Below the pieces are notes generated by a model, which did not search any database, was not told the origin of the DNA, and was given only the letters and a program-made list of their open reading frames with translations. A stretch of 58,085 nucleotides of DNA, taken from NCBI GenBank assembly GCA_934085875.1, contig CAKOHQ010000001.1, forward strand, positions 1 through 58,085, given 5' to 3'. The DNA is from an uncultured Bacilli bacterium. GTDB lineage: Bacteria; Bacillota_I; Bacilli_A; RF39; UBA660. The position numbers and the translations under genes are program-made. Within the stretch, counting starts at the first letter, position 1, and each line of letters starts with the position of its first letter. Shown here in pieces: positions 1 to 58,085 of this stretch.

Positions 1-399
1 ATATATAATTTTGTAGATAACGATTATATGAATTTATATACATATTATTTTGAGTTTAGATCTAATAATGATAATTGTGTTGGAGATGTGATAAGTACTA
101 AAAAAATAATAAAACCAATTTTTAATGCATATTCAATATTTTCTATATGTAAATATGAAGGTATGGAAAATTATAAGGGTTGTAATAAATTTATTACTAA
201 AAGAAATAATTTAAATGAAAGTCAATTTATTGATGGTGCTAATAAATATTATGATTCTTTAAATGCTAAAAATGATAATAAAGATGATAAAAAAAATGAT
301 TTTAAAAAGTATTATATATATGGTGGCATTTGTATTATTTTAATTATAATTATTATAGTTGTTGTTATTAGAATAAGAAAGAAGAGAAGTGAGTTATGA
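1..399 (+). CDS. C-terminal part of a membrane-anchored surface protein (5' end probably outside the window)
   Basis: The frame is open from nt 1, with no stop before the ATG at 28. A C-terminal hydrophobic helix IYGGICIILIIIIIVVVI is followed by RIRKKR. The TGA stop overlaps the next start (ATGA). Confidence 0.5.
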   Translation: MYNFVDNDYMNLYTYYFEFRSNNDNCVGDVISTKKIIKPIFNAYSIFSICKYEGMENYKGCNKFITKRNNLNESQFIDGANKYYDSLNAKNDNKDDKKNDFKKYYIYGGICIILIIIIIVVVIRIRKKRSEL

Positions 400-3300
400 T
401 AAGAAATGTTAAGTATTTTATATTTGTTTTGTTATTTAGTTTTCTTTTTTCTTTAAATGTTGATGCGGGAATCTGTGATGGTAAATATAAAATAAATAAT
501 TCTGATAATACATGTAAAATTGATACTGCATATCATTTTAGATGGGGACCTAGTAGCAATCACAATAATGATTTGGGATATTCTTTATATGAAATAGTTA
601 ATAAACCTAATGAATATGGAATGTGTTTAGATCCTGGATTAAGTGAGCCATATAGAAAAGATGGAGCGCGTACACCTTATGATTATATTTATGCAAGAGA
701 ATTAAATATAGATAATGATAAAGATACAATTTTATATAAAATATATGAAAAATATGTTCATTCGATGGGAGATAATCCTAATAGTAAATTAGATTATTTA
801 AAATATTCAAATTTATTATATAGATTTTATATTATTGATTTTGGATGGGATATTTGTACAAAATATAAATGTAGTGAAGAAGCTTATTTGGAAAAGGTTG
901 ATGGAGATGTAACAAAAAGTAAATCACCTACTTTTGAAACAAGTGTAGCAGAAATAAGAAAAGAAATTAATGGTTTTAAGGTATGGGAAAACCCACTTTC
1001 ATATAAATCTGATGTAACATATAATTCAAGTACTCAACAATATACATTTAAGATAACGGTTAATTTTACTAATGGTACAAGTCAATTTTTTAGAAAAAAT
1101 GGAGAAGCTCCTGAATTGTGGCAAGGAGATTATGATGTTGGATATGGTAGAGCTTACTTTACATATTATCCTTTGCAAATTAATGGTGGAGCATATGATT
1201 TAGGTAATGCTGTAAGTTATACAGAAGTACCTAGTTATGGACAGGTTATTAGTGCTAATACAATTGCTAATCCTAATACACCATTAAATTTTGAACTTGT
1301 AATGAGTAAAGAAAAATATGATTCAATTAAAGAGCAACAGGGAAAAGTTTATGTTAATTTACCTTATGTAACTTATAATCCTATGAGTAGTGATAATGTT
1401 TATATATTAAAAGATCATACTTGTACTGATCAACAAATTGCAAATAATACATGTGATGCTAGTTTATTTAGTTCACATCAACGTATGGTCGTATTTACTA
1501 AGTATGAAAAACAAGGTAGTTTTATTGCTGGTGATGAAATTAAAACAAATCAAAATTTATGTGCACAAACTGAAAATAATTTTTACTTTAATAATTCACT
1601 TGTTTCAATCGAAGAATATAAAAATAAGTGTGGATGCGTTGGTATTAATTCTAGTGTTTTAACAAATACTGATAAAATAAATTATTATAATTCTAATTGT
1701 GTAACTTCTAAAGATAAAGAAGAACAAGTAATAGAGTCTACGTTAAGTGATTGTAATAATACTAACAATTCTTTGACGAAGAAAAGAAGTTATAATGTAA
1801 ATGAGTATTGTTCTATTACTTGTAATGAAACAATAAATTTATTGGATGAAACTTTGGTGCCTAAAAATTTAAGTGTTAAAGCTGGTACGTACTTTGATGC
1901 TCCTTCTCCAGTTGTGAATGCAAAGAAAGAATGTAATCTTGAAGTTAAGTATAATAATTGGAATTCAAAGTATACAGATTTAATTAGAGATGAAGTAGCA
2001 AAATATAATTCATATAGTAAATCCTATGCATTGGAAAATGTAAGCCCCGATAAGGAAACAGTATCATGTGGAACTAATCGTAGTGCAACAAGATATACAA
2101 TAAGTTATCAAGTTTATGACAATAATTTAAATAGCAGAAGTGAAACAATTTCATGGGGTGGATGTAGTAGTAGTGATAAACCTTCTCATGAAAACGTAAA
2201 TTATGCACAATCTGCTTTACAAACTGCAATTAGTAATATTCAAAATCATTTTAATAGTTTGAAAACTTGTAATAATTATTTAAATAGTGTTGGTGATGAT
2301 GATTCTTTCTACAATTTTCAATCTGATTTAAAATTTTATTATCAACAAAAATATTTTGATCAAGTAGGATATGTTTGGAATAATAATAAAACTGATGGTG
2401 AGGAAGATGATAGTTTCTTTGAAGTAAAATCTAATAAATTAGCATCTACTGGTAATTATTCAAATTATACAAGTGATGAAAAAAATTATTCATATATAAA
2501 TAATAATGGTGGTATTGAAGATAAGCAAGTAGGTAAAAATGAATATAATAATTATAATATTGATAGAACTATAACAGTTACAAATAAATATACTCCTAAA
2601 GATAAGTATGTAATGCCATTTACTGGTTTAATAACTAGTACAACGCCTTCTATTTATTTAGGTCAAGTTTATGATATAAACATAAAAACAATGCCACGTA
2701 CTTATAGTAATTACTATGAATTTACTAGTGTGGGTGAAGGTAATATAATTTATAATTATTTTAAAAGTACTAATAATGATAAGTTAAGAAGATATTGTAC
2801 TTATGAAGTTACTAATGAAGTTTTAGATTGTGTTGATAATAATTGTGGTAGTACAGATTTAAATGGTTGTAAAACAACTGAAAGTTGTGTCGATAATTCT
2901 AAATATTCTAATACTGATTTATTAACTACATTTAGGATAGTTGATTCTAAGAATATAGATCCTAATGGTAGATTAGAAAGTGAATATGAAAAAAATAAAA
3001 CTGGATTTAAAAATTGGAGAGATATAAAGGGAAGATTAGTTAAAGAAGCTTTAGAAAGTGAAGATACTTTTAATCCTGATAATATTAGCTATTCATTTAC
3101 TTTAGATAGTAAAACGATAGAGTTGATTAAAGAATATAATAAAACTACAAAATATACAGATAGTGATAAATTACAATGTAATTCTGCTGGAAATGAGTGT
3201 ATAAGTTCATTTATTACTGAAGCAAATAAGGATAAACCTTCAATAGGTGGTTCAAGTGATTGGAAAAAATTTGCAACTAATATTAGTGGTGGTAATAATT

Positions 3301-3473
3301 GGAATTATGTAGTATATGATTCTTCAACAAGAAAATTTAAAATTGAAACTAAATCTAAAACTATTGAAAGTAGTGGAAGTAAACAAGCTTTGACAGCTTT
3401 TCAAGATATGATAAAAAATTTAAGAGAAAATATTGATAGTGATGATGTTAAAAATAAAAATTTAAATCCATAA
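396..3473 (+). CDS. Large secreted cysteine-rich protein (1025 aa), function unknown
   Basis: Signal peptide MIRNVKYFIFVLLFSFLFSLNVDA with no further TM segment. Many Cys residues fall in short-spaced clusters (e.g. CVDNNCGSTDLNGCKTTESC). It is translationally coupled to the upstream ORF. No family motif recognised. Confidence 0.6.
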   Translation: MIRNVKYFIFVLLFSFLFSLNVDAGICDGKYKINNSDNTCKIDTAYHFRWGPSSNHNNDLGYSLYEIVNKPNEYGMCLDPGLSEPYRKDGARTPYDYIYARELNIDNDKDTILYKIYEKYVHSMGDNPNSKLDYLKYSNLLYRFYIIDFGWDICTKYKCSEEAYLEKVDGDVTKSKSPTFETSVAEIRKEINGFKVWENPLSYKSDVTYNSSTQQYTFKITVNFTNGTSQFFRKNGEAPELWQGDYDVGYGRAYFTYYPLQINGGAYDLGNAVSYTEVPSYGQVISANTIANPNTPLNFELVMSKEKYDSIKEQQGKVYVNLPYVTYNPMSSDNVYILKDHTCTDQQIANNTCDASLFSSHQRMVVFTKYEKQGSFIAGDEIKTNQNLCAQTENNFYFNNSLVSIEEYKNKCGCVGINSSVLTNTDKINYYNSNCVTSKDKEEQVIESTLSDCNNTNNSLTKKRSYNVNEYCSITCNETINLLDETLVPKNLSVKAGTYFDAPSPVVNAKKECNLEVKYNNWNSKYTDLIRDEVAKYNSYSKSYALENVSPDKETVSCGTNRSATRYTISYQVYDNNLNSRSETISWGGCSSSDKPSHENVNYAQSALQTAISNIQNHFNSLKTCNNYLNSVGDDDSFYNFQSDLKFYYQQKYFDQVGYVWNNNKTDGEEDDSFFEVKSNKLASTGNYSNYTSDEKNYSYINNNGGIEDKQVGKNEYNNYNIDRTITVTNKYTPKDKYVMPFTGLITSTTPSIYLGQVYDINIKTMPRTYSNYYEFTSVGEGNIIYNYFKSTNNDKLRRYCTYEVTNEVLDCVDNNCGSTDLNGCKTTESCVDNSKYSNTDLLTTFRIVDSKNIDPNGRLESEYEKNKTGFKNWRDIKGRLVKEALESEDTFNPDNISYSFTLDSKTIELIKEYNKTTKYTDSDKLQCNSAGNECISSFITEANKDKPSIGGSSDWKKFATNISGGNNWNYVVYDSSTRKFKIETKSKTIESSGSKQALTAFQDMIKNLRENIDSDDVKNKNLNP

Positions 3474-3557
3474 AAAATATATATATTAATTTTAATATTT
3501 ATGTTACAATGTATTAGGATAGATATGTGTTTCATATTTGTTGGAGGTGAATAAACT

Positions 3558-3959
3558 TTGAAAGAAAGTTTATGGGGGTATTGGTTAATATTACTAGGTA
3601 TAATTATTATAACTGTAATGATACTTTTACAAAATTATACTACTAGTGATCAACAAGATTATTATTTAGCTAAGGAAGTAACATATGCTGCAATGAATGA
3701 TGCAATTGATTATGGTTATTATAAAAAATATGGTGAATTAAAAATTATCGAACAAAAATTTGTTGAAAATTTTATAAGACGTTTTGCAGAAAGTGCTACA
3801 TTAAATAAAAAGTACACGATTAATTTTTATTCTATATATGAAACACCACCAGCTGTTTCAATAGAAATAAAAACTAATACTGGTGAGTTTCTAGTTGGAG
3901 AAGAAAATATTAATGCAGGTGTTACGACTAGGTTAACAGCTATATTAGAATTAAAATAG
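3558..3959 (+). CDS. Small N-terminally anchored protein, first gene of the pilus-type operon
   Basis: TTG start shortly after GGAGGTG. Single N-terminal TM segment WLILLGIIIITVMILL. A 10-nt gap separates it from the next gene. Confidence 0.45.
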   Translation: MKESLWGYWLILLGIIIITVMILLQNYTTSDQQDYYLAKEVTYAAMNDAIDYGYYKKYGELKIIEQKFVENFIRRFAESATLNKKYTINFYSIYETPPAVSIEIKTNTGEFLVGEENINAGVTTRLTAILELK

Positions 3960-3969
3960 GAGGAATAAT

Positions 3970-4812
3970 ATGGGAAATATAATGTTAAAGTTAAAAAGAT
4001 TTTTAGGAAATAAAAATACAGTTACTGTTTTATGTGTGTTAGCAGGTGTTGGAGTTTTATTGTTTGGATATAATTATAGAGTTAAACAAGCTGTACAACC
4101 TGTTAATGTACCTTATGCTCTTAAGAGAATGGAACCTAAAAGTAAAGTTGAAGCAGAAAATGTAGGAACTATTAAAGTTAGTGGTGCATTTGTTGAACAA
4201 ACTCAAGATTTAGTTACAAGTAAACAATATATTATGTCTAGTGAGTGGTATATAAATTATGATACTGTTATACCAGAGGGAGGATTATTTTATAAGTCTC
4301 AATTAGTTAAAAAAGAAGATTTACCTGATACTGCTTTTGATGATATAGATGAAGGGGCTACTATATTTAGTTTAAGTGTTGATAGTCATAGTACGTATGG
4401 TAATTCAATTATGCCTGGTAACTTTATAGATTTATATTTAAAAGCAACTGATGATAATGGAAAGGTTATTTTTGGTAAATTTATAGAAAGTATTAAAGTA
4501 TTGTCTGTTAGAGATTCGAGTGGTAATGATGTCTTTTCAGATAGTCAATCAAATAAAACAAGTAGTGAATTATTATTTGCTGTAAAAGATAATTTATTTA
4601 TGCTTTTAAGTGAAGCAAGTTTTGTAGGTGGTATAGATATTGTACCAGTTCCTCGTAATGCTCAATATAGAAACGAAGGAGATACAGAGAATGGTACTCA
4701 AGTTTCTAAACAAGAGTTAGTAGATTTTATATTAGAGAAAGTTTCTGAATTGAGTGATGAAATAGATTTAAATACTACTATGAATGATTTAAATACAAAT
4801 GCTGGAAATTAG
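3970..4812 (+). CDS. cpaB: CpaB/RcpC-like Flp-pilus assembly protein
   Basis: N-terminal TM segment (VLCVLAGVGVLLFG). The C-terminal pattern FSLSVDSHSTYGNSIMPGNFIDLYL...IKVLSV...ELLFAV...LLSEA resembles the RcpC/CpaB domain. It sits directly upstream of the secretion ATPase. Confidence 0.55.
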   Translation: MGNIMLKLKRFLGNKNTVTVLCVLAGVGVLLFGYNYRVKQAVQPVNVPYALKRMEPKSKVEAENVGTIKVSGAFVEQTQDLVTSKQYIMSSEWYINYDTVIPEGGLFYKSQLVKKEDLPDTAFDDIDEGATIFSLSVDSHSTYGNSIMPGNFIDLYLKATDDNGKVIFGKFIESIKVLSVRDSSGNDVFSDSQSNKTSSELLFAVKDNLFMLLSEASFVGGIDIVPVPRNAQYRNEGDTENGTQVSKQELVDFILEKVSELSDEIDLNTTMNDLNTNAGN

Positions 4813-4820
4813 GTGATGTT

Positions 4821-5903
4821 ATGAATGATACAGTGTTTTCACAATTAGATTTTGGTCCATTAAAAGAATTTTTGGAAACAGATGATATTACCGATATTTC
4901 ATATAGTAATGGTGGACAAATTTGGCTTAAATCATTAACTAAAGGTATTTATCAAGTTGATAGACCTGAAATAAATAATGCTATGATGGAAAAGTTAGCA
5001 TTTCAATGTTCTAATGTGATGGGGAAAACGTTTAATATGGCTTCTCCATTCTTAGATGCTGAAAGTGCTGAATTACGTATGAATTTTATACATGAATCTA
5101 TTAGTACTAATGGTATTGCTTGTGTTATACGTAAAACTCCTGCTAAGATTAGACTTAATAAAGATAAATTAATAAATGAAAGATATACAACTGTTGAGAT
5201 ACATGATTTTTTAATAAAGTGTGTTGAAGGGCATTGTAATATTATAGTTAGTGGAGAAACTGGTAGTGGTAAAACTGAGCTTGTTAAATATTTAGCTAGT
5301 TATACAAAAGAAAATGAAAAAATTATTACAATAGAGGATACTTTGGAATTACACTTAGATAAGATATTTCCACATAGAGATATTGTTGCTATTAAGACAA
5401 ATAATATTGCTAGTTATAGTGATGTATTAGTTAGTTGTATGAGACAAAATCCTAAATGGATATTATTATCTGAGGTACGTAGTGCTGAGGCTGTAATGGC
5501 AGTACGTAATAGTATTTCATCTGGACATAATATTTTATCTACAATACATAGTGATAAAGCTAGTAGTATACCAATGCGTATGTATAGTTTATTAGAAAGT
5601 AATCAAGATATAGATCAATTTTTAGCAAGTATACATAGGTATGTACAAATAGGTGTATATGTTAAAGGTTATTTTAGTAAAGAATTAAATAGATTTCAAA
5701 GAGAAATATTTGAAGTATGTGAATTTTATGTTAATGAAAAGAATCATGCTAAGAAAAATATAATTTATAAGAAATTTATGAATGGTAAATATCAAATACA
5801 GAATCCTACTAAGTATCTTTTAGATTATTTGAGTATACAAGGTGTTGTTTTACCTGATGATACATTTAGATTAGGTAGTGTTAATAAAGGAGAAGAAGAT
5901 TAG
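4821..5903 (+). CDS. tadA: TadA/CpaF-VirB11-type secretion ATPase (T2SS-E family)
   Basis: Walker A SGETGSGKTE, IITIEDTLEL, Walker B-like WILLSEVRSAEA, His box GHNILSTIHS, and the N-terminal ITDISYSNGGQIWL motif. Confidence 0.8.
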   Translation: MNDTVFSQLDFGPLKEFLETDDITDISYSNGGQIWLKSLTKGIYQVDRPEINNAMMEKLAFQCSNVMGKTFNMASPFLDAESAELRMNFIHESISTNGIACVIRKTPAKIRLNKDKLINERYTTVEIHDFLIKCVEGHCNIIVSGETGSGKTELVKYLASYTKENEKIITIEDTLELHLDKIFPHRDIVAIKTNNIASYSDVLVSCMRQNPKWILLSEVRSAEAVMAVRNSISSGHNILSTIHSDKASSIPMRMYSLLESNQDIDQFLASIHRYVQIGVYVKGYFSKELNRFQREIFEVCEFYVNEKNHAKKNIIYKKFMNGKYQIQNPTKYLLDYLSIQGVVLPDDTFRLGSVNKGEED

Positions 5904-5920
5904 AAGGGTGGTTATAATTA

Positions 5921-6817
5921 ATGTTAGAAAGTATTTTAATTATAGTCATAACTATTTTTGTACTAATAACTAGGTTTGGTAAGAATGATAGTGTTGAAAA
6001 CTCTTTTAAGGGTGGATATAAAAAAATAGTGTCTAAAGTTATTCCATATAATTATGATGATGTTAAAAAGAAAGCTAAGGAATTAGGACAATCTTTTGAT
6101 GCAAAACAATATACTTTGGAATTTGTATTGTTTTTGCTTGGTGGTGGTGGAGTGGCTTTCTTATATTTTAGAAGTTTAACATGGGCAATTATATATGGTT
6201 TTGTAGCAACTAGTTTTATTCCCTATTTAACTATATTAAAATATAAGAGAGTTTATAGTGAATATTTATTTGAATGCATTCAAACATATTGTACTAATGT
6301 AATTATGGAATTTAATACTACACAATCATTTGTTAAATCACTTGAAGGAGTAGTTGAAAGTGGAATACTTGAAGAACCTATCTTAAGTGATGTAAAACAT
6401 ATGATAGATATGTCTTATAAAAATGGTACAATTGATGAAAGTATTAAATGGTTTAATAATAAATATCCATATTATATGGTAAAAAATATGCATCAATTAT
6501 TTTTGCAAATAACTAATGAAGGTGCTAAAGATAGTGGAGAAAGTTTAGAAAATATGATGCTTGATATAGATGCTTTAGTAGAAGGTGTATATAGAGACAA
6601 GATGGATAGAAAAACATTTTATACTAAGTTTTTAACATTTGGTTTAGCATTATATTTGCTTGTTATGTTAATACAATTTTTATTAGGTGGAGTAAATTAT
6701 TTAAATATGTTAAATAAATGGTATGTACAATTAATATTACATTTGATAATTATACTTAACTCTTTCTTCTTAATTAAAGGAATTAAGTTTTATAATGAAG
6801 ATACGGGGGTTGAGTAA
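5921..6817 (+). CDS. TadB-like polytopic membrane protein (T2SS-F-type platform)
   Basis: One N-terminal TM segment, two central and two C-terminal. It lies immediately after the ATPase, with a 2-nt gap to the next paralogous-looking gene. Confidence 0.5.
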   Translation: MLESILIIVITIFVLITRFGKNDSVENSFKGGYKKIVSKVIPYNYDDVKKKAKELGQSFDAKQYTLEFVLFLLGGGGVAFLYFRSLTWAIIYGFVATSFIPYLTILKYKRVYSEYLFECIQTYCTNVIMEFNTTQSFVKSLEGVVESGILEEPILSDVKHMIDMSYKNGTIDESIKWFNNKYPYYMVKNMHQLFLQITNEGAKDSGESLENMMLDIDALVEGVYRDKMDRKTFYTKFLTFGLALYLLVMLIQFLLGGVNYLNMLNKWYVQLILHLIIILNSFFLIKGIKFYNEDTGVE

Positions 6818-6819
6818 AT

Positions 6820-7602
6820 ATGTTTATAGAAGCTGTTATAATAATTATATTAATATTTATTGTGCTTGAGGTTACAGGAAGTATTAGTTTAAATAAATTT
6901 ATTAAAGATAATCAAGAATATTTTAAAACATTAAAAGAAAGTGATTATGAATTTTTATTAAAAGCAAGATATGGAGATGGAATAGATTCTGATAGATTAT
7001 TTTCTGGAAGAATTAGAGATGGTGCTATTGTAATGGTACTTTGTATCTTCTTATTTATAAATGATTTAGATTATACTAAAGTTATTGTTTCAATTATTGC
7101 AGGTTTTGGAATGTTTAAATTGAGTTATATTAAGTTGAAAAGTTATTATAAAGCTCATTTACATGAAATTGATTCTATGCTTCCATATTATTTAAAAAGT
7201 TTAGAAATATTAATACAACATTATACTGTTCCTGTTGCAATTGGTAAAAGTATAGAAGATGCTCCTAAGATATTTCAAGAAGGTTTAAAAGAGTTGTTAC
7301 AGAAAATTAATGCAGGTGATTCTAGTATTACACCTTATATGGATTTTGCTAAAGAGTATCCTGTTCGAGATTCTATGAGAATGATGAGACTTTTATATAG
7401 ATTGGGTCTTGGAAGTCAAGAAAGAAAGCAAGAACAATTACTTCAATTTTCTAGATCTATTTCTAGTTTACAACAAAAGGCAAGAGAGACAAGATATAAA
7501 AATAGACTTGAAAAAATGGAAAGTAAAACAATGGTTATGTTGGTTTGTACTGGTGTTGGTGTAATGTTATTATTAATTATTTCAATAATGAATATGTTTT
7601 AG
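6820..7602 (+). CDS. TadC-like polytopic membrane protein (T2SS-F-type platform)
   Basis: Same topology class as the preceding gene. The soluble middle segment contains IDSMLPYYLKSLEILIQ. Assigned from operon position. Confidence 0.5.
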   Translation: MFIEAVIIIILIFIVLEVTGSISLNKFIKDNQEYFKTLKESDYEFLLKARYGDGIDSDRLFSGRIRDGAIVMVLCIFLFINDLDYTKVIVSIIAGFGMFKLSYIKLKSYYKAHLHEIDSMLPYYLKSLEILIQHYTVPVAIGKSIEDAPKIFQEGLKELLQKINAGDSSITPYMDFAKEYPVRDSMRMMRLLYRLGLGSQERKQEQLLQFSRSISSLQQKARETRYKNRLEKMESKTMVMLVCTGVGVMLLLIISIMNMF

Positions 7603-7613
7603 AGGTGTATATA

Positions 7614-7692
7614 ATGAAAAAGCAAAATGGTTTTACACTAATTGAAATAATAGTGTGTAGGTTTAATTGCTGTTATTGGTGTAGGAAGTTAA
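7614..7692 (+). pseudogene. Prepilin-like leader plus hydrophobic helix, frame-disrupted (mini-pilin or pilin remnant)
   Basis: AGAGGTG RBS, then MKKQNG|FTLIEIIV (a class III signal). After the GTGTGT run (7653-7658) the pilin-like hydrophobic continuation VGLIAVIGVGS* is in the +1 frame. It stops at 7692, 4 nt before a terminator. The in-frame reading (to 7775) runs through that terminator. Confidence 0.5.
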
Positions 7693-7696
7693 AATT

Positions 7697-7721
7697 AGAA
7701 GCTGAGTTGCTTCTTTTTTTT
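7697..7721 (+). terminator. Intrinsic terminator closing the pilus operon
   Basis: AGAAGC-TGAGTT-GCTTCT hairpin followed by T8. Confidence 0.6.
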
Positions 7722-7902
7722 GTGTGTGTAAAAATTTACGTGATATATACAGTTTGTTTACACACAGATATTTAATAATTGTAAATAATTATGTGTTAAT
7801 TTTAGATATTTGTTGGTATTCGAAAAAAAGTTAAAAAAAATTAAAGAAAAAAAAGGAAATACAAATTTTTCGATAATAATAAATAGTGAAGGGAGAAAAA
7901 TT

Positions 7903-10188
7903 ATGAAAAAAATTTTTATGGTTTTGGTTGTAATAAGTAGTTTTATATTTATTAAGAATGTAGAAGGGGAAAATAATTATGAGGTTAAATTAGGAAATAG
8001 TATAGAAGTTAGAGATTATGATATAAATGAATATGATATTTATAATGATGATAAAATTAATGTTTTAAAAGTTAATAATTATGTTGTTATTGAAGGTGTA
8101 AAATGTGGAGAAAGTATTATTAAATTAGTTCATAAAAAAACAACAAATGAACTCAATTTTATAGTTAAAGTAATTGGTGGAAAAATTAATTTAATTAAAA
8201 GCAATTATTATAGTGATTATAATTTAAACAAAGGAAATGTTAATTTTAAAGATTCTAAATATGATGTATTTGATTTAGATGATAATTTTATAACTAGTTT
8301 AGTACTTAATAGTGATGGTAAAGCTTCTAGTGATTATATTTTTGAATTTGATAAAACTTATTATGTAAAAGAAAAAGAAGCAAGTATTGGTTATCTGAAA
8401 AGTGATGAAAAAAGTTATTTTATTATTGGAAGTAATAAAAATTTTACTGATGTTCATGTTTATGGAAAAGTTAAAAAATCTAGTATTAATTTATATAAAT
8501 ATTATAGAAATAATAAAGGTGTTTTAGTAAGTGATGATTATGTTACTTTTAAGATATTTAATGATATAACTGGAGAATTTTTAAGAAATGTAACTTTTGA
8601 TAAAAATGGATATTTTAACATTGTATTGCCATATGGTAAATGGAAATTTGTTCAAAATACGGTTTATAGAGGAACAGTTGTTAATGATTTTATTATAAAT
8701 ATAGATGGAAATGATGAAAGTATTATAAAAATATTAACGGATAAAGATATAAATACAAAACTAAAAATAAATAATTTAGATTATGATAAAAACATTAAAA
8801 TTTATAATAATAATATAAAATTTAAAATTAAAAATTTAGATACTAATGAATATGTTTGTAAATTAGATGAATGCGAATTTAATACTATAAATGGAGAAAT
8901 TGTTATTCCTGTATATTTAAATATTGGAACATATCAATTAGAACAAGTTGATACCTATATTAAAGATTATTTATATAATAATGAAATTATTAAATTTGAA
9001 ATAGGTGTGGGTGGTCAATATAAAAAAGATTCTAAATATGGTAATGTTTTTTCAATTGATTTTTATAATAAAAGAGTATTAGGTAGTGTAAAAATAAATA
9101 CTTTTGGAGAAAAAGAATATTTTAATAATAATAAAATAATGTTTGAAAAAATTAAAATGAATAGTGGTTTTTATAAAATATATGCAAATCAAAATATATA
9201 TAATAGTGATGGAACATTATTATATAAAAAAGATGAATTAGTAAAGAAAATTGTAATTAATAAAGATAATTATTTAGTAGATAAGTTGATGTGTGGTAAA
9301 TATTATTTAATTGAAGATAATACTGATATAAATTATATAAAAAATAATAATAAATATAATTTTGATATAGAATATAAAGATCAATATACTAATAATGTAG
9401 TAGCTGAAGTTAATATATATAAAATATTAAATAAAGGAAGTTTAACAATTAATGTAATAGATTATTATAATCATAGGGGACTATCTAATGATTTTATGGA
9501 ATTACATATAGAAAATGGGAAAGAAGATTTATTAGTTGGAAAATATTCAAGTGATATAACAGGTAAAATAGTTATAGATAATATTCCTATAAAAAATGGA
9601 TATAAGTATTATGTAAAAGAAATTAAATCTAATATTGATTATATATATGATGATGCAAAAATATATTTTGATTTTTTAAATAATAAAGATGTTGTGATAA
9701 ATAAATATGGAAAAAGTAATGTAGGAAGTTTGGATGTTTTTGTATTAGAAGAAAATACAGATAAATGTATAGAGAATGTTTTAATTAAGTTAATTAATTT
9801 AGATAATAATAAGATATATAGTTATTATACTGATAGTTTTGGTAGATTATTTTTAAATAAAATAGGTTATGGTAGATATAGTTTGTATGAATATCATATT
9901 AATAATAATTATTATATAAATAAAGAATTTATAAATTTTGATATAAATGATAATAATAAATATGTAAGATTAAAATTATATAATAGGAGAGTTAATAAAA
10001 GTGTTGTAAATGATAATTTTATAGAAAGTAAAGAATATAAAAATGATATTATTTATTTAGATAATGTTCCTAATACTAATAAAAATATGATTATATTTAA
10101 TATAAATTATTTTATTATATTTATTGTTATAATTATTTTATATAGAGAAGTTAATTGTGTTATAATAGATAAGAAAAGAGGGATATAA
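7903..10188 (+). CDS. Surface protein with repeated Cna-B/SpaA-like domains and a sortase-type C-terminal sorting signal
   Basis: GGGAGA RBS plus ATG 7903 and signal peptide MKKIFMVLVVISSFIFIKNVEG. Repeated G.Y.L.E...Y modules (GTYQLEQVD, GKYYLIEDN, GYKYYVKEIKS, GRYSLYEYH). The C-terminus is VPNTN, a hydrophobic stretch and KKRG. Confidence 0.55.
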   Translation: MKKIFMVLVVISSFIFIKNVEGENNYEVKLGNSIEVRDYDINEYDIYNDDKINVLKVNNYVVIEGVKCGESIIKLVHKKTTNELNFIVKVIGGKINLIKSNYYSDYNLNKGNVNFKDSKYDVFDLDDNFITSLVLNSDGKASSDYIFEFDKTYYVKEKEASIGYLKSDEKSYFIIGSNKNFTDVHVYGKVKKSSINLYKYYRNNKGVLVSDDYVTFKIFNDITGEFLRNVTFDKNGYFNIVLPYGKWKFVQNTVYRGTVVNDFIINIDGNDESIIKILTDKDINTKLKINNLDYDKNIKIYNNNIKFKIKNLDTNEYVCKLDECEFNTINGEIVIPVYLNIGTYQLEQVDTYIKDYLYNNEIIKFEIGVGGQYKKDSKYGNVFSIDFYNKRVLGSVKINTFGEKEYFNNNKIMFEKIKMNSGFYKIYANQNIYNSDGTLLYKKDELVKKIVINKDNYLVDKLMCGKYYLIEDNTDINYIKNNNKYNFDIEYKDQYTNNVVAEVNIYKILNKGSLTINVIDYYNHRGLSNDFMELHIENGKEDLLVGKYSSDITGKIVIDNIPIKNGYKYYVKEIKSNIDYIYDDAKIYFDFLNNKDVVINKYGKSNVGSLDVFVLEENTDKCIENVLIKLINLDNNKIYSYYTDSFGRLFLNKIGYGRYSLYEYHINNNYYINKEFINFDINDNNKYVRLKLYNRRVNKSVVNDNFIESKEYKNDIIYLDNVPNTNKNMIIFNINYFIIFIVIIILYREVNCVIIDKKRGI

Positions 10189-10670
10189 TGGATTTAGTAT
10201 ATGTTGGAGTAATAGTTGGTACTCATGGTATTAAGGGTGAACTTAAAATAAAAAGTGATTTTGAAAAAAAAGAATTAGTTTTTAAAGTTGGTAGGAAGAT
10301 AATTATAGATAATAAAGAATATACAATTAGAAGTTATAGGTATCATAAAATATTTGATATGATTACAATAGATAATTTTGATAACATAAATGATGTTTTG
10401 TGTTATGTAGGAAAAAAAGTATATGTTAGTAGAATATCATTAGATTTGAAAAAAAGTGAGTACTTATTAAGTGATTTAATAGGACTTAATGTTGTTTCTG
10501 GTAATACTGTATATGGTATTGTTACTGATTATTCTAATGATATTAATCCGCTTTTAAAAGTTGATTTTGATAAAAATTATTATATACCATTAAAAGCAAA
10601 TTATATTAAATCTGTTGATTTAGATAAAAAAATAATTATTGTAGAAGATATAGAAGGATTGATTATATGA
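10188..10670 (+). CDS. rimM: 16S rRNA processing protein RimM
   Basis: GVIVGTHGIKGELKIKS N-terminal motif. Overlaps trmD (ATGA). Confidence 0.85.
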   Translation: MDLVYVGVIVGTHGIKGELKIKSDFEKKELVFKVGRKIIIDNKEYTIRSYRYHKIFDMITIDNFDNINDVLCYVGKKVYVSRISLDLKKSEYLLSDLIGLNVVSGNTVYGIVTDYSNDINPLLKVDFDKNYYIPLKANYIKSVDLDKKIIIVEDIEGLII

Positions 10671-11308
10671 AAATAAGTATATTAACTTTATTTCCTAATA
10701 TGTTTGATGGTTTTTTGAAAGAATCTATAATTAAACGTGCAATAGATAAAAAGAAAGTAGAAGTTGAAATAATTAACTTTAGAGATTATAGTACTAGCAA
10801 CAACAATCAAGTTGATGATACACCATATGGTGGAGGAGCTGGTATGGTTCTTATGTGTCAACCTATATTTGATTGTATTGAAAAGATAAAAACAGATGAT
10901 TCATTAGTCGTGATGCTTACACCAGATGGAGTAAAATATAATCAAGGTATGGCAAAAGAATTTAGCAAAATTAAACACTTAATATTATTGTGTGGACATT
11001 ATGAAGGATTTGATGAAAGAATAAAAACTATCGTTGATATGCAAGTTAGTATTGGGGATTTTGTATTGACTGGTGGAGAACTTCCTGCAATGGTTATAAG
11101 TGATAGTGTTATAAGACTTATTGAAGGAGTTATAAATAAAGATAGTTTAATAAGCGAGAGTTTTGAAGATGATTTGTTTGATTATCCTGTTTATACAAAA
11201 CCTCAAAATTTTAGAGGACTTTTAGTTCCAGATGTATTAATAAGCGGTAACCATGCTAAAATTGAAGAATGGAGACGTAATAAGCGTATAGAAAAATCAA
11301 ATAAATAA
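10667..11308 (+). CDS. trmD: tRNA (guanine37-N1)-methyltransferase TrmD
   Basis: ILTLFPNMFDG, YGGGAGMVL and LLCGHYEGFDERI motifs. Confidence 0.9.
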   Translation: MKISILTLFPNMFDGFLKESIIKRAIDKKKVEVEIINFRDYSTSNNNQVDDTPYGGGAGMVLMCQPIFDCIEKIKTDDSLVVMLTPDGVKYNQGMAKEFSKIKHLILLCGHYEGFDERIKTIVDMQVSIGDFVLTGGELPAMVISDSVIRLIEGVINKDSLISESFEDDLFDYPVYTKPQNFRGLLVPDVLISGNHAKIEEWRRNKRIEKSNK

Positions 11309-11326
11309 TAGTAAGAGGGTTTTATA

Positions 11327-11707
11327 ATGAATGTAGTATTAAATAAAAAAAATAAATATTTATCTTATAAATTAAATAAAATTGATGGATATATGTTTAA
11401 ACCCAAAAGAAAAATAAATAATTTAGTTATTGTTGATAAAAAATATATTAATATTATATTAACAAAAAAAATTTTAAAAGATATAAATAAAACTATAAAA
11501 ACTATTAAATTAATGTTGAATAGTGATGTTACAATTATTGAAGATTGTGATATGATGTTAAAAGAAATAAAAAGAATAATTTTTAATATAGAAAATAAGT
11601 ATAAAAAATATTTTGATGAATTTGATTATTTTGAACTTATTAAGGAATTATATATTATGAATATGGAATTAAATTTAAAAAGAAAGTTAATACAGAATAA
11701 TATATAG
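11327..11707 (+). CDS. Hypothetical Lys-rich protein
   Basis: ORF with a GAGGG RBS. No recognisable motif. Confidence 0.4.
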   Translation: MNVVLNKKNKYLSYKLNKIDGYMFKPKRKINNLVIVDKKYINIILTKKILKDINKTIKTIKLMLNSDVTIIEDCDMMLKEIKRIIFNIENKYKKYFDEFDYFELIKELYIMNMELNLKRKLIQNNI

Positions 11708-11739
11708 TTTCTTTTTTCATATAATTTAATGGTGATAAT

Positions 11740-12276
11740 ATGGCTAAAAAGTATATAAAAGGTTTTGTAACAAGATGTTTAGTTTGTGTGATATTATTTT
11801 TAGTAATTTCTATTATATGTAATTTTAGTGATAAAAATTTATTGTGGTTTAAAAATAATGTTTATAATAATAATATTAATTTTACTTTTTTTAATAAGAT
11901 ATATAAAAAATATATAAATAAATATTTACCGTTTGATTTATACGATGAAAAAATTGTTATGAGTGATAAATTTGTATATAGTGATAAAGAAAAGTATTTA
12001 AATGGTGTTAAATTAAATGTGGGTAAAAATTATAATATGAAATCTTTGTGTGGTGGTATAGTAGTTTATATTGGAGATAAAGAAAAGTTGGGTAATACAG
12101 TTATTATACAAGGAACTGATGGTGTTGATTATTGGTATAGTAATCTAGATAATTTAAGTGTTAAATTATATGATTATATTGAAAAAGATGTATTGATAGG
12201 TACTACTAATAATGAATATATTTATTTAACATTTTTAAAGGATGGTAAATATTTAGATTATGAAAAGTATATTTAA
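11740..12276 (+). CDS. SpoIVFA-like membrane protein with a degenerate M23/LytM domain
   Basis: N-terminal TM segment and C-terminal GGIVVYIGDKEKLGNTVIIQGTDGVDYWYSNL. It lies upstream of the M50 protease and rplU, as in Bacillus. Confidence 0.5.
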   Translation: MAKKYIKGFVTRCLVCVILFLVISIICNFSDKNLLWFKNNVYNNNINFTFFNKIYKKYINKYLPFDLYDEKIVMSDKFVYSDKEKYLNGVKLNVGKNYNMKSLCGGIVVYIGDKEKLGNTVIIQGTDGVDYWYSNLDNLSVKLYDYIEKDVLIGTTNNEYIYLTFLKDGKYLDYEKYI

Positions 12277-12997
12277 AATAAATATATTTACTTATATATT
12301 TTTAATATTATCTATGTTATCTGGTTATGGTAGGGAAATATTAACTGTATATTTTATATTAATTGTTCATGAATTAGGCCATTACATATTATTTAAATAT
12401 TATAACATTAATGTTAATAAAATAACTTTGTATCCTTATGGTGGTATGATTGATAATAATATGTTAATTAATACTAATTCTAAGAAAGTGTTGTTAATTA
12501 GTTTAGGTGGTATATTTATACAAATTGTTTTATATTTAATCATATATTTATTATTTAAAGTGGGTTTTATAGAATATAATTTCTATAAAATGTTTGTTAG
12601 ATATAACTTATACATTATTTTATTTAATTTAATTCCAATATATCCATTAGATGGATTTAAAATATTAAATAGTGTGTTAGAGTTAGTTTTATCTTTTAAA
12701 TTAAGTTTAAAAATTAGTATTATATTTAATTTTGTTTTTATTATATTATTTTTTTTATATTTATATGTTTTTAATATTAATAATTATGTGATAGTTATAT
12801 TTTTGTTATGTAATTTAATTAATTATATTAAAAGTATAAAGTATATTATTAATAAGTTTTATTTAGAAAGAATAATATATGACATTAAATATGATGGTAT
12901 GATTAGTGTTAATTGTAAAAATAATATGTATAAAAATAAATATAATTATATAAATGGAGTGGGAGAAGAATTTGTAATTATGTTACAAAATATGTGA
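12260..12997 (+). CDS. spoIVFB: Site-2 (M50) intramembrane metalloprotease, SpoIVFB-like
   Basis: HELGH zinc motif and NLIPIYPLDG motif in a polytopic membrane protein. Synteny spoIVFA-spoIVFB-rplU-prp-rpmA. Confidence 0.7.
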   Translation: MKSIFKINIFTYIFLILSMLSGYGREILTVYFILIVHELGHYILFKYYNINVNKITLYPYGGMIDNNMLINTNSKKVLLISLGGIFIQIVLYLIIYLLFKVGFIEYNFYKMFVRYNLYIILFNLIPIYPLDGFKILNSVLELVLSFKLSLKISIIFNFVFIILFFLYLYVFNINNYVIVIFLLCNLINYIKSIKYIINKFYLERIIYDIKYDGMISVNCKNNMYKNKYNYINGVGEEFVIMLQNM

Positions 12998-13022
12998 TAA
13001 AATAATTGTAGTAGGTGATAGT

Positions 13023-13757
13023 ATGAGAACTTTGGAGATTGTTTTTGGAGATAGTAGCTACAACATTTTAAAAAAAATAAATTTAAAAGATAGTGATATT
13101 TTGAAAATTAACATATTATTTAATGTTGGAGATTTATCTAATATTTCAAATTATATAATTAATATTCCTAAAGATTTATGTTTTGATGAAAAAAATTATT
13201 CTATAAAAGAGGAAACAGATAAAATAATTGATAGTATAAATAGAAGATATAAAATTAGAATATGGACTAGTCATAAAGATATTTATTCATATTTGATTAT
13301 GTTGTATGTATCGAGTGTTATAAAAAAATATGATTATCAATTATATGTAATATATTGTGATGAGTATGATAAAGATTGTCCTTCTATAAGTGCAATGAAA
13401 ATAGAAGATATAGAAAAGTTAGTTGGATTAGAATGTAAATTAGAAGATGAAGAAATAAAATGTAATTGTGATGTTTGGAAAAAATTGATTAGAGATAATT
13501 CAGAACTTAGAATAATAGAAAATGGTATAGTTAAATCAGTTTCGTTAAATTATTATGATAAATATATTTTAGATACATTGAGTAAAATAGGTAAGGTTAA
13601 GATAAGGCAATTAATTGGAAAACTTATGCAAAAAGTGTATTTGCAAGATAATTTATATAAATATTTAATTAATAATTTAATAAAGAATGGAAGGATTATA
13701 ATTTGTAGAGATAATAAAGTTAGTTATTGTGATAATTTAATATCGGTAAATGTATAA
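13023..13757 (+). CDS. DUF1835-like protein
   Basis: The N-terminal LEIVFGDSSYNILKK resembles the DUF1835 start. Otherwise unassigned. Confidence 0.4.
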   Translation: MRTLEIVFGDSSYNILKKINLKDSDILKINILFNVGDLSNISNYIINIPKDLCFDEKNYSIKEETDKIIDSINRRYKIRIWTSHKDIYSYLIMLYVSSVIKKYDYQLYVIYCDEYDKDCPSISAMKIEDIEKLVGLECKLEDEEIKCNCDVWKKLIRDNSELRIIENGIVKSVSLNYYDKYILDTLSKIGKVKIRQLIGKLMQKVYLQDNLYKYLINNLIKNGRIIICRDNKVSYCDNLISVNV

Positions 13758-13774
13758 AATAATGGAATTTATGT

Positions 13775-13909
13775 TTGACAATGGGGTTATTATTTGATAA
13801 TATACTTATGTTTGTAAGTGTTCTTATAAACCGCATTGAAAAGGTTTTAAAACATACTTTGTTGCCTTAAGAGCGAGTCCTAAAAATAAATAGAAGGGAG
13901 TAAAAGAAT
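13775..13909 (+). promoter_or_regulatory. Promoter plus about 100-nt leader of the rplU-prp-rpmA operon (candidate L21-type ribosomal leader)
   Basis: TTGACA (13775) - 17 nt - TGaTAATAT (13795-13803), followed by a long untranslated leader before the GGGAG RBS. Confidence 0.45.
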
Positions 13910-14209
13910 ATGAAAGCTATATTTGTTACAGGTGGTAAACAATATTATGTTTCTGAAGGAGACGTTATTTATGTTGAAAAATTAGAAGTTGAAGCAGGAA
14001 AAGATATTGAATTTACTGATGTATTAATGGTTGGAGAAAAAGTTGGAACTCCAACAGTTAGTGGTGCTAAAGTTGTATGTACTGCTGAAAAGAATGGTAA
14101 AGCTAAGAAGGTTGTTGTATTTAAATATCATCCAAAGAAGAAATATCGTAAGACTCAAGGTCATAGACAACCATATACTAAATTAGTTGTTAAGAAAATA
14201 GTTGGTTAA
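13910..14209 (+). CDS. rplU: 50S ribosomal protein L21
   Basis: [25 protein letters not shown]...GHRQPYTKL. Confidence 0.95.
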
Positions 14210-14211
14210 TA

Positions 14212-14508
14212 ATGATTAAAGTAATTAAAAAAAATGAAGTAATAGAAATTAGTGGCCATGCAAATTATGATGAATTTGGTAAAGATATTGTTTGTGCCAG
14301 TGTAAGTAGTGTAGTTATGACTACTGTTAATTCTATTATGAGTATAGATGATTCATCTATTAGTTATGTAGATGATGGAGATAAAATTATTATTAAGAAA
14401 CTAAATGATAATGATATTGTTGATAAACTTTTAAATACAATGATACTTATTTTAAAGGATTTAGAAAGACAATATAAAAAAAATATTAAAGTTGAGAGTG
14501 AGGAATGA
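14212..14508 (+). CDS. prp: Ribosomal-processing cysteine protease Prp (YsxB family)
   Basis: [21 protein letters not shown] (His/Cys dyad). Located between rplU and rpmA. Confidence 0.85.
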
Positions 14509-14795
14509 AAATGTTATATTTAAGTTTAAACATTCAACGTTTTGCTCATGTTAAAGCACAAGGTTCAACACATAATGGCCGTGATAGTGAAGGTAGAAGA
14601 TTAGGAGCTAAAGCTAGTGACGGTGAAACTATAAATGCTGGTTCTATTATATATAGACAAAGAGGAACTAAGATTTATCCTGGTAAAAACGTTGGTATGG
14701 GTAAAGATCATACATTATTCGCATTAGTTCGTGGTGTTGTAAGATACGAAAGATGTGGAAGAGATAAGAAAAAAGTTAGTGTTTACGAAGCTTAA
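14505..14795 (+). CDS. rpmA: 50S ribosomal protein L27 with an N-terminal propeptide
   Basis: [21 protein letters not shown] core preceded by the extension [13 protein letters not shown], the Firmicute Prp-cleaved type. Confidence 0.95.
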
Positions 14796-14799
14796 TTAG

Positions 14800-14825
14800 A
14801 TATCATCTTATGATGGTATTTTTTC
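14800..14825 (+). terminator. Intrinsic terminator after rpmA
   Basis: ATATCATC-TTAT-GATGGTAT hairpin followed by a T-run. Confidence 0.5.
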
Positions 14826-14871
14826 TTGATAAAGATTACTTAATTTAGTAAAATAATTGTGAGGTGTTAAT

Positions 14872-15510
14872 ATGCGTTATAATAAAGTAGTTAATGCAGA
14901 TAAAATAATTAATAGTAGTAGTTATTTAATAAAAAATCCTGAAATGTATAAAAATAAATGGAGAAATGTATTTGGAAATAATAATCCTATATGTTTAGAA
15001 CTTGGAATGGGTAGAGGTAGTTTTATAATTGGAATGGCTAAAAAATATCCTAATATTAATTTTATAGGACTTGAACTTGATGTTAATCAAACTGCTACTG
15101 CTGTAAAAAATACAAGTGGAATGAAACTTGATAATTTAAAAATGATATGTGCAGATGCAAATAATATAATAGATTATTTTGGAAAAGAAATAGATACAAT
15201 ATATTTGACTTTTTCTGAACCATGGCCTAAAAAACAAGATGAAAAGAAGAGATTTACATCAATTAATTATTTAAAATTATATGATAGAGTATTTAAAAAG
15301 AATAAACATATTATTTTGAAAACTGATAATAAAATATTATTTCAATCTGGATTAGAAAGTTTAAGTAGTTATTGGTATACATTTGATGTAGTTAGCTTAG
15401 ATTTACATAATGATGAAAGAAATATAAAAAATGTAATGACTGATTTTGAAATTCAATATTATAAAGAACATAGACAAATATATTATTTAGATGCTTCTTT
15501 TAAAAATTAA
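14872..15510 (+). CDS. trmB: tRNA (guanine46-N7)-methyltransferase TrmB
   Basis: ELGMGRGSFIIGMAKKYPNINFIGLELD SAM-binding motif and FSEPWPKK. Confidence 0.85.
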   Translation: MRYNKVVNADKIINSSSYLIKNPEMYKNKWRNVFGNNNPICLELGMGRGSFIIGMAKKYPNINFIGLELDVNQTATAVKNTSGMKLDNLKMICADANNIIDYFGKEIDTIYLTFSEPWPKKQDEKKRFTSINYLKLYDRVFKKNKHIILKTDNKILFQSGLESLSSYWYTFDVVSLDLHNDERNIKNVMTDFEIQYYKEHRQIYYLDASFKN

Positions 15511-15639
15511 TATAGATAATTCTATATTTTTTTGTTGATAAATTTATTAAATCCGATATAAATGGAAGTTTAGTATGATAGCAAAAATGAAGTAAAAAAG
15601 AACAAAAAAATATATTATATATTAACATATGGAATCAGT

Positions 15640-15936
15640 TTGTCATTGGTTGTATTTTCAATAATTATATATGATTATATGAAATTTAGAGTATTTTATT
15701 CAGTAATATTTTGTATATTTTTAGCACCTGATATGTATAGATTAATAAAAAATAAAAAGAATTTAGTTTATTTTGAATTAACTGATGAAAGACAAATATA
15801 TAATAAATTGAATATATATCCTGAAGTAAATTCTTTGTTGAGTGTTTCAATTTATGTTAAAAAAATTAAAATAAAAAAACAAACATTTAATAAGTATGTA
15901 AGAAATGGATTTACTGCTGTTGAATGGGGTGCGTAA
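15640..15936 (+). CDS. Doubtful small membrane protein
   Basis: TTG start without a clear RBS and AT-rich sequence. Kept only because a bidirectional terminator follows at 15950-15986. Confidence 0.25.
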   Translation: MSLVVFSIIIYDYMKFRVFYSVIFCIFLAPDMYRLIKNKKNLVYFELTDERQIYNKLNIYPEVNSLLSVSIYVKKIKIKKQTFNKYVRNGFTAVEWGA

Positions 15937-15949
15937 TTCATTAAATATA

Positions 15950-15986
15950 AAAACTACATATTGTGCTGCAAGTATATGTAGTTTTT
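15950..15986. terminator. Bidirectional hairpin terminator
   Basis: AACTACATAT-N11-ATATGTAGTT flanked by an A-run and a T-run. Confidence 0.55.
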
Positions 15987-16119
15987 GTATGTTTAATTAA
16001 TTTATAATAAGTTACTTTATTCGACAAATCATTTAAATATTTTGGTGTAATATATATAACCAGAACATTTATTGTTTATGTCCTGCCTTTTGTATTTAAG
16101 TATGAAGGGAGTAATAGTT

Positions 16120-16209
16120 ATGAAGTTTTATTCATGTATTATGAAAATATTGGATAGAATAATTATTATATTTTTTATTAAAATCTTATATAGTTTTATA
16201 AAAGACTAA
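16120..16209 (+). CDS. 29-aa hydrophobic peptide (type I toxin candidate, family A copy 1)
   Basis: SD GAAGGGAG lies 8 nt upstream of the ATG. Product MKFYSCIMKILDRIIIIFFIKILYSFIKD. A codon-for-codon homologue occurs at 57724-57813. The ORF sits inside a transcript whose ends are complementary (16058-16090 versus 16275-16306). Confidence 0.5.
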   Translation: MKFYSCIMKILDRIIIIFFIKILYSFIKD

Positions 16210-16227
16210 TTTAATGGGGGTTTTGGT

Positions 16228-16304
16228 AAACAAAAAAGACATAGTACTAAAAAGTACAAATGTCACACCACAAGGTAGGACATTTAATAATAAATGTTCT
16301 ACTT
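16228..16304 (-). ncRNA. About 75-nt cis-antisense sRNA (antitoxin candidate, family A copy 1)
   Basis: Minus-strand TTGACA (16339-16334) - 17 nt - TACAAT (16316-16311). 5' hairpin GUAGAACAUUU/AAAUGUCCUAC. Terminator hairpin at 16264-16238 plus a U6 tract. Confidence 0.6.
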
Positions 16305-16445
16305 AACTGAATTGTACCATTATATTATGTTAGTGTCAAATATATATTTTTTAATTTTTAGTAAACTAATTTTTAATAATAAAATATCTTTAAATCTTTT
16401 AATTTATTATATAATATGATAAAATTTTCTTAGTAAGGTGATGTT

Positions 16446-17108
16446 ATGGGAAAATGTGATTTTTTAAATAATTCTATTATTGCCTTTAGGGGTATATATA
16501 ATAACATAACTATATATGAAAATAGTTTAGAATCTATTATGTATGCTGTTAAAAATAATTTAAGTGTTAGTATAGACGTTAGACATACTAATGATGAAAT
16601 TATAGTGTTTAGTGATAAAGATGGTACTAGATTATTAAAATTAAAAGATAATATAAATACTTTGAATAAAGAAGAGTTAGATTTTATAAGTGGATATAAT
16701 ATTCCTAAATTAGTTGATGTTTTAAATAATATTGATGGTAAAGTACCAGTATTAATAAATATTTACGATAATGATAAAGTGTTTAGAAATAAATTAAATA
16801 AGATATTAGATAATTATAAAGGAAAGTTTTTGATATTAAGTGATGATATAGATGTAATAAAACATTATAAAAAAAAGTATGTGGTAGGACTTAATATTGA
16901 TGATAAAAATATTAAATATTTAAATAAAAATTATGATGTTGATGTTATTAATGTTAAATATAATATTTTAGATAAGAGAGAGATTAATATTTTAAAAGAT
17001 GATTATTATGTTGTTGGTAGTGTTATAAATAATAGAAAGGATGCTGAATATTATATTAAAATATTTAATAATTTGATTATTGATAATGTTGAGGAGGTAT
17101 TTAAATGA
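16446..17108 (+). CDS. Glycerophosphodiester phosphodiesterase-like protein with substituted catalytic residues
   Basis: GDPD-like N-terminus IIAFRG...YENSLESI...VSIDV...IVFSDKD. It has F, S and S where the family has the HRG His, the E-x-D Glu and the HD His. Confidence 0.5.
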   Translation: MGKCDFLNNSIIAFRGIYNNITIYENSLESIMYAVKNNLSVSIDVRHTNDEIIVFSDKDGTRLLKLKDNINTLNKEELDFISGYNIPKLVDVLNNIDGKVPVLINIYDNDKVFRNKLNKILDNYKGKFLILSDDIDVIKHYKKKYVVGLNIDDKNIKYLNKNYDVDVINVKYNILDKREINILKDDYYVVGSVINNRKDAEYYIKIFNNLIIDNVEEVFK

Positions 17109-17641
17109 TAAAAACTTTTACAGGTCCTATGTTTAGTGGTAAGACAACCGCTCTTTTATCTACTTATTTTAAGATGTGGAATAAAAAAAATATTATGTGT
17201 TTTAAGCCTAGAATTAATACTAGGGATGATGGTATAAAATCTAAAGATATTAAAGATAATGTGGATGCTATATTAATAGATGATTTAAGTGAAATATTAG
17301 ACTATATAAAAAATAATACAAGAACTATATTTATTGATGAAGGTAATTTTTTGAAAGGGGACGTTAGTGTTTTAACAGATTTAAGTATTGATAAGAATAT
17401 TGATATTTATGTATGTGGGTTAAATATGACAAGTGAACAAAAACCTTTTGGGATAATGCCTAATATACTTAGTGTTAGTGATGAAATTGAAATATGTAAG
17501 GGATACTGTACTGAATGTAATAGACCTGCTAGTTATACATATTTTGAAGGTGGAAAGAATAGTGATATAGTTGTTGGTGATAGTGGATATATTACTTTAT
17601 GTGAAGATTGTTTAAGAAAAAGGAGAAAGAGTAATGAGTAG
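17105..17641 (+). CDS. tdk: Thymidine kinase
   Basis: FTGPMFSGKTTALL P-loop, FIDEGNF, and C-terminal zinc knuckles CTECNRPA...CEDC. Confidence 0.9.
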   Translation: MIKTFTGPMFSGKTTALLSTYFKMWNKKNIMCFKPRINTRDDGIKSKDIKDNVDAILIDDLSEILDYIKNNTRTIFIDEGNFLKGDVSVLTDLSIDKNIDIYVCGLNMTSEQKPFGIMPNILSVSDEIEICKGYCTECNRPASYTYFEGGKNSDIVVGDSGYITLCEDCLRKRRKSNE

Positions 17642-18311
17642 AGGTAAGTTGATTGTAATTGAGGGAACAGATTGTAGTGGAAAAGAAACTCAAGCTAAGA
17701 TGTTGTTAAGTAGATTAAGAAATGATGGAGTTAAAATTGAAGAAAGAGCATTTCCTATGTATGATACTCCAACTGGTAAAATAATTGGTGGTGCGCTTTT
17801 AGGGAAAAGTCATATAGGTGAGTCTGTTTTTCCTAATGTAAGCAAACTAAATCCTAAGGTTGCTGCGCTTTATTATGCTGCTGATAGACTTTATAATATT
17901 GATGAAATAAATAAAATGCTTGATGGTGGTATAAACGTTATATTAGATAGATATGTTGAGAGTAATATGGGACATCAGGCTGGTAAATTAAAAGATAAAC
18001 AAGAAAAGTTAGATATGATGAATTGGTTGGAAAGTCTCGAATATGATCTGTTAGAACTTCCTAGACCAGATATGGTATTGTTTTTGTTTATGCCATATCA
18101 ATATACTATTGAACTTAGAAATAAACGTGGAGAAGCACCTGATGAGGTTGAAAAAGATGTAGATTATTTACATAATGCTGAAGAAACATATAGTTTAATG
18201 GCTAGCAAATACAATTACAAGATAATATATTGTGTTGAAGATGAAAGAATAAGAACAATTGAAGAAATAAATAATGATGTTTATGAATATGTTAAGGATA
18301 AGTTAAAATAG
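17634..18311 (+). CDS. tmk: dTMP (thymidylate) kinase family protein
   Basis: LIVIEGTDCSGKETQ P-loop and LDRYVESN (DRY motif). Confidence 0.75.
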   Translation: MSRGKLIVIEGTDCSGKETQAKMLLSRLRNDGVKIEERAFPMYDTPTGKIIGGALLGKSHIGESVFPNVSKLNPKVAALYYAADRLYNIDEINKMLDGGINVILDRYVESNMGHQAGKLKDKQEKLDMMNWLESLEYDLLELPRPDMVLFLFMPYQYTIELRNKRGEAPDEVEKDVDYLHNAEETYSLMASKYNYKIIYCVEDERIRTIEEINNDVYEYVKDKLK

Positions 18312-18357
18312 TTTTGACTTATTCTTTTTTATATAATATTATATTTTTGGTGGTTAT

Positions 18358-19032
18358 ATGAAATATGTTTTAATAACTGGCGGAAGTCAAGGATTAGGTA
18401 AAAGTCTTGTAGATGTTTTTGCTAGCAATTATTATAATGTTATTATTGGTTATTTAAGTAATAAAGATAAGGCTTTAAAATTATGTGAAGAAATTAATAG
18501 TAAATACAATGTAAATTGTATTGCAAAGAAAATTGATATTACTTGTAAAGATGATGTAAAAGATATATTTAATGAATTTGATATAGATATTTTAATAAAT
18601 AATGCTAGTTTATCTATGGATAATTATATTGAAGATAAGAGTTTTGATGAATTTATGAAAGTCGTTGAAGTTAATTTAGGTGGTACTTATATGATGTGTA
18701 AGTATGCTAAAAATGTTAAAGCTGTTGTTAATATTAGTAGTAAAGATGGCATAGATACTTATAGTCCTATTAGTTTAGATTATTCTAGTAGTAAAGCAGG
18801 TATTATTAATTTATCTCGTAATTTAAGTTTATATTATAAAGATAAAAAAATTATTTGTGTTTGTCCTGGTTGGATTAATACAGAAAGTGTAATGAATATG
18901 AATCCTCTTTATTTGAATAATGAGATGAAGAGAATTGGACAGAATGAACTTTTGGATAAAGATTATGTTGCTAACAAGATTTTTGATATAGCAACTGGTG
19001 ATGTAGAAAGTGGAAGTGTTATAGAAATATGA
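18358..19032 (+). CDS. Short-chain dehydrogenase/reductase
   Basis: TGGSQGLG cofactor motif, NNAS, and the YSSSK catalytic YxxxK. Confidence 0.8.
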   Translation: MKYVLITGGSQGLGKSLVDVFASNYYNVIIGYLSNKDKALKLCEEINSKYNVNCIAKKIDITCKDDVKDIFNEFDIDILINNASLSMDNYIEDKSFDEFMKVVEVNLGGTYMMCKYAKNVKAVVNISSKDGIDTYSPISLDYSSSKAGIINLSRNLSLYYKDKKIICVCPGWINTESVMNMNPLYLNNEMKRIGQNELLDKDYVANKIFDIATGDVESGSVIEI

Positions 19033-20264
19033 TAAGAGAAGATATAATTAAGTTAGTAAATGAATGTGAAAATGAATTAAAAAGTGAATTTGATAAAGTA
19101 GATAAAGTTTGTGAAGAAAATACTTTTAAAGTGATGGATGCTTTTAGAAATAATAATGTTAGTGAAGTTCATTTTAATAGTACTACTGGATATGGATATG
19201 GTGATATAGGGCGTGATGTTGTTGAAAAAGTGTATAGTGATATATTTCATACAGAAGCTAGTTTAGTTAGAAATCAATTTATTAGCGCATCTCATGCTTT
19301 GTGTGTATGTTTATTTGGATTATTAAGACCTGGAGATGTTATGTTATCTATTAGTGGTACTCCATATGATACATTGCATGAAGTTATAGGTATAAAAGAG
19401 AATGATAGTAGTTTAATTAGTTTTGGTGTTAAATATGAAGAAATTGATTTAGTTAATGATGATTTTGATTATGATAAGATAGAGTCTGCTTTAAAAAATA
19501 AAAAGTATAAATTAGTACATATTCAAAGAAGTAAAGGTTATAGTACTAGAAAAAGTTTAGTTATTGATAAAGTTAAGAAAGTTATAGAATTAACAAGAAG
19601 TATTGATAAAGATGTAATTATTATGGTTGATAATTGTTATTGTGAATTAGTTAGTAATTTAGAACCTAGTGATGTTGGTGCAGATGTGGTTGTTGGTTCT
19701 TTAATAAAAAATTTGGGTGCTGGAATATGTAATAATGGTGCTTATATTGTTGGAAAGAAAAAATATATTGGATTATGTGCTGAAAGATTAACTTTGCCAG
19801 GAGAGGGAATTGATGTTGGACCTAGTTTAGGTGCTAATAAAGATTTTTTGAAGGGATTATTTTTTGCTCCTAGTGTTGTTAGAAGTAGTTTAAAGGTTTC
19901 AATATTAACTAGTATGGTATTAGAAAAATTAGGATATAATGTAGAACCTAGATATAATGAAGAAAGAGCAGATATAGTAGAAAATATAATATTTAATGAT
20001 AAGGATAAATTAATAAAATATGTACAAGGAATACAAAGTGGCAGTGCAATTGATTCAAATGTTTTACCAATTCCAGTTAAAACACCTGGTTATGATGATG
20101 AAGTTATTATGGCTAGTGGTGCATTTACACAAGGTTCAAGTATTGAAATGAGTTGTGATGGTCCTATAAGAAGTCCTTTTATTGCTTATCAACAGGGTGG
20201 ATTAACTTATGAAACTGGAAAATATACATTAATATGTGCTATAGATTATTTATTAAATAAATAG
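19029..20264 (+). CDS. PLP-dependent Met-gamma-lyase-family protein (YnbB / aluminium-resistance-protein type)
   Basis: TTGYGYGDIGRD and QFISASHAL motifs. 411 aa. Confidence 0.7.
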   Translation: MIREDIIKLVNECENELKSEFDKVDKVCEENTFKVMDAFRNNNVSEVHFNSTTGYGYGDIGRDVVEKVYSDIFHTEASLVRNQFISASHALCVCLFGLLRPGDVMLSISGTPYDTLHEVIGIKENDSSLISFGVKYEEIDLVNDDFDYDKIESALKNKKYKLVHIQRSKGYSTRKSLVIDKVKKVIELTRSIDKDVIIMVDNCYCELVSNLEPSDVGADVVVGSLIKNLGAGICNNGAYIVGKKKYIGLCAERLTLPGEGIDVGPSLGANKDFLKGLFFAPSVVRSSLKVSILTSMVLEKLGYNVEPRYNEERADIVENIIFNDKDKLIKYVQGIQSGSAIDSNVLPIPVKTPGYDDEVIMASGAFTQGSSIEMSCDGPIRSPFIAYQQGGLTYETGKYTLICAIDYLLNK

Positions 20265-20374
20265 TTTGTAGTCGAAATAATAGAAAAAAAGAAATTTTTT
20301 CGAGTGTAGACCGAAAAACTTTTTGACTTTGATAATACATTATATAAAAATATAAGTTATGATGTGAAAAATAC

Positions 20375-20403
20375 TTGCATAAATAATGATTTATGTGTAT
20401 AAT
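20375..20403 (+). promoter_or_regulatory. rpsO promoter (followed by about 85-nt leader)
   Basis: TTGCAT - 17 nt - TATAAT, with TG at -15/-14. Confidence 0.55.
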
Positions 20404-20491
20404 ATCAAATGTAAAAGTTATTTCATGGATTTAATTTACTCCGAATTATATCTATGATATGACGGTTAATAGAAAAATGGAGGTTAATTTT

Positions 20492-20761
20492 ATGGCAGTT
20501 ACAAAAGATAGAAAAGCTGAATTAGTTAAAAAGTTTGGTAAAGACGAAAAAGATACTGGTTCAAGTAAAGTTCAAATAGCTATATTAACAGATGAAATTA
20601 ATGATTTAACTGAACATTTAAAAGTTCATAAACATGATTATCATTCAAAACGTGGATTATTAATGAAAGTTGGTAAGAGACGTAGTTTATTAGACTATTT
20701 AAAAAGAACTGATGTAGTTAGTTATAGAGAACTAATTAAAGAATTAAATATAAGAAAGTAG
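20492..20761 (+). CDS. rpsO: 30S ribosomal protein S15
   Basis: GGAGG RBS plus ATG 20492. [33 protein letters not shown]...[10 protein letters not shown]. The track start at 20459 is too far upstream. Confidence 0.95.
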
Positions 20762-20792
20762 GCACATTATTTTTTGTGTCTTTTTATTTTTT
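20760..20792 (+). terminator. rpsO terminator/attenuator before pnp
   Basis: AGGCACA-N8-TGTGTCT hairpin plus a T-run. Confidence 0.55.
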
Positions 20793-20822
20793 GAAAATAT
20801 TGATATTTGTAGGAGGTAAAGA

Positions 20823-22997
20823 ATGGATAAAAATGTTTTTGAATTAGATTTTATGGGGAGAAAATTGGTTGTAGAAAATGGAGAACTTGCTAAACAAAGT
20901 AATGGTGCTGTATTAGTAAGATATGGAGATACAGTTGTTTTAACTGCTGCTGTAATGAGTAATAATGTTAGTACTGCAGATTTTTTTCCTTTAACAGTTG
21001 TATATAATGAAAAATTATATTCTGTTGGTAAGATACCTGGTGGATTTATTAAAAGAGAAGGTAGGCCTAGTGAAAATGCTACATTAGCAGCACGTTTGAT
21101 AGATAGACCTATTAGACCTATGTTTGATGAGAATTTTAGAAATGAAGTACAAGTTATAAATACTATTTTATCAGTAGATCCTGATAATAGTCCTGAAATG
21201 ACTGCTTTATTTGGTTCAAGTTTAGCACTTGGAATATCTAATATTCCTTTTGATGGACCTGTTGCAGGTGTTGTTGTTGGTAAGATTGGTAAGAAGTTTA
21301 TTATTAATCCAACAAGTGAAGAGTTAGAACAAACAGAATTAACATTAACAGTTGCTGGTACTGAAACAGATATTTGTATGATAGAAGCTGGTTGTAAACA
21401 AGTAAGTGAAGAAGTTATGCTTGATGCTTTAGAATTTGGACAAAAAGCAATTAAGAAATTATGTCAATTCCAAAAGAAAATTATTAAGAAAATTGGAGTT
21501 AAGAAAACTGAGGTTGAACTTGCTAGTATTGATCCAGAACTTGAAAAAGCAGTAAGAGAATTTAGTACTAAGGATATGTTAGAGGCTATACAAATAAAAG
21601 ATAAGTTAGAAAAATATGCAAGAATAGATGAAGTTAAAGAAGAGGCAATTAATCATTTTAATGAAATTTATGCTGATAGTGAAGAATTAGAAAGTATTTT
21701 AAAAACAGTTAAAAAGATTGTTGATATGATTGAAGGAGAAGAAGTTAGAAAATTAATAACTGAAGATAAGATTAGACCTGATGGACGTAAGATGGATGAA
21801 ATTAGACCACTTAGTGCTAGAATTGATTTACTTCCTCGTACTCATGGTTCTGCTTTATTTACAAGAGGACAAACTCAAGCTTTATCAACTACTACTTTAG
21901 GTGCTATTGGTGAACATCAAATTTTAGATGGACTTGGGATTGAAGATACTAAGAGATTTATGCTTCATTATAATTTTCCTGCATTTAGTGTTGGTGAAAC
22001 TGGTAGATATGGTAGTCCTGGAAGACGTGAAATTGGTCATGGTGCTTTAGGTGAAAGAGCATTATTACAAGTTATTCCTAGTGAAGAAGAGTTTCCATAT
22101 ACTATTCGTGTAGTTAGTGAAATTTTAGAAAGTAATGGAAGTTCTAGTCAAGCAAGTATATGTGCTGGATGTTTATCTTTAATGGCTGCAGGTGTTCCTA
22201 TTAAAGCGCCAGTTGCTGGTATTGCTATGGGACTTATTACTAAAGGTGATAAGTATACAATACTTACAGATATTCAAGGTTTAGAAGACCACATGGGTGA
22301 TATGGACTTTAAAGTTGCTGGTACTAGAGATGGTATTTGTGCTTTACAAATGGATATTAAAATTAAAGGTGTTACACGTGAAATATTGAAAGAAGCTTTA
22401 GCTCAAGCTAAAAAAGCTAGAATGGAAATTCTTGATTTGATGGAAACAGTTATTAGTGAACCTAGAAAAGAATTAAGTCCTTATGCTCCTAAGATTGCAA
22501 CATTTAATATAGACCCTGAAAAGATTAAAGATGTTATTGGTCGTGGTGGAGAAATGATTACTAAAATAATACTTGATGCAAGTAATGTTAAAACTGTTAA
22601 CGATAAAGATGCTGTTAAAGTTGATTTAGAAGATGATGGTAGAGTTATTATATATCATACAGACCAAAATGTAATTGATAAAACCGCAGAAATGATTAAA
22701 AATATTGTTAGAGAAGTAGAAAACGGTAAAACATATACTGGTAAAGTTGTTAAGGTTGAAGAATTTGGTTGTTTTGTAGAACTTTGGCCAGGATGTGAAG
22801 GATTAGTACACGTTTCACAACTTGCTCATGAAAGAGTTGAAAAAACTAGTGATGTTGTTAAAGTTGGAGATGAAATCATTGTTAAATCTTTAGGATATGA
22901 TAATCGTGGAAGATTAAATTTAAGTCGTAAGGATGCTTTACCAAAACCTAAGAAAAAAGAAGATAAGGGTAAAGATAAAAAGAAAAAAGATGAATAG
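20823..22997 (+). CDS. pnp: Polyribonucleotide nucleotidyltransferase (PNPase)
   Basis: FFPLTV, two RNase PH domains, [11 protein letters not shown], and KH plus S1 domains ([15 protein letters not shown]). Confidence 0.97.
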
Positions 22998-23229
22998 AGA
23001 AATAAAAATTGGAGAAGTTTATAAACATTTTAAAGGTCACGTTGTTCGAATAGTTTGTATCGCTAAAAATACAGAAACTATTGAAGAAGAAGTAGTTTAT
23101 TACCATATTAAAAATAAAGAATATTGGGTAAGACCTCTTAGTATGTTTAATTCATTAGTAGATAAAGATAAATATCCTGATGTTAAACAAGTTTATAGAT
23201 TTCTAAAAATAGAGTCTGATAGTGAATAG
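22990..23229 (+). CDS. DUF1653-like small protein
   Basis: ATG 22990 overlaps the pnp stop. [32 protein letters not shown] matches the DUF1653 pattern. Confidence 0.55.
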
Positions 23230-23243
23230 TTATCAGACTTTTT
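23213..23243 (+). terminator. Intrinsic terminator
   Basis: AGTCTGATA-N9-TATCAGACT hairpin plus T4, spanning the stop codon. Confidence 0.6.
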
Positions 23244-23256
23244 AATATAATTTAAT

Positions 23257-23871
23257 ATGAATAATTTTGTAATAAATATAATGAATAAATATGGATATTT
23301 AGGAATACTTTTTTTAATAACAATAGAAAATATATTTCCTCCTATACCTAGTGAGGTTATACTTACTTTAGGTGGATTTATGACTAGTAAATATGGAATT
23401 AATATGTCTTTATTTGGTGTTATAATGTATTCTACTTTTGGTAGTATGTTGGGTGCTATAATACTTTACTATATAGGTTATGTTTTTAATAAAGATAGAC
23501 TTTTAAAAATAGTTAGAAGTAGAGTAGGAAAAATACTTTGCTTAAAAGAAAGTGATATTGTAAAAAGTGATAATAGTTTTAATAAAAATGGTGATTTAAC
23601 AGTATTATATTGTCGCTTTATACCTATTGTTAGAAGTTTAATAAGTATACCAGCTGGTGTTAATAAAATGAAATTTAGTATATTTTTATTATATACATTT
23701 GTAGGTTCTTTAATATGGAATACAGTATTAGTTAGTTTAGGTAAATTAGTTGGAGAAAATTATATGGTAGTAGCAGGAGTGTTTAGTAAATATAGTAAAA
23801 TTATATTAATATTATTAATTTGTTTGATTGTGTATAAAATTATAAAGAAAATAAAAAAAGATAAAATTTAA
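23257..23871 (+). CDS. DedA-family membrane protein
   Basis: ENIFPPIPSEVIL motif in a polytopic protein of about 200 aa. Confidence 0.7.
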   Translation: MNNFVINIMNKYGYLGILFLITIENIFPPIPSEVILTLGGFMTSKYGINMSLFGVIMYSTFGSMLGAIILYYIGYVFNKDRLLKIVRSRVGKILCLKESDIVKSDNSFNKNGDLTVLYCRFIPIVRSLISIPAGVNKMKFSIFLLYTFVGSLIWNTVLVSLGKLVGENYMVVAGVFSKYSKIILILLICLIVYKIIKKIKKDKI

Positions 23872-23991
23872 CGATGAAAGATAATAAAAATTATATATTT
23901 GTGTAAAAGAATATAAAAAAGTGAAGAATAATTTAAAATTACTTTAATTTAATAAAAATATAGTATATAATTGATAATAGGTGATAAGGAA

Positions 23992-25116
23992 ATGATATAT
24001 TTAGATTATTCTGCAACGACACCAGTATTACCTGAAGTGTTAGATAGTTATAATAAAGTTACTAATGAGTATTTTGGTAATCCTAATAGTTTACATAATT
24101 TAGGATTAAAATCTAGAGAATTATTAAATAGTGCTACTAGACAGGTTAGTGAACTTTTAAATATAGATGTTAGTGAATTTAGTTTTACAAGTGGTGCAAC
24201 AGAAAGTAATAATTTAGCTATTATAGGTGCTTGTTTAGCTAATAAAGATAAGGGAAATCATATAATAGTTTCTAAGTTAGAGCATCCTAGTATATATAAA
24301 ATTGTTGATTATTTAGTTAGTATAGGTTTTAAAGTTAGCTATGTTAATAATACTGTTGAGGGTGTTATTGATTTTGAGGATTTAAAAAGAAAGATGAATG
24401 AAGATACTATATTAGTTAGTATATGTGCTGTTAATAGTGAAACTGGTATTAGACAACCTTTAAGAACTATAAAACAAGTTATTAATAAATATAATAAGAA
24501 TATATTATTACATTCTGATATAACACAAGCGTTAGGTAAAGTTAGTATTAATTTTAATGATTTTGATTTAGCGAGTGCTAGTGGTCATAAAATATATGCT
24601 CCTAAAGGAATAGGTTTGTTTTATAAAAAGAAAAATGTTAAATGTCAAAAGTTATTACATGGTACAGATGAATCTTATCATCCTGGTACTCCAGCACTTC
24701 CATTAATAGTTTCATTTAGTAAAGCATTACGTATAAGTTTACATGAATTGGATAAAAAATTGGAAATAGTTAGTAAATGGAATGAAAAATTAGTTAAGAA
24801 ATTAAGTACTTATCCTAATATTAAAATTAATCAAAGTAAATATTCAATTCCTCATATTTTAAATATAAGTTTAATGGATATTAAACCAGAAACTTTTATA
24901 CATGCTATGGAAAGACATGAAATATATATATCAAGTAATACTGCTTGTAGTAGTGGTAAGTTATCTACCAGTGTAATGGCTTTGTATAATGATAGATTGA
25001 GAGCAGAAACTACTATAAGAATAAGTTTATCTTGTATGACTAAATTAGAAGAAATAACTGTGTTTATTAATACTTTTAATGGTGTATATGAAAAGTTGCA
25101 TAGTTTAAATGAATAA
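23992..25116 (+). CDS. Cysteine desulfurase (NifS/IscS class V aminotransferase)
   Basis: MIYLDYSATTP, ASGHKIYAPKGIG (PLP lysine), and the SSNTACSSG active-site Cys loop. Confidence 0.85.
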   Translation: MIYLDYSATTPVLPEVLDSYNKVTNEYFGNPNSLHNLGLKSRELLNSATRQVSELLNIDVSEFSFTSGATESNNLAIIGACLANKDKGNHIIVSKLEHPSIYKIVDYLVSIGFKVSYVNNTVEGVIDFEDLKRKMNEDTILVSICAVNSETGIRQPLRTIKQVINKYNKNILLHSDITQALGKVSINFNDFDLASASGHKIYAPKGIGLFYKKKNVKCQKLLHGTDESYHPGTPALPLIVSFSKALRISLHELDKKLEIVSKWNEKLVKKLSTYPNIKINQSKYSIPHILNISLMDIKPETFIHAMERHEIYISSNTACSSGKLSTSVMALYNDRLRAETTIRISLSCMTKLEEITVFINTFNGVYEKLHSLNE

Positions 25117-25122
25117 AAAAAT

Positions 25123-25148
25123 ATCTACTATTTGTTAGTAGATTTTTA
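25123..25148. terminator. Bidirectional terminator between convergent genes
   Basis: ATCTACTA-TTTGT-TAGTAGAT hairpin flanked by A and T runs. Confidence 0.6.
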
Positions 25149-25559
25149 TATGAATAAATTTTCATAATATTTAATATCATATTCACTTTGAAGAATACAT
25201 AAATCATTTTTTATTTTAAAAGTATGAAATATATTATTTGATTTTAATAAAAAGGGTAGAGATTTACCATTTTTAAAATTAATAATTATACTTTCTATAT
25301 TTTTTTCATTTTTTATTAAATTAAATGCATTTTCTTCTAATTGTTTATTTGTTAAATTATATTCTATAGTTTTATTTTTTAGTTTTATCATAAAGAAATT
25401 ACTTATTAGAGAATTAGTATTATTTTCTTTATATGGGATTTCATCACCGTTTGAATCAATATTAGATATGTATAGTTTATCAAACATTTTATTATTAGCG
25501 ATAATTGTCTTGTTGTTGTCTAAATTAATAATAATATTGTTTATTGATTCATTAGTCAT
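25146..25559 (-). CDS. Hypothetical protein (137 aa)
   Basis: AGGTGA RBS 4 nt before the ATG at 25559. The longer track ORF would overlap the upstream gene. Confidence 0.45.
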   Translation of the reverse strand: MTNESINNIIINLDNNKTIIANNKMFDKLYISNIDSNGDEIPYKENNTNSLISNFFMIKLKNKTIEYNLTNKQLEENAFNLIKNEKNIESIIINFKNGKSLPFLLKSNNIFHTFKIKNDLCILQSEYDIKYYENLFI

Positions 25560-25645
25560 ATTATCACCTAAATTAATTATAGTACAAATTTTATGTTTTT
25601 GTCTATTAAAAAAACACAATATTTTTAAATTATTGTATTTATATT

Positions 25646-26773
25646 TTAAAGTGGACTTTCTTCTTTCCAATCCATGAAGTTAAGAACTTTATTTTTTATA
25701 TTTTCATCTTCAATGGGAGCTGGTTGGTAATTATTACTTTTACCTGTATATACATAACATGGTATTATGTTTGATTCTTTGTTTATTAATGAATTGTTAT
25801 TATCTATTGTGAGATTTATTTGATATATAATTGTTCTATTTTCAGGATTTTTACTGCCACCATAACAGAAATTGCCTAAAGAATATATTATTTCTTTGTC
25901 TTTATATATTTCTCTAGGTTGCAATACGTGTGGGTGACTACCTATAACTAGATCGGCACCATTGTCAATTAGTTTTCTTGTGGCATTTATTTTCCATTCT
26001 TCTGGTTTGTGAATTCTTTCTTGTCCTCCGTGGAAAAAAACTATTTGGTAATCTGATTTTTTTTCTGCTTCTTTAATTAATGTAATAATTTCATTTGCTT
26101 GTGATTCTATCCACAATCCTTTGCATATAACAGCAATAACGTAATTATTTTTTTTAAAGTACATGATGTTGTTGTAGTCTCCATATTGCATATTAGTTTT
26201 AGATATAGTATTAATTGTATCTTGTTTTCCAAGTGGTCCATAGTCATTAGAATGATTGTTAGAAATAGAAACACCTTCTACGCTTGATGAAGTTAATATA
26301 TTTATATTATCTGTTTTTGATTTATACCAATAAGCTGGTTCAGTATTTTTATTGATTTCTGTTAAAGGCTGGTCTGTTAGAACATTTTCTAAATTTACAA
26401 TAGTAAAATCATCTTCTTTAAAAATGTTATTAACTTTACTAAGAAAGTATGAAGATTCTTTATTATTAGCATATTCATTAAAACTACCTGGTGTAGTTTG
26501 ATCTTTATATGATGCTAGCATAATATCACCAGTAAATGATAGTTTTATATTATAAGTTTTGTTTATATTATTATTTGTAGTTTTTTCATTTTTTGTACTT
26601 TTATTATTTTCTAATTTAATTTTTTCTTTACTTATTTCTTCTTTTGCTATTTTTATATAATTTTCATATACTTTTTTTGATTGATTTTCAAAATATAATT
26701 TAGATACAAAAATAGTTGAAATAAATGTTAAGAAATATAAAATTATATATGTTATTAGTGTTTTTCTTTTCAT
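25646..26773 (-). CDS. CapA-family metallophosphoesterase-like protein
   Basis: N-terminal TM segment. LSFTGDIMLA, SISNNHSNDYG, FFHGGQE and GADLVIGSHPHVLQP motifs. Confidence 0.75.
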   Translation of the reverse strand: MKRKTLITYIILYFLTFISTIFVSKLYFENQSKKVYENYIKIAKEEISKEKIKLENNKSTKNEKTTNNNINKTYNIKLSFTGDIMLASYKDQTTPGSFNEYANNKESSYFLSKVNNIFKEDDFTIVNLENVLTDQPLTEINKNTEPAYWYKSKTDNINILTSSSVEGVSISNNHSNDYGPLGKQDTINTISKTNMQYGDYNNIMYFKKNNYVIAVICKGLWIESQANEIITLIKEAEKKSDYQIVFFHGGQERIHKPEEWKINATRKLIDNGADLVIGSHPHVLQPREIYKDKEIIYSLGNFCYGGSKNPENRTIIYQINLTIDNNNSLINKESNIIPCYVYTGKSNNYQPAPIEDENIKNKVLNFMDWKEESPL

Positions 26774-26933
26774 ATAATCATTATCCTTATATTTTTAATT
26801 ATATGTTATAGTTTTATTGGTGTCAAATATAATTATTTGTATAATTTTAGGTTTAAAAGATATTAATTTTTGCTAATTTAGGGCTTCACAAATTATTAAT
26901 TGTATGTTATATTAGTTAAGTAAATTTATTTGT

Positions 26934-27010
26934 GCGCTCATAGCTCAATTGGATAGAGCGTTAGACTACGGATCTAAAGGTTAGGGGTTCGACTCCCTTT
27001 GGGCGCACCA
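26934..27010 (+). tRNA. tRNA-Arg (anticodon ACG)
   Basis: Manual cloverleaf: acceptor GCGCTCA/TGGGCGC, anticodon loop CTACGGA, T-loop TTCGACT, encoded CCA. Confidence 0.9.
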
Positions 27011-27036
27011 TTTTTTGTTTTTTATTCATGAGAAAG

Positions 27037-27057
27037 AGTACAATTTGTACTTTTTTT
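27037..27057 (+). terminator. Terminator after tRNA-Arg
   Basis: AGTACA-ATT-TGTACT hairpin plus T7. Confidence 0.55.
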
Positions 27058-27506
27058 ACATATTTGTTTGTGTTTGTTACATAGTATATAATGTATTATA
27101 TTTAATTTTGTATTTTATAATTTATGCTTTGTATATTAAAAATACTTGTATTTTAAATATAATATGATATAATTTAATTGTGATAAGTTTACTTGTCAAA
27201 TTAAAAAGAGATATTTAATCCAGCAAAATTAGGTGTCTCCTTAGTATTTTGTTTTTTGTAAGTTAGCACCTACATATGATGAGTAGGTGTTATTTTTTAA
27301 TCCTTGAAGTTCATTAAACGTTCTAATACTATCAATATTAATATATTTTTTTACATATTTATTTACATTTGTTACATAATATATAATGTATTGTATTTAA
27401 TTTTGTATTTTAAATTTATGCTTTATATATTAAAAATACTTGTATTTTAAATACAATATGATATAATTTAGTTGTGATAAGTTTACTTGTCAAATTAAAA
27501 AGAGAT
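27051..27506 (+). repeat. Two direct copies of about 160 bp (27051-27212 and 27346-27506), period about 295 bp
   Basis: Near-identical strings TTTTTTTACATATTT...TACTTGTATTTTAAATA.AATATGATATAATTTA.TTGTGATAAGTTTACTTGTCAAATTAAAAAGAGATA. Confidence 0.9.
27180..27298 (+). ncRNA. sRNA, family B copy 1 (partner ORF truncated)
   Basis: TTGTAT (27146) - 16 nt - TGaTATAAT (27165-27173). Terminator CACCTAC-N8-GTAGGTG plus a U-run (27268-27298). Contains GGUGUCUCCUUAG (an anti-SD-like UCUCC). Confidence 0.55.
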
Positions 27507-27578
27507 ACAATTTTGGCTTAGATGTATCTCCACAATGTGGGTTGCACCTAATTATATAGGTGCTTTTATTTTTATTTT
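27474..27578 (+). ncRNA. sRNA, family B copy 2 (antitoxin candidate)
   Basis: TTGTAT (27440) - 16 nt - TGaTATAAT (27459-27467). Terminator GCACCTA-ATTATA-TAGGTGC plus a U-run, shared with the convergent ORF transcript. Confidence 0.55.
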
Positions 27579-27652
27579 AATATGATTGCAAGGACTACAA
27601 TGATGAAAGGAATTAATGAAAGTATTAATACAACTGCCATTAAGTATTCCAT
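27572..27652 (-). CDS. 26-aa hydrophobic peptide (Fst-like type I toxin candidate, family B)
   Basis: Product MEYLMAVVLILSLIPFIIVVLAIILK. Transcription unit TTGTAA-17-TATAAT (27782-27754). The 5' UTR segment ACCUCC can pair with the SD GAGGAGGU. The stop lies 8 nt from the bidirectional terminator. No SD sits directly before this ATG; the strong SD serves an overlapping frame starting at 27686. Confidence 0.45.
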   Translation of the reverse strand: MEYLMAVVLILSLIPFIIVVLAIILK

Positions 27653-27884
27653 TTTTTAATGTAGATAATAATTTATATGCTTTCATACCATCACCTCCTC
27701 ATACATATAAATATGTATTGTGGAGGTACACCTATAATTGCATCTCTGATATAATTATATAATATAAAAATCAACATTACAATAAACATCTATATAAAAT
27801 AATAGAAAATGTTTGTTAAAAATAAAATTGTTTTTTTAGTATAAAATTGATTTAATGATGAACACTATATAATGGTGATTTATA

Positions 27885-29198
27885 GTGATAAACGGTTATA
27901 ATATTAGAAAAATAAATGGAGAAGAAATACTTTGTTTGTATTTAGATTTATCTAGCGAGTTTGCTAATTTAGATTCTAAAAAAAATAAAAATTTAAAGAG
28001 TGAAATAAAAAAATATATTAAGAAAAATAAAATAAATTTTAAAGGTGTTAAAGTAGCTTTAGTTATTGGTGGATTTCTTGTTGGTACTGTTATGTTAAAT
28101 AATATAAAACAACCTGATAATAGTTTTAATAATAATAGTATTGTTGCTATAATGAATGAAGTACATGATAATATTACCAGTAATAATACTTTGCAGGAAG
28201 ATGAAACTAAGGAAGAAAATGTTGTTCTTCAAGATAGTGATGTTAATGTAGATGATAAAGTAAATAATGTAGATAACAATACTATTAGTCAAATAAATAA
28301 GGAAGAAGTAAAAAATAGAGATAATGTTGTTAAAGAAAGTAGTAATAAAGTAGAAGTAAAAACAGAAGAAGATATTGTTAAAGAAGTAGTTATTGATAAT
28401 AATATATATGTTAATGTTAGAAGAAATAATGGTAATATAGAAAAATATGAACTTGAAGAATATATAATTGGTGTGGTTGGTGCTGAGATGCCTGCATCAT
28501 TTAATAAAGAAGCGCTTAAGGCACAAAGTGTAGTTGCTAGGACATATGCTTTGAAATCTATAAAAAATAATAAACAATTAACTAGTAATAATAGTACACA
28601 AAATTTTAAAGATAATAATGAATTAAAAAAGATGTGGGGTAGTAGTTATAATACTTATTATAATAAAATAAAAAGTGCTGTTTTAGAAACAAAAGGATTA
28701 TATTTGTCATATAATAACGATTATGTTGATGCAGTATATCATTCTACTAGTAATGGGAATACAGAAGATGCAGTTTATGTTTGGGGTAATAGTGTACCTT
28801 ATTTAAAAAGTGTTAGTAGTGAATATGATAATACTAATAAAAATTATAATAGTACTATAACTTTAACTTATAATGAAATATCTAATAAATTAAAAAATAG
28901 TATTGATAGTAATACTAAATTTAATATTATAAGTAGAACTAGTGGTGATAGAGTAAAAGAAATGGAAATTAATGGAATAACATATAGTGGAGTAGAATTT
29001 AGAAAATTATTAAATTTAAGGTCAGCTGATTTTAGTATAGAAAATAATGGTGCTAATGTTGTTATAAGTACTAATGGATATGGACATGGTGTTGGTATGA
29101 GTCAATATGGTGCAAATGGAATGGCTAATAATGGAAGTAGTTACACTGATATATTATTACATTACTATACTGGTGTATCCATTAAAAATATTTATTAA
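27885..29198 (+). CDS. spoIID: Stage II sporulation protein D (SpoIID/LytB domain)
   Basis: AQSVVARTYAL, YHSTSNGNTEDA and GYGHGVGMSQYGANGMA motifs after an N-terminal TM segment and linker. Confidence 0.8.
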   Translation: MINGYNIRKINGEEILCLYLDLSSEFANLDSKKNKNLKSEIKKYIKKNKINFKGVKVALVIGGFLVGTVMLNNIKQPDNSFNNNSIVAIMNEVHDNITSNNTLQEDETKEENVVLQDSDVNVDDKVNNVDNNTISQINKEEVKNRDNVVKESSNKVEVKTEEDIVKEVVIDNNIYVNVRRNNGNIEKYELEEYIIGVVGAEMPASFNKEALKAQSVVARTYALKSIKNNKQLTSNNSTQNFKDNNELKKMWGSSYNTYYNKIKSAVLETKGLYLSYNNDYVDAVYHSTSNGNTEDAVYVWGNSVPYLKSVSSEYDNTNKNYNSTITLTYNEISNKLKNSIDSNTKFNIISRTSGDRVKEMEINGITYSGVEFRKLLNLRSADFSIENNGANVVISTNGYGHGVGMSQYGANGMANNGSSYTDILLHYYTGVSIKNIY

Positions 29199-29895
29199 AT
29201 ATAGTGTTTAATGTGTTAGATATTAAATCTGTTATGTGTGATACATATAAATCTATATTTGAATTAGTTAATAACATAGTTTTATTATTATTTATATATT
29301 CTAAAGATACTGGTATACCAATAGTTATTATTGGTTTTTTTAATAAATTATAATCTATTAATTTATTATTATTTAGTATACCACTACCTGGTTTAATACC
29401 TGTATTAGATATTTCAATAGTTTGATTAATGTAATTAATATTATTTGTTATAAAAGAATCTATTAAAATAACTAGGTTTGGTTTAATTAAGTTTGATATA
29501 CTTTTAATTATTTTATCAGTATTTATACCAGTAGAACCTAATATGCCTGGTATGAATGCTGATACTTTAATATTATTTATATTATCTAAACCTTTTACAT
29601 TATAATTAACTTTTATTTTATTTATAGTAATTGGTCCTATACTATCTGCTGTATTATTAATATTACCTAGTCCTATTATAAGTACATGTTTAATATTAAT
29701 ATTCAATTTATTAATAAAATGTAATATTTCTTTTAAAAATATATTATTTAAAGATTTATTATTAATATTATCAAATTTAATTGTATGATAAATATTTGTT
29801 TTATATATAGATTCTAATATTTGTATATTATTATATTTTTTTATTAATTTATATTCTTTGTTAGTATCTATATACATATCTGTTCTTAAATTCAT
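29182..29895 (-). CDS. gpr: Germination protease GPR (peptidase A25), short form
   Basis: NLRTDMYID, LIIGLGNINNTADSIGP, PGILGSTGINT and ISNTGIKPGSGI motifs. 237 aa, shorter than Bacillus GPR. Confidence 0.7.
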   Translation of the reverse strand: MNLRTDMYIDTNKEYKLIKKYNNIQILESIYKTNIYHTIKFDNINNKSLNNIFLKEILHFINKLNINIKHVLIIGLGNINNTADSIGPITINKIKVNYNVKGLDNINNIKVSAFIPGILGSTGINTDKIIKSISNLIKPNLVILIDSFITNNINYINQTIEISNTGIKPGSGILNNNKLIDYNLLKKPIITIGIPVSLEYINNNKTMLLTNSNIDLYVSHITDLISNTLNTIFNKYF

Positions 29896-29964
29896 ATATT
29901 TTCACCTAATATTATATTGATTAAATTATTAAATAAATATACAATATTAATAGAGGTTTTAAAT

Positions 29965-30795
29965 ATGGTAGTTATTGATAATATAAATAATTTAGATTTA
30001 GATAATACTATTTGTTGTGGACAAATATTTAGATATGAAAAGTTAGAAGATGATAGCTATATAGTTATATTAAAAGATAGGGTAGTTAAATTAAAATATA
30101 TAGATAATAAATTATATATTGATTCTAATAATATGAATAATATAGAAAATGTTATTAGAGAATATTTAGATTTGGATAGAGATTATATTAGTATAATAGA
30201 AAACATTAAAGAATGTGATGATGTACTTGGTAAATATTTAGATAAGTCTATTGGATTAAAGATGATTAAACAAGATCCTATAGAATGTATTGTTAGCTAT
30301 ATAATAAGTCAAAATAATAGTGTTAGAAATATAAAGAATAGTTTAGATTTAATAAGTTATAAGTTTGGGGATAAAGTTATGTTTTTAGATAAAGAATATT
30401 ATTTATTTCCTAGTATAGATAAATTAAGTAAAATAAGTTTAGATGAGTTTAGAGAATGTAAAGTAGGTTTTAGAGATAGATATTTAGTTGATATAATAAG
30501 TGATATTGTAGAGAATAGATTAAATGTTAATTATATATTTGAAATGAATAGTGAAGATAGTTTAAGATATTTGATGAGTTTTAGAGGAATAGGGATGAAA
30601 GTTGCTAGTTGTATTCTTTTGTTTGTTTATGGGAAGTATGATGTTTATCCAATAGATACTTGGGTTAAAAAATATATGGATACTAATTATGGTATTAAAG
30701 ATGAAAAGAAGATAAAAGAGTTTTGTAAAGAAAAATATGGTAAGTATAGTGGACTTGCTATTCAATATATGTTTAATGGTATGAGAAATATGTAA
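29965..30795 (+). CDS. ogg: 8-oxoguanine DNA glycosylase (HhH-GPD, clostridial Ogg type)
   Basis: NTICCGQIFRY N-terminus, FRGIGMKVASCILLF HhH motif, and YPIDTWV. Confidence 0.7.
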   Translation: MVVIDNINNLDLDNTICCGQIFRYEKLEDDSYIVILKDRVVKLKYIDNKLYIDSNNMNNIENVIREYLDLDRDYISIIENIKECDDVLGKYLDKSIGLKMIKQDPIECIVSYIISQNNSVRNIKNSLDLISYKFGDKVMFLDKEYYLFPSIDKLSKISLDEFRECKVGFRDRYLVDIISDIVENRLNVNYIFEMNSEDSLRYLMSFRGIGMKVASCILLFVYGKYDVYPIDTWVKKYMDTNYGIKDEKKIKEFCKEKYGKYSGLAIQYMFNGMRNM

Positions 30796-30906
30796 ATTTT
30801 TTTACGATTTATTTAATTATGTAGTTGATTTTTATAAAAAACTATATTAGAATTTATTTATAAGGTATGATAATACTCTTAAATAATAGAAAGGAAGATA
30901 TATATT

Positions 30907-31311
30907 ATGAAAAAATTAAATAAGAAAGGTTTTACATTAGTTGAATTACTTGCTGTTATAGTTGTACTTGCTTTATTAATGGTTGTTGCTGCTAGTAGTA
31001 TTGGAACAGCCTTAAAAAATTCTAAAAAATCTGCAACAAAAACAGAAGCTCAAAAAATTATTAGACAATTGTACCAAGATAATAAATCATTATCTTTAAC
31101 TGGTTCTTTAACAGCTGCTTCAGCTCAAGAAGGAACTGATGGAGATACTTTTACTTATAAGTATGATGTTGCCGCAACTGGAGCAATTAATAATTTTTGC
31201 TTAAAACATTCTGATGGGTATTGGGTTACTGGATCGATTGATGAAAATGGTAAAGAAACTATTGCAGATCCAGTAGAAGATAAACCTGATGATAGTAATT
31301 GTATTGATTAG
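30907..31311 (+). CDS. Type IV pilin (monocistronic, orphan)
   Basis: GGAAG RBS. Class III signal MKKLNKKG|FTLVELLAVIVVLALLMVVAA. A C-terminal Cys pair (C98, C132) could form a D-region disulfide. Confidence 0.8.
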   Translation: MKKLNKKGFTLVELLAVIVVLALLMVVAASSIGTALKNSKKSATKTEAQKIIRQLYQDNKSLSLTGSLTAASAQEGTDGDTFTYKYDVAATGAINNFCLKHSDGYWVTGSIDENGKETIADPVEDKPDDSNCID

Positions 31312-31348
31312 TAAACGATAAAATATATTAAAAAAAGAGAAAAATTAC

Positions 31349-31377
31349 TTGCATAATTCCCAAACCTGTAGTATAGT
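31349..31377 (+). promoter_or_regulatory. Promoter of tRNA-Pro
   Basis: TTGCAT - 17 nt - TATAGT, 35 nt upstream of the mature 5' end. Confidence 0.55.
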
Positions 31378-31412
31378 ATTAAGTAGTTAAGTTAATTAAC
31401 TGCTTTTTGTAT

Positions 31413-31489
31413 CGAGAAGTAGCACAGCTTGGTAGTGCACTTGGTTTGGGACCAAGGGGTCGCAGGTTCGAATCCTGTCTTCTCGACCA
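31413..31489 (+). tRNA. tRNA-Pro (anticodon UGG)
   Basis: Manual cloverleaf: acceptor CGAGAAG/CTTCTCG, anticodon loop TTTGGGA, T-loop TTCGAAT, encoded CCA. Confidence 0.9.
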
Positions 31490-31499
31490 TTTGATATTT

Positions 31500-31526
31500 A
31501 CAACACTTAAATGTGTTGTTTTTTTA
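31500..31526 (+). terminator. Terminator after tRNA-Pro
   Basis: ACAACAC-TTAAAT-GTGTTGT hairpin plus T7. Confidence 0.65.
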
Positions 31527-31628
31527 TGTCCCCTTGTCCCAAATTAAAACAAATAAAATATATTGATTATAAATATTCTATTTGTTAAATGTGCTACTTG
31601 TCGATATAAAAAATATATTTTATAATTT

Positions 31629-31988
31629 TTATCGAGAATTTTTTTGCCTTATATATTCTTCAAGTGGTATACTGTCCGATATATCTGAACAATTTCCTTC
31701 TTCATAATTTAGTGAAGCGTAATTAATATCTGCAATTTTATAATCGTAGAAATCATTATCGTTTATTTTTTCTATTATACATTCATAGTAGTAATATTTA
31801 TCATTGTTTTGATTGATAAATACTACATTATTGTTAAAGTAGTTTAATTTTGTTTTTTCATAAGAATCAATTACGTATGAATTGTTCTCAGAAGTATAAA
31901 CTGTATTTATTAAAAAAATTAAGTTAATAATTATTGATGTTGTAGCTATTGTTTTTAATAATTTTAAATTATTTGTTATTATCGTCAA
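31629..31988 (-). CDS. Hypothetical exported/anchored protein
   Basis: N-terminal hydrophobic segment. No recognisable motif. Confidence 0.4.
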   Translation of the reverse strand: MTIITNNLKLLKTIATTSIIINLIFLINTVYTSENNSYVIDSYEKTKLNYFNNNVVFINQNNDKYYYYECIIEKINDNDFYDYKIADINYASLNYEEGNCSDISDSIPLEEYIRQKNSR

Positions 31989-32006
31989 TCTATCTTTATG
32001 TTTAAT

Positions 32007-32246
32007 CTATAACCAACGATTTAAGCAATAGTAGAATAGTGCTGGATATTCTTTTGTTATTATAATTTCTTCGTTGTAGTATATTCTTATTGCTATAAAT
32101 ATTAGTGCTACTAGTATACTATTTATAATTAATTCTTTATTAATTTCTTTTTTTGAATAATGATTTATTTTTCCATTTGAAAATTTTAAATATGGATATA
32201 TGCAATATGAAAACATTGTTATTAATATTGATATAAATAATTTCAT
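32007..32246 (-). CDS. Hypothetical small membrane protein
   Basis: Two predicted TM helices. Co-directional with its neighbours. Confidence 0.35.
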   Translation of the reverse strand: MKLFISILITMFSYCIYPYLKFSNGKINHYSKKEINKELIINSILVALIFIAIRIYYNEEIIITKEYPALFYYCLNRWL

Positions 32247-32264
32247 TTTGATTTTCCTTTCTTT

Positions 32265-32873
32265 TTATTCTATTTCTACGTAATTTGAAGTTATTGATGG
32301 GATTGTTACAGAACTTCCCATTATTGAAGTGTAGGTTTCTAAACCATTCAACTCACCATATATGGTAATAATGTCATCTTCTAATATTCTTGGTGCATTT
32401 TCCATTGGAAAATATCTAACGTATATGGTATCTTCATATCCATAATCCGTTTTAGTTATATTTACTCTTAAGGTATACATTTTTATTACTCCGTAACTAT
32501 CTTCCATCACTTGAATAACCTCTCCAGTATATTTTACGTATTTTCCTTTGTAATCTTCTGCATATCTAAATATGTCTTTGTAATTATATGTTTGGCATTC
32601 CTCTTTATAAGTTTGTATTATTTCTTCATTTGTTTTTGCTGGTTTAGTTGTTGTGCTTGTAATTAATTCGCATTCTTTACTATCTTTATTTATTGTATAT
32701 CCATCAGGGCAAGTATAACATTCACTATCAATTAACGTACCTTCATCACATGATAGTTCACCATAATAATTTGCTCCAATTATTAATACTATTACTACAA
32801 ATAATGCAGTACAAATTGCTATTATTATGTAATTAGTTGCTTTTTTCTTTTTATCAATCATTTTACTCACCAA
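32265..32873 (-). CDS. Hypothetical membrane-anchored protein with a Cys-rich stalk and a beta-rich C-terminal domain
   Basis: N-terminal TM segment YIIIAICTALFVVIVLIIG, then CDEGTLIDSECYTCPDGYTINKDSKEC. No assigned family. Confidence 0.5.
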   Translation of the reverse strand: MVSKMIDKKKKATNYIIIAICTALFVVIVLIIGANYYGELSCDEGTLIDSECYTCPDGYTINKDSKECELITSTTTKPAKTNEEIIQTYKEECQTYNYKDIFRYAEDYKGKYVKYTGEVIQVMEDSYGVIKMYTLRVNITKTDYGYEDTIYVRYFPMENAPRILEDDIITIYGELNGLETYTSIMGSSVTIPSITSNYVEIE

Positions 32874-33129
32874 TTCCTTTATTTTTATATTTAATTATTT
32901 GTCAACCATTTTATATCGTTAACTCAATTTAATTATAATATATTTTTTATTGTTCGACAATAAATACTTGAGATAATTATATTAAAATATGAATATGTAT
33001 TTTATTATAATAAAATAAAATTAATAAAATATAATATTAATGATATTGTTTGACTTTGTATAAGGTCTTATATATAATATCAAGTACACAACTTTATTTG
33101 ATTTTTTAGAATGTTGTGTTATAATTTAA

Positions 33130-33254
33130 GTGATAGGAAGTTCTATCATATAAATATTTTTTGGACACAAAAAGAGTTGCTTAATATTCGTCGTTAAGTA
33201 CTTTCAGTCCAATTTGTTCTGTGGGTACCTAAATGAGTTTGGTACCTGTTTTTT
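33130..33254 (+). ncRNA. sRNA, family B copy 3 (antitoxin candidate)
   Basis: TTGATT (33098) - 16 nt - TGtTATAAT (33117-33125). The 5' end GUGAUAGG is as in the 27-kb copies. Terminator GGTACC-N11-GGTACC plus U6. A second promoter, TTGACT-17-TATAAT, lies at 33050-33078. Confidence 0.55.
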
Positions 33255-33318
33255 AATCCTTGTTGAAAAGTATTTTAAGTAGTATTAATATCACTACTAA
33301 GATTACTAAGTAATCCAT
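33253..33318 (-). CDS. 21-aa hydrophobic peptide (type I toxin candidate, family B)
   Basis: Product MDYLVILVVILILLKILFNKD. GGAAGGA lies 7 nt upstream of the ATG. Transcription unit TTGTAT-17-TATAAT (33429-33401). The stop overlaps the shared terminator. Confidence 0.45.
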   Translation of the reverse strand: MDYLVILVVILILLKILFNKD

Positions 33319-33449
33319 TTATTATTCCTTCCATAGGACCACCTCCTTCCACAAAAGTTGAGAGAGGTTGAGAGTACCTAACTTAAGCAACTCAATTGGT
33401 ATTATAATATATATTATATAATAATACAACGTTAAAATAGAGGTGTTTT

Positions 33450-33713
33450 ATGATAATTTATTTAATTATAATTAATTTTATTAGTTTTATTGTATATGGT
33501 GTAGATAAATTTTTGTCTATAAAACATTATTATAGAATAAGTGAATTTATATTACTTAGTTTTGGTTTTATAGGTGGAGTAGTTGGTTCTATACTAGGTA
33601 TGATATGTTTTAGGCATAAAACTAAAAAAATCAAATTTAAAGTATATTTGTTTTTATATTTTATATTATGGATATATATTTTATTAAAATTTTATAAAAT
33701 ATTTAACTATTAG
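33450..33713 (+). CDS. DUF1294 membrane protein
   Basis: YGVDKFLSIKHYYRISE...GGVVGSILGMICFRHKTKK signature. Confidence 0.7.
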   Translation: MIIYLIIINFISFIVYGVDKFLSIKHYYRISEFILLSFGFIGGVVGSILGMICFRHKTKKIKFKVYLFLYFILWIYILLKFYKIFNY

Positions 33714-33769
33714 TTTACATAGATTATTTTTTTTGCTATAATTTTTTATAGAATAGGAAGGTTGTTATT

Positions 33770-35464
33770 ATGGATAGTATGATAAAAGAAATAAATGACA
33801 ATTTGAAAGCTATATTAGAAACTATAAAAGATAATAGGGATAATTCAATTAATACTTTAGATAATATTCAAAATCAGATGGATAAAAAAGTTGAAGAAGC
33901 TAAGAAGTATAAGATTCAAGTTGATGCTAGTAAGGATAGAATAAACGAATTAGAGGATGAAAATAAATCTTTGGAATTATCTTTAAAAGAATTAAATGAT
34001 AAATATAGTAAGATGAATTTAGTAGGATTAATAGAAGCTGGTAATAGAGAAATTAAATCTAAAATTAATGAAAATATTGGTGCTATTAATAAAGAGAAAG
34101 AGCATATTCAAGAACTTACTAATAGAGCTAGAACTATTAAAGATTTATTAATTAATTTAAAGAAAGATAAAACTGTTAAAGAAGAAAAGTTAGAAAATTT
34201 AAATGTTGTTTATGAATATTATAATGCTAGAATAAATGATGTAATTGATTATGCTTTCGATCATGCTAATAATTTATCTGATTATAAAAAGCCTATGTAT
34301 TTACATGAAGATGTTGAATTAGATGATAGTGTTGTAGATAATAAAGAATTAGAAAATACAATGGTTTTTGATGAGATAGCTAGTATAGATAAGAATAAAA
34401 ATTTTAAGGATGAGATGTCTTTTATAAATGATGAGATAACTGATAAGTTTGCTTCTGATGATAATAATGAAGAAGTTAATAATAATAATTTAGTTGATAT
34501 AAATAGTGAAGATAATGATATAAAAAATAGTGAAGTTAGCATAGATTCTCATGAAGAAAATATTTTAGATAATAAAGAAAACAAAATTGAAGTAGATGAA
34601 GATAAAATACCTTTAGATAATTTTAATGAGAGTAAAGAAAATAATAAAGAAGTTATTTTTGATAATAAAGATAAAGTAAATAATAATAGTAATGATAATG
34701 ATTTTGAATTTAATAGTGATTTAGATAAAGATGATGATATTTTTTCTGATAATAACTTTGATAATAATGATAAGGTTAATGATAAAACAGATATATTAGA
34801 AATTAAAAAAGATGAAGATAAAGAGAATGAAGATAGAATAAATAAAATAAATGATTTATTTTCATCAATAAATGTTCCTAACGCTAGTGTAGGTACTGTA
34901 AATCCTGTTCAAGTTCCTAATGTTGAGACAAAGATAGATAATGCTTATAAAGATATTTTTGGTGAAGAATTAAATGAAAATGATTTAAATAAAAAAGATC
35001 CAACTTTGACAGATATATTTGGTAATCCTATTAAAAAAGAAGATTTAAGTGAAGAAGTTAAAACTGGTAAAAAATTAGAAGATTTATTTAATGAAAGTGG
35101 ATTGGATTTTAATAAATTTAGAGAAGATGAAAAAAATTATTTAAAACAAATATATAATGAAGAAAAATTTAGAAATGTAATTGAAACTTTAAAAAGAAAT
35201 AAAATTAATTTAAACAATATATATCATGCATTTAATATATTTGGAGAAATGAGTGCTAATGAACTTGAAAATATGATTACTAAACTAATTAATGTAGGTC
35301 AAAGTGTAGAGGCTATTGGGCTTGTATTAGAAAAATTACCTAAAGTTAAAAAATATAATTTAGATGAAGCAATAAATAGTTATGGTGACTATGTAAAAGA
35401 TTTGGATATTACAGAATTATTTATGAAAGCTAAAGAATTATATAAAAATGGAGGTAATTTATAA
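33770..35464 (+). CDS. Acidic coiled-coil protein (564 aa), unknown function
   Basis: N-terminal heptad-rich 150 aa, a long D/E/N low-complexity middle, and a helical-repeat C-terminus related to the next ORF. Confidence 0.6.
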   Translation: MDSMIKEINDNLKAILETIKDNRDNSINTLDNIQNQMDKKVEEAKKYKIQVDASKDRINELEDENKSLELSLKELNDKYSKMNLVGLIEAGNREIKSKINENIGAINKEKEHIQELTNRARTIKDLLINLKKDKTVKEEKLENLNVVYEYYNARINDVIDYAFDHANNLSDYKKPMYLHEDVELDDSVVDNKELENTMVFDEIASIDKNKNFKDEMSFINDEITDKFASDDNNEEVNNNNLVDINSEDNDIKNSEVSIDSHEENILDNKENKIEVDEDKIPLDNFNESKENNKEVIFDNKDKVNNNSNDNDFEFNSDLDKDDDIFSDNNFDNNDKVNDKTDILEIKKDEDKENEDRINKINDLFSSINVPNASVGTVNPVQVPNVETKIDNAYKDIFGEELNENDLNKKDPTLTDIFGNPIKKEDLSEEVKTGKKLEDLFNESGLDFNKFREDEKNYLKQIYNEEKFRNVIETLKRNKINLNNIYHAFNIFGEMSANELENMITKLINVGQSVEAIGLVLEKLPKVKKYNLDEAINSYGDYVKDLDITELFMKAKELYKNGGNL

Positions 35465-35751
35465 TGGAATATTTGTTTGATTTAGGATTTAGTTTAGAAG
35501 AAATAAATAATATTAAGAATAAATATGATAATAGTGTTATAGAAAAATTAGAGTTTTTTCCAAGATTAGTTAGTACTAATTATGAATATTTAAAGAGTTA
35601 TGGTATTAAAAATATTAAAGAATGTTTTATAAATCATTTAAATATGTTTTTTATGAATCCAGATAAATTTAGAAATATATTTAATAAATATGATAGAAAT
35701 GATTTAATTAGATGTATTGAAAAAAATGATCAAGTATTAGAAAAATTGTAA
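35464..35751 (+). CDS. Small helical-repeat protein (mTERF-like pattern)
   Basis: ATAATGG start/stop overlap with the previous gene. LFDLGFSLEEINNI...YLKSYGIKNIKECF resembles mTERF-type repeats of about 30 aa. Confidence 0.5.
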   Translation: MEYLFDLGFSLEEINNIKNKYDNSVIEKLEFFPRLVSTNYEYLKSYGIKNIKECFINHLNMFFMNPDKFRNIFNKYDRNDLIRCIEKNDQVLEKL

Positions 35752-35858
35752 AGAAATGTTATTTATTTAGATAATATTTCTTTTTTTGTCGATTTTTTGT
35801 GTTTTTATGATATAATTATTATGAATTATAATATGTTTTAGAGTAGTGAGGTGTTAGC

Positions 35859-37622
35859 ATGAAATTAATTAAAAATATTTTACTTATTTTTTGTATTAGT
35901 TTTATGTTTATTTTGGGAGTTAATGCAGAGACAGGATATACGACTGATAAAACTGGAATTAGTTTGAGAAATCAACCTAGTACAGCTAGTGATAATTATA
36001 TTATTACTACAATTCCATATAATGAGTATTTTTATATAAGTAATATGAATGCTGCTACTGGTGGTAATTGTCGTAAGGGGTGGTATTATGTATATTATAA
36101 AGGTAATTATGGATATGTTTGTTCTAGTATTGTTAAAATATTAGGAGAAGCTGATACTACTTATGATAGACCTTGGACTAGTCCTAAGAAGGCAATTGTT
36201 GGTGGTGCTAAGTTTATTAGTAGTGGGTATATTTCTAAAGGACAAAATACTAGTTATTTAAAAAAGTTTAATGTTAATCCAAATAGTTTTTATTCATTTT
36301 ATGCTCATCAATATATGGCTAATTTAAGAGCTCCTGCAGGTGAGGCTAATACTACTTATAAGTCTTTATATAATAATAATTTACTAAATAATAGTTTTAA
36401 TTTTACTATTCCTGTTTATACAGATATGCCTAGTCAAAGTTATTCTTATAATGGTTTATATCAAGTAGACATACCTACTACTGATGAGACAGATGATAGT
36501 TTTGAAAATATGATAAGAGATTTTCCTGATAGTTATAAGCCTGCATTAAGATATATACATAAGTTACATAATAATTGGAGTTTTACTCCTCTTAAAACTA
36601 ATCTAAGTTTTGATGAAGTCTTTAATAATGAAAAATGGGTTTCAAGTATAGAAATTAATGCTGGTGTTTGTGAAGGTAATCCATATACTGTGACTGAATC
36701 TGGTTGGTGTATAGGTAATGATGATGTTACAAGGTTCTTCATCGACCCTAGAAATTTCTTGACTGAAAAATATGTATTTATGTTTGAGAATTTAGGTTAT
36801 AGTGAACTTTATAATGAGGATGTTGTAAATGCTGTTATTAAAGATACGTTTATGAGTGGTAATTCTGAACTTGATAATCAAAGTTATAAAAGTATTTTCG
36901 TTGAGGCTGGTAAAACTGCTAGTATATCTCCTTTGTATTTAGCAAGTTTAGCTAGACAAGAAAGTGGTACTAGTTTAAGTAATACTACTAATGGTCAAGA
37001 GTTTAGTTATGATGGATTTACATATAAAGGACTTTATAATTTCTTTAATATTGGTGCTAGTAGTGGAGAGGCAAATCCTGCTTTAGCTGGTTTAGTTTAT
37101 GCTAATGGTGGTAGAGGAGTGAATAATGTAATAACTCCAGATAATGGTGATAGTAATAATAATAATAATAATAATACTCCTAGTGATAATGTAAATGTTT
37201 CAAATAATTTTATTGAAATGTTAAAAGTTGGAAAAACTGGAGAATATTTGAGAGGATATGATTTAGGTACTACGGTGGAAAATATTAAGAATAAAGTTGG
37301 TAATTCTGCTAATGTTGTTATAAAAGATTCTAATGGTTATGAAAAAAATGGAAATGATACTATTGGAACTGGTTATACAATAGAAATTAGCAATGGAAAT
37401 GGAAGAATGACATATACTTATGTAATGTATGGTGATTTAAATGGTGATGGTGAAATAAATTCTGCTGATTTATTAAAGATGAGACAATATTTATTAGGAC
37501 AAGTTAGTTTAAATGGTGCTTTTAAAATTAGTGCTTATCTAAATGGCGATGAGGAAATAAATTCTGCTGATTTACTTAGAATAAGACAACATTTATTAGG
37601 AACTTCACCAATTGGTCAATAG
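35859..37622 (+). CDS. Secreted peptidoglycan hydrolase: SH3b domain, N-acetylglucosaminidase domain and a type I dockerin
   Basis: Signal peptide. SH3b-like GWYYVYYKGNYGYVCSS. Glucosaminidase motifs GGAKFISSGYISKGQNTSYLKKFNV and LASLARQESG. Two dockerin Ca-loops, GDLNGDGEINSADLLKMRQYLLG and YLNGDEEINSADLLRIRQHLLG. Confidence 0.75.
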   Translation: MKLIKNILLIFCISFMFILGVNAETGYTTDKTGISLRNQPSTASDNYIITTIPYNEYFYISNMNAATGGNCRKGWYYVYYKGNYGYVCSSIVKILGEADTTYDRPWTSPKKAIVGGAKFISSGYISKGQNTSYLKKFNVNPNSFYSFYAHQYMANLRAPAGEANTTYKSLYNNNLLNNSFNFTIPVYTDMPSQSYSYNGLYQVDIPTTDETDDSFENMIRDFPDSYKPALRYIHKLHNNWSFTPLKTNLSFDEVFNNEKWVSSIEINAGVCEGNPYTVTESGWCIGNDDVTRFFIDPRNFLTEKYVFMFENLGYSELYNEDVVNAVIKDTFMSGNSELDNQSYKSIFVEAGKTASISPLYLASLARQESGTSLSNTTNGQEFSYDGFTYKGLYNFFNIGASSGEANPALAGLVYANGGRGVNNVITPDNGDSNNNNNNNTPSDNVNVSNNFIEMLKVGKTGEYLRGYDLGTTVENIKNKVGNSANVVIKDSNGYEKNGNDTIGTGYTIEISNGNGRMTYTYVMYGDLNGDGEINSADLLKMRQYLLGQVSLNGAFKISAYLNGDEEINSADLLRIRQHLLGTSPIGQ

Positions 37623-37635
37623 AAAGGATGTTATT

Positions 37636-38883
37636 ATGAAAAGAATTAAATTTGTGTTGTTATTATTGGTTTCTTTTATGTTTTGTATTACTTCTGTATA
37701 TGCAGGAGGTAGTGCAAGTTTAAGTGTTAGTAAAGGAAGTATAGAAAATGGTAGTAGTGTAACAGCAAGTGTTAGAGTTAGTGGAACTGCTGCTTGGAAT
37801 GTAACAATTACTAGTGCTGGTTCAACTAGTGGTTGTACACAAAAATTTGTAGGAGATTCTGGTACTGGTGAAAATACTAGCAAAACTTTCTCTGTAACTT
37901 GTAAAGCAACAAGTACTGGTATTATTAGTTTTACAATGAGTGGAGATATTACAAGTAGTGATGGAGCAAATTCAAAAATTAATGGTTCTAAACAAGTTAC
38001 TGTCACAGTTCCACGTGAAAAATCAAAAAATAATAAATTAAGTAGTTTAAGTGTAGAAGGATATGAAATTAGTCCTAAATTTGACGCTAATACAAATGAA
38101 TATAGTGTTGTGGTTCCATCTACTATTGATAAAATAAATATTGTTGCAAAAAAGGCTGATGGATATGCTAAATTAGAAGGTACTGGAGAAAAAAGCGTTG
38201 AAGAAGGTGCTAATACTTTCGAAATTATTGTAACTAGTGAGACAGGTGTTGCTAATACGTACAAGTTAACCGTTAATGTTGAAGATCAGAATCCTATTGA
38301 AGTAAATGTTGGTGGGAAAAAATATACAGTTGTTAAAGTTGTTAAAGACTTAGAAAAGCCTGAATTATTTGATGATACCACTGTAAAAATAAATGATTTT
38401 GATATTCCTGCATTTATAAATGAAGTCAGTAAATATACTTTAGTTGGATTAAAAGATGAAAGTGGTAAAATCAGTTTATTTATTTATAAAGATGGTAAAT
38501 ATACTAAATTTAATGAGTTTAAAAGCGATAGTTTATCAATAATATTTATGGATATGAAAGATGTTCCTAAAGGATATAAGAAAACTAGTGTTAAAATTAA
38601 TGAAGAAAATGTTGTTGCATATAAACTTAATGGAGATAGTAAATTATTACTTTACGGTGTTAATTTAGCTACTGGAAAGAAAAATTATTATACATATGAT
38701 AAAAAAGAAAAAACTCTACAAATATTTGATAAGGATAAATATTTAGATAAATTAAAAGAAGAAAATACTAATAAATATTTAATATATGGTTTATCTGGGG
38801 GAATATTAGTATTGATAATTTTGTTAGTTTTAGTAAGTAGTAAAAATAGAAAAATGAAAAAGTTAATTGAATTAAAAAAATAA
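37636..38883 (+). CDS. Membrane-anchored surface protein with a cadherin-like beta-sandwich domain
   Basis: Signal peptide MKRIKFVLLLLVSFMFCITSVYA. An N-terminal beta module of about 100 aa. NKLSSLSVEGYEISPKFDANTNEYSVVVP...ANTYKLTVNV (cadherin-like domain). C-terminal TM segment plus KNRKMKK. Confidence 0.65.
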   Translation: MKRIKFVLLLLVSFMFCITSVYAGGSASLSVSKGSIENGSSVTASVRVSGTAAWNVTITSAGSTSGCTQKFVGDSGTGENTSKTFSVTCKATSTGIISFTMSGDITSSDGANSKINGSKQVTVTVPREKSKNNKLSSLSVEGYEISPKFDANTNEYSVVVPSTIDKINIVAKKADGYAKLEGTGEKSVEEGANTFEIIVTSETGVANTYKLTVNVEDQNPIEVNVGGKKYTVVKVVKDLEKPELFDDTTVKINDFDIPAFINEVSKYTLVGLKDESGKISLFIYKDGKYTKFNEFKSDSLSIIFMDMKDVPKGYKKTSVKINEENVVAYKLNGDSKLLLYGVNLATGKKNYYTYDKKEKTLQIFDKDKYLDKLKEENTNKYLIYGLSGGILVLIILLVLVSSKNRKMKKLIELKK

Positions 38884-38884
38884 T

Positions 38885-40534
38885 GGTTCTATAAAAAATA
38901 GTGTGAAGTAAAAAACTAAAAAATAGAACGCGAAAAAATAAAAAACTATAAAAAGTAGTGTGAAGTAAACTACAAAAAGCTATAAAAAATAGTGTGAAGT
39001 TAGAGGTTAAAAAAGAACCTCTTTTTTCATGAAATAATATATACTTAAATTGTGAAATTTAAGGAGTGAAAAATGAAAGAATATTATATGTTGTTAGGTT
39101 TAAACCAAAAAGAAGTTAAAATTATTGATGTAGAAGAAAATAATGGAATAATAGAGGTAAGCATTGAGAACAAAAATAAAAAAGTCCGATGTCCAAAATG
39201 TAATAAATTTACTTCAAGTGTGCATGGAAAAAATAAGCAATAAGGAGTAAATATTTAAAATCTTGTGAGCAGAGGATAATGTTGATAATAAATAAAAAAA
39301 GGTATCATTGTTATAATTGTGGAAAAATTTTTACAGAGGATTTAACTATTAATACAGAAAATGGAAATATTTCAAAATCATTATTGATTAAAATTAGGAA
39401 AGAATTACTAAAATATAATCAAAATTTCAAAAGTATAGTAGAAGAATGTGGCGTATCGTCACAGACAGTAATAAATGAATTAAAAAAGATAAGTGAAATG
39501 ATGCCAGAGAGGATAATAAATCTTCCAAGAGTAATATCATTTGACGAATTTAAAGCAGATACAAATGAAGGAAAGTATGCATTTGTACTAAATGATCCAA
39601 TACATAAAAGAGTATTAGATATATTATCAAGTAGAAAAAAAGAGTACCTAATAAAGTATTTTACACACTGTAATAATAGGCACTCAGTGGAGTTCGTCAT
39701 ATCAGATATGTACGAACCATATTTATTGGTCACCAAAATAATGTTTCCCAAAGCAAAATATGTTGTTGACCGATTCCATTATATCACATATATAATGGAT
39801 ACTTTAGATAAAATCAGAATAAGGTTACAAAAAAGTTATGATATAAAAAGTAAAGAATATAAAATATTAAAAAATAAAAAGAATGTTAGTTTATTAAGAA
39901 AATATTCTAATGATATAGATTGGTGGGTATTAGTAAAAAGATATAAAAACGGACATATGGTTGATGTGCTTCCAAGTGAATTATTAAATAGAATATTATC
40001 TATATCTCCAGATTTAAGAAAAGGATATAATTTAAAAGAAGAATTTTTAGACATAATAAATCATGCTACATATGAAACGGTAGATGTGCAAATAATAGTC
40101 TGGATAAGTAAGTGTGTAGCAAGTGGAATAGAAGAATTTATAGAAGCAGCTGGAACGATATCAAGATGGCGAGAATATATAGTTAATTCGTTTATAGATG
40201 ATAGATATACAAATGGATTTACAGAGGGAATAAACAATAAGATAAAGGTTATAAAGAGAAATGGATTTGGATATAGAAGTTTTAAATTATTAAGAGCAAG
40301 AATATTATATATTTTTAATAAAAAAATGAGGGGATAAAAAATTTAAAAATGACTTCAAATTGAAAAAAAGCAAAATATATTTTTTACCTCAAATCGATTT
40401 TCTAAATATTTCTTAAAAAACTCAAAAATATGCAAAAAAAGTAGTGATAAATTTATTACATAAAAAATTACTACTTTTCCTTTTATTTATGCCGGTTTGC
40501 TAAAAATTTACTTCACACTATTTTTTATAGAACC
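38885..40534 (+). mobile_element. ISL3-family insertion sequence (1650 bp)
   Basis: Perfect 28-bp terminal inverted repeats GGTTCTATAAAAAATAGTGTGAAGTAAA (38885-38912 and 40507-40534). 8-bp direct target duplication AAAATAAT (38877-38884 and 40535-40542). The transposase shows ISL3 motifs. Confidence 0.9.
39073..40337 (+). pseudogene. ISL3 transposase, split by a 1-nt frameshift (56-aa zinc-finger N-terminus plus 352-aa DDE part)
   Basis: The N-terminal ORF carries CPKC...VHG and stops at 39243. The second frame is open from 39237 (AIRSKYLK...RYHCYNCGKIFTE). VVDRFHYITYIM and NGFTEGINNKIKVIKRNGFGYRSF motifs. Confidence 0.8.
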
Positions 40535-40625
40535 AAAATAATTATAAAGGGATATTATATCTCTTTTATTTTATTTACAAACAAGTGTACTTATTATATA
40601 ATTTAATTTAAGAAAGGATTATTTT

Positions 40626-41387
40626 ATGGAAATAATTAAATTTAAAAAAGATAAAAATAATATATATAAAATATATTTTGATGATGGTAATATAATTTCT
40701 TTATATGATGATGTTATTGTTAAGTATAATTTATTAATAAATAAAACTATGAATATAAAGAAATTTAATGAAATAACTAATTATAATGATTTTTTAGATG
40801 GTTATTATAAATCTATAAAGTATATTAATAAAAAGTTAAGAACTGAATTAGAAATAGAAAAGTATTTAACTAAATTAGATATAAAGAAAGATGATATAAA
40901 TAATATAATAAATTTATTATATAAAGATGGATATTTAAATAAAGAAAATTATTATAAAGCTTATATAAATGATAAATATAATTTAAGTAGTGATGGACCT
41001 TTTAAAATAAAAAAAGACTTAATTAAATTAGGATATAAAGAAGAAGAATTTGATTTATATTTATTTAATTTAAATTGGGATGAAAAATTAAATAAGTTTA
41101 TAAATAAAAAAATTAAATTAAATCATAAATTAAGTAATAATATGTTTAAAAATAAAATATTAAATGATTTAATTAAATATGGTTATGATAGAAAAGATAT
41201 AATTAATGTTTTAAATAGTATAGAATTTAGTAGTGATGTAGATAATTTAAATAAAGAATATTATAAAATAAAAAATAAATATAGTATTAAATATAGTGAT
41301 AAAGAGTTAGATTATAAAATTATGACTTATTTATATAAAAAGGGTTTTAATATGGAAGATATTAAGAGGTGTTTAGATGAAGACTAA
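40626..41387 (+). CDS. recX: RecX-like regulatory protein
   Basis: Three-repeat helical pattern (IEKYLTKLDIKKDDINNIINLLYKDGYLNKENY...), about 250 aa. Confidence 0.55.
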   Translation: MEIIKFKKDKNNIYKIYFDDGNIISLYDDVIVKYNLLINKTMNIKKFNEITNYNDFLDGYYKSIKYINKKLRTELEIEKYLTKLDIKKDDINNIINLLYKDGYLNKENYYKAYINDKYNLSSDGPFKIKKDLIKLGYKEEEFDLYLFNLNWDEKLNKFINKKIKLNHKLSNNMFKNKILNDLIKYGYDRKDIINVLNSIEFSSDVDNLNKEYYKIKNKYSIKYSDKELDYKIMTYLYKKGFNMEDIKRCLDED

Positions 41388-41703
41388 GTATGATAGATTG
41401 AGTAAAAATGAAAGAAAAGATTTGTTTAATAAATATAAATGTGAAAAGAAAGATATTGTTAATAAAATGAATAAGATGTTTATTTTATGTTATATTGGGA
41501 TAATTTATTCAGTTTGTGTTTTTATATATGATTTATTTTATAAGCATAGTAGAATTAATTATATTTTAGATATTATTATATTTATATTTTGTTTAATTGC
41601 TGTATTTAAAATGTATAGCGTTAAGAAGAATTTATTGAATGATTATTTGATAAAAATTGATGAAGAAACAAAAAAGAAAGTTTTAAAAAAATATAAAAAA
41701 TAA
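41377..41703 (+). CDS. Small two-TM membrane protein
   Basis: Overlaps the recX end. Two hydrophobic helices. Confidence 0.4.
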   Translation: MKTKYDRLSKNERKDLFNKYKCEKKDIVNKMNKMFILCYIGIIYSVCVFIYDLFYKHSRINYILDIIIFIFCLIAVFKMYSVKKNLLNDYLIKIDEETKKKVLKKYKK

Positions 41704-41733
41704 AGACTTTAGAATTTAATCTAAAATCTTTTT

Positions 41734-42738
41734 TTAATTAGAAGATGTAGTTGTTGATGTAGCATAGTAATTATATAAAGAATTCATATATTTATTATAG
41801 CTAGATTTTAATTCGTCATCTTCTATTTCCATACCTTTGTCTTTTCTTAATTCTTTTAATGCTGTTATAGAAATTGTTTTATCTTCATTAATTTTTTTAT
41901 CTGCTAGAGTTTTTATAATATCTTCTTTAACTTCTTTTAATTCTTTTTTATCATATTCTTTAGTTTTCTTAATTATATGATAACCATATGAAGTTTTTAC
42001 TGGTTCTTTAGTATATTCATTTACTTTCAAAGCATATGCTGCTGTTTCAAATGTTTCTTCCATATCACCTTTGTTGAATTTACCTAAAGCTCCACCTTTA
42101 TCTTTGTTAGAATCATCTTTAGAATATTTTTTAGCAAGTTCTGCAAAATCTTCTCCATTATTTAATTTTTCAATAACTTCATTAGCTGTTTTTTTAGCTT
42201 TTTCTTCAGCTTTTGTTTTTTCTTCGTCAGTTGCATCATCTTTAACATCTACTGTTATTAATATATGACTTGCTTCAATATCACCAACTATATCAGTGTC
42301 ATAATAAGATTTAATTTCTTTATCTGTAACTTGTTTTTTTGCATAATCATCAGTTGCTAAATCTCTAAAATAATTTAATTCAATATATTCTTTAAATTCT
42401 TTTAAAGTACTATATCCATAATAGCTGTTGATAGCATTTAATAACTCTTCTTCAGAATCATAATTTTTCTTTAAATTTTTTATTTGTTCATCAGCATAGT
42501 CTTCAGCATCATTTATTTTATCTTTATACTCTTTAAATAATATTTCTTTATCAATCATATCTAATAAAATACTAATTGCGTATCTATCTTTTAATTTATC
42601 ATATAAAGAATCAACGCTAATACTGTCTAATTTTTCAAATTTAACTACTGCTTCTTCACCATTTTTTAATTTTGATACTTTTCCACAACCACACATTGCT
42701 AATCCAATCATTATAGTAACTAAAACTTTCTTTTTCAA
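41734..42738 (-). CDS. prsA: Foldase lipoprotein PrsA (parvulin PPIase)
   Basis: Lipobox-like GLAMCGCG. Parvulin domain EASHILI...GEDFAELAKKYSKD...GGALGKFNKGDM...SYGYHIIK. Confidence 0.85.
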   Translation of the reverse strand: MKKKVLVTIMIGLAMCGCGKVSKLKNGEEAVVKFEKLDSISVDSLYDKLKDRYAISILLDMIDKEILFKEYKDKINDAEDYADEQIKNLKKNYDSEEELLNAINSYYGYSTLKEFKEYIELNYFRDLATDDYAKKQVTDKEIKSYYDTDIVGDIEASHILITVDVKDDATDEEKTKAEEKAKKTANEVIEKLNNGEDFAELAKKYSKDDSNKDKGGALGKFNKGDMEETFETAAYALKVNEYTKEPVKTSYGYHIIKKTKEYDKKELKEVKEDIIKTLADKKINEDKTISITALKELRKDKGMEIEDDELKSSYNKYMNSLYNYYATSTTTSSN

Positions 42739-42865
42739 ATCTATCTTCCTTTCTTTTAATTACAAATATTATTATAACTTTTAATTCATAAAATTACAAT
42801 AAAAATACTCACAAAAATACTCTTTTTACCATAAAATAAAGTGAGTAATGAAAAGGAGGGGTTTT

Positions 42866-42970
42866 ATGAACCGCGGAGGATGCTGTGCTAATAATGGTGG
42901 CGTTTCTGCTGCTGCATTCATATTAGTACTATTTATTTTATTAATTATCATAGTAGGGGCTTTCATTTAA
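42866..42970 (+). CDS. YjcZ-family tiny TM peptide (34 aa)
   Basis: AAGGAGGGG RBS. Product MNRGGCCANNGGVSAAAFILVLFILLIIIVGAFI. Not in the ORF track. Confidence 0.65.
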   Translation: MNRGGCCANNGGVSAAAFILVLFILLIIIVGAFI

Positions 42971-42983
42971 GGAGGGATTATAT

Positions 42984-43112
42984 ATGAATAAATCAACTTG
43001 TACAAGTGCAAGCACTAGATGCAATGATAATAATAGATTTGGTGATTTTTTCATCATATTAGTATTATTTATATTACTTGCAATAATCGTTAGTGCTGTA
43101 TTTACTTATTAG
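42984..43112 (+). CDS. YjcZ-family tiny TM peptide (42 aa)
   Basis: AAGGAGGG RBS. Product MNKSTCTSASTRCNDNNRFGDFFIILVLFILLAIIVSAVFTY. Terminator at 43114-43137. Confidence 0.65.
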   Translation: MNKSTCTSASTRCNDNNRFGDFFIILVLFILLAIIVSAVFTY

Positions 43113-43182
43113 AAAGAGGGATAACCTCTTTTTTTTTAATATTTTATATGCTAGAATGTATATAGAATAGAAGGTGTTTTAT

Positions 43183-44937
43183 ATGTTTGGTAGTATACTA
43201 AAAATATATGATGATCATGTAATTATTGAAAATAAATCTAGAACTATTGATGCTAATTATTTAAATTTATATGTTATATTTAGTGATAATGATAAGAAAG
43301 TTGTTGGAGAAATAGTTAATATTGAAATTAATGTAATTGATATATTATTAATAGGTATAATAAATGATAATGAATTTGTTAGTGGTTTAGTTAGAAAACC
43401 GAATTTAAGTGGTGGATGTAGAATTATATATAAGAGTGAATTAGAATTAATTTTAGGAAATCAGGATTTAGATAATGTTAATTCATTCTATATTGGTAAA
43501 AGTTTAGTATATGATGGTTTTAATGTTACCAGCAAATTTAATAATTTCTTTTCTAATCATTTTGCTGTAATAGGTAATACAGGTAGTGGTAAGAGTTGTA
43601 CAGTAACTAGTTTATTACAAAATATATTTTATAAAAGTTCAGCAAATTTACCTAGAGGTGCACATATTGCTCTATTTGATGTATATGGAGAATATAATAA
43701 AGCTTTTAAAAGTTTAAATAATATTGATGGAATGGGTTTTAAAAATTATAGTACTAAAGTTGATTTAAGTGAGGGTGAGATTATTAATGTTCCTGCATAC
43801 TTTTTAAGTGTAGATGACTTAGCATTGTTATTAGATGTTAATAGTCCAAATCAATTACCTATTTTAGAAAAAACTTTAAAGTTAGTATACATTTTTAAAA
43901 ATACTGATATAAATGTTAGCAAACACAAAAATGATATTATTGCTAGTTGTTTACTTGATATATTAACTAGCGGTAGAACTAGCACTCAAATAAGAGATCA
44001 AATAATAGCTGTTTTAACAAGATATAATACTGATACTTTAAATTTGGAAACTGAAATAGCTCAACCTGGTTATACTAGAACTATAAGACAATGTTTAAAT
44101 ATAGATCAACAAGGTAAAATGAATTCGGTACAATATGTTGTTGATTTATTAGAAAAATATAAAAAATTGGATTTAGGAACTATTAAAGGTATTCCTAACT
44201 TTGTATATAGTTTAGATGATATATATTATGCTATGGAATTTGCTCTTATAAGTGAGGGTATTTTAAAAAGTGATAAGATGTATGATTTATATAATCAACT
44301 TAAAGTTAGATTGCAACAAATAATTAATAGTGATTATAAAGAATATTTTAAAGTAGGAGAGTTTATATCTAAAGGGGAATTTGTTAGAAAACTATTTAAG
44401 AGTGATAGAAATTATCAAATAATTAACTTTAATTTAAATTATATAGATGAGAGATTGGCAAAAAAATTAACAAAAATATTATCTAAGATGTTTTTTGATT
44501 TTGCAACTAGTTTAGATAATAGAGGAACATATCCTATACATATTATTTTAGAAGAAGCTCATAGATATGTTCAAAATGATAATGATATAAATATATTGGG
44601 ATATAATATATTTGATAGAATTACAAAAGAAGGTAGGAAATATGGTGTTATTCTTGGTATGATTACACAAAGACCTAGTGAATTATCAATAACTAGTTTA
44701 AGTCAATGTTCTAATTTTATAGTTTTGAGAATGTTTTATCCAGATGATTTAAATATGATTAAATCTATTACAAGTAATATACCTAATAGTACTTTTGAAA
44801 AGTTAAAGTCATTTTTGCCAGGAAATGCTTTGGTATTTGGTACATCATTTAAACTACCATTACTTGTAAAGGTAAATTTACCTAGTCAATTACCAGAAAG
44901 TACTAGTGTTAATATTAGCAATGAATGGTATAAATAG
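43183..44937 (+). CDS. HerA/FtsK-like ATPase (DUF87 helicase HerA central domain) with an N-terminal barrel
   Basis: AAGGTG RBS plus ATG 43183. Walker A AVIGNTGSGKSCTV, Walker B HIILEEAHRYV, and GRKYGVILGMITQRPSEL. Confidence 0.75.
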   Translation: MFGSILKIYDDHVIIENKSRTIDANYLNLYVIFSDNDKKVVGEIVNIEINVIDILLIGIINDNEFVSGLVRKPNLSGGCRIIYKSELELILGNQDLDNVNSFYIGKSLVYDGFNVTSKFNNFFSNHFAVIGNTGSGKSCTVTSLLQNIFYKSSANLPRGAHIALFDVYGEYNKAFKSLNNIDGMGFKNYSTKVDLSEGEIINVPAYFLSVDDLALLLDVNSPNQLPILEKTLKLVYIFKNTDINVSKHKNDIIASCLLDILTSGRTSTQIRDQIIAVLTRYNTDTLNLETEIAQPGYTRTIRQCLNIDQQGKMNSVQYVVDLLEKYKKLDLGTIKGIPNFVYSLDDIYYAMEFALISEGILKSDKMYDLYNQLKVRLQQIINSDYKEYFKVGEFISKGEFVRKLFKSDRNYQIINFNLNYIDERLAKKLTKILSKMFFDFATSLDNRGTYPIHIILEEAHRYVQNDNDINILGYNIFDRITKEGRKYGVILGMITQRPSELSITSLSQCSNFIVLRMFYPDDLNMIKSITSNIPNSTFEKLKSFLPGNALVFGTSFKLPLLVKVNLPSQLPESTSVNISNEWYK

Positions 44938-44993
44938 AATATTAATGTATTCTATTTTTTTATATAAAAAAACGGAACAAAGTTCCGAATTAA

Positions 44994-45182
44994 TTAAGCA
45001 TTTTTTTCTACTTTTTTGCTAGCTTTTCTTATAGTTCTAGCTTCTCTAGCAGTTAATTTAACTTTTTCTCCATTTATTGTATATGTTTGTAAATTTGGAT
45101 TTTGTCTCATTTTAGTAGCATTTAAAGCATGAGATCTTTTATTACCAAATAAAGGTTTTTTAGTTGTTACTTTTGTTGCCAT
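44994..45182 (-). CDS. rpmB: 50S ribosomal protein L28
   Basis: GNKRSHALNATKMRQNPNLQ motif. GGAGGG RBS. Confidence 0.9.
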   Translation of the reverse strand: MATKVTTKKPLFGNKRSHALNATKMRQNPNLQTYTINGEKVKLTAREARTIRKASKKVEKNA

Positions 45183-45335
45183 TAGTTTTCCCTCCTTAAT
45201 AAGAATTCTAACCTAGTTTATCATATTTAAATTACAAAGTCAAACAATGTATTGTAGTTTTTTTAAAAATAAGTAGTTTTTTCTAGTTTATAATACTTAT
45301 TTATTATATAATATGATTAAGAAAGGTTGTGCTAT

Positions 45336-48185
45336 ATGAATTATATTAATTTAGGGATAGTTTTAGATTATACTCTTTTAACTAGTTTAATTAAAATAGA
45401 TAATTTAATAGAATATGCTAATAAAAATAGTATTAAAGTATTAGGTATATTGAATGATAATTTATATAGTACAATGGAGTTTTATAATAAATGTAATAAA
45501 AATAATATAAAACCTATTATTGGATTAATAAAAATTATGGACGATAAAGAATACTATTTATATCCTAAAAATTATGATGGTTTAGTAGATTTATTTAACG
45601 AAAGATTATATACTAATAACATTGTATGTGTTGTTCCATATGACTCTAAAGAATTATATAATAAGATTGTTATTGATTCTAAATATATTGGTTATATAAA
45701 TAAAGAAGAATTAAATAATGGTTTAAAAATTACTAATAATGTTTTATCTATTAATAAAGTGTATAGTTTAGATAAAGAAAGTGCAAAATATATAAACTAT
45801 TTACATATGATTGATAAAGGTTTAACTATTAGCAATTATAATTTTATTGATTATAGTAATAATATAATTAATAATAATTATGATGAATATGATATTAATA
45901 CAACAAATAAGTTTAGTGAATTAATAAATATAGAAATTAAATCTGATACAAAGTATATTCCTAAGTTCTGTGATGATAGTTTTATATATTTAAAAAGTTT
46001 ATGTAATAGAGGTTTAAGTAAAAGATTAAATAATAATGTTAGTAAAGAATATAGGGAAAGATTAGATTATGAACTTAATGTTATTAATAACATGGGATAT
46101 GTTGATTACTTTTTAATAGTTTATGATTATGTTAAATATGCTAAATTAAATGATATTATGGTGGGTCCCGGAAGAGGAAGTGCTGCGGGTAGTTTAGTTA
46201 GTTATACGTTGGGTATTACTGAGATTGATCCAATAAAGTATAATTTGTTGTTTGAAAGATTTTTAAATCCAGATAGAGTAACAATGCCAGATATTGATAT
46301 AGATTTTGATGCTATTAAAAGATATAAAGTAATTGATTATGTTATTTCAAAATATGGAAGAGATAAAGTAAGTAATATAATGACTTATGGTACTTTAGCT
46401 AGTAAACAAGTATTAAGAGATGTTTCTAAATGTTTAGAGGTTGATAATAAAATTATTGATAGATTAAGTAATTTTATTGAAGCAAAGAAAAGTTTAAAAG
46501 ATAATTTGAATGATAATGTTAAAAAGATGTTAGAACAATATAGTAATTTAAAAAATGCATATTATGTTGCAATGAAATTAGAAGGAGTTAAAAGACAAAT
46601 TGGTACTCATGCTGCTGGTATTGTTATTAGTAGTGAAAAATTAACAAATATAATTCCTATTATAAAAAATGATAATAGTTATTTAACTGGATATACTATG
46701 GAATATTTAGAAGAATTAGGTCTTTTAAAAATGGATTTTCTTGCAATTAAGGATTTAACTATTTTGGATAGTATTATTAAATCTGTTGAAAATAAATTAG
46801 GTAGAAAAATTAATATACATTCTATACCTTTAAATGATAAAAAAACATATATTGAGTTTTCTAAAGGTAATACTAGTGGCGTTTTTCAATTTGAAAGTAG
46901 TGGTATGAAAAATTTCTTAAGAAAATTAAATCCTAGTGATTTTTCTGATTTAATTGCTGCTATTGCTATATTTAGACCTGGACCTATGGCTAATATAGAT
47001 AATTATATCGCTAGGAAAATTGGTAAAGAGAGTGTAGATTATATTAGTGATGATTTAAAACCTATTTTAGAAAGTACATATGGTATTATAATTTATCAAG
47101 AACAAATTATGCAGATACTTTCTACTATGGCACGTTATACGTTTGCTGAAGGTGATTTGATTAGACGAGCAATAAGTAAAAAGAAGATGAATATAATAGA
47201 AGAAGAAAGAAGTAAATTTATTAATAAATCGATTCTAAATGGTTATGATAGGGATACAACAGAGAGAGTATATGATTTAATAATTAAGTTTGCTAATTAT
47301 GGTTTTAATAAAAGTCATTCAGTCGCTTATGCTTTAATTGGTTATGAAATGTGTTTTTTAAAGACACATTATCCTATATATTTTTATGAAGCATTATTAA
47401 ATTATAATATAGGTAGTGATATAAAAACTAAGGAATATTTAGGATGTTTAAAAAGAATGAATATTAATATATGTAAACCTGATATTAATTTAAGTGGTAG
47501 TAATTATAAAGTTGTTAATGATAAAATATTATTACCATTTAATATAATAAAGAGTATTGGTACTAGTGTTAGTGATTTAATTGTCAATGCTAGAGAAGAT
47601 GGTTTTAAAGATTATTTTGATTTTGTTAAAAAAGTAAATGGTAGAGGTATTGGCAAAAAAACTATTGAATTATTAATAATGTCTGGTTGTTTAGATTCTT
47701 TTGGTATAAATAGGCACACCATGATAGAAAACTTAGATAATTCAATTGATTATAGTGAACTTGCTAGTGGCGTAGATGATATTTTTGTAAGTGTACCAGA
47801 TTTGAATATGTTTAATGAATATGATAGTGAAGAATTGATAAAATATGAGAAAGATGTTTTTGGTTTTTATTTATCTGATCATCCAATTGTTAAATATAAT
47901 AATAGTATTAAATTAATAGATTTAAAAGATTTTTTTGATAAATCTGTTAAACTATATTTATTAGTAGATGAAATGATGAAGATTAAAACTAAAGATAATT
48001 CAGATATGGCTTTTATAGTTTGTAGTGATGAAACTGATAATGCTGATTTAATTATTTTTCCTAATAAATTTAAATTATTAAATGATATAAAAATAGGGGA
48101 TATAGTTAATGTATATGGTAGAGTAGAAAAAAGATATGATAAGTATCAGATATTGGTTAATGATATAAAAAAAGTTTATAAATAG
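45336..48185 (+). CDS. dnaE: DNA polymerase III alpha subunit, DnaE type
   Basis: GPGRGSAAGSLVSY, MPDIDIDFD, GTHAAGIVIS, FRPGPM and NKSHSVAYA motifs. C-terminal OB fold. The N-terminal PHP motifs are degenerate. Confidence 0.9.
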   Translation: MNYINLGIVLDYTLLTSLIKIDNLIEYANKNSIKVLGILNDNLYSTMEFYNKCNKNNIKPIIGLIKIMDDKEYYLYPKNYDGLVDLFNERLYTNNIVCVVPYDSKELYNKIVIDSKYIGYINKEELNNGLKITNNVLSINKVYSLDKESAKYINYLHMIDKGLTISNYNFIDYSNNIINNNYDEYDINTTNKFSELINIEIKSDTKYIPKFCDDSFIYLKSLCNRGLSKRLNNNVSKEYRERLDYELNVINNMGYVDYFLIVYDYVKYAKLNDIMVGPGRGSAAGSLVSYTLGITEIDPIKYNLLFERFLNPDRVTMPDIDIDFDAIKRYKVIDYVISKYGRDKVSNIMTYGTLASKQVLRDVSKCLEVDNKIIDRLSNFIEAKKSLKDNLNDNVKKMLEQYSNLKNAYYVAMKLEGVKRQIGTHAAGIVISSEKLTNIIPIIKNDNSYLTGYTMEYLEELGLLKMDFLAIKDLTILDSIIKSVENKLGRKINIHSIPLNDKKTYIEFSKGNTSGVFQFESSGMKNFLRKLNPSDFSDLIAAIAIFRPGPMANIDNYIARKIGKESVDYISDDLKPILESTYGIIIYQEQIMQILSTMARYTFAEGDLIRRAISKKKMNIIEEERSKFINKSILNGYDRDTTERVYDLIIKFANYGFNKSHSVAYALIGYEMCFLKTHYPIYFYEALLNYNIGSDIKTKEYLGCLKRMNINICKPDINLSGSNYKVVNDKILLPFNIIKSIGTSVSDLIVNAREDGFKDYFDFVKKVNGRGIGKKTIELLIMSGCLDSFGINRHTMIENLDNSIDYSELASGVDDIFVSVPDLNMFNEYDSEELIKYEKDVFGFYLSDHPIVKYNNSIKLIDLKDFFDKSVKLYLLVDEMMKIKTKDNSDMAFIVCSDETDNADLIIFPNKFKLLNDIKIGDIVNVYGRVEKRYDKYQILVNDIKKVYK

Positions 48186-48249
48186 AGTATTATTATTCTA
48201 TTTATTTTTATTTAAAATATTATATAATATACTTATTGGTGATTTTATT

Positions 48250-50145
48250 ATGAAAAAAGATAATATAATATTATTTATAGAATATTTTATTAGTTTGTTT
48301 TATTTAGAATTAATATTTAGAATATTTGGAATATGTAGTTATAGTTTTAAAAATTTATATACTTTGTTATATTTAATATTTATTTCATTTATTTTAGTAT
48401 TTATTAATAGAATATTGTATAAAAAGGGTAATTTAGTTAATAAAATAATATTGTTTATATTATGTTTTTATTTTAGTTTAGAAATAGTATTTAAAATAAT
48501 ATTTAATATATATTTTTCTATAAGAAGTATTGGGATGACTGGTAATTTAAATAGTTTTTATAAAGAAATGTTTAATTATATATATAATAATATTTTGTAT
48601 ATAGTTATTATGTTTATTCCTTTTATATTTATTTGTTTTTTTGGTAAATATATTAAATATAATAAGTTTAGTAAAAAATATGTTGTTTTATATTTAATAT
48701 TGATTTTGAATAGTTTTAATATATTTAGTTTGGGTATTATGTTAAATAAAAGCTTAAATAAATTATATTATAATGTTGATAATAGTAATTTATATAAAGA
48801 ATATGTTGGTGTTATTCCAAGTACATTACTTGATATTAAAAGAAGTATATTTGGTTTTGATGAGAAAGTTATTAGTGTTAGTAAAAATGTAGTAGATATT
48901 GAATATGATAAGAATATTATGGATATAGATTTTGATAAATTAATTAGTGAAGAAAGTGATAAAACATTACTTAGTATGCATAATTATTTTAAAGATGAAG
49001 AGAGTACTAATAAGAATAAATATAGTGAGTATTTTAAAGATAAGAATTTGATTTTGTTTATGGCAGAAAGTTTTAATTCTATTGCTGTTAGTAAAGAATT
49101 AACTCCTACTTTATATAAGTTAGTAAATAATGGTTTTGTTTTTAATAATTTTTATAGTCCGGTTGTATTTAGTACTATTGGAGGAGAATATCAAGAATTA
49201 ACTGGTTTATATCCTAATATAGAGTTGTTAGGAAAAGTATGGAGAAACGGTAATAATAAATATAATTGGGGTATAGGAAATAGGTTTAGGGAATTGGGTT
49301 ATAAAACTTATGCTTATCATGATAATCAATATGATTTTCAAAATAGAAATAAATATTTAAAATCTATAGGATTAGATAATTATATTGGTTGTGGTAATGG
49401 TTTAGAGAGTAGAATAGATTGTAGTGTTTGGCCAGAGAGTGATGTTGATATGATAAATAGTACGGTAGATGATTTTATTAACGAGGATAAATTTTTTGTA
49501 TATTATGCTACTGTAAGTGGACATATGGATTATAATTATGGAAATTATATTGCAAATAAAAATAAAGCATTGGTTGACAATTTAGATTATAGTTTAGAAA
49601 GCAAGGCATATCTTGCTACACAAATTGAATTAGATAGAGCTTTAGAAAGCTTAATAAATAAATTAAAAAATAGTGGTAAATTAGATAATACTGTTATTGC
49701 GTTAGTAGGGGATCATTATCCTTATGCTTTAAGTTTAAATAATATAAATGAAATATCAGATTATGAAAGAGATAATTTGTTTTTAATAAATAAAAGTAAT
49801 TTTATATTATGGAATAATAAAATGGATAAAGTAAATGTTGATAAAGTCGGAAGCCAAATTGATGTAATTCCTACTATATATAATTTATTTGGTATAGAAT
49901 ATGATTCTAGACTTATAATTGGTAAAGATATATTAAGTGACAGTTTTGGATTAAGTATATTTAATAACTTAAGTTGGATAAGTGATAAGGGTAAATATAA
50001 TAGTATTAGTGGTGAATATATTGGTGATGGTGATGAAGATTATGTCGACTATATGAATAATATTGTATCTAATAGAGTAAGTATGAGTAAATACTTAATT
50101 AAATATAATTATTATGATTTTGTAACAAAAAAAGTTGAGGATTAA
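48250..50145 (+). CDS. LtaS-family sulfatase-like membrane enzyme
   Basis: Five N-terminal TM helices, then NLILFMAESF...GDHYPY (alkaline-phosphatase-superfamily motifs). Confidence 0.7.
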   Translation: MKKDNIILFIEYFISLFYLELIFRIFGICSYSFKNLYTLLYLIFISFILVFINRILYKKGNLVNKIILFILCFYFSLEIVFKIIFNIYFSIRSIGMTGNLNSFYKEMFNYIYNNILYIVIMFIPFIFICFFGKYIKYNKFSKKYVVLYLILILNSFNIFSLGIMLNKSLNKLYYNVDNSNLYKEYVGVIPSTLLDIKRSIFGFDEKVISVSKNVVDIEYDKNIMDIDFDKLISEESDKTLLSMHNYFKDEESTNKNKYSEYFKDKNLILFMAESFNSIAVSKELTPTLYKLVNNGFVFNNFYSPVVFSTIGGEYQELTGLYPNIELLGKVWRNGNNKYNWGIGNRFRELGYKTYAYHDNQYDFQNRNKYLKSIGLDNYIGCGNGLESRIDCSVWPESDVDMINSTVDDFINEDKFFVYYATVSGHMDYNYGNYIANKNKALVDNLDYSLESKAYLATQIELDRALESLINKLKNSGKLDNTVIALVGDHYPYALSLNNINEISDYERDNLFLINKSNFILWNNKMDKVNVDKVGSQIDVIPTIYNLFGIEYDSRLIIGKDILSDSFGLSIFNNLSWISDKGKYNSISGEYIGDGDEDYVDYMNNIVSNRVSMSKYLIKYNYYDFVTKKVED

Positions 50146-50164
50146 TAACTCAACTTTTAATTTA

Positions 50165-50767
50165 CTATCTATTATAGAATTCAACGATTAATGATTCATT
50201 AATATCAGCATTTAATTCATTTCTTTCTGGTAATCTTAAATAAGTACCTGTTAATTTTTTATTATCAAATTCTACAAATGCAGGAGTTTTGATATTTAAT
50301 TCAATAGTATTTAATATAGCTTTATGTTCTTTACTATTTTCTTTAACAGATATTACATCACCAGGTTTACATGTATAACTTGGAATATCAACTTTAACTC
50401 CATTAACTAAAATATGTCCATGGTTAACTATTTGTCTAGCTCCACGTCTAGTAGTTGAAAGTCCCATTCTATAAACTATGTTATCTAATCTGCTTTCAAG
50501 AAGTTTTAAGAAGTTTTCACCAGCTATACCTTTCATTTTAGAAGCTTTATCAAATGTTCTTCTAAATTGTTTTTCATTTAAACCATACATGAATCTAACT
50601 TTTTGTTTTTCTTGTAATTGGATACCATATTCACTAACTTTTTTACGTCTTCCAGTTCCATGCATACCAGGAGCATATGGACGACGAGCTAATTCTTTAC
50701 CATTTTCTAAAGTAGAAAAACCAAGTCTACGAGATTTTTTGTATTGAGGTCCAGTATATCTTGACAT
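50165..50767 (-). CDS. rpsD: 30S ribosomal protein S4
   Basis: [16 protein letters not shown]...[10 protein letters not shown]...S4 domain. Confidence 0.95.
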
Positions 50768-50945
50768 AATTATCTCCTTTCTATTTATTACTTAAAGACA
50801 TTTTAAATAATTAATAGGGTGTTATTTATTCTTTCACTTTGGCAGTAAGCTACTAGGTACTAGAAATAAACACATTATCAATATTTAAAATAAACTGCCA
50901 CTAAGCAATCAATATTATACACATATTAAATATATTTTGTCAAAT
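50768..50945 (-). promoter_or_regulatory. rpsD promoter and long leader (candidate S4 autoregulatory leader)
   Basis: Minus-strand TTGACA - 18 nt - TGtTATAAT near 50910-50945. The leader of about 140 nt contains AGUGGCAGU...ACUGCCAAAGU pairing. Confidence 0.4.
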
Positions 50946-51000
50946 AAATGTTGGTTTGTATTTTTGTTTTTTATTTGATATAATAAATATTGTGATAGTT

Positions 51001-51738
51001 ATGAAGAAAATATGGATACAATTATTTATAGTATTTATTGGAATTATTTTATCGATTGCTTCGTATAAAGGTATAAAAAAATACTATGATAATAATTATA
51101 ATAATAATAAGATAGTTAATGTTATTGCTTATAATAATGTGTATAATAAATCTTATGTTCCTAATATTAAAGAAGAAGATAAGGTTGAAGAAACAAAAGA
51201 AGAAAGTTTGGTTGATTCTACAACTACTACAATAACGACTACAATTGTTACAACAACTACAACAAGTTCGGTAGTAAAAGAAGAAAATGTTGTTGAAAGT
51301 GAAATGAAAGATTATTCTATAAATGATGATGGAAGTATTGTTTTTGATGGATTAACTTTAACTTTGTTAACAGAAAAATTGAATAAACATTTATCTTCTA
51401 CTTTAACTAATACTGGAATATATTTTGCTAATTATACTAAAAAAACTGGATTAGATCCTTATTTGGCAGTGGCAATAGTTTTACATGAAACTGGTTGTAA
51501 ATGGACTTGTAGTAGTTTGGTTAGAAATAATTATAATATTGGTGGATTAAAAAGTGGTGGAAAATTCATTAAATATGATAGTTTAGAAGAAGGGATAGAT
51601 GGTTATTTAAATATTTTATATAATAATTATTATAGTAAAGGATTAACTACGGCAGAATTAATGCAAAGTAAATATGCTCCTAATAGTACTACATGGACAG
51701 ATAAAATAAATTGGTATATTAATAATATAAAGGAATAA
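51001..51738 (+). CDS. Membrane-anchored N-acetylglucosaminidase/muramidase-domain protein
   Basis: ATG 51001 and TM segment IWIQLFIVFIGIILSIA. A Thr-rich linker. LAVAIVLHETGCKW...YNIGGLK glucosaminidase signature. Confidence 0.65.
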   Translation: MKKIWIQLFIVFIGIILSIASYKGIKKYYDNNYNNNKIVNVIAYNNVYNKSYVPNIKEEDKVEETKEESLVDSTTTTITTTIVTTTTTSSVVKEENVVESEMKDYSINDDGSIVFDGLTLTLLTEKLNKHLSSTLTNTGIYFANYTKKTGLDPYLAVAIVLHETGCKWTCSSLVRNNYNIGGLKSGGKFIKYDSLEEGIDGYLNILYNNYYSKGLTTAELMQSKYAPNSTTWTDKINWYINNIKE

Positions 51739-51754
51739 ATATGTAATAATAATA

Positions 51755-51919
51755 TTTACAAAATAAAAAAGTATGATATAATAACATTGTTAACGAAGAA
51801 AGGATTTACGACCCTAGAGTTAAAACGTTATATCGCGTTAAGATAAATAAAGTATGATACATTCATAGAATTAAGGTGGTACCGCGGAATTTCGCCCTTA
51901 AGTTTATGAATGTTTTTTT
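51755..51919 (+). promoter_or_regulatory. Promoter plus short T-box riboswitch, Tyr specifier
   Basis: TTTACA-16-TGaTATAAT (51755-51782). Candidate specifier UAC at 51807-51809. T-box sequence AAGGTGGTACCGCGG (51873-51887). Terminator CATTCATAGAATTAAGG/CCTTAAGTTTATGAATG plus T7. Confidence 0.8.
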
Positions 51920-51929
51920 AGGAGTTGTT

Positions 51930-52550
51930 ATGATAAAGAAAATTATATTTGATATTGATAATACAATATTAGATACTTATAAGGATTGTATAGAAACGTA
52001 TGAAGAATATATTTATGATAATCAATTAAATATTAAAGCACAAGATATTTATGATATGTTTGAAGAATATGAAGTATCTAATGGTAATTATTTAAAAGAT
52101 GACTTAATAAAGTTTATTTCTAATAAATATGGTATAAGTTATAAAGAAGATGAATTAAATAATTTATTAGATTTATATAGTAATCACAGTACACTAATAA
52201 ATGTAAATACTATTAATATTTTACAATATTTATCAAGTAAATATGATGTTGTTGCTCTTACTAATTGGTATAAAGATATACAATATAAGAGATTAGAAAA
52301 TGTTGGCGTTGGTAAATATTTTATAAAAGTATATGGTATAGAAGATGGTAAAAAACCGGATGTTAAAGCTTTTAAAAATGCTATTGGAAATAATTTATAT
52401 AGCGAATGTGTTATGATAGGTGATAGTTTAAATAGTGATATTAATGTAGCAAAAGAATTGGGTATGAAAACTATTTATTATAATAAAAATTGTAAAAATA
52501 ATCATGAAAATGAAATTAATAATTTAGATGAATTATTAAATATATTATAG
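51930..52550 (+). CDS. HAD-superfamily hydrolase
   Basis: GGAG RBS plus ATG 51930. The motif I sequence is FDIDNT. The motif IV sequence is GDSLNSD. Confidence 0.7.
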   Translation: MIKKIIFDIDNTILDTYKDCIETYEEYIYDNQLNIKAQDIYDMFEEYEVSNGNYLKDDLIKFISNKYGISYKEDELNNLLDLYSNHSTLINVNTINILQYLSSKYDVVALTNWYKDIQYKRLENVGVGKYFIKVYGIEDGKKPDVKAFKNAIGNNLYSECVMIGDSLNSDINVAKELGMKTIYYNKNCKNNHENEINNLDELLNIL

Positions 52551-52563
52551 GGAGAGGAATATT

Positions 52564-53784
52564 ATGAAATTATATGATGATTTAAAATGGAGAGGATTAA
52601 TAAAAGATATTAGTAGTCCAGATTTAGAGGATAAATTAAACAATGAAAAATTAACTTTTTATATAGGAACAGATCCTACTGCTGATTCTATGCATATAGG
52701 ACACTTCTCATCATTTTTAATTGCTACTAGATTAGCAAAAGCTGGACATCATCCAATATTGTTAGTTGGTGGGGCAACTGGATTAATAGGTGATCCAAAA
52801 CCTAGTAAAGAAAGACAAATGATAACGAAAGAAGAAGTAGAAAAAAATGTGATTGGATTAACAAAACAAGCAAAAGAAATATTTGGTTTTGAAGTAGTTA
52901 ATAACTATGATTGGATTAAAGATATTAATACAATAGATTTCTTAAGAGATTATGGTAAGTATATAAATGTTAATTACATGTTGGATAAAGATATAATAAG
53001 TAGAAGACTAGAATCTGGTATAACATTCTGTGAATTTGCTTATACAATATTACAAGGATTAGATTTTGTACATTTATATGAAGATAAAGGATGTACTTTA
53101 GAAGTTGCTGGTAGTGATCAATGGGGAAATATTACAACAGGAATAGAGCTTGCAAGAAAGAAAATCGACACAGAACTTTATGGAATGACTATGCCATTAG
53201 TACTTGATGCAAATGGAGTTAAATTTGGTAAAACTGAAGGTAACGCATTATGGCTTGATAAAAATAAAACATCAAGTTATGAATTATATCAATATTTAAT
53301 AAATTCAAGTGATTTATGTGTAATAGATTACTTAAAAAAATTAACATTCTTAACTAAAGAAGAAATAGAATCTATTGAAGAAGAACATAATAAAAAACCA
53401 GAATTAAGATTAGCACAAAAAAAACTTGCAGAAGAAGTAATTACATTCTTGCATGGTAAAGATGAATTTAATAAAGCATTAAAAATAAGTGAATGTTTAT
53501 TTAAGGGAAAAATAAATGAATTAACAATAGATGAAATAGAAGATGCTTTTAAAGGAGTACCAACTTTTAATATAGAATTAAATCAAACTATATTAGATAC
53601 GTTAGTAAATAATAAGATTGCTACATCAAGAAGAGAAGCAAGAGAATTCTTAAATAATAATAGTATTACAGTAAATGGAAATATTATTAATGATGAAAAT
53701 TTAATTGTTGATAATAATATACTTTTACACAATAAATATTTAATTATAAGAAAAGGAAAGAAAAAATATTTTATAGGTAAATAA
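52564..53784 (+). CDS. tyrS: Tyrosine--tRNA ligase
   Basis: HIGH motif (SMHIGH), KFGKT (KMSKS motif), and a C-terminal S4 domain. Confidence 0.95.
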   Translation: MKLYDDLKWRGLIKDISSPDLEDKLNNEKLTFYIGTDPTADSMHIGHFSSFLIATRLAKAGHHPILLVGGATGLIGDPKPSKERQMITKEEVEKNVIGLTKQAKEIFGFEVVNNYDWIKDINTIDFLRDYGKYINVNYMLDKDIISRRLESGITFCEFAYTILQGLDFVHLYEDKGCTLEVAGSDQWGNITTGIELARKKIDTELYGMTMPLVLDANGVKFGKTEGNALWLDKNKTSSYELYQYLINSSDLCVIDYLKKLTFLTKEEIESIEEEHNKKPELRLAQKKLAEEVITFLHGKDEFNKALKISECLFKGKINELTIDEIEDAFKGVPTFNIELNQTILDTLVNNKIATSRREAREFLNNNSITVNGNIINDENLIVDNNILLHNKYLIIRKGKKKYFIGK

Positions 53785-53839
53785 TACATTATTTTATTAT
53801 CATAATATTTTTTTTATAATTAATTATTCTATAATTTTT

Positions 53840-54229
53840 CCATTGTATCAAAAAAAGAACTATATTATTGATTTTTTTCCATTTGAACAAAAAAACTTTT
53901 ATTAGTTAAATAGTAAAGAAGTTAATTATTCGCAAGCTTTTGAAAATATTATATATAATGAATTAATCTACAAAGAATATGAAGTATATATAGGAAAAAA
54001 TTCTAAAGGTGAAATAGATCTTATTGCATCTAAAGACAAAAATATAAAATATATTCAAGCTTGTTATGATTTATCTAATGAAGAAACTAGAGATAGAGAA
54101 TTTAGAGCATTTGACAATATTAATGATAATTATCAGAAATATATTATTTCAAAAGATGTTGAAGATTACTCTCAAAATGGAATTAAACATTTAAATATAT
54201 TGGATTTTTTAATGAATGATGAATTTTAA
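53840..54229 (+). pseudogene. C-terminal remnant of a DUF4143/AAA-ATPase-family gene
   Basis: No start codon, and an in-frame TAG at 53903. AFENIIYNELIYKEYEVYIGKNSKGEIDLIASKDKNIKYIQACYDL...RE matches the C-terminal domain of that family. The ATPase part is absent. Confidence 0.5.
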
Positions 54230-54377
54230 AAAATTATAGATATTAAAAATAGAACCTAACTTATTATGATAATAATTAATAAAGATTAATATTAATACAA
54301 AGAAACATATTTTGTATAAACACTCCTTCAAAGTATTATTATAAATAAAAAATAAATATAAAGGGATGAAGTTTAAA

Positions 54378-54836
54378 ATGAAAAAACTAATAAATATAAT
54401 ATTAATTATTTTACTAGCAATTATAGAATTAACAACAATAACATATTTAACATTAAAAATAACAGTTAGTAGAAATAATATAAATAAAATAATTAAGGCA
54501 ACAACAAATAACATAACGAGTAATAAAGAGATTGTTGATGATTTAACAAATAAGATAAATAAAGAAACTAATATAGATAAAAGAGTAATAGAATCTACAT
54601 TAAATAGTAAAACAGCACAAGATGTATTGAGTGATATAACTAGTAATGTGATAGATTATAAACTAGGTAAAAGTGATAAAATGACTAAAGAAGAATTAAA
54701 TGAATTAGCAGAAAATAATATAGATAAAGTTATTAGTGAATCGGGTTATAATATAAGTGATAGAGAAAAAGAAAATATATTAAATAATATAAAGAATAAT
54801 GGAAATTATATAATAGAAAGTATATATGGTGAATAA
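54378..54836 (+). CDS. Hypothetical N-terminally anchored protein
   Basis: MKKLINIILIILLAIIELTTITYL anchor followed by a polar helical region. Coupled (TAATG) to the next ORF. Confidence 0.45.
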   Translation: MKKLINIILIILLAIIELTTITYLTLKITVSRNNINKIIKATTNNITSNKEIVDDLTNKINKETNIDKRVIESTLNSKTAQDVLSDITSNVIDYKLGKSDKMTKEELNELAENNIDKVISESGYNISDREKENILNNIKNNGNYIIESIYGE

Positions 54837-55165
54837 TGGAAAATATATTAAAATTACTGGATATAAAATATTTAATAATATTAATTATTAGTTTATTAAT
54901 CATATTAACATTATTATTTATAAATAATAAAAATAATAAAAAAACTATTAAGATTATTAGTGTTACCTCATTAATAATATCTATTATAATTCTTATTATT
55001 TCATTTTTATTACCTATTATTATAAGTATTTTACCTATTAATGAAACAATAAAATTATTATTAAAATCTGTAATTAATAATATAAAAAAAACATTAATTA
55101 TTTTATCAATTATATTATTAGTTATGAATGTAGTTATTATATTTGTTATAAATAAAAATGAATAA
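54836..55165 (+). CDS. Hypothetical three-TM membrane protein
   Basis: Coupled to the previous ORF. The opposite-strand ORF 54733-55185 is taken as a shadow. Confidence 0.4.
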   Translation: MENILKLLDIKYLIILIISLLIILTLLFINNKNNKKTIKIISVTSLIISIIILIISFLLPIIISILPINETIKLLLKSVINNIKKTLIILSIILLVMNVVIIFVINKNE

Positions 55166-55189
55166 ATTATTATCCTTTTTACCAAAATA
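55160..55189 (+). promoter_or_regulatory. Forespore-type (sigma-F/G) promoter candidate upstream of sigG
   Basis: GAATA - 18 nt - CAAAATA fits GHATR-N17/18-CAHWHTA. Confidence 0.45.
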
Positions 55190-55209
55190 AGGTAGAAAGG
55201 ATATTTTTT

Positions 55210-55986
55210 ATGAGTAAATATAAAGTTGATATAGCAGGTATAAATACAAATAGCTTACCAGTATTAAAAAATGAAGAAATGATTGTTTTATTTAAAAAAT
55301 TAAGAGAGGGAGATGGGTTTGCAAAAGAAACTATTGTAAATGGCAATTTAAAATTAGTTTTAAGTTTAGTACAGAAATATAATAATGGAAAGTGTGATAT
55401 GAATGATTTGTTTCAGATGGGATGTATTGGACTAATAAAAGCAGTAGATAATTTTGATTTATCATTTAATGTACAATTTTCTACTTATGCTGTACCACTT
55501 ATATTAGGTGAAATAAGAAGATATATAAGGGGACTTACTGATGTTAGAATAGCAAGAAGTATAAAAGATACTGCATATAAAATATTAAAATATAAAGATG
55601 AATATTTATTAAAATATGGTAAAGAAGCAACTAATGATGAAATATGTGAAGCTTTAGAATTAACTGGGTATAGTTTAGGTAATGCATTAAATTCATTAAA
55701 ACCATCAATGTCTATATATGAACCTATATATAATGATGGTGGTGATACAATATATTTAGAAGATCAAATAGCAGATACAAAAAATAATAATGATGGAAGA
55801 GATGAATTATTAGGATTAAGACGTGCATTAACAAAAATAAAAGAAAGAGAAAGAAACATATTAACAGATAGATATATAGTAGGAAAAACACAAACAGAAA
55901 TAGCAAATGAATTAGGAGTTAGTCAGGCACAAGTATCTAGATTAGAAAAAAGTGCTATAAACAATGTTAAAAGATTAATAAAATAA
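55210..55986 (+). CDS. sigG: Sporulation sigma factor SigG
   Basis: Collinear with B. subtilis SigG as recalled: KV.I.G..T..LPVLKNEEM, VNGNL.LVLS, DLFQ.GCIGL.K.VDNFDLS.NV.FSTYAVP.I.GEIRRY, EPIYNDGGD, GKTQ.E.A.E.G.SQAQVSRLEK. Confidence 0.9.
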   Translation: MSKYKVDIAGINTNSLPVLKNEEMIVLFKKLREGDGFAKETIVNGNLKLVLSLVQKYNNGKCDMNDLFQMGCIGLIKAVDNFDLSFNVQFSTYAVPLILGEIRRYIRGLTDVRIARSIKDTAYKILKYKDEYLLKYGKEATNDEICEALELTGYSLGNALNSLKPSMSIYEPIYNDGGDTIYLEDQIADTKNNNDGRDELLGLRRALTKIKERERNILTDRYIVGKTQTEIANELGVSQAQVSRLEKSAINNVKRLIK

Positions 55987-56010
55987 CATATAATTAAATG
56001 GTGGTATATT

Positions 56011-56238
56011 TTGAAAATAAGTGATTTACAAGACAAAACTGTTATAAATATAAATGATGGTAAAAATTTAGGTAATATAGTTGATTTAGAAATAGATAAT
56101 AATGGACAAATAATAAATTTTACATCAATTCCAAGAAGACATATATTTAGATTATTTTTATCAAATAAAGAAACAATATTTAAAATGACAGATATAAAAA
56201 AAATAGGACAAGATGTTATACTTGTAGAAATAAATTAA
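56011..56238 (+). CDS. YlmC/YmxH-family PRC-barrel sporulation protein
   Basis: TTG start. KISDLQDKTVININDGKNLGNIVDLEID pattern. Confidence 0.65.
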   Translation: MKISDLQDKTVININDGKNLGNIVDLEIDNNGQIINFTSIPRRHIFRLFLSNKETIFKMTDIKKIGQDVILVEIN

Positions 56239-56266
56239 ATAATATATAATTATGTAGGTGATATTA

Positions 56267-56743
56267 ATGTCAAAAAAAATATATATTATATCATTAATAG
56301 TATTTATAATAGATCAAATAACTAAATCAATTATAAGTACATATATAAAATTAAATGATAGTATACAAATTATAAAAGATTTCTTTTATATAAGATATAT
56401 AAATAATAAAGGTGCTTCATGGGGTATATTAGAAAATAATACTATATTACTAATAATATTAAGTATAATAGCAATAATAATTATATTTAGATATTCATAT
56501 TCATTTAAAACAACTAAATTAAATACTTATGGATTTGGGTTATTATTAGGTGGTATATTAGGTAATTTATCAGATAGATTAATATTTGGATATGTAAAAG
56601 ATTTTTTAGATTTTATAATATTTAAATATGATTTTCCAGTATTTAATATTGCTGATATATGTATTGTAATAGGAGTTATATTATTAATAATATCAATTTT
56701 AAAAGGAGAAGATAATAGTGGAAGTAAAAGTAGTAGAAAATGA
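56267..56743 (+). CDS. lspA: Lipoprotein signal peptidase (SPase II)
   Basis: AGGTGA RBS plus ATG 56267. NKGASWG, FGYVKDFLDF and FNIADICI motifs. Confidence 0.9.
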   Translation: MSKKIYIISLIVFIIDQITKSIISTYIKLNDSIQIIKDFFYIRYINNKGASWGILENNTILLIILSIIAIIIIFRYSYSFKTTKLNTYGFGLLLGGILGNLSDRLIFGYVKDFLDFIIFKYDFPVFNIADICIVIGVILLIISILKGEDNSGSKSSRK

Positions 56744-57608
56744 TATTAGAATAGATAAATATTTATCTAATAATACAGAATTATCTAGAACTTTAATATC
56801 TAAGATGATTGATAATGGTTATATATTAGTGAATGGTAAAAAAACTAAAAATAATTATAAAGTTAAAGAAAATGATATTATTAGTATAGATGATAGTTTT
56901 AAAGAAGATATTGATATAGAACCAGAAGAAATGAAGTTAGATATCGTTTATGAAGATAATGATATTATGATTATAAATAAACCAAGTGGTGTGGTAGTAC
57001 ATCCAGGGAATGGTAATTATAAGGGTACGTTAGTTAATGGATTAATGTATTATACTAATAATTTAAGTGATGTTAATGGGGAGATTAGACCTGGTATAGT
57101 TCATAGAATAGATAAAGATACTAGTGGACTTATTATAGTTGCAAAGAATAATAAAACACATGAGATATTAGGTGATTATTTTAAAAATAAAAGTATTACA
57201 AGAACATACATAGCACTAGTAAAAGGTGAGATAGGTACTAATAGTGGTACTATTGATGCTCCTATAGGTAGAAGTGATAAAGATAGAAAAAAAATGGCTG
57301 TAACAGCAAAAAATTCTAAAAATGCTATTACACATTTTACAGTATTAAAAAGATATAAAGGTTATACTTTAATAAAATGTAAATTAGATACAGGAAGAAC
57401 ACATCAAATAAGAGTACATATGGCATACATTGGACATCCAGTTTATAATGATCCAGTGTATACTAATGATAAGTGTAGTGACTTTGGACAATTCTTACAT
57501 TCATATTCAATGGAGTTTACACATCCAATTACAAAAGAAAAAATGTATTTTGAATGTCCTTTACCAGAATATTTTAGTGAATTTTTAAAATGTTTAGAAG
57601 AAAAATAA
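56718..57608 (+). CDS. rluD: 23S rRNA pseudouridine synthase, RluD family
   Basis: S4 domain RIDKYLS. HRIDKDTSGLIIVAKN catalytic motif. GRTHQIRVH. Confidence 0.9.
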   Translation: MEVKVVENDIRIDKYLSNNTELSRTLISKMIDNGYILVNGKKTKNNYKVKENDIISIDDSFKEDIDIEPEEMKLDIVYEDNDIMIINKPSGVVVHPGNGNYKGTLVNGLMYYTNNLSDVNGEIRPGIVHRIDKDTSGLIIVAKNNKTHEILGDYFKNKSITRTYIALVKGEIGTNSGTIDAPIGRSDKDRKKMAVTAKNSKNAITHFTVLKRYKGYTLIKCKLDTGRTHQIRVHMAYIGHPVYNDPVYTNDKCSDFGQFLHSYSMEFTHPITKEKMYFECPLPEYFSEFLKCLEEK

Positions 57609-57609
57609 A

Positions 57610-57638
57610 ATATGTCAACAAAATATGACATATTTTTT
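57610..57638. terminator. Bidirectional terminator after rluD
   Basis: ATATGTCA-N8-TGACATAT hairpin flanked by A and T runs. Confidence 0.6.
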
Positions 57639-57723
57639 AAATGCTTTATAGTAGTATATGTAACCAGAACATTTTATATTCTGTTAGTGTTTACCCAACT
57701 ATATATATAGAAGGGATGCATAC

Positions 57724-57813
57724 TTTAAATTTAAAAGTTTTATTATTAAAATACTTGATAGTATAATTTTATTATACATATTGAAAATAATTTTCTTTCT
57801 CCTACAACAATAG
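57724..57813 (+). pseudogene. Start-less homologue of the 29-aa family A peptide
   Basis: Ungapped 30-codon alignment with 16120-16209 ending at the same stop (FKFKSFIIKILDSIILLYILKIIFFLLQQ*). TTT replaces the ATG, and the nearest ATG (57716) is out of frame. Confidence 0.35.
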
Positions 57814-57859
57814 GGAGTTTTGGTTATAACAATTAGACACTAGTGTTTTATATTTGTGC

Positions 57860-57937
57860 AAAAAAAAGCACACGTATTAAAAATACGAGTGTCTACACAA
57901 CATGGGTAGACATTCTAGATATAAGAATGTTCTACTT
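57860..57937 (-). ncRNA. About 78-nt cis-antisense sRNA (family A copy 2)
   Basis: Minus-strand TTGACA (57972-57967) - 17 nt - TAAAAT (57949-57944). 5' hairpin GUAGAACAUUCU/AGAAUGUCUAC. Terminator CACUCGUAU-UUUUA-AUACGUGUG plus U8. Confidence 0.6.
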
Positions 57938-58085
57938 AAATTAATTTTAACATCACTATAATGATGTGTCAATTAGAAAATTCACATAAATAATGATTGA
58001 AATATATAATTTTTTATTTTATAATTTTATTAGAGTAGTAATCTACTTGAAAATAATATATAAGATAGGAGAGAGTCAATTATGA

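What the first reader, a model, noticed from the sequence alone, without database searches (positions are those of the whole stretch)
16020..16340. Hidden convergent module in an apparently empty 510-nt gap: a 29-aa hydrophobic ORF plus a complete antisense sRNA gene (type I TA-like, family A copy 1)
Four observations support this. (i) On the + strand, SD GAAGGGAG (16104-16111) lies 8 nt before ATG 16120 and opens MKFYSCIMKILDRIIIIFFIKILYSFIKD, a single hydrophobic helix with charged ends. (ii) Segment 16058-16090 (AACCAGAACATTTATTGTTTATGTCCTGCC) is the imperfect reverse complement of 16275-16306 (GGTAGGACATTTAATAATAAATGTTCTACTT). A + transcript could therefore close its 5' end onto its 3' end over more than 20 bp, as hok-type toxin mRNAs do. 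A candidate extended -10 (TGgTGTAAT, 16043-16051) places a start at about 16058. (iii) On the - strand, TTGACA - 17 nt - TACAAT (16339-16311) is followed after about 75 nt by a hairpin (16264-16238) and a U6 tract. This defines a stand-alone sRNA fully complementary to the 3' UTR of the ORF. (iv) The same architecture recurs at 57.6-57.97 kb. Nothing here is in the ORF track.
Basis: partly seen in the sequence, partly recalled or inferred. Interest (0 to 1): 0.75.

Follow-up and report, generated by a model that had tools for sequence, protein, structure and literature searches.

The report
Hidden small toxin–antisense RNA gene pair
An apparently empty gap between housekeeping genes of an uncultured gut bacterium holds a conserved 29-amino-acid membrane-peptide gene facing a small antisense RNA gene; it has the layout of a type I toxin–antitoxin pair but matches no described family, and toxicity is untested.

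Summary
Comparison with nine distinct related copies supports three of them as selected features.

- **The ORF codes for protein.** It keeps its frame and 29-aa length. Second codon positions are conserved, serine codons switch between families, and the one internal indel is in frame.
- **The + RNA closes 5' onto 3'.** The helix is about 30 bp and holds in all copies, with seven compensatory pairs. Its G·U wobbles only work on the + strand RNA.
- **The − strand carries a roughly 72-nt sRNA gene.** It has an invariant TTGACA-17-TGn-extended −10 promoter, a 5' hairpin and a terminator, with six compensatory pairs.

The sRNA overlaps only the 3' UTR, exactly the 3' arm of the closing helix. No Rfam, Pfam, NCBIfam or PADLOC family matches, and the peptide is absent from two large protein libraries.

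Copies are dispersed between housekeeping genes, at least five per genome, in three uncultured gut Bacilli genomes and one metagenome contig. Three copies carry ORF lesions while keeping the sRNA. One is window copy 2, where ATG has become TTT in at least eight assemblies.

Best reading: a new type I toxin–antitoxin-like family. Toxicity and transcripts are untested. Interest is moderate.

The parts
16021..16053 (+). Copy 1: putative promoter of the peptide mRNA. It has a -35-like TCGACA at 16021-16026 and a -10-like TGTAAT at 16046-16051 or TAATAT at 16048-16053.
   Evidence: The GACA and GTA(A/G)TATAT blocks are conserved in the 9-copy alignment. Spacing is irregular and this copy was not picked up by the promoter scan. 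The transcription start at about 16058 is inferred.
16062..16091 (+). Copy 1: 5' arm of the long-distance 5'-3' helix. Its inner end, CCUGCCUUUU, also serves as the anti-SD.
16086..16111 (+). Copy 1: SD-sequestering hairpin, in which CCUUUUGUAU pairs with GUAUGAAGGG. The SD GAAGGGAG is at 16104-16111.
   Evidence: It appears in the MFE fold. RNAalifold predicts pairs 34-57 to 43-48, with UA/CG and AU/UA exchanges.
16120..16209 (+). Copy 1: 29-codon ORF plus stop, MKFYSCIMKILDRIIIIFFIKILYSFIKD. This is the putative membrane toxin.
   Evidence: Frame and length are conserved in the intact homologues. Codon-position bias is [13, 4-5, 15-17] and dN/dS is 0.2-0.5. GRAVY is 1.18 and net charge is +3.
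16220..16227 (+). Copy 1: conserved GUUUUGGU box just 3' of the stop codon. It is complementary to the 5' end ACCAGAAC and may be an alternative partner for it.
   Evidence: RNAalifold predicts pairs 2-176 to 9-169. They are kept in 8-9 of 9 sequences, but only through one-sided changes. The pairing forms in the 3'-masked fold of copy 1. Its role is unproven.
16238..16264 (.). Copy 1: hairpin that acts as the sRNA terminator on the - strand, where it is followed by U6 (A6 at 16232-16237 on the + strand). On the mRNA it forms the complementary stem-loop.
   Evidence: Helix 2 of the covariance-model alignment has 5 compensatory pairs.
16270..16299 (+). Copy 1: 3' arm of the long-distance helix. 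It is also the complement of the sRNA 5' hairpin.
16232..16305 (-). Copy 1: antisense sRNA gene of about 72 nt, made of a 5' hairpin, a spacer and a terminator. It overlaps only the 3' UTR.
   Evidence: The ends are inferred from the promoter and the U-tract.
16311..16339 (-). Copy 1: sRNA promoter, TTGACA-17-TACAAT with a TG extension.
   Evidence: It scores 11/12. TTGACA is invariant in all copies.
57625..57652 (+). Copy 2: putative mRNA promoter, ATGACA-16-TATAGT.
   Evidence: It scores 10/12.
57666..57697 (+). Copy 2: 5' arm of the long-distance helix.
57724..57813 (+). Copy 2: ORF remnant in the same frame, FKFKSFIIKILDSIILLYILKIIFFLLQQ*, with TTT in place of ATG. The SD is at 57710-57716.
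   Evidence: The same allele is present in at least 8 independent assemblies.
57817..57824 (+). Copy 2: conserved GUUUUGGU box.
57902..57933 (+). Copy 2: 3' arm of the long-distance helix.
57859..57939 (-). Copy 2: antisense sRNA gene. The terminator stem is at 57868-57894 and is followed by U8.
   Evidence: The covariance model hits it at 42.7 bits, E = 8e-6.
57944..57972 (-). Copy 2: sRNA promoter, TTGACA-17-TAAAAT with a TG extension.
   Evidence: It scores 11/12.

Best explanation
The region is a type I toxin-antitoxin-like module from a previously undescribed family.

Anatomy, supported by sequence and comparison:
- A weakly promoted + strand mRNA of about 250 nt encodes a 29-aa hydrophobic cationic peptide.
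- Its SD can be locked in a hairpin by an upstream anti-SD.
- Its 5' end is closed onto its 3' end by a helix of about 30 bp.
- A strongly promoted convergent sRNA of about 72 nt is perfectly complementary to the mRNA 3' UTR, including the whole 3' arm of that helix. It does not reach the ORF.

Mechanism, inferred:
- The sRNA is made in excess and pairs with the 3' UTR. Contact probably starts through the complementary terminator loops.
- The roughly 72-bp duplex would expose the mRNA to RNase III and strip the protection of its 5' end.
- The freed 5' arm, which contains the anti-SD, would then clamp the SD fully and block translation.
- When the sRNA decays or is outnumbered, the full-length mRNA re-forms the long-range helix. 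The helix competes for the anti-SD, so a fraction of molecules expose the SD and make the peptide.
- The peptide is presumed to insert in the membrane and arrest growth.
For: Coding:
- Six of the eleven copies recovered have ORF lengths that are exact multiples of three with no frameshift.
- Differences between the A1 and A2 types by codon position are [13, 4-5, 15-17], and dN/dS is 0.2-0.5.
- Serine codons switch between AGT and TCT or TCA.
- L009 has an in-frame 6-nt deletion.

Long-distance helix:
- Duplex energy is -29 to -40 kcal/mol in every copy.
- Cognate and within-type arm pairs average -34 kcal/mol, against -20.7 for cross-type pairs.
- 98.1% of cells are paired, with 7 doubly changed pairs and 7 wobble-only pairs. 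Slid controls give 42-53%.

sRNA:
- TTGACA-17-TGn-extended -10 promoters are present in all copies.
- 97.8% of cells are paired, with 6 doubly changed pairs.

SD control:
- The SD hairpin shows covariation.
- Predicted P(SD unpaired) is 0.22-0.77 in the full-length RNA and 0.01-0.34 when the 3' 80 nt are masked or removed. The drop occurs in 5 of 6 copies.

Habit typical of such modules:
- At least 5 dispersed copies per genome lie between housekeeping genes.
- Three of the eleven copies have ORF lesions with the sRNA intact: TTT in window copy 2, an ATT start in L009 and a frameshift in L024.

The anatomy matches published hallmarks of the class (PMC8594479). Action at a distance by an antitoxin bound to the 3' end has a precedent in SR4 (PMC3834814). 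A long-range pairing that opens an SD hairpin has a precedent in timP (PMC13000454).
Against: - No transcript, toxicity or antitoxin data exist.
- No match to any toxin or antitoxin model in Pfam, NCBIfam, PADLOC or Rfam.
- The peptide has charged residues inside its hydrophobic stretch (K9, D12, R13, K21), and its longest uncharged run is only 7-13 aa.
- The + strand promoter is irregular, and no clear intrinsic terminator ends the mRNA.
- The covariation rests on effectively three lineages (A1, A2, L009), and the helix alignment was fitted by hand.
- The SD-switch step rests only on thermodynamic prediction, and one copy (L015) shows no change.
Confidence: 0.7

Rival explanations
1. The peptide is a non-toxic small membrane protein, for example a regulator or accessory subunit. 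Its mRNA is simply tuned by a cis-antisense RNA, and there is no toxin-antitoxin logic.
For: The coding signature and the sRNA are equally compatible with this reading. The peptide matches no toxin family. It carries several internal charges.
Against: The module is multi-copy and dispersed, with no conserved neighbouring genes. There are several layers of translational lock-down: an SD hairpin, 5'-3' closure, and a much stronger antisense promoter. ORFs repeatedly decay while the sRNA is kept. These are habits of type I TA loci rather than of housekeeping small proteins.
Confidence: 0.17
2. The element is RNA-only. The - strand sRNA, the structured + RNA or both are the functional products, and the ORF is not translated.
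For: The AT-rich sequence readily yields I/K/F/L-rich ORFs. Copy 2 persists, fixed, without a start codon while its RNA features stay intact. The ORF region also contains predicted helices.
Against: Second codon positions are conserved and third positions are free. Window copy 2 and L008 differ at 4 sites, all at third positions, apart from the start codon. Serine codon family switches and an in-frame indel are present, whereas the UTRs carry indels that are not multiples of three. An SD lies at the proper distance in every copy.
Confidence: 0.07
3. The element is a miniature mobile repeat (MITE-like). Its terminal inverted repeats and promoter-like boxes are incidental.
For: Units of about 320-360 bp, each with a roughly 30-bp inverted repeat, are dispersed at many intergenic sites. 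The copy 1 locus is structurally polymorphic between assemblies.
Against: The inverted repeat is internal: homology extends about 40 nt beyond each arm to the two -35 boxes. The arms co-vary instead of being conserved, and they tolerate G·U wobbles that would be A·C mismatches on the other strand or in DNA. A coding ORF sits inside. No hit was found in viral contigs.
Confidence: 0.04

Closest known systems
bsrG/SR4 (and TxpA/RatA, bsrE/SR5) of Bacillus subtilis
   Same: These are Gram-positive systems with convergent genes, in which the antitoxin RNA overlaps the 3' end of the toxin mRNA. SR4 first contacts its target through its terminator loop. Its binding at the 3' end lengthens a distant SD-sequestering helix from 4 to 8 bp and also promotes decay (PMC3834814). 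This is the same action at a distance proposed here.
   Different: There is no sequence similarity. In those families the overlap reaches the ORF (PMC8594479), whereas here it stops at least 23 nt after the stop codon. Here the target is one arm of a 30-bp 5'-3' closing helix, which the sources read here (PMC3834814, PMC8594479) do not describe for bsrG. The peptide here is 29 aa.
hok/Sok and aapA/IsoA
   Same: Both have a 5'-3' long-distance interaction in the full-length toxin mRNA and extra SD-sequestering hairpins. AapA has a 90-nt ORF, an mRNA of about 225 nt and several chromosomal copies (PMC6733600).
   Different: In those systems the antisense RNA lies inside the mRNA, at the 5' UTR or over the ORF. 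The long-range helix itself hides the SD, and trimming the 3' end activates translation. Here the antisense RNA covers the 3' arm, the anti-SD lies upstream of the SD, and removing the 3' arm is predicted to close the SD. The hosts are Gram-negative, and there is no Pfam HOK_GEF match.
par (Fst/RNA II) and SprA1/SprA1as
   Same: These share convergent promoters, an antisense overlap confined to the 3' UTR, a 5' stem-loop that sequesters the SD, a sequestered 5' end (the upstream helix), and a toxin of about 30 aa (PMC7472228, PMC8594479).
   Different: There is no shared bidirectional terminator. There are no DRa/DRb repeats giving complementarity at the start codon: pairing of the sRNA with the 5' UTR and ORF is no better than for shuffled sRNA. 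The peptide has no PXXXG motif and no acidic or basic C-terminal tail. There is no Pfam or Rfam match.
timPR of enterobacteria
   Same: A long-range interaction destabilises the hairpin that sequesters the ribosome-binding site, and an alternative pairing locks the mRNA off, without any processing (PMC13000454). This is the same logic as the switch proposed here.
   Different: The host and sequences are unrelated, and timP also needs a pseudoknot in its 5' UTR. The abstract read here does not describe an antitoxin capturing the long-range partner; the rest of that paper was not read.

Membership tests
Type I toxin-antitoxin systems (class level; hallmarks as in PMC8594479) | A short ORF (under 60 aa) encoding a hydrophobic peptide, shown to be a real coding sequence | tested here: met
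   The 29-aa ORF keeps its frame and length across copies, shows codon-position bias and has dN/dS of 0.2-0.5. GRAVY is 1.2-1.6 and the best 19-aa Kyte-Doolittle window scores 1.95-2.73.
Type I toxin-antitoxin systems (class level; hallmarks as in PMC8594479) | An antisense RNA gene with its own promoter and terminator, complementary to the toxin mRNA | tested here: met
   This holds at sequence level only. The promoter scores 11/12 with a TG extension in both window copies and is invariant across homologues. The two-hairpin structure plus U-tract has 6 compensatory pairs. Expression is not testable here.
Type I toxin-antitoxin systems (class level; hallmarks as in PMC8594479) | The SD is sequestered by an anti-SD hairpin, by a 5'-3' long-distance interaction, or by both | tested here: met
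Type I toxin-antitoxin systems (class level; hallmarks as in PMC8594479) | The peptide is toxic when over-expressed and the RNA neutralises it | not testable with these tools
   This needs expression experiments.
Fst/RNA II (par) superfamily (features from PMC7472228) | A bidirectional intrinsic terminator shared by both RNAs | tested here: not met
   The hairpin at 16238-16264 has a U-run only on the - strand. On the + strand it is followed by ACACCACAAGG.
Fst/RNA II (par) superfamily (features from PMC7472228) | Direct repeats DRa/DRb that give a second region of complementarity over the toxin translation start | tested here: not met
   The best sRNA duplex with the 5' UTR and ORF is -22 to -27 kcal/mol, equal to the shuffled-sRNA mean of -22 to -26.
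Fst/RNA II (par) superfamily (features from PMC7472228) | A toxin with a PXXXG motif in the transmembrane domain and a charged C-terminal tail; Pfam Fst model | tested here: not met
   No variant contains Pro or Gly. There is no Pfam hit at E <= 10.
Fst/RNA II (par) superfamily (features from PMC7472228) | An intramolecular 5' stem-loop over the SD, and an upstream helix that sequesters the 5' end | tested here: inconclusive
   An SD hairpin is present. The 5' end is sequestered, but by a 30-bp helix with the 3' end. The shorter ACCAGAAC:GUUUUGGU pairing is supported only by one-sided changes.
hok/Sok and aapA/IsoA | A 5'-3' long-distance interaction in the full-length mRNA | tested here: met
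hok/Sok and aapA/IsoA | An antisense RNA encoded inside the mRNA, at the 5' UTR or ORF, and activation by 3' trimming | tested here: not met
   The sRNA lies over the 3' UTR only, at 16232-16305. Folding with the 3' end truncated lowers predicted SD accessibility rather than raising it. That result is a prediction only.
Rfam antitoxin RNA families (13 type I families, per PMC8594479) | A covariance-model score at or above the gathering threshold | tested here: not met
   Only two tRNAs pass in the window. The best sub-threshold hits over the two modules have E >= 0.7 and scores far below gathering.
MITE-like mobile repeat | Inverted repeats at the very ends of the unit, conserved in sequence, with no coding capacity | tested here: not met
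   The arms are internal, co-vary and include strand-specific wobbles. A coding ORF lies inside the unit. Target-site duplications were not systematically searched.

The most novel reading that the evidence does not exclude
The antitoxin works by capturing one arm of a helix. The 5'-3' closing helix is not the lock, as it is in hok and aapA. Instead it competes with the anti-SD and keeps a fraction of full-length mRNA translatable. By pairing with the 3' arm, the sRNA releases the 5' arm, whose inner end then clamps the SD about 170 nt away. One RNA duplex at the 3' end would therefore both switch translation off allosterically and mark the mRNA for decay. This would occur in a toxin family confined to a little-known lineage of uncultured gut Bacilli.
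Probability: 0.3. Interest if true: 0.65.

Novelty: new variant of a known kind. Interest (0 to 1): 0.5.

Why it matters
Type I toxin-antitoxin loci are almost invisible to annotation. No gene was called here in any assembly, and the peptide is absent from libraries of 5.8 and 1.84 billion proteins.

If this one is real, it adds a family from uncultured, very AT-rich human-gut Bacilli.

It combines two regulatory designs that usually occur apart: the Gram-positive antisense RNA overlapping the 3' end, and the long 5'-3' mRNA closure known from hok and aapA. The antitoxin is aimed at the closing helix itself. That gives a compact, testable example of RNA-to-RNA allostery, and a natural part for engineered RNA switches.

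It also shows toxin decay with antitoxin retention, fixed in a natural population (copy 2).

Tried and rejected
- **Rfam.** At gathering threshold on the whole window, and at E <= 10 on both modules, only tRNAs and chance-level hits appeared.
- **Protein family libraries.** Pfam, NCBIfam and PADLOC gave nothing for three peptide variants and the 45-aa TTG-extended ORF.
- **Protein libraries.** The word-indexed search refuses queries under 40 aa. The 45-aa extended ORF found no candidate and no hit among 1.84 billion representatives.
- **Phage association.** The three viral-contig matches are chance hits inside coding regions.
- **Trans pairing of the sRNA with the SD or start region, as in Fst and SprA1.** It is no better than for shuffled sRNA.
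- **More diverged copies near the known ones.** nhmmer over all fetched loci found none.
- **Leader or riboswitch for the downstream gene.** Rejected, because the neighbouring genes differ in identity and strand between copies.
- **Alternative ORFs.** The 30-aa + ORF at 16214-16306 and the 26-aa - ORF at 16186-16266 are not preserved in the A2 type, which has no ATG and a 32-nt insertion.
- **Full-length mRNA covariance model.** It was not attempted, because the model would be about 250 positions. A hand-made N-padded alignment of the two arms was used instead.
- **Limits of the collection scans.** The two large scans required exact conserved motifs, so the taxonomic range found is a lower bound.

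Full report
**1.

The window is about 23% G+C with a very strong positive GC skew. The 509-nt gap at 15937-16445 has no called gene in public assemblies of the same organism. Within it:
- GAAGGGAG lies at 16104-16111, 8 nt before ATG 16120. The ORF ends at TAA 16207-16209 and encodes MKFYSCIMKILDRIIIIFFIKILYSFIKD.
- 16062-16091 pairs with about 16270-16299 at -36.6 kcal/mol, against -9.3 +/- 2.7 for shuffled arms.
- The 253-nt + RNA folds with z = -6.7.
- On the - strand, TTGACA-17-TACAAT at 16339-16311 scores 11/12 and has a TG extension. A roughly 72-nt unit follows, made of a 5' hairpin, a spacer and a hairpin plus U6.
- Only six promoter matches of this strength exist in the 58-kb window on both strands. 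Two of them belong to this module and its second copy.
- The second copy, aligned over 57620-57978, is 77% identical. The homology runs exactly from one -35 box to the other.

**2. Relatives**

One scan of species-representative genomes, using a pattern drawn from the sRNA promoter and 5' hairpin, gave 14 loci. Eight are true modules, and all lie in three MAGs titled 'uncultured Bacilli bacterium'. One genome has five copies, one has two and one has one. The other six loci are chance matches in unrelated genomes.

A metagenome scan added one more copy (L024). A viral scan gave only chance hits in coding DNA. nhmmer found no further diverged copies in the fetched DNA.

The copies fall into three sequence types:
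- A1: window copy 1, L013, L014, L017, L020, L021 and L024.
- A2: window copy 2, L008 and L015.
- L009, the most divergent copy.

They sit at unrelated intergenic sites next to genes for a GDPD-family protein, a pseudouridine synthase, a uracil-DNA glycosylase, a SpoU methylase, a topoisomerase subunit (identified by eye only) and a RhuM/Fic protein. The module is therefore chromosomal, multi-copy and dispersed.

**3. The ORF is a gene**
- Intact copies keep the frame and the 29-codon length. A1 reads MKFYS[CFY]I[MLI]KILDRIIIIFFIKILYSF[IF]KD, and A2 reads MKFK[SN]FIIKIL[DN]SIILLYILKIIFF[LF]LQQ.
- L009 is two codons shorter through an in-frame 6-nt deletion.
- A1 and A2 differ at 13, 4-5 and 15-17 sites in codon positions 1, 2 and 3. 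dN/dS is 0.2-0.5.
- Serine is encoded by AGT in some copies and by TCT or TCA in others.
- The UTRs, in contrast, carry 1-, 7- and 32-nt indels.
- The peptide is very hydrophobic, with GRAVY 1.2-1.6 and a best 19-residue window of 1.95-2.73. Net charge is +2 to +3, with conserved K9, D12 and, in A1 and A2, K21.
- It matches nothing in Pfam, NCBIfam or PADLOC. It is absent from two very large protein libraries, as expected for an ORF that gene callers skip.

**4. Three copies are damaged in the ORF only**
- Window copy 2 has TTT where its closest relatives L008 and L015 have ATG, and it has no in-frame start. Its four other differences from L008 are all synonymous. The same allele is present in at least eight independent gut assemblies, so it is not an error.
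- L009 starts with ATT.
- L024 has a 1-nt deletion that changes the C-terminus.

All three keep the sRNA promoter and fold. Losing the toxin while keeping the antitoxin is what a toxic gene predicts. It is also compatible with a dispensable ORF.

**5. RNA structure**

*sRNA.* A covariance model built from the A1 sRNAs recovers the A2 and L009 sRNAs. On that alignment 97.8% of cells pair and six pairs changed on both sides. Slid controls pair at 25-50%.

*Closing helix.* Duplex energies are -29 to -40 kcal/mol in every copy. Arms from the same type average -34 kcal/mol, and arms from different types average -20.7. On a hand-made alignment of the two arms:
- 98.1% of cells pair.
- Seven pairs changed on both sides.
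- Seven more vary only through G·U wobbles.
- Slid controls pair at 42-53%.

The wobbles would be A·C mismatches on the other strand or in DNA. The selected object is therefore a helix in the + strand RNA, not a DNA inverted repeat.

Two caveats apply. There are effectively three lineages, and both alignments were fitted to the structure.

*SD hairpin and box.* A hairpin that pairs an upstream CC(U)-rich anti-SD with the SD is predicted in all types, with UA/CG and AU/UA exchanges. A conserved GUUUUGGU box just after the stop codon can pair with the 5' end ACCAGAAC. Only one-sided changes support that pairing, so its role is open.

**6. How it most likely works**

The sRNA has no complementarity to the 5' UTR or ORF beyond chance. 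It must therefore act through the 3' UTR overlap, which covers the terminator-complement hairpin and the entire 3' arm of the closing helix.

The inner end of the 5' arm (GCCUUUU, ACCC or ACCUCUUU) is also the anti-SD. The 3' arm and the SD therefore compete for it in all three types.

Partition-function folding predicts the following values for P(SD unpaired):

| State of the mRNA | P(SD unpaired) |
|---|---|
| Full-length | 0.22-0.77 |
| 3' 80 nt masked (sRNA bound) or removed | 0.01-0.34 |

The drop occurs in five of six copies, and reaches 0.01 in A1.

My proposal, which is inference:
- sRNA binding probably starts between the complementary terminator loops, as shown for SR4 and bsrG (PMC3834814).
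- Binding removes the 3' arm and lets the anti-SD clamp the SD.
- It also unprotects the 5' end and creates a long duplex for RNase III.
- Free full-length mRNA would be the partly translatable form.

This is the reverse of hok and aapA, where the long-range helix is the lock and 3' trimming activates translation (PMC6733600). It resembles timP, where a long-range pairing opens the SD hairpin (PMC13000454).

**7. Comparison with known systems**

The module has the class hallmarks listed for type I systems: a small hydrophobic ORF, SD/anti-SD elements, 5'-3' interaction and an antisense RNA on the 3' side, as in Gram-positive families (PMC8594479). It fails the defining tests for three groups:
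- Fst/par: no bidirectional terminator, no DRa/DRb complementarity and no PXXXG motif (PMC7472228).
- hok and aapA: the antisense RNA is in a different position.
- Every Rfam antitoxin family.

In the way it works it is closest to bsrG/SR4.

I file it as a new family, a new variant of a known kind. It is not a member of any named family.

**8. Rival explanations**
- A non-toxic small membrane protein under antisense control cannot be excluded (0.17).
- An RNA-only element is disfavoured by the codon evidence (0.07).
- A MITE-like repeat is disfavoured by internal, co-varying, strand-specific arms and by the ORF (0.04).

**9. Verdict**

Copy 2 is start-less, and the helix may not act as it does in hok.

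Interest is moderate (0.5). The find is solid, new at family level and has a testable mechanistic twist. However, new type I families are reported regularly, and nothing here has been shown experimentally.

Noticed in passing
window 27050-27580: Two tandem units of about 294 nt, 89-95% identical. Each has a strong - strand TTGACA promoter-like site (27199-27171 and 27493-27465), a + strand TTGTAT-16-TATAAT-like site, and a + strand hairpin plus U-run (about 27268-27300 and 27541-27575). They may be tandem small-RNA genes or another antisense pair. Rfam gives no hit at gathering threshold.
   Followed up: partly
window 42866-42970 and 42984-43112 (+): Two adjacent tiny ORFs of 34 and 42 aa, each with a strong SD. 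They have Cys/Gly/Asn-rich N-termini and hydrophobic tails (…AAAFILVLFILLIIIVGAFI and …FFIILVLFILLAIIVSAVFTY). From memory they resemble YjcZ-type small sporulation proteins; this was not tested.
   Followed up: no
window 33253-33334 (-): A very strong SD (GGAAGGAGGTGG) precedes a 19-aa ORF, MEGIINGLLSNLSSDINTT. An overlapping 21-aa hydrophobic ORF, MDYLVILVVILILLKILFNKD, is also present, followed by a hairpin (ggtacc…ggtacc). This lies in a 576-nt gap. Function is unknown.
   Followed up: no
L002 1-900; L014 3893-4069; window 15640-15936: The left flank of copy 1 is polymorphic between assemblies. L002 carries an extra partial copy of the sRNA-promoter end and right flank (160 nt, 98% identical), plus about 280 nt of unrelated sequence upstream of the module. 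L014 lacks the 98-aa ORF at 15640-15936, which has no Pfam match. This suggests recombination between copies or an insertion.
   Followed up: partly
L008 about 6885-6900 and L015 (A2-type copies): A three-codon mini-ORF, ATG TAT ACA TGA, starts right at the SD. Its stop overlaps the main start codon (ATGA). In window copy 2 the same ATG opens a 16-codon out-of-frame ORF, MHTLNLKVLLLKYLIV. Whether this has any coupling role, as mok does for hok, is unknown.
   Followed up: no
window 16220-16227 and 57817-57824, and all homologues: A G-rich GGGGGUUUUGGU or GGGAGUUUUGGU box between the stop codon and the sRNA terminator is among the best conserved non-coding blocks. Pairing with the mRNA 5' end is possible but not demonstrated by covariation.
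   Followed up: partly
whole window: GC skew is +0.05 to +0.62 in every 2-kb bin, and nearly all long ORFs lie on the + strand. This is an unusually strong strand bias. The sRNA genes are among the few - strand transcription units.
   Followed up: no
L017 4304-5128 (-): The ORF begins MIVYLDLVFLINLIMDFYILSG. From memory it looks like the sporulation protease SpoIIGA, which hints that the host is a spore-former rather than a Mollicutes-like lineage. This was not tested.
   Followed up: no

Follow-up and report, generated by a model that had tools for sequence, protein, structure and literature searches.

Probable type I toxin-antitoxin-like modules encoding very small hydrophobic peptides in an uncultured gut Bacilli bacterium

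Between the tRNA-Arg gene and spoIID of an uncultured, very AT-rich gut bacterium, a directly repeated pair of segments faces a short hydrophobic open reading frame (ORF) on the opposite strand. What is this pair? [quoted passage not shown] We studied it within a window of 58,085 nt, that is, the whole stretch of DNA analyzed, which is 23% GC. We consider it probable that the modules found here belong to a new chromosomal family of type I TA-like systems with a 3'-overlapping antisense RNA, a previously undescribed family of a kind known from Gram-positive bacteria. Transcript ends, antisense control, and toxicity are what we infer from sequence.

RESULTS

Setting of the locus

The tRNA-Arg(ACG) gene was found by ARAGORN and Rfam at 26934–27010 on the + strand. 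It bounds the locus on the left in all relatives, with the same position in L001–L044. At the gathering threshold, Rfam returned two tRNAs and nothing else in the whole window. Among species-representative genomes, a 24-mer of the small RNA (sRNA) described below matched three and no others; these are MAGs of uncultured gut Bacilli/'Tenericutes', and each has the match between tRNA-Arg and spoIID, as in the window. By blastn, nothing in plasmids or phages matched the 761-bp locus. Scans of viral contigs found neither the sRNA 24-mer nor a degenerate T1/T3 SD–AUG0–AUG+1 pattern, so nothing links the family to phages.

Two old paralogous modules and a 201-bp deletion

A direct repeat of about 160 bp had been described beside the tRNA-Arg gene, and it is indeed present: the copies span 27051–27213 and 27346–27507, with a spacing of 294–295 nt and 89–95% identity depending on the segment. 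The window contains two copies of the 34-nt stretch GTGATAAGTTTACTTGTCAAATTAAAAAGAGATA, at 27180 and 27474, and no more; 0 of 100 shuffles matched. Compared as whole units, type 1 (T1) and type 2 (T2) were 66% identical over 360 nt (E 3e-31). Judged by this sequence comparison, the two repeat copies are old, diverged paralogous modules.

The complete T1+T2 tandem pair is present in related metagenome contigs (L021, L030–L033, L036, and L037). Alignment of the window with L021 revealed a 201-bp deletion, with its junction at 27341/27342, which had removed the toxin-1 promoter, Shine-Dalgarno sequence (SD), and first codons. The loss of these 201 bp left sRNA1 orphaned; module 2 is intact. What survives of the type-1 peptide ORF in the alignment with L021 is its last ~14 codons (27297..27341, − strand), which end in LILIVLERLMNFKD and the stop and have no start codon, SD, or promoter. 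The complete T1 peptide MEYLILLLLILIVLERLMNFKD, found in L001 and L021, has a C-terminus that these codons match, so the proposal that sRNA1 is an orphan with a truncated partner ORF holds. The further proposal that the duplication junction had cut this ORF does not, since the truncation is a separate deletion relative to the tandem pair and the units are old paralogues. Of 24 distinct intergenic haplotypes, 7 carried T2 only, 5 T1 only, 7 the complete tandem, and 5 the orphan sRNA1. An orphan toxin was seen in none of the 24.

Predicted sRNAs

Both copies of the repeat contain, as had been claimed, the promoter TTGTAT, a 16-nt spacer, and the extended −10 box TGaTATAAT. We read it directly from the sequence at 27146–27173 (sRNA1) and 27440–27467 (sRNA2), both on the + strand; the sRNA1 promoter is nearly unchanged in copy 2 and in the relatives. 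A consensus scanner missed both promoters because TTGTAT matches TTGACA at three of six positions. Promoter-like hexamers are common in the window, where the promoter scan returned 20 sites against 14.3 expected.

The predicted sRNA1 (27180..27298, + strand, 119 nt, orphan here) has a fold z-score of −4.3. It consists of a 5' hairpin, hairpin 2 (27208–27239), and a terminator (27264–27292) followed by U6, and in L001 and L021 it opposes a complete toxin-1 gene. The predicted sRNA2 (27474..27578, + strand, ~105 nt) has a z-score of −3.2 and was positive in the terminator scan. Its plan is a 5' hairpin (27475–27492), an A-rich linker, hairpin 2 (27502–27530), a mini-hairpin, and a terminator (27544–27563) with its U-run. 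In the folds, each + strand transcript thus ends in a hairpin and U-run of its own, as the earlier note had it. In sRNA2, only 1 of 28 sites of the 5' hairpin and linker varied among 18 haplotypes. More generally, functional parts were less variable than spacers (0.04–0.15 of sites vs 0.23).

A third paralogue at an unrelated site

A third unit, T3, lies at 33098–33429, 6 kb from T1/T2, in an unrelated locus without a tRNA. Its sRNA promoter (33098–33125, + strand) consists of TTGATT, a 16-nt spacer, and TGtTATAAT, and it scored 10/12 with TG in the promoter scan. It is followed by a predicted sRNA3 (33130–33254, + strand) that folds into the same three-hairpin plan. On the − strand, the toxin promoter TTGTAT-17-TATAAT (33429–33401) would drive an mRNA of 33394..33169 with the SD GGAAGGAGGUGG, an SD-proximal start codon (AUG0) at 33334, and a peptide ORF at 33318..33253. 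By blastn, T3 and the T1 unit shared 68% identity over 191 nt (E 5e-17), and the T3 sequence was 100% identical in seven other metagenome contigs.

The extended −10 promoter, the 5' hairpin, AAAAAGAG, hairpin 2, and the terminator are common to all three types. We compared the sRNA helices by folding each type separately, because a MAFFT alignment of the three sRNA types was structurally not meaningful. Two other roles, a leader or attenuator of spoIID and an element integrated at tRNA-Arg, were rejected: T3 shows the same plan at an unrelated site, and modules were gained or lost from strain to strain without effect on the flanks.

Predicted ends and folding of the toxin mRNA

A − strand promoter TTGTAA-17-TATAAT, noted earlier at 27782..27754, scored 10/12 in the scanner. 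The toxin-2 mRNA predicted from it is ~251 nt long (27497..27747, − strand), with both ends deduced from the sequence. It would start with AGAGAUGC, 7 nt past the −10 box, and finish with CUCUUUUU, directly after the sequence complementary to sRNA hairpin 2. A start at (A/U)GAG just past the −10 box is predicted for every type, and for T1 in two distinct promoter contexts. The mRNA probably ends at the hairpin-2 complement and U5, which make a weak terminator; for T3, what are G·U pairs in the sRNA turn into A·C mismatches on this strand. With that end, the predicted 3' overlap of sRNA and mRNA is 82 nt in T2 and 82–96 nt across types. The hairpin at 27544–27563 had been taken for a shared bidirectional terminator. 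It has a U-run on the + strand alone; on the − strand AACCCACAUUGUGG comes next. The terminator hairpins of T1 and T3 likewise have a U-run on the + strand only. Because the − strand U-run is absent, this hairpin is not demonstrably a bidirectional terminator.

The SD GAGGAGGU (27700–27693) and AUG0 (27686–27684) occupy 27684..27700 on the − strand, and in the minimum-energy fold (MFE) of the 5'-UTR the SD is paired with the anti-SD ACCUCC; the other folds also show the SD paired. The pairing had been predicted correctly. As a correction to the earlier note, the SD serves the AUG0 at 27686, 7 nt downstream, which lies in another frame than the hydrophobic ORF.

The predicted mRNA begins at 27747 with its 5' arm, whose inner half (27717..27734, − strand) contains the anti-SD and belongs to an 18-nt inverted repeat, I16, with 89% complementarity. 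These nucleotides are the same-sense homologue of 27519–27536 of sRNA2 and are complementary to the mRNA's own 3' arm. Since I16 is inverted, the 5' end of the mRNA has the same sense as sRNA2 and is not its complement; T1 and T3 are arranged in the same way. The T2 5'-3' duplex was computed at −33.3 kcal/mol, vs −10.1 ± 2.8 for shuffles. Cognate arm duplexes of the three types reached −26.7, −33.3, and −28.0 kcal/mol (shuffles ~−9 to −10, sd ~3), and non-cognate pairs −9 to −22 kcal/mol. In all but two of 18 T1/T2 haplotypes, 24–28 of the first 30 nt paired with the 3' end in the MFE, and the T3 mRNA folded into the same panhandle. Some within-type arm changes had no compensation, and in a T2 sub-lineage of the L013 type (four loci) the inner half of the panhandle was gone (−9.9 kcal/mol) and the peptide was kept. 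In these modeled folds, the toxin mRNA has both a sequestered SD and a long-distance 5'-3' pairing, a type-specific panhandle. Pairing in trans between the sRNA CUCC and the SD was set aside, as no more than ~7 bp would form and hairpin 2 encloses the motif.

The same features bear on membership in the par/Fst (RNA I/RNA II) family, in which repeats in the 5' part of the antitoxin block initiation on the toxin mRNA and a single bidirectional terminator serves both RNAs. In par of Enterococcus faecalis pAD1, RNA II owes its complementarity to the RNA I initiation region to the direct repeats DRa and DRb (PMC4147584). The likeness is real in several respects: the RNAs are convergent, the ORF stops 8 nt before the terminator hairpin, a 5' stem-loop sequesters the SD, and the peptide is small and hydrophobic. 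In contrast to par, the inverted repeats here give the sRNA the same sense as the 5' end of the mRNA, the − strand U-run is absent, and the CUCC of the sRNA is buried. The proposed par layout fails on this inversion. Nor did the label Fst-like find support: no Fst profile match appeared at E ≤ 10, the peptides had no sequence match in Pfam, NCBIfam, or PDB, and cmscan of 27000–27850 at E ≤ 10, par RNA II included, gave only chance-level snoRNA/miRNA-type matches. Membership in par/Fst is therefore most improbable. What stands of that reading is the general anatomy of a type I TA-like locus, with a gene for a small hydrophobic peptide and an sRNA convergent with it.

Substitution patterns favor the hydrophobic frame

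The 26-aa ORF of T2 had been placed at 27652..27572 (− strand), and we found it there, encoding MEYLMAVVLILSLIPFIIVVLAIILK, in the +1 frame relative to AUG0; its frame is conserved in relatives and paralogues. The family peptides are MEYLILLLLILIVLERLMNFKD in T1, MEYLMAVVLILSLI(P/L)FIIVVLAIILK in T2, and MDYLVILVVILILLKILFNKD in T3, with GRAVY values of 1.4–2.7 (2.53 for the type-2 peptide of the window). Hydrophobicity alone is weak evidence here, with 30 of the 149 short ATG-ORFs of the window at GRAVY ≥ 1.4. In T1 and T3 the uninterrupted hydrophobic stretch is only ~13–14 residues, which is short for a membrane span. The peptide AUG of T2 lies 34 nt downstream of AUG0 without an SD, and those of T1 and T3 are preceded by AAGGA only. 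AUG0 itself opens a frame-0 ORF of 44 aa (MKAYKLL..., 27552..27686, − strand).

Which of the two frames is under selection? In T1, all three variable sites within the peptide are synonymous in the +1 frame, and all three are non-synonymous in frame 0. In T2, among loci sampled independently of T2's own sequence, seven sites varied: in the +1 frame four were synonymous and three conservative (M>I, A>S, V>I), and in frame 0 none of the seven was synonymous. Chance would give synonymous fractions of 0.23 (+1 frame) and 0.18 (frame 0). For T1 and T2 together, 7 of 10 variable sites were synonymous in the +1 frame (binomial p ≈ 0.002, an estimate that ignores non-independence). Most haplotypes had been collected through frame-0 protein variants, which inflates the frame-0 non-synonymous counts; the independently sampled T2 subset is free of this bias. 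Between T1 and T3, 12 of 21 peptide residues are identical, six of these through synonymous codon changes, and the +1 frame persists despite ~30–35% DNA divergence among T1, T2, and T3. From these substitution patterns, the hydrophobic +1 frame is the selected one.

The opposite reading would make the SD-proximal frame-0 protein (44 aa in T2, 45–46 aa in T1) the real product and the hydrophobic frame a by-product of T-rich sequence. It can draw on the strong SD at ideal 7-nt spacing, conserved in T1, T2, and T3, and on the segment between AUG0 and the peptide AUG (AUG+1), which is the least variable part of the mRNA (2/34 sites) and in which two T1/T3 ATT>ATA differences are synonymous in frame 0. 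Past the peptide AUG, however, frame 0 has gathered radical substitutions (G>R, D>Y, E>K, C>Y, H>Y, P>T/S, GS>FY), the last four kinds among the 18 protein variants of the 44-aa ORF, and the unbiased subset contained no synonymous site. The ORF ranges from 19 to 46 aa across types without similarity between them, stops after 19 codons in T3, and is not conserved as a protein. Its translation would also have to pass the 3' hairpins. Its length is a side effect of the peptide, because T at position 2 of hydrophobic codons falls on position 3 in frame 0, where stops cannot arise. A frame-0 product is thus very hard to credit. Public gene calls annotate the frame-0 ORF (44–46 aa) on more than 150 contigs; since this is the wrong frame, an artefact, the real peptide is missed by protein-based searches.

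Could the ORF and hairpins be chance features of AT-rich DNA, and the repeats decaying leftovers of tRNA-linked insertions, with no functional module at all? Short hydrophobic ORFs (the 30/149 given above) and promoter-like hexamers are common enough to allow it. We nevertheless hold this to be highly unlikely, as an eight-part plan is kept in three paralogues at ~66–68% DNA identity, one of them without a tRNA nearby, selection on the peptide frame is detectable, and the folds lie well below shuffles.

A more serious alternative, though clearly less likely than a TA-like module, is that a cis-antisense RNA adjusts the mRNA of a small membrane protein that is harmless or has a regulatory role, and that no addiction or growth arrest follows. 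The conserved hydrophobic frame, the convergent sRNA, and the SD sequestration would fit such a protein equally well, and the very short hydrophobic cores of T1 and T3 speak for it. Against it, several diverged paralogues in one genome and presence or absence among close relatives are typical of TA systems, orphan sRNAs were found whereas orphan peptide genes were not, and expression appears damped in layers (sequestered SD, panhandle, and a strong AUG out of frame).

No homology to any validated toxin or antitoxin was found in Pfam, NCBIfam, PDB, and Rfam. When the T1, T2, and T3 peptides were run by hmmscan against Pfam-A and NCBIfam at E ≤ 10, no toxin family was returned, and a profile of the peptides had no match among PDB chains. 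An Rfam E-value search of the complete T1 in L001 gave chance matches only.

DISCUSSION

We propose that each type I TA-like module would consist of two convergent genes. One would yield an mRNA of ~226–251 nt for an almost purely hydrophobic peptide of 21–26 aa, and the other a 105–125-nt sRNA from an extended −10 promoter, perfectly complementary to the final 82–96 nt of the mRNA, that is, the 3' UTR and the stop-codon region. The primary mRNA would be inert and stable, with its upstream anti-SD on the SD and its first 25–30 nt on the extreme 3' end in the panhandle. Pairing of the sRNA with the 3' arm would produce a long duplex, lead to RNase III-type decay, and open the panhandle, as RatA does on txpA and SR4 on bsrG. 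Once the sRNA was exhausted, the peptide would be made and would insert into the membrane. With its frame at +1 from the SD-proximal AUG, the peptide would probably be translated weakly or rely on ribosomes loading at AUG0.

Published hallmarks of type I toxin mRNAs are SD/anti-SD pairing, a long-distance 5'-3' interaction, and, in Gram-positive bacteria, an antisense RNA on the 3' side (PMC8594479). By analogy, the design seen here appears to match these hallmarks and the action of RatA and SR4 (PMC4147584). The 3' overlap is ~75 nt in txpA/RatA and ~120 nt in bsrG/SR4 (PMC4147584), and the predicted 82–96 nt lies with these; convergent mRNA and sRNA, an SD within a stem, a small hydrophobic peptide, and expected duplex formation followed by RNase III decay, possibly with a change at the ribosome-binding site, are further likenesses. 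The modules differ from both systems in having no sequence homology, in the size of the peptides (21–26 vs 38–59 aa), in a location outside any recognizable prophage, in a peptide out of frame with the SD-proximal AUG, and in the type-specific panhandle. In Rfam, the BsrG family (RF01412) was reached by T3 only, at 25.8 bits vs a gathering score of 55 (local E 2e-4), and by neither T1 nor T2.

Locking of the full-length mRNA by 5'/3' pairing with sequestration of the SD is known for hok (PMC4147584) and AapA1 (PMC5416894) and as a general feature (PMC8594479). The modules resemble hok/mok/sok of plasmid R1 and AapA1/IsoA1 of Helicobacter pylori in both respects. These systems are Gram-negative, with an antisense RNA on the 5' part of the mRNA, whereas here the sRNA would be antisense to the 3' arm of the panhandle. 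The peptides had no match to the Hok profile in Pfam/NCBIfam. In hok, the overlapping out-of-frame mok carries a usable ribosome entry site; AUG0 resembles it, and a coupling here is hypothetical. The conserved GGA-NNN-YUU-A motif matches the prfB shift site in geometry, and although T2 has an 18-nt indel, the two frames stand in the +1 relation in each of the three types. We tentatively suggest, as a possibility that we hold more doubtful than the TA-like assignment itself, that the peptide frame might be reached only via ribosomes loading at AUG0, either through coupling of the mok kind or through programmed +1 frameshifting at this motif, and that the sRNA might act mainly by opening the panhandle whose 3' arm is its antisense. 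If true, dependence on AUG0 and panhandle opening would form a new double safety catch, on the smallest Gram-positive type I toxins so far.

Very small and extremely hydrophobic peptides are also made by Ibs/Sib and ShoB/OhsC of E. coli. Ibs has 18–19 aa and ShoB 26 aa, and both occur as several diverged paralogues per genome. These differ from the present modules in lacking sequence similarity and in coming from a different phylum. Sib overlaps the entire ibs ORF (PMC8594479).

If confirmed, the modules would add a type I TA family to those known, in an uncultured gut lineage of very low GC that has none annotated. Known Gram-positive type I toxins have 28–60 aa (PMC6563280). The smaller size of the present peptides counts against the assignment; if it is confirmed, they would bring the lower size limit to 21–26 aa. 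Three diverged paralogues, together with strains that have one module, both, or a toxin-deleted module, make a natural series suited to the study of co-evolving cognate sRNA/mRNA specificity and of 5'-3' mRNA locking. Incidentally, a scan of metagenome contigs returned a single contig of 64,191 nt, equal in length to the genome contig behind L002 and probably identical with it.

A tandem of convergent modules at tRNA-Arg–spoIID

The analysis pointed to a real, conserved and hitherto unannotated family of type I TA-like modules, as judged from sequence, in which a predicted sRNA gene converges on the gene of a hydrophobic, putatively toxic peptide. The window holds one intact member (T2), one reduced to its sRNA (T1) and a third nearby (T3). 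Downstream of tRNA-Arg(ACG) (26934-27010), we recovered the direct repeat described in the earlier note (27051-27213 versus 27346-27507, 89-95% identity by segment, spacing 294-295 nt). Across the 58 kb there are exactly two occurrences of the 34-nt transcript start GTGATAAGTTTACTTGTCAAATTAAAAAGAGATA, against 0 matches in shuffles. As had been proposed, both copies carry TTGTAT-16-TGaTATAAT, which we read off the sequence; the promoter scanner passes over it because TTGTAT agrees with TTGACA at 3 of 6 positions. The fold of each + strand transcript comprises two hairpins, the first at the 5' end, and then a terminator with, as claimed, its U-run (fold z-scores of -4.3 for sRNA1 and -3.2 for sRNA2). 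The terminator hairpin of tRNA-Arg (27011-27057) is always kept among relatives, its stem and loop varying (AGAGTACAATTTGTACT in the window versus AGTACTGTTGTACT or AGTACTTCACTGTACT).

On the − strand, the scanner picked up the expected TTGTAA-17-TATAAT promoter (27782..27754), the 26-aa ORF is present at 27652..27572, and ACCUCC is paired with the SD in the minimum-energy fold. The SD GAGGAGGU does exist, but, unlike in the earlier account, it serves another AUG (27686, hereafter AUG0), 7 nt downstream, which opens a 44-aa ORF (frame 0) in a different frame. The hydrophobic ORF of T2 (+1 frame) starts 34 nt beyond AUG0, without an SD. The shared bidirectional terminator did not hold up either, the U-run of hairpin 27544-27563 being restricted to the + strand; the − strand hairpin mirroring the sRNA terminator has no U-run in T1, T2 or T3.

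Relatives' loci clarified the fate of T1. One of them (L001) has a single unit, in which an sRNA with the hairpin 2 and terminator of window copy 1 faces a complete gene, whose 22-aa hydrophobic ORF, MEYLILLLLILIVLERLMNFKD, comes with a promoter, an SD and AUG0. The window remnant ending in LILIVLERLMNFKD is the C-terminus of this ORF, as the idea of a truncated ORF required. L002, L007, L013 and L017 have a single unit of the copy-2 type, and both units are complete and in tandem in L021 and six further distinct haplotypes. In an alignment with L021, 201 bp are missing from the window (junction 27341/27342), comprising the toxin-1 promoter, 5' UTR, SD, both AUGs and first codons. Thus, sRNA1 is indeed an orphan, yet through a separate deletion and not through the duplication junction as first thought. 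Identity between the T1 and T2 units is 66% over 360 nt (E 3e-31), which makes them old paralogues rather than a recent duplicate. Among 24 distinct tRNA-Arg–spoIID intergenic haplotypes, 7 have T2 only, 5 have T1 only, 7 have both complete in tandem and 5 have the deletion form with orphan sRNA1 as in the window; a toxin gene without its sRNA was found in 0 of the 24.

A third paralogue

By motif scan of the window, we located a T3 peptide, MDYLVILVVILILLKILFNKD, at 33318..33253. Its module (33098-33429) is flanked by a 202-aa gene and a DUF1294 gene. The sRNA3 promoter (33098-33125) has an extended -10 box, and sRNA3 follows the plan 5' hairpin, AAAAAGAG, hairpin 2, terminator. Transcription of the predicted convergent mRNA would start from TTGTAT-17-TATAAT; its SD is sequestered, its AUG0 is out of frame, and the peptide ORF stops shortly ahead of the hairpin. 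T3, a more diverged paralogue, shares 68% identity with T1 over 191 nt (E 5e-17), and its sequence recurs at 100% identity in 7 other metagenome contigs.

The hydrophobic frame is the conserved one

Public gene calls choose the SD-linked frame-0 ORF (27552-27686, − strand, in T2; likewise in L001-L044), and the conserved 21-26-aa peptide is absent from public annotation. Frame-0 proteins come in 18 variants for the 44-aa T2 form and 23 for T1 (45-59 aa, upstream start calls accounting for the longer ones), 41 in all, on >150 contigs, and their differences are radical (C>Y, H>Y, P>T/S, GS>FY, G>R, D>Y, E>K). The 3 variable DNA sites of T1 are all silent in the +1 frame, and each changes the residue in frame 0. 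In those T2 units whose loci were retrieved without reference to the T2 sequence, the overlap has 7 variable sites, of which 4 are synonymous in the +1 frame, the other 3 giving M>I, A>S and V>I, versus 0 of 7 in frame 0; chance would predict synonymous fractions of 0.23 and 0.18, respectively. The full T2 set, biased since its loci were picked by frame-0 variants, also shows L>P, L>S, L>F and I>T in the peptide. The T1 and T3 peptides have 12 of 21 residues in common, 6 of these via synonymous codon changes; in frame 0, T1 and T3 agree in just NG..I, and the T3 frame ends after 19 codons. The hydrophobic frame is thus conserved among relatives. The genetic code suggests that the open length of frame 0 is a side effect of the hydrophobic frame: T at position 2 of hydrophobic codons is frame-0 position 3, so that stop codons are precluded there. 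Since 30 of 149 short ORFs reach a GRAVY of at least 1.4, hydrophobicity alone would prove little, and the weight lies on peptide conservation.

In T1 and T3, AAGGA precedes the peptide AUG by 7-8 nt; T2 has none. Compared with T1/T3, T2 carries 18 inserted nt from AUG0 to the peptide AUG (27653-27686), a length divisible by three that leaves the +1 relation to AUG0 unchanged. The +1-frame start may be reached by coupling to a leader ORF (mok-like), by way of a decoy AUG or through a +1 frameshift. On sequence grounds, this is a new family with an unusual translational layout. The motif GGA-NNN-YUU-A at peptide codons 2-4 is conserved in T1, T2 and T3.

A predicted mRNA panhandle

In all three types, the − strand carries the complement of sRNA hairpin 2 followed by CUCUUUUU, the complement of the invariant sRNA AAAAAGAG. 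If the mRNA ends at CUCUUUUU, the predicted sRNA/mRNA overlap is 82-96 nt. The predicted mRNA 5' end lies at (A/U)GAG directly past the -10 box in all types, and for T1 this holds in two distinct promoter contexts. In each type it copies, in the same sense, hairpin 2 of that type's sRNA (GAGAUAUUUAAU..AUUAGGUGU in T1, GAGAU(A/G)CAAUU..UAGGUGUACCUCCACAAU in T2, GAGUUGCUUAA..GUUAGGUACU in T3), which makes it complementary to the 3' end of the same mRNA. This panhandle is seen in the minimum-energy folds computed for the predicted full-length T1, T2 and T3 mRNAs. Cognate arm duplexes reached -26.7, -33.3 and -28.0 kcal/mol (T1, T2, T3), against ~-9 to -10 (sd ~3) for shuffles and -9 to -22 kcal/mol for non-cognate pairs. 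The SD hairpin is formed along with the panhandle in T1 and T3 folds; in T2 folds, the anti-SD is common to the SD and 3' arm pairings.

The panhandle is present in folds of 16 of 18 T1/T2 mRNA haplotypes, the exceptions, an L013-type sub-lineage and one intermediate, keeping the outer ~13 bp only. In these T2 haplotypes (L013-L016 and the intermediate), the 5' arm no longer matches the 3' arm (-9.9 versus -33 kcal/mol); the SD is weakened to GAAGAGG, and the peptide is intact, with A6S and P/L15F. The least variable parts are the sRNA 5' hairpin plus linker (1/28 sites) and the AUG0–peptide AUG segment (2/34); in the spacer toward spoIID, 0.23 of sites vary.

The primary mRNAs of hok and AapA1 are closed and untranslatable (PMC4147584, PMC5416894), and by analogy the primary mRNA here may be so too. 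RatA and SR4 pair with the 3' region of their targets, leading to RNase III-type decay (PMC4147584); likewise, the sRNA would pair with the mRNA 3' arm and 3' UTR, favouring such decay and laying the ends bare. After sRNA depletion, the peptide would, again by analogy, insert in the membrane.

Comparison with known families

The earlier note had taken the peptide for Fst-like and the layout for that of par. The peptides matched no Fst profile, and searches of Pfam, NCBIfam and PDB gave no match; nor did the T1 and T2 RNAs match Rfam, BsrG included. Membership of par/Fst fails on all four defining features tested, namely, peptide profile, direct repeats, bidirectional terminator and RNA II family. 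In its layout, the predicted overlap resembles RatA/txpA or SR4/bsrG and not par (PMC4147584, PMC8594479). By analogy, the module would resemble in its working the Gram-positive 3'-overlapping type I TA class, and by sequence it is a member of no described family. The T3 − strand (33245-33367) aligned with Rfam RF01412, the B. subtilis bsrG toxin mRNA, at a sub-threshold 25.8 bits (gathering score 55), over the SD hairpin, the AUG and the A-run ahead of the 3' hairpin.

Genomic setting and host

The window is chromosomal, at ~23% GC, and encodes PNPase, a class-V aminotransferase, a PGA_cap protein and SpoIID. Of 185,579 species-representative genomes, only 3 contain the sRNA 24-mer; they are uncultured MAGs from the human gut, with Bacilli or Tenericutes as their label, and each match falls in the same tRNA-Arg–spoIID interval. 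Searches of plasmid, phage and viral collections gave no match. The flank upstream of tRNA-Arg varies among relatives (L017-L020, L027, L041); the PGA_cap gene is absent from several loci, a phosphoketolase (XFP) gene taking its place in L041. The neighbourhood left of tRNA-Arg thus seems prone to rearrangement. SpoIID is encoded in the 27885-29198 region, and relatives encode an adjacent GPR-type spore protease. Despite the labels "uncultured Bacilli" and "uncultured Tenericutes" (L001-L003), the ~23% GC host looks like a spore-forming lineage and not a mollicute.

Follow-up and report, generated by a model that had tools for sequence, protein, structure and literature searches.

In bsrG/SR4 of Bacillus subtilis, structure probing has shown that nucleotides 1-35 of the toxin mRNA form a helix, P1, with nucleotides 232-262, and that binding of the antitoxin RNA SR4 leaves nucleotides 1-33 single-stranded, lengthens the stem of the Shine-Dalgarno (SD) sequence from 4 to 8 bp, and lowers translation (PMC3834814, Jahn and Brantl 2013). 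The bsrE/SR5 pair has a similar fold with no SD change (PMC6562991), and in hok/Sok the 5' and 3' ends of the toxin mRNA also pair (PMC3834814). Type I toxin mRNAs have among their standard descriptors both long-distance interactions between the 5' and 3' ends and elements that act as an anti-SD (PMC8594479). Documentation by structure probing of a mechanism in which the mRNA 5' end is displaced was found only for bsrG/SR4.

The whole stretch of DNA analyzed here, referred to as the window, is 58,085 nucleotides long and is contig 1 of a 1.19 Mb genome, 92% complete, of an uncultured bacterium from the same class as B. subtilis, the Bacilli. At three sites in the window, a short peptide mRNA and a small RNA (sRNA) are predicted to converge: module B1 at 27.4-27.8 kb, a second family B module (B3) at 33.1-33.4 kb, and a family A module at 16.0-16.3 kb, the latter two having the same layout as B1 (Table 1). 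In B1, promoters and terminators were found on both strands by sequence prediction, which yields a convergent, 3'-overlapping layout, and the sRNA is antisense to the entire 3' UTR of the peptide mRNA. In bsrG/SR4, too, the genes are convergent, the antitoxin RNA is complementary to the 3' portion of its target mRNA, and a long 5'-3' helix has its 3' arm invaded and its 5' arm freed, as is predicted here. The first-pass annotation of this DNA had supposed that competition between an mRNA's own 5' element and an sRNA for a single site was an undescribed scheme; bsrG/SR4, however, shows the same competition experimentally (PMC3834814), and 5'-3' pairing is among the standard descriptors already mentioned (PMC8594479). 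Families A and B are therefore new examples of the known bsrG/SR4 design, with the toxicity of their peptides and its neutralization being putative.

Table 1. Features of the family A and family B modules. Positions refer to the window unless a contig is named, and transcript ends are predicted.
Feature	Position	Strand	Details
B1 peptide mRNA promoter	27782 to 27754	-	TTGTAA-17-TATAAT, top-scoring promoter-like site on this strand; predicted start A27747
B1 mRNA 5' element (P1 5' arm)	27717-27747	-	near-copy of sRNA segment; anti-SD CCUCC at 27722-27726; mRNA leader AGAGAUGCAAUUAUAGGUGUACCUCCACAAU...GAGGAGGUGAUGGUAUG
B1 main SD, GGAGG	27694-27698	-	from sequence
B1 ORF1	27552-27686	-	44 aa, not hydrophobic; served by the strong SD; overlapped by ORF2, one base further on
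B1 ORF2	27572-27652	-	MEYLMAVVLILSLIPFIIVVLAIILK, 26 aa; conserved hydrophobic peptide, putative toxin
B1 mRNA 3' element (P1 3' arm)	27496-27536	-	also local terminator hairpin GAGAUACA/UGUAUCUC, then U5; SD-like GGAGA inside; predicted mRNA 3' end at about 27496
sRNA B1 promoter	27440-27467	+	TTGTAT-16-TGaTATAAT; start near 27474
sRNA B1	27474-27578	+	5' leader hairpin; same-sense copy at 27501-27536; terminator at 27544-27563 plus U-run, the only terminator-like site in the region
Orphan sRNA B2	27180-27300	+	behind duplicated promoter; cognate peptide mRNA present only as 3' remnant, its last ~40 nt (about 27301-27340)
B3 mRNA 5' element (P1 5' arm)	33369-33394	-	from sequence, folding and alignment
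Same-sense copy inside sRNA B3	33173-33206	+	its complement is the P1 3' arm of the B3 mRNA
B3 ORF2	33253-33318	-	MDYLVILVVILILLKILFNKD, putative toxin; main SD at 33342-33346
Family A mRNA 5' element (P1 5' arm)	16062-16087	+	SD at 16104-16111; ORF at 16120-16209, 29 aa
Family A mRNA P1 3' arm	16274-16300	+	on the - strand, 5' end of the convergent sRNA (16300 to about 16225)
Second family A copy, subfamily A-ii	57666-57933	+	both P1 arms kept with compensatory changes; SD kept
Other family A copies	C12:12746-13073, C27:18042-18497, C25:374-801		genome G000

There is no detectable sequence relationship to bsrG/SR4 in either peptide or RNA, and families A and B, while they work like that system, are not filed as its homologues or members. 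At the Rfam gathering score, only two tRNAs match in the window, and a search over 27000-27850 at E-values of up to 10 returned chance-level matches only. Among nine peptides submitted to Pfam, none gave a match above threshold, and hence no homology to the BsrG/TxpA or BsrE/BsrH toxins and no Fst_toxin match was found; the only hits were weak ones to DUF7535, DUF4006 and Ibs_toxin (E = 0.26-2.1). The peptides described here, at 20-29 aa, are shorter than BsrG, which has a length of 38 aa. Moreover, bsrG possesses a separate terminator, SL4, after P1, whereas in the present modules P1 runs right up to the U-run, and its 3' arm doubles as the terminator hairpin. The present modules are further set apart by an anti-SD with an SD-like decoy inside P1 and, in family B, by an additional upstream, overlapping reading frame, ORF1.

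At each of the three sites, the peptide mRNA opens with 26-31 nt that nearly repeat, in the same sense, a segment of the sRNA converging on it, with z = 6-9 relative to shuffled sequences. The two copies in B1, AGAGATACAATTTTGGCTTAGATGTATCTCCACAAT on the + strand (27501-27536) and AGAGATGCAATTATAGGTGTACCTCCACAAT on the - strand (27747 to 27717), are identical at 27 of 31 positions with one 5-nt gap, in an alignment that carries no RNA-pairing bias; their local alignment score is 40, as compared with 15.5 +/- 2.8 for shuffles (z = 8.8). The ungapped half of this likeness, 27519-27536 against 27717-27734, is the top inverted repeat. According to the predicted starts, the copy begins at +1 of the mRNA and about 27 nt into the sRNA. 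In the 33 kb module, GAGTTGCTTAA occupies 33174-33184 and its reverse complement 33383-33393; the inverted match proposed by the first-pass annotation is thus real, although its second half had been placed one nucleotide off, at 33384-33394, and the likeness is longer than was claimed, with GAGUUGCUUAA-GUUAGGUACUCUCA lying opposite GAGUUGCUUAA-(8 nt)-GUUAAGUACUUUCA (z = 6.4). In family A, 16062-16087 on the + strand resembles 16300 to 16274 on the - strand (z = 7.2), and both strings that had been quoted for the similar 5' ends of mRNA and sRNA are exact. With every string in place and alignment z values of 6.4-8.8, the two RNAs do carry the same CUCC-containing element in the same sense, and not complementary elements, as had been proposed.

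This arrangement can be compared with the par locus of pAD1 (Fst RNA I/RNA II), likewise a Firmicutes system of small genes that converge, in which the peptide is small and hydrophobic and the SD lies in a stem. In par, however, direct DNA repeats at the two 5' ends give rise to complementary RNAs, while here inverted DNA repeats give rise to same-sense RNAs. The likeness is present in 26 of 26 curated family B modules from other genomes, where it amounts to 742 identical aligned positions between the same-sense 5' copies, and in 13 family A copies, and this recurrence excludes chance. Puzzling as it may seem, it has an ordinary cause in the mRNA's own 5'-3' pairing: if the two ends of the mRNA pair with each other, and the sRNA is antisense to the 3' one, then the sRNA necessarily resembles the mRNA 5' end.

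When the full-length mRNAs were folded with RNAfold, a long 5'-3' terminal helix, P1, closed the minimum-energy fold of all three mRNAs in the window; taken together with the comparative evidence below, this lends P1 strong support. For comparative analysis, BLAST, pattern search, and targeted fetches within the same genus and family yielded 26 family B modules, spread over about 20 genera of uncultured gut Bacilli, with membership defined by a peptide consisting of MEYL plus 10-12 hydrophobic residues; MEYL and the hydrophobic core are conserved in 25 modules. The broad pattern GAGGTG..ATG..ATGGANTAY was mostly non-specific, and the roughly 20 real modules among its approximately 150 matches were picked afterwards by their hydrophobic ORF2. 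The arms of P1 were delimited by hand, as automatic delimitation with RNAduplex ran into AT-rich promoters. Since hand curation is a possible source of bias, a pairing-blind alignment and an ungapped test of cognate against non-cognate ends were added. Two copies were left out of the statistics: a second tandem copy at locus L106 (G308:C8, 1500-2200), whose 3' region contains no partner arm, and the copy at L131 (G347:C2), which has a replaced 5' UTR. These two copies could be variants that have lost P1 naturally.

Across the 26 modules of family B, the 5'-3' duplex comprises 24-35 bp, at -25 to -50 kcal/mol, and follows a common plan: a variable, 5'-terminal P1a; P1b, GUUAGGUG; a short loop; and P1c, CCUC(A/G)GUCC or CCUCC, which doubles as the anti-SD. 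The 3' end holds the complements in reverse order, followed by a U-run. In 21 of these modules, the pairing of 5' with 3' ends averaged -36.8 kcal/mol for cognate, -21.7 kcal/mol for non-cognate and -11.2 kcal/mol for shuffled partners, and the cognate 3' end ranked first for 18 of the 21 5' ends. Over the terminal 11 ungapped positions of the same modules, canonical pairs make up 96.5% of cognate but only 50.5% of non-cognate combinations, with 3-8 pair types observed per position. Compensatory changes also separate the subfamilies of family A, as in AGAAC/GUUCU to AGAGC/GCUCU and in GUCCUGCC/GGUAGGAC to GUGCUUACCC/GGGUAGGCAU. The elements of the opposing transcript are largely retained as well, the antisense-strand terminator in 15 of 19 family B modules and its -10 box in 17 of 19. 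The 3' arm is able to fold a local hairpin, the terminator, of -5 to -17 kcal/mol, and because both arms can form such local hairpins, P1 may not form in every molecule. The idea that P1 itself acts as a long-range terminator was dropped, given that most 3' arms fold a local hairpin before the U-run.

The differences between the two same-sense copies are equally informative. In the pairing-blind alignment, transitions that leave a G.U pair on the mRNA strand outnumber other transitions by 41:19 in family B (p = 0.006) and by 31:7 in family A (p = 1e-4), although the sequences are related, so that these p-values overstate independence and are indicative only. Many of the exceptions fall on the leading C of CCUCC, where the mRNA has C and the sRNA has U. 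This C is a better match for the SD (GGAGG) than for the GGAGA of the 3' arm, and the mRNA copy therefore appears to be selected also as an anti-SD. Covariation and the G.U bias, both found in both families, support the first-pass proposal of a single 3' site for which the sRNA and the 5' element of the mRNA compete. In addition, the sRNA copy in every family B module exceeds the mRNA 5' copy by 5-9 loop nucleotides, which show full complementarity to the loop of the hairpin at the mRNA 3' end. Such nucleotides would offer the sRNA a loop-loop (kissing) entry, which the mRNA's own 5' end does not have.

These patterns also bear on whether the likeness could simply be a DNA-level inverted repeat, produced by gene conversion, by inverted duplication, or as the relic of mobile-element ends, with no function at the RNA level. 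That family A is multicopy and often found at contig ends, and that modules recombine at a tRNA-Arg locus, would both be in keeping with such an origin. Yet the two predicted transcription starts mark where the repeat begins, with the promoters lying outside it, its arms differ by a constant loop deletion, and the G.U-biased transitions are confined to the mRNA strand, where homogenization would give equal numbers. As the design, furthermore, persists in about 20 genera despite the turnover of its sequence, we regard a repeat devoid of RNA function as extremely improbable.

The consequences of P1 for the SD were assessed as opening costs, which are thermodynamic predictions that ignore kinetics, ribosomes and proteins. 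In family B, the mean cost of opening the SD is 4.1 kcal/mol in the full-length mRNA, 7.9 kcal/mol when the 3' UTR is blocked by bound sRNA, and 7.6 kcal/mol in a nascent transcript that has no 3' UTR yet; in 17 of 19 modules, blocking raises the cost above that of the free mRNA. For B1, the respective values are 2.4, 8.5 and 8.5 kcal/mol. Family A behaves in the same direction in 12 of 14 copies, the 16 kb copy giving 1.3, 7.4 and 7.4 kcal/mol. Three modules depart from the pattern, namely B2 of genome G007, G313 and the second tandem copy at L106, in which the SD effect is absent or reversed, or the partner arm is missing. The suggestion that CUCC/CCUC in the mRNA copy can close the SD in cis is thus upheld by prediction, with an opening cost that rises from about 4 to about 8 kcal/mol once the 5' element is free.

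The same calculations raise the question of whether the CUCC element of the sRNA might instead pair with the SD in trans and block the ribosome directly, as the first-pass annotation had also proposed, and as SprA1AS is said to do in acting on SprA1 in trans via a non-overlapping domain. As a naked duplex, the sRNA could pair with the region around the SD at -8 to -15 kcal/mol, and the orphan sRNA B2 retains its CUCC element. After the structures of the sRNA and UTR have been paid for, however, the sRNA gains a net -4.8 kcal/mol on average on the 5' UTR alone, as against -98 kcal/mol for the antisense duplex. Co-folding of sRNA with mRNA is therefore highly favorable at the 3' end and marginal at the 5' UTR, and the two modes of pairing are predicted to be mutually exclusive, since the mRNA 3' arm occupies the sRNA element in the full duplex and uses it up. 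The strongest covariation, moreover, falls in P1a, for which no complement lies close to the SD. A direct trans block is accordingly very unlikely, and the first-pass proposal is not sustained on this point.

From the in silico evidence of anatomy, P1, covariation and energy differences, we infer that the modules are probably convergent, 3'-overlapping type I toxin-antitoxin-like pairs, in which the sRNA would repress translation of a toxic peptide in vivo by displacing the mRNA 5' end from the 3' end. In this mechanism, the peptide mRNA would close upon itself by pairing its first 25-40 nt with its last 30-40 nt, thereby forming P1. During synthesis of the mRNA, or after the sRNA has formed a duplex with the 3' UTR, the 5' arm would have no long-range partner, and its anti-SD would close the SD and switch translation off. 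In the free, full-length mRNA, on the other hand, the SD-like GGAG(A)/GGACUGAG in the 3' arm would serve as a decoy that captures the anti-SD and makes the SD easier to open. The model hence predicts that P1 keeps the anti-SD off the SD, and that displacement by the sRNA returns it there. Two features would favor the sRNA in this competition: its duplex is fully Watson-Crick, where the mRNA copy pairs via several G.U wobbles, and it retains the 5-9 loop nucleotides that are absent from the mRNA copy. The sRNA duplex would probably also be a substrate for RNase III and leave the mRNA with an exposed 5' end.

That last possibility leads to a different reading of P1, namely that the helix is real but that its job is RNA stability, termination, or both. 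P1 would then keep 5'-3' exonuclease away from the 5' end and 3' exonucleases away from the 3' end, and the sRNA would only expose the ends and create an RNase III substrate. The helix extends from precisely the predicted +1 to the U-run, its 3' arm is also a terminator hairpin in most modules, and the start of ORF2 is equally accessible in all states, all of which would suit such a role. An upstream helix has reportedly been described in Fst RNA I, which a stabilizing P1 would resemble. In bsrE/SR5 and txpA/RatA, moreover, degradation alone was found, with no SD change (PMC6562991). Against this stand the location of the anti-SD inside or directly beside the 5' arm in both unrelated families, the doubling of the predicted SD-opening cost upon release of the arm, and the one conflicting position at which the mRNA copy is tuned to the SD (CCUCC) and not to the 3' arm (GGAGA). 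While it is unlikely that P1 acts through stability or termination in place of translation, the two roles are not mutually exclusive, and P1 may serve stability as much as translation.

How displacement of the 5' end would reach the putative toxin depends on the start region of family B, which is read in two frames. In B1 these are 27552-27686 and 27572-27652 on the - strand, in B3 the dual-frame region is 33253-33352 on the - strand, and the same organization occurs at loci L024, L071, L076, L077, L106-L109 and L132-L135. The automatic assignment of AUG1 was wrong for B1 and for G048. The strong SD, GGAGGUGGUCC, serves ORF1, while ORF2 starts 13-34 nt downstream in a frame one base further on, often with an AAGGA/GGAGG of its own. 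Although ORF1 has no conserved protein sequence, in about 12 of 19 modules its frame runs on for 46-59 codons before a stop, as compared with a median of 4 codons for the remaining third frame. Its stop codon lies at, or a few nucleotides after, the start of the 3' arm and is often the UGA of GGACUGAG. Judged by this organization, ORF1 looks like a regulatory frame of the mok type. The predicted accessibility of the ORF2 start region is essentially unchanged between states (5.2 versus 5.6 kcal/mol), so that control of the toxin would need coupling to ORF1.

Family B thus shares with hok/Sok an overlapping upstream frame on a strong SD. In hok, however, the fbi-tac fold-back shuts the ribosome-binding site and is relieved by 3' trimming, whereas here the fold-back is predicted to open the SD; and Sok binds the hok 5' leader at the mok ribosome-binding site, whereas here the sRNA is antisense to the 3' UTR only, its 5'-like segment being same-sense. 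In aapA1/IsoA1 of Helicobacter pylori, the long-distance interaction reportedly keeps the mRNA inactive and the antitoxin is directed at the 5' region, both unlike the situation here. What the two have in common are successive anti-SD structures in the course of transcription and a 5'-3' long-distance interaction when the mRNA is full-length (PMC6733600).

A stronger version of the displacement model can be formulated, in which P1 would be a translational activator in two unrelated peptide families of reduced-genome gut Bacilli. A 3'-terminal SD-mimic would titrate the anti-SD, the antitoxin would be purely a better-pairing mimic of the mRNA 5' end, and in family B a mok-like ORF1 would provide the readout, its ribosomes unwinding both the sRNA target and P1. 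We put this forward tentatively, and consider it doubtful in its entirety; if true, the polarity of the activator would be opposite to that of the hok fold-back.

The present modules extend the bsrG/SR4 mechanism from a single example to a comparative pattern, in which dozens of natural variants of the 5'-3' helix co-vary with the antitoxin in many genera, and a second, unrelated peptide family in the same genome has the same layout. This suggests that displacing the mRNA 5' end from the 3' end is a common route by which antitoxin RNAs that bind at the 3' end can act on a distant ribosome-binding site. The natural variants of P1 constitute a ready test set for 5'-end displacement, and two type I toxin-antitoxin-like families not filed before are added to a lineage with very small genomes.

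Family A is multicopy, with at least five copies in the 1.19 Mb genome and 16 BLAST matches, not all of them full copies, in a relative. Its copies are often situated at contig ends, many of them in genomes G004, G008 and G009, and the repeats probably break assemblies. Two copies, on contig C25 and at locus L066, bear an insertion of approximately 100 nt in the 3' UTR. In the copy at 57666-57933, the start-codon position reads ACTTTAAA, as compared with ACATGAAA in the paralogue on contig 27. The start codon thus seems to have been lost, and this copy may be a decaying toxin gene in which the RNA structure is retained.

Adjacent to B1, the sRNA promoter and leader occur as a tandem duplicate, with 95% identity between 27114-27213 and 27408-27507. 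The orphan sRNA B2 that lies behind the duplicated promoter shares its first ~35 nt with sRNA B1, which might enable it to pair with the B1 mRNA at the very 3' end. Genomes G007 and G009 carry an intact B2 module at this tRNA-Arg/spoIID locus, while G008 and G004 have B1 alone there.

Follow-up and report, generated by a model that had tools for sequence, protein, structure and literature searches.

In Helicobacter pylori, the aapA/IsoA systems keep the full-length toxin mRNA inert through a long-distance interaction between its 5′ and 3′ ends, and successive structures sequester the SD. In hok/mok, the full-length mRNA is held inert by the 5′–3′ tac/fbi clamp, and it is the translation of mok, not the mok product, that matters, being needed only up to the toxin start (PMC9841398). 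SR4, by binding at the 3′ end of the bsrG mRNA, influences its translation as well as its decay (PMC3834814). These two designs, the enterobacterial hok/mok leader with its 5′–3′ fold-back and the 3′-overlapping antisense RNA of Bacillus, have so far been studied in separate bacterial groups. To our knowledge, the bsrG/txpA-type systems of Bacillus lack a leader ORF, and pairing of the 5′ with the 3′ end has not been described for them. Loci of this kind are tiny, unannotated and lineage-specific, and we are aware of almost nothing reported on them from reduced-genome gut Bacilli represented by MAGs alone.

Here we analysed a locus in which the two designs appear to be joined. The window, i.e. 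the whole stretch of 58,085 nucleotides under analysis (GCA_934085875.1, CAKOHQ010000001.1:1-58085), comes from a very AT-rich uncultured gut bacterium, the genome of which comprises 1.19 Mb in 67 contigs with 23.8% GC. At 33.05–33.43 kb, a + strand sRNA gene converges on a − strand ORF encoding a 21-aa hydrophobic peptide (Table 1). An earlier note on this DNA had placed the sRNA promoters, the terminator, the − strand −10 box, the SD and both ORFs between 33050 and 33430, and all of these elements were recovered at the positions assigned to them. The locus probably belongs, as an intact copy, to a so far undescribed chromosomal type I toxin–antitoxin (TA)-like family, which combines a hok/mok-like leader and a 5′–3′ fold-back with a 3′-overlapping antitoxin of the Bacillus kind. 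If this is true, it would represent a convergent reuse of one RNA logic. New here, at the level of sequence comparison, are the decision between the two overlapping frames, the finding that the leader frame is conserved and the pairing between the mRNA ends with its support from covariation.

Table 1. Features of the module, with positions counted from the first nucleotide of the window.
Feature	Position	Strand	Basis or remark
Upstream promoter-like site, TTGACT-17-TATAAT	33050..33078	+	11/12 match; outside the conserved module
sRNA promoter, TTGATT-16-TGtTATAAT, extended −10	33098..33125	+	Consensus scan, 10/12 plus TG
Predicted antisense sRNA, ~125 nt, 5′ end GUGAUAGG	33131..33254	+	Transcription start inferred to within ±3 nt
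sRNA 5′ hairpin	33131-33148	+	
sRNA long stem-loop, UUGGAC...GUCCAA	33161-33212	+	
sRNA terminator, GGUACC-N11-GGUACC then U6	33224-33254	+	Hairpin 33223-33247, U6 33249-33254; folds as a terminator
Full-length toxin mRNA, ~225 nt, inferred	33170..33394	−	3′ limit from the conserved pairing and the U-run
mRNA 3′ end: B′ 33193-33202, A′ 33174-33184, then U-run 33169-33173	33174..33202	−	Complement of the sRNA stem-loop
Toxin-like ORF MDYLVILVVILILLKILFNKD, 21 aa; start2 = ATG 33318-33316	33253..33318	−	ORF listing
Leader ORF1 MEGIINGLLSNLSSDINTT; ATG1 33334-33332, 19 codons then TAA	33275..33334	−	Other frame, overlaps the toxin ORF
Hairpin GGAUUAC-UUA-GUAAUCU, from the G of start2	33300..33316	−	Occludes the toxin start; minimum-free-energy (MFE) fold
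SD1 GGAAGGAGGUGGUCC (SD also given as GGAAGGAGGTGG, GGAAGGAGGUGG)	33336..33350	−	Stops 1 nt before ATG1; near-invariant in all family loci
Anti-SD AACCUC, predicted partner of SD1	33364..33369	−	MFE folds of this locus (G000) and of divergent homologues
mRNA 5′ end, blocks A and B: GAGUUGCUUAA GUUAGGUACU	33373..33393	−	Pairs with the 3′ end of the same mRNA
Toxin promoter, TTGTAT-17-TATAAT; TATAAT at 33406-33401	33401..33429	−	Read from the sequence; −35 weak, 3/6

The locus resembles hok/mok/sok, of plasmid R1 and E. coli chromosomes, in that an overlapping, out-of-frame leader ORF appears to sit on the effective SD, the leader SD is predicted to be sequestered by an upstream anti-SD, and the mRNA folds back over a long range from its 5′ to its 3′ end, here through two covariation-supported helices. 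However, the toxin-like peptides of the present family are 19–24 aa long as compared to 52 for Hok, there is no Hok/Gef Pfam match, and the host belongs to a Gram-positive-type lineage. The present antisense RNA lies opposite the 3′UTR, with which it would pair, whereas that of hok/sok pairs with the translation-initiation region of the leader. Furthermore, in most lineages the leader remains open far past the toxin start, up to a conserved UGA in the 3′UTR, an extension that is dispensable for mok. The aapA/IsoA systems, which are mentioned in PMC9841398, share the 5′–3′ closure and the SD sequestration, but their antisense RNA targets the 5′ region, they are not known to have a leader ORF and their peptide is unrelated.

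With bsrG/SR4, txpA/RatA, bsrE/SR5 and yonT/SR6 of Bacillus subtilis, the locus shares the convergent genes, the antisense RNA over the 3′ end of the toxin mRNA and the SD held in a helix, while the peptide is unrelated. The BsrG model of Rfam (RF01412) scored 25.8 bits at this locus only (E = 2e-4), as compared to a gathering threshold of 55, and gave no match at E ≤ 0.1 in 10 homologous loci. As the hit is sub-threshold and unreproduced in these homologues, we discarded membership in BsrG and took the hit as a likeness of architecture. At the gathering threshold, Rfam detected only tRNAs in the whole window. In Fst/RNA I–RNA II (par of pAD1), as here, the mRNA of a short hydrophobic peptide and a small RNA converge at a terminator hairpin, and 5′ structure limits translation. 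The present locus differs from par in lacking an Fst_toxin Pfam match and in having a hairpin with a U-run on one strand, whereas that of par is a bidirectional terminator. In addition, its repeats are inverted in the DNA, so that the sRNA contains a same-sense copy of the 5′UTR, in contrast to the direct repeats of par, which yield a complementary copy. Searches of Pfam and NCBIfam with both frames gave no match at E ≤ 10, except for chance-level DUF matches of the 27-kb paralogue.

The module is found in the same place in four sister species (G004, G007, G008 and G009), with 92.7–97.7% identity, and its homologues amount to about 45 distinct loci in at least 16 genera of gut "Bacilli/Tenericutes" MAGs, as counted after the removal of five chance matches (L082, L088, L093, L096 and L099), two of which (L088 and L099) proved to be inside ordinary genes when the sequence was read. 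By blastn, 18 of the 401 genomes sampled from the same taxonomic family gave matches, covering 16 genera. A motif scan of species-representative genomes yielded 29 stretches, labelled mostly as uncultured Bacilli, Tenericutes or Erysipelotrichaceae and derived from human (Hadza), rabbit, mouse and rumen samples, and further homologous loci were added from metagenome contigs. The host range of the family is small-genome, AT-rich gut Bacilli known only as MAGs. As regards a mobile-element origin, blastn gave no match in phage or plasmid collections, and the single pattern match in a viral contig was due to chance. One species (G013) contains tandem arrays of the module, a relic at 27.2 kb in the window has kept the sRNA but lost the 5′ part of the toxin gene, and in one locus (L052) the toxin frame is broken by a frameshift. 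As a genomic record, the arrays, the relic and the broken copy constitute TA-like evolutionary behaviour.

Judged by its pattern of substitution, the hydrophobic frame is the conserved protein of the module. The peptide has an aliphatic core of ~16 residues and a charged C-terminus and, with its 21 aa, falls among the short hydrophobic membrane-type ORFs of under about 60 aa that are expected of type I systems. The homologues are 19–24 aa long and share the consensus M[DE]YL[IV].L..[IL]L, usually with a K/D end. Over 32 distinct homologous ORFs, the variability at codon positions 1, 2 and 3 of the hydrophobic frame was 1.02, 0.41 and 1.37 bits, respectively. Variability in the overlap is thus lowest where the polar frame has its wobble position, whereas a coding polar frame would show the reverse. 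In agreement, the 2 substitutions in the overlap among five orthologues leave the hydrophobic peptide unchanged but alter the polar one. Start2 is ATG, GTG or TTG in every true family member, as revealed by a scan without any start-codon requirement, and in most loci a stop (TGA or TAA) closes the toxin frame upstream of start2. The earlier note had argued for selection on the hydrophobic frame and had proposed frame-specific conservation as the check, which indeed favours this frame and not the polar one.

Meanwhile, the polar frame begins at ATG1, which is nearly invariant family-wide. The predicted pairing with the canonical 16S 3′ tail averages −21.6 kcal/mol for SD1, as compared to −8.4 kcal/mol for the purine-rich stretch before start2. 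In scans that allowed all spacings, the offset between ATG1 and start2 was 10, 13, 16 or 19 nt in 20 of 20 lineages (16 at this locus), and thus always 1 mod 3 (+1). The sole exception is G004, where a 2-nt insertion produces the leader MERKK-TAA abutting the toxin ATG, in a termination–reinitiation layout. The polar peptide itself is unconserved: it ranges from 5 to 67 aa, its column identity is 36%, and M1 and a single G are the only invariant residues. Given that SD1, ATG1 and their phase are kept but the polar peptide is not, one of the explanations offered in the earlier note, in which the overlapping frames form a leader-ORF or coupling arrangement, seems to have been correct. The leader frame thus appears to be translated, while its product is unlikely to matter.

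The leader frame is also kept open over a remarkable distance. Across the hydrophobic core, it reads NNT codons in the +1 phase, and therefore no stop is possible there. Beyond the core, the 20 lineages contain 4 stops in the leader frame, as compared to 36 in the third frame; shuffled sequences gave 36.6 ± 5.7, and none of 2000 shuffles was as low. In at least 16 loci, the leader stops precisely at the UGA (or UAA) within the invariant 3′UTR motif GGAC-UGA-G, although the length in between changes by multiples of three. The genetic code of the host is the standard one. An alternative code with UGA as Trp, under which the conserved stop of the leader would vanish, was ruled out, since the sole tRNA-Trp found has the anticodon CCA, two release-factor genes with RF-1 domains are present and 102 long ORFs are closed by TGA. 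In most lineages the leader stays open for a further ~30 codons, for which simple mok-like coupling is an inadequate explanation. The leader typically has 43–59 codons in other genera, and that of the present locus is a shortened version of 19 codons, with TAA at codon 20, in common with G007, G008 and G009. The 5′UTR element CUCAGUCC, which other genera have kept, has been lost in the lineage of this locus. Because of the 19-codon leader and the loss of this element, the locus may work somewhat differently from the family norm.

The − strand promoter, which the earlier note had given as TTGTAT-17-TATAAT, has a weak −35 box, in that TTGTAT agrees with the consensus at just 3 of 6 positions; for this reason, it is absent from the promoter-scan list. 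In the homologues, the toxin promoters consist of a TTGACA- or TAGACA-like −35 box, 17 nt and TATAAT, located 6–9 nt ahead of the conserved 5′ block. The first 21 nt of the mRNA that would arise from this promoter have a complementary counterpart ~200 nt downstream, on the far side of the hairpin at the end of the toxin ORF. In an alignment of 25 loci, the two 5′–3′ helices are paired in 97.9% of the cells, as compared to 33–46% in slid controls. Compensatory changes occur in 16 of the 30 pairs, where the "both sides changed" count of helix 1 stems partly from two subfamilies aligned one register apart, with the pairs holding in each sequence, and the observed values were not attained in any of 500 shuffles. 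Where the pairs deviate from Watson–Crick, they are mostly G·U on the toxin strand, which argues for pairing in the toxin RNA and not for mere copying.

For the two ends of the toxin mRNA to pair, the transcript must continue past the hairpin to a conserved U-run at about 33170, and the sRNA is consequently antisense to the toxin 3′UTR rather than merely meeting the mRNA at a terminator. Owing to the same 5′–3′ complementarity, the sRNA carries a same-sense near-copy of the mRNA 5′UTR, which was seen locus by locus across the family. In these respects the earlier interpretation, in which the toxin stop lies inside a terminator shared by both transcripts, had to be revised: the stop is located in the U-tract that flanks the hairpin (an A-tract when read in the toxin sense), a U-run accompanies the hairpin only in the sRNA sense, and the 3′ end of the toxin mRNA pairs with the 5′ end beyond it. 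The local hairpin that precedes the U-run of the toxin strand is weak (mean −3.9 kcal/mol).

The full-length mRNA of this locus folds at −64.1 kcal/mol (z = −5.6), and no shuffled sequence folded as well. In the alifold consensus, the CCU:AGG helix between the anti-SD and SD1 is 96% paired. The hairpin at start2 occurs in two registers and, in 14 of 19 lineages, exceeds its synonymous recodings in stability (mean z −2.5); as modelled by such recodings, it is under selection. In most loci, an alternative fold with the anti-SD paired to the 3′UTR motif and SD1 freed lies within 0–3.3 kcal/mol of the optimum. Co-folding of the sRNA with the mRNA gave ΔΔG values of −80 to −99 kcal/mol, and in the predicted complex the mRNA 5′ end is freed while SD1 is still paired. 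The possibility that the body of the sRNA pairs directly in trans with the SD1/ATG1 region was also considered and dropped, as the duplex energies were no better than those of shuffled sRNAs (mean z −0.67).

On the opposite strand, the sRNA promoter is invariant or nearly so across the four sister species, and a −10 box occupies the equivalent place in 19 of the 19 lineages inspected. The sRNA part is 96.7–99.2% identical in the sister species, as compared to 79–91% at the third codon positions of the neighbouring gene. The predicted RNA folds at −28.3 kcal/mol (z = −2.6), and its consensus fold across the family has stems rich in wobble (G·U) pairs. Its stem is stable in the sRNA sense only (−10.4 kcal/mol, as compared to −3.9 kcal/mol on the toxin strand). 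The terminator escaped the terminator scan because its 11-nt loop exceeds 8 nt. A promoter, a structured body and a terminator, as expected for the antisense RNA gene of a type I system, are thus all predicted on the strand opposite to the toxin.

These features suggest the following mechanism. The − strand mRNA of ~225 nt would yield the 21-aa hydrophobic peptide, the putative toxin, from the second ATG. As in mok, the amino-acid sequence of the leader would be irrelevant while its translation would matter, in that ribosomes loading at SD1/ATG1 would melt the start2 hairpin and thereby allow initiation at the toxin start with its weak SD. Otherwise, the full-length mRNA would be closed by the anti-SD:SD1 helix, the start2 hairpin and the 5′–3′ clamp of two long-range helices. 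The + strand sRNA, perfectly antisense to the 3′UTR, would form a duplex of ~90 bp with it, which may be a substrate for an RNase III-type enzyme. Its binding would free the mRNA 5′ end while SD1 stays sequestered, so that the toxin mRNA would be destabilised and silenced. The sRNA could also shut off translation indirectly, through the alternative fold with the anti-SD, as SR4 does on bsrG (PMC3834814).

A further, doubtful possibility is a three-way switch, in which leader translation, 5′–3′ closure and 3′ antisense binding are mutually exclusive. The sRNA would capture an "anti-anti-SD" ~150 nt downstream and in this way silence the 5′ end, and the mRNA would be reopened or protected by ribosomes that reach the end of the leader. 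This idea builds on the leader, which in most genera is open through the toxin ORF and through the hairpin complementary to the sRNA terminator and ends at the UGA in UUGGACUGAG, and on the pairing capacity of this invariant 3′UTR motif, which can pair with the anti-SD CUCAGUCCAA or with the GGUCC beside ATG1, the two folds differing by 0–3 kcal/mol in most loci. We know of no description of such a three-way switch in a type I system.

The arrangement of the two starts could also be read as a decoy or occluder, in which the ribosomes at SD1/ATG1 cover the toxin start 10–19 nt downstream and translate across it in the other frame, so that the toxin would be produced only once translation of the leader falls. 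A single ribosome footprint would span both starts, and SD1 greatly exceeds the stretch before start2 in strength; moreover, a leader held open through the whole toxin ORF and beyond fits occlusion better than mok-type coupling. Nevertheless, we regard it as unlikely: the TAAATG reinitiation layout of G004 should raise toxin translation, yet the toxin ORF is intact there with the same amino acids, the lineage of the present locus tolerates a leader of 19 codons, and the start2 hairpin would already limit initiation. It is improbable that the module has nothing to do with TA and encodes a harmless small membrane protein, regulatory or structural, the mRNA of which is tuned by a cis-antisense RNA. 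While the lack of matches to known toxin families and the syntenic, vertical conservation of the locus in five species agree with such a role, the copy number is patchy with tandem arrays, one antisense gene has been left alone after the loss of its peptide gene, one copy is frameshifted, and translation seems to be locked in layers by the anti-SD, the start hairpin and the 5′–3′ clamp. Traits of this kind characterise type I toxin loci and are seldom seen with small housekeeping proteins.

The remaining alternatives concern the polar frame itself. Its product, typically 43–59 aa, might be a functional small protein, e.g. a partner or antidote of the peptide, given that the frame is open and in phase over indels of multiples of three, even past the toxin stop, and that gene finders call it, in 24 unnamed protein clusters, while they miss the conserved peptide. 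However, the low column identity with its two invariant residues and the lowest variability at the wobble position of the polar frame are at odds with dual coding. In addition, the frame of ORF1 relative to the terminator hairpin differs between lineages, and in the genus of G000 the leader has been cut to 19 and 5 codons with the rest of the module conserved; a functional leader protein is thus highly improbable. Scarcely credible is a programmed +1 frameshift that fuses the leader N-terminus to the hydrophobic frame, with the product starting from ATG1, although the constant +1 phase and the strong SD just upstream recall prfB-type shifts. We rejected it on the grounds that no conserved slippery site exists between ATG1 and start2, that most loci have a TGA or TAA in the toxin frame ahead of start2, that start2 is always a start codon, and that the G004 leader ends with TAA just before the ATG.

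In terms of the type I TA-like family that we favour, its members provide a natural variant series for the control of a toxin start by a leader, with the long version, the 19-codon version and the 5-codon version abutting the toxin ATG. As a separate observation, the GGUCC that follows SD1 may extend the pairing of the SD with 16S: AAGGAGGUGGUCC is nearly the full complement of a canonical 16S 3′ tail, and the MAG is without a 16S 3′ end. The alignment with G004 fails upstream of about 33086, and the upstream promoter-like site at 33050–33078 is present in G007, G008 and G009, where, as at this locus, it may give rise to a longer sRNA isoform.

On the minus strand, the toxin mRNA of the 33-kb module resembles BsrG of Rfam (RF01412), with a match that falls below threshold (25.8 bits vs a gathering score of 55, E ~2e-4) and runs over the anti-SD/SD hairpin together with the ORF and A-tract. 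This match was absent from the ten homologous loci checked against Rfam. The SD region AAGGAGGUGGUCC is nearly a full complement, with one G·U, of a canonical 16S rRNA 3' tail, GGAUCACCUCCUU; the MAG is without a 16S 3' end of its own. For its GGUCC, the 3'UTR offers a further predicted partner, GGACU. On the opposite strand, an inverted repeat, ACACAAC-N21-GTTGTGT, surrounds the sRNA promoter's -35 box and bounds, on its left side, the block that is conserved across all five species.

Coordinates of the features, in the window unless a contig is named
Feature	Positions	Strand
Inverted repeat	33086-33118	+
BsrG match	33245-33367	−
SD region	33336-33350	−
27.2-kb copy (paralogue)	27140-27345	
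27.6-kb copy (paralogue)	27572-27790	
Further hydrophobic ORF	C7:7335-7412	−

The leader and toxin frames of the 27.6-kb copy stand in the same +1 phase as those of the 33-kb module, but with a longer spacer (34 nt from ATG1, the leader start, to start2, the toxin start) and a leader of 39 codons. In the 27.2-kb copy, what remains is the sRNA and, of the toxin, the 3' end alone (…ILILIVLERLMNFKD*); its toxin is whole in the sister species G007 and G009, where it reads MEYLILLLLILIVLERLMNFKD. Within the same genus, genome G013 carries multiple copies (L013, L021, L035 and L037), some of them arranged in tandem at a spacing of about 431-434 nt, and every copy encodes MDYLVIYAVIL[VI]LLIKFLKKD. 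In L052, a family copy in genome G120, the toxin is frameshifted (MEYLIINSIRRK), while it is intact in the close relative L083 (MEYLIILIIILVFTDEIINSIRRK). L052 still has its SD1/ATG1 and sRNA region.

In the protein database, gene finders have called the polar leader frame as hypothetical proteins of 43-74 aa, forming 24 clusters (P0001-P0024), none of which is named. The frame called is the non-conserved one; the conserved peptide frame spans 19-24 aa.

Elsewhere in the same genome, contig C7 bears a further short hydrophobic ORF, MDWLIISLLLVIVVYVLASISNQMC, with an upstream in-frame ATG (MEARTIGLLIIG…) behind a GGAGG-like site, and may represent an additional small-peptide locus.

Follow-up and report, generated by a model that had tools for sequence, protein, structure and literature searches.

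The locus analysed here is most readily compared with the type I toxin–antitoxin pairs of Bacillus subtilis, txpA/RatA and bsrG/SR4, to which bsrE/SR5 and yonT/SR6 can be added. These pairs encode small hydrophobic peptides of 38–59 aa, occur in one or a few prophage-borne copies, and in each of them a convergent sRNA faces the 3′ part of the toxin mRNA. In B. subtilis, decay of the RatA/txpA duplex runs through RNase III (PMC3531473). A second point of reference is provided by hok/sok, found on plasmid R1 and on Escherichia coli chromosomes, and by aapA/IsoA of Helicobacter pylori. In these systems the 5′ and 3′ ends of the mRNA are closed by long-distance pairing (PMC6733600), the antitoxins pair at the 5′ or translation-initiation region, chromosomal copies commonly decay, and mutation of the start codon is a known way of silencing the toxin. 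Finally, Staphylococcus aureus carries several paralogous 3′-overlapping type I pairs per genome, sprG/sprF, among which there is cross-regulation at the RNA level, each antitoxin neutralising only its cognate toxin (PMC6393307).

The module described here occupies positions 57640–57975 of the window, that is, of the whole stretch of 58,085 nucleotides that was analysed. Like the txpA/bsrG group, it belongs to a Firmicute of the class Bacilli, its frame specifies a small hydrophobic peptide, a predicted convergent sRNA is directed against the 3′ part of the putative toxin mRNA, and RNase III is available. It differs from that group in showing no peptide or RNA similarity, in the length of the peptide (29 aa), in an sRNA that lies entirely in the 3′ UTR, in the 5′–3′ long-distance helices of the mRNA, and in its abundance, since the family occupies about 19 places in 1.19 Mb. 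With hok/sok and aapA/IsoA it shares the closure of the mRNA, recognized here by covariation, as well as decay by loss of the start codon; however, those systems are Proteobacterial, have no sequence homology with the present one, and their antitoxins do not pair at the 3′ end as would be the case here. The presence of several paralogous pairs in one genome recalls sprG/sprF, again with no homology, and cross-pairing is here only predicted, from paralogues that are 88–94 % identical. The hallmarks of par/Fst, a shared bidirectional terminator and 5′ direct repeats through which the two RNAs are complementary at the ribosome-binding site of the toxin, were not found in the locus: each RNA has its own terminator, and because the occurrences of the repeated 5′ element stand in inverted orientation in the DNA, the two RNAs have this sequence in common instead of being complementary. 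Judged by its sequence, the locus has decayed, and the family to which it belongs is an undescribed one with a known layout, that of type I modules. We consider it likely that the copy was silenced recently and that it belongs to a multi-copy gene pair, restricted to the genus and arranged like a type I toxin–antitoxin module with a 3′-overlapping antitoxin.

The module aligns end to end with another copy in the window, copy 1 (16040–16345), with a mean pairwise column identity of 76 %, and the family profile recovers it with an nhmmer E-value of 9e-79. Its termini are conserved, as a sequence-only reading of the window had noted: GTAACCAGAACATT at 57660–57673 and AATGTTCTACTTAA at 57926–57939 both stand as in copy 1. 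On its upstream side the module meets the terminator hairpin of rluD, which can be read directly from the plus strand at 57610–57639 (ATATGTCA / TGACATAT plus T6). This hairpin sits where other copies carry a conserved upstream block ending in GACATATTTTTT, and its 3′ arm overlaps the −35 box of the candidate plus-strand promoter of the module, ATGACA-16-TATAGT (57625–57652). Both this promoter and its overlap with the rluD terminator had been proposed before; a promoter scan gives it 10 matches out of 12, and the geometry NNGACA-16-TAT(A/T)GT is found again in the paralogues, with the same spacing and the same hexamer positions. Transcription of the peptide mRNA would then start at about 57659–57662.

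Along the plus strand, the putative mRNA opens with the 5′-end segment AGAACAUU (57666–57673), which is complementary to 57926–57933 and would form with it the long-distance helix LDI-1. Segment a of the 5′ UTR (UAGUGUUUACCCA, 57685–57697) follows, which can pair either with segment b (57835–57842) or with segment d (57903–57913), and then a Shine–Dalgarno sequence (AGAAGGGA, 57709–57716) that is kept in all copies. The peptide frame, (F)KFKSFIIKILDSIILLYILKIIFFLLQQ with its stop codon TAG, extends over 57724–57813. Downstream of it lie segment b (UAGACACUA, 57834–57842), to which both segment a and segment c (57888–57895) are complementary, and the mRNA terminator hairpin (GGGUAGACAUUCU / AGAAUGUUCUACUU, then a U-rich tail, 57903–57939), which contains segment d and which, read on the minus strand, is the 5′ hairpin of the sRNA. 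The mRNA is predicted to be strongly structured (−71.4 kcal/mol, z = −5.85). A simple terminator scan of the region under strict rules reported no terminator; the hairpins are bulged and contain few G–C pairs.

What sets this copy apart is its start codon. The former ATG position, 57724–57726, reads TTT, and the frame is otherwise undamaged: as had been claimed, 57724–57813 matches 16120–16209 of copy 1 codon for codon, with a shared stop position, and the pattern KF.S.I.KILD.II is retained, with Ser encoded by TCA versus AGT and Leu by TTG versus CTT when both sequences are read. Of the elements expected for a hydrophobic peptide gene of less than 60 aa, the Shine–Dalgarno sequence and the frame are thus present and the start is not. 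No in-frame ATG, GTG or TTG occurs between the upstream stop codon TAG (57685–57687) and codon 2, and to our knowledge UUU is not a usable initiator.

We regard it as very improbable that the peptide is made all the same, whether by weak non-AUG initiation or by ribosomes that start from the ATG at 57716 and then slip by −1 on U UUA AAU (57724–57730). It is true that the mutation itself created this heptamer, which leads from the frame of 57716 into the peptide frame, and that the frame downstream is untouched, with synonymous changes only on this branch. However, the ATG at 57716, rightly described as out of frame, lies inside the Shine–Dalgarno sequence (AGAAGGGAUG) without usable spacing. 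The same ATG is present in the intact copies of the sister species G003 and of the paralogue C12, where it opens an ORF of three codons ending in an ATGA overlap; it is therefore neither new nor a replacement start. Peptide synthesis from the TTT copy should be abolished, by analogy with aapA3/IsoA3 of H. pylori, in which start-codon mutations abolish translation of the toxin and rescue cells lacking the antitoxin (PMC6733600).

Comparison with homologues, which the sequence-only reading had suggested as a check, revealed ATG versions in a syntenic copy of a sister species, in two paralogues and in one metagenome contig. In the closest sister species, G003, whose rluD region is 94 % identical to that of the window, a RhuM/Fic gene separates rluD from a copy of the same subfamily, and on the far side of this copy stands a homologue (43 % identity) of the secreted-protein gene that follows the module in the window. 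This copy begins with ATG and encodes MKFKSFIIKILDSIILLYILKIIFFLLQQ, of which residues 2–29 are identical to those of the window copy; all four substitutions that separate the two ORFs are synonymous. A third lineage, represented by contig OIZL01004402, also has ATG and the same peptide (residues 2–29 identical); the pattern scan of metagenomes for the start region yielded a single extra locus (L137), which carries ATG. The paralogues C27:18056–18389 (94 % identical, encoding MKFKNFIIKIFDSIILLYILKIIFFLLQQ) and C12:12760–13092 (88 % identical, encoding MKFKSFIIKILDSIILLYILKLVIILLQN) both have the arrangement Shine–Dalgarno sequence, 5 nt, ATG. The presence of ATG in the orthologue and in the paralogues indicates that the start codon is ancestral and was lost in this copy. 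When polarized with outgroups, the changes on the window branch are ATG to TTT, one T to C in the spacer between the Shine–Dalgarno sequence and the start, and two synonymous C to T.

Since the module is a repeat in the genome, it breaks the assembly, and a TTT produced by faulty sequencing or assembly of a repeat-rich metagenome-assembled genome, for example by a chimera between copies, had to be considered. We regard such an artefact as virtually excluded. An exact look-up of the RluD protein returned ten contigs, eight of which, from at least three projects, span the module; in these eight, the 477 nt that follow rluD agree with the window to the last base, including the TTT. The occurrence of TTT in eight independent assemblies excludes an assembly artefact, and no other copy in the genome carries a TTT that could have been mis-joined. 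These eight contigs are 99.3–100 % identical over 4.4 kb and form one near-clonal lineage, so that they carry no information on the age of the dead allele. A single lineage is more divergent (95.7 %; L133/L159, ERR14760544); its sequence ends before the start codon, as do those of six further contigs found through the sigma-factor variant of that lineage.

The substitution itself has a particular form. The ancestral AC ATG AAA TTT AAA AGT has become AC TTT AAA TTT AAA AGT; in other words, ATGAAATTTAAA was converted into TTTAAATTTAAA, which is at once palindromic and a perfect tandem repeat. The two substituted bases are exactly those that distinguish ATGAAA from the adjacent TTTAAA. Quasi-palindrome correction is a known mutational class, and a single templated event, either of this type or by slippage, may explain both substitutions, which fits with the lack of other damage to the ORF. 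The would-be templating hairpin reaches only −1.4 kcal/mol as DNA, and on this account we take templating as a plausible reading of the change and not as a result.

Contrary to the peptide start, the antisense side of the module is complete. The predicted sRNA gene, of about 77 nt, is located on the minus strand at 57861–57937. It consists of a 5′ hairpin (57904–57937), a linker and a terminator hairpin (57868–57892), followed by a U-run that corresponds to the A-run 57860–57867 of the plus strand; the RNA from 57937 to 57861 folds into these elements with −19 kcal/mol (z = −3.8). The intact hairpins with compensatory changes that had been described from two copies reappeared on a larger sample: with 32 distinct family sRNAs, RNAalifold returned both hairpins, 3 of 11 pairs being compensatory. 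The promoter, TTGACA-17-TAAAAT on the minus strand (57944–57972), which had been called consensus-like, has 11 matches out of 12 and a TG extension (TTGACA-17-TGnTAAAAT), and it is the best of the region. An antisense gene with its own promoter and terminator is thus recognizable at the sequence level. The predicted sRNA lies wholly within the 3′ UTR of the mRNA, between the stop codon (57813) and the end of the mRNA terminator (57939), and stops short of the ORF; the two genes converge and are complementary at the 3′ end of the putative toxin mRNA, which is the arrangement of the 3′-overlapping subclass. As both promoters look intact, the locus probably still makes both RNAs.

The ends of the mRNA appear to be connected by several helices, the support for which was measured as pair counts over 41 family copies, with the partner slid by one to three columns as a control. 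The slid controls pair in only 30–59 %. By comparison, the 5′ end (57666–57673) and the 3′ arm of the mRNA terminator (57926–57933) are paired in 98 %, and the pair 57669/57930 is G–C in 23 copies, A–U in 18 and broken in none. The helix between leader segment a and segment d (57687–57697 / 57903–57913) is paired in 94 %, with 6 of 11 pairs compensatory. It is these two helices that give the mRNA, in silico, an architecture like that of hok and aapA. Pairing of segment a with segment b (57685–57692 / 57835–57842) reaches 100 % (3 of 8 pairs compensatory) and that of segment b with segment c (57834–57841 / 57888–57895) 91 % (2 of 8), and the outer stem of the mRNA terminator hairpin is paired in 99 % over the 41 copies.

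The a–d helix is used by the centroid fold and is absent from the minimum free energy (MFE) fold. In the MFE fold the 5′ end pairs with GUUUUGGUUA, downstream of the ORF; this helix is paired in only 70 % across the family and, being less supported than the 5′–3′ helix, was not retained. Segments a and c are alike, and segments b and d are their complements; consequently, covariation alone cannot tell which of the alternative helices form, and the distribution of the copies in about six subfamilies implies few independent covariation events. At the level of sequence, the link that these mutually exclusive helices establish between the 5′ leader and the 3′ region bound by the predicted sRNA is robust. 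It follows from this set of helices that the sRNA nearly repeats the leader sequence and is not complementary to it. Blocking of the region 57861–57937 in silico, as a model of sRNA binding that would free or close the Shine–Dalgarno sequence, did not act uniformly: accessibility fell in 20 copies and rose in 10 (mean change −0.05). An interpretation of the inverted termini as those of a MITE or transposon was rejected, as the repeats are set back about 30 nt from the ends of the conserved unit, fall within both transcripts and covary as RNA helices.

The genome to which the window belongs (1.19 Mb in 67 contigs, 23.8 % GC) was searched with an nhmmer profile built from nine copies. The unit, of roughly 330 bp, includes nine full-length copies (E = 1e-42 to 1e-81) among its places in this genome, further copies being cut by contig ends. 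The order of parts is the same in every full copy: plus-strand promoter, leader, Shine–Dalgarno sequence, ORF, structured 3′ UTR and opposing sRNA promoter. The conserved leader begins with TAACCAGA(A/G)C; the ORF has 29–33 codons and specifies a peptide rich in Ile, Leu and Phe, with Lys or Arg near the N-terminus and a polar C-terminus; and the near-consensus promoter on the opposite strand is predicted to fire an RNA of about 75 nt into the 3′ UTR. Matches at E ≤ 1e-5 were found in 7 of 15 species of the genus, with up to 15–17 matches per genome among the genomes searched. Outside the genus there were three short weak matches; two came from two further genera of its family and the third from a different family. 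In the genomes searched, the family is thus confined, by sequence matches, to the genus of the window.

For comparison, 39 further loci were fetched, and the full-length set comprises 41 copies from five species. Random disruption of the frame in all copies, which would have spoken against a selected peptide, was not observed: 37 copies out of 41 retain the Shine–Dalgarno sequence, a start codon and an open frame. The pN/pS ratios of five subfamilies all lie at 0.47–0.60, values of about 0.5 that suggest moderate purifying selection on the peptide.

The copies that have decayed did so on the peptide side. In the C10 copy of genome G000, ATG has become ATA and the Shine–Dalgarno core GGAGG has become GGAAG; L119 of G006 has a +1 frameshift; and L105 of G011, a partial copy outside the 41, has ATG changed to AAG together with a deletion. 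The sRNA promoter is kept in all three. In L107 of G008, also partial and outside the 41, the ORF is deleted and the fetched fragment showed no sRNA promoter. The change of ATG to GTG in L104 of G011 leaves a start codon. A TTGACA box, 16–18 nt and a TAnnnT box are present in every copy that covers the sRNA promoter, nearly always with TG, so that, judging from these copies, decay appears to hit the peptide and the sRNA promoter was not seen broken. Loss of the start codon is an ordinary decay route for such modules, and the family in which it is observed here matches no described one.

These data also bear on the possibility that the family has nothing to do with toxins and antitoxins and consists of harmless membrane peptides under antisense control, or of a selfish or duplicated repeat, in which case the loss of the start codon would be ordinary pseudogenization. 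In a covariance search of the RNA against Rfam the best score was 19.8 bits, where the gathering score is 52, and the families matched are unrelated (E ≥ 0.75); the Rfam search of the whole window found tRNAs only. Neither Pfam nor NCBIfam contained a family at E ≤ 10 for five or six subfamily peptides, the models for Fst, TxpA/BsrG, Hok, Ldr and Ibs being included in the search. This want of homology to known toxin or antitoxin families would be expected under such an explanation, as would the merely moderate selection. The copies, moreover, often adjoin members of a large paralogous family of secreted proteins and may spread by segmental duplication. We nevertheless find this explanation rather unlikely, because the family combines features typical of type I modules, namely a hydrophobic peptide of 29–33 aa with charged ends, a strong and conserved antisense promoter, long-distance mRNA helices and many copies, and because its decay is repeatedly one-sided, the peptide being lost and the sRNA promoter kept in the copies that cover it.

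Under the type I-like reading that we favour, an intact copy would produce a highly structured mRNA of about 290 nt, encoding the 29-aa membrane-type peptide, and a convergent sRNA of about 77 nt fully complementary to the 3′ UTR of this mRNA. By analogy with RatA/txpA and SR4/bsrG, the long duplex between the two would be cleaved by RNase III, for which the genome contains a gene (222 bits, above the model cut-off). As the 5′ end and the leader of the mRNA can pair with the same 3′ region, the sRNA may in addition reshape the leader. In the TTT copy initiation is lost, and the promoters, the Shine–Dalgarno sequence, the frame and the whole sRNA gene are intact; the locus would therefore supply RNA only, that is, an untranslatable mRNA and an sRNA able to pair with the mRNAs of two live sister copies. 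The sequence-only reading had proposed a locus with a dead toxin and a retained antitoxin. Its structural part stands, the start being lost and the sRNA gene intact; the terms toxin and antitoxin are borrowed from the layout, and the toxicity of the peptide is putative.

That reading had also raised the question of whether this sRNA could act in trans on the mRNA of copy 1. The predicted duplex energies point elsewhere: −130 kcal/mol with the cognate mRNA, −101 kcal/mol with that of C27, −98 kcal/mol with that of C12 and −50 kcal/mol with that of copy 1. The cross-duplexes with C27a and C12 thus reach about 78 % of the cognate energy, which designates the two live sister copies as the candidates. 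If the sRNA has any role in trans, its likely targets, according to these models, are the C27 and C12 paralogues and not copy 1. Given the absence of cross-neutralization between the sprG/sprF pairs, cross-protection in this family is not to be assumed.

A more elaborate model can be imagined, in which the sRNA, by pairing with segments c and d, displaces and re-routes the leader that it mimics, in a switch of four segments, and in which the start-less copy is kept as an RNA-only regulator. We consider this model doubtful and give it little credence. If it were true, the additional sRNA and the decoy mRNA of the start-less copy would define the threshold of both live sister toxins, and the leader-mimic mechanism would be one that is not described for 3′-overlapping antitoxins.

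Type I modules hardly ever receive an annotation, and this holds above all for metagenome-assembled genomes. In the present case a gut bacterium with a genome of 1.19 Mb devotes roughly 5 kb, or about 0.4–0.5 % of it, to one undescribed type I-like family. Two sister species hold the module in synteny, one with a start codon and the other lacking it, which constitutes a natural experiment. The pattern of turnover in the family, in which the peptide is the first part to fall silent, more than once through its start codon, and the sRNA promoter is kept in the copies that cover it, can be followed from such comparisons. The sRNA of the TTT copy and the mRNAs of C27 and C12 offer concrete pairs with which to ask if an antitoxin RNA that has lost its own toxin can protect against the toxin of a paralogue.

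Downstream of the module, at 57985–58014 of the plus strand, lies a weak hairpin with a T-run (ATGATTGAAATATATAATTTTTT) of a kind that flanks many copies. This motif precedes six other copies and follows C27a and C12, and it may serve as a backup terminator or as an insulator before the next gene, which starts at 58082.

Besides the copy downstream of rluD in the window, sequence comparison identified a second copy with a dead putative toxin in the same genome (G000, C10:28659-28978, minus strand). Its start codon has changed from ATG to ATA and its SD from GGAGG to GGAAG, and there is a 1-nt deletion 3' of the ORF; the sRNA promoter is retained. Among the copies of the genome G002, the nearest relative of this one, L116, is intact. 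Another genome, G008, carries a mini-element (L107 ~230-408, within G008:C20:14200-14850) in which the 5' leader and the sRNA region of the module are kept and the entire ORF segment is deleted. In the third-lineage metagenome contig OIZL01004402 (L137 4160-4560), both the ORF and the sRNA gene are intact, and an unrelated terminator hairpin takes the place of the + promoter and the first ~25 nt of the leader. Judging from this arrangement, the putative toxin may be silenced there at the level of transcription instead.

The gene 3' of the window module begins at 58082, runs past the end of the window at 58085 and is complete in L127 (4365-6011), where it codes for a 548-aa protein with a signal-like N-terminus (MNRRQKIIVSVTGI...LTYAYFLTK) and no match in Pfam. 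This protein belongs to a large paralogous family; its N-terminus gave 15 tblastn matches in G000, many of them placed at contig ends. The modules C1b, C12, C25, G003:C3 (closest sister species) and L137 are located immediately 5' of genes of this family, which suggests that the module and the downstream gene duplicate as one. A recurrent motif, AATGATTGAAATATATCATTTTTTT, forming a weak hairpin followed by a T-run, lies between the two in the window (57985-58014). It is also found 5' of C27a, C12, C7, C27b, C64 and C24, flanks many modules and may represent an insulating terminator that is part of the repeat unit.

Modules occupy many contig ends in G000 (C27:18462-18538, C64:4013-4103, C24:20089-20179, C43:9214-9286, C21:14-61 and C51:1-202), and the repeat is consequently a main cause of the fragmentation of this MAG. 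The module copy number in G000 is uncertain.

In the sister species (G003:C3, L086 5296-6237, minus strand), a gene for a 313-aa RhuM + Fic/DOC protein (Pfam, 72 and 38 bits, respectively), lacking in G000, is inserted between rluD and the orthologous module. Next to this gene comes a fragment similar to the 3' half of a different module subfamily.

G000 also contains a distant module subfamily, represented by two tandem copies (C44:4749-5045 and C44:5155-5452) and a third at C17:22630-22922. Its peptide is 24 aa long with a GTG start (MFKNLEKLLNRIIIILMLIFLDKD), and its predicted antisense RNA is longer (~90 nt), with a terminator richer in G+C.
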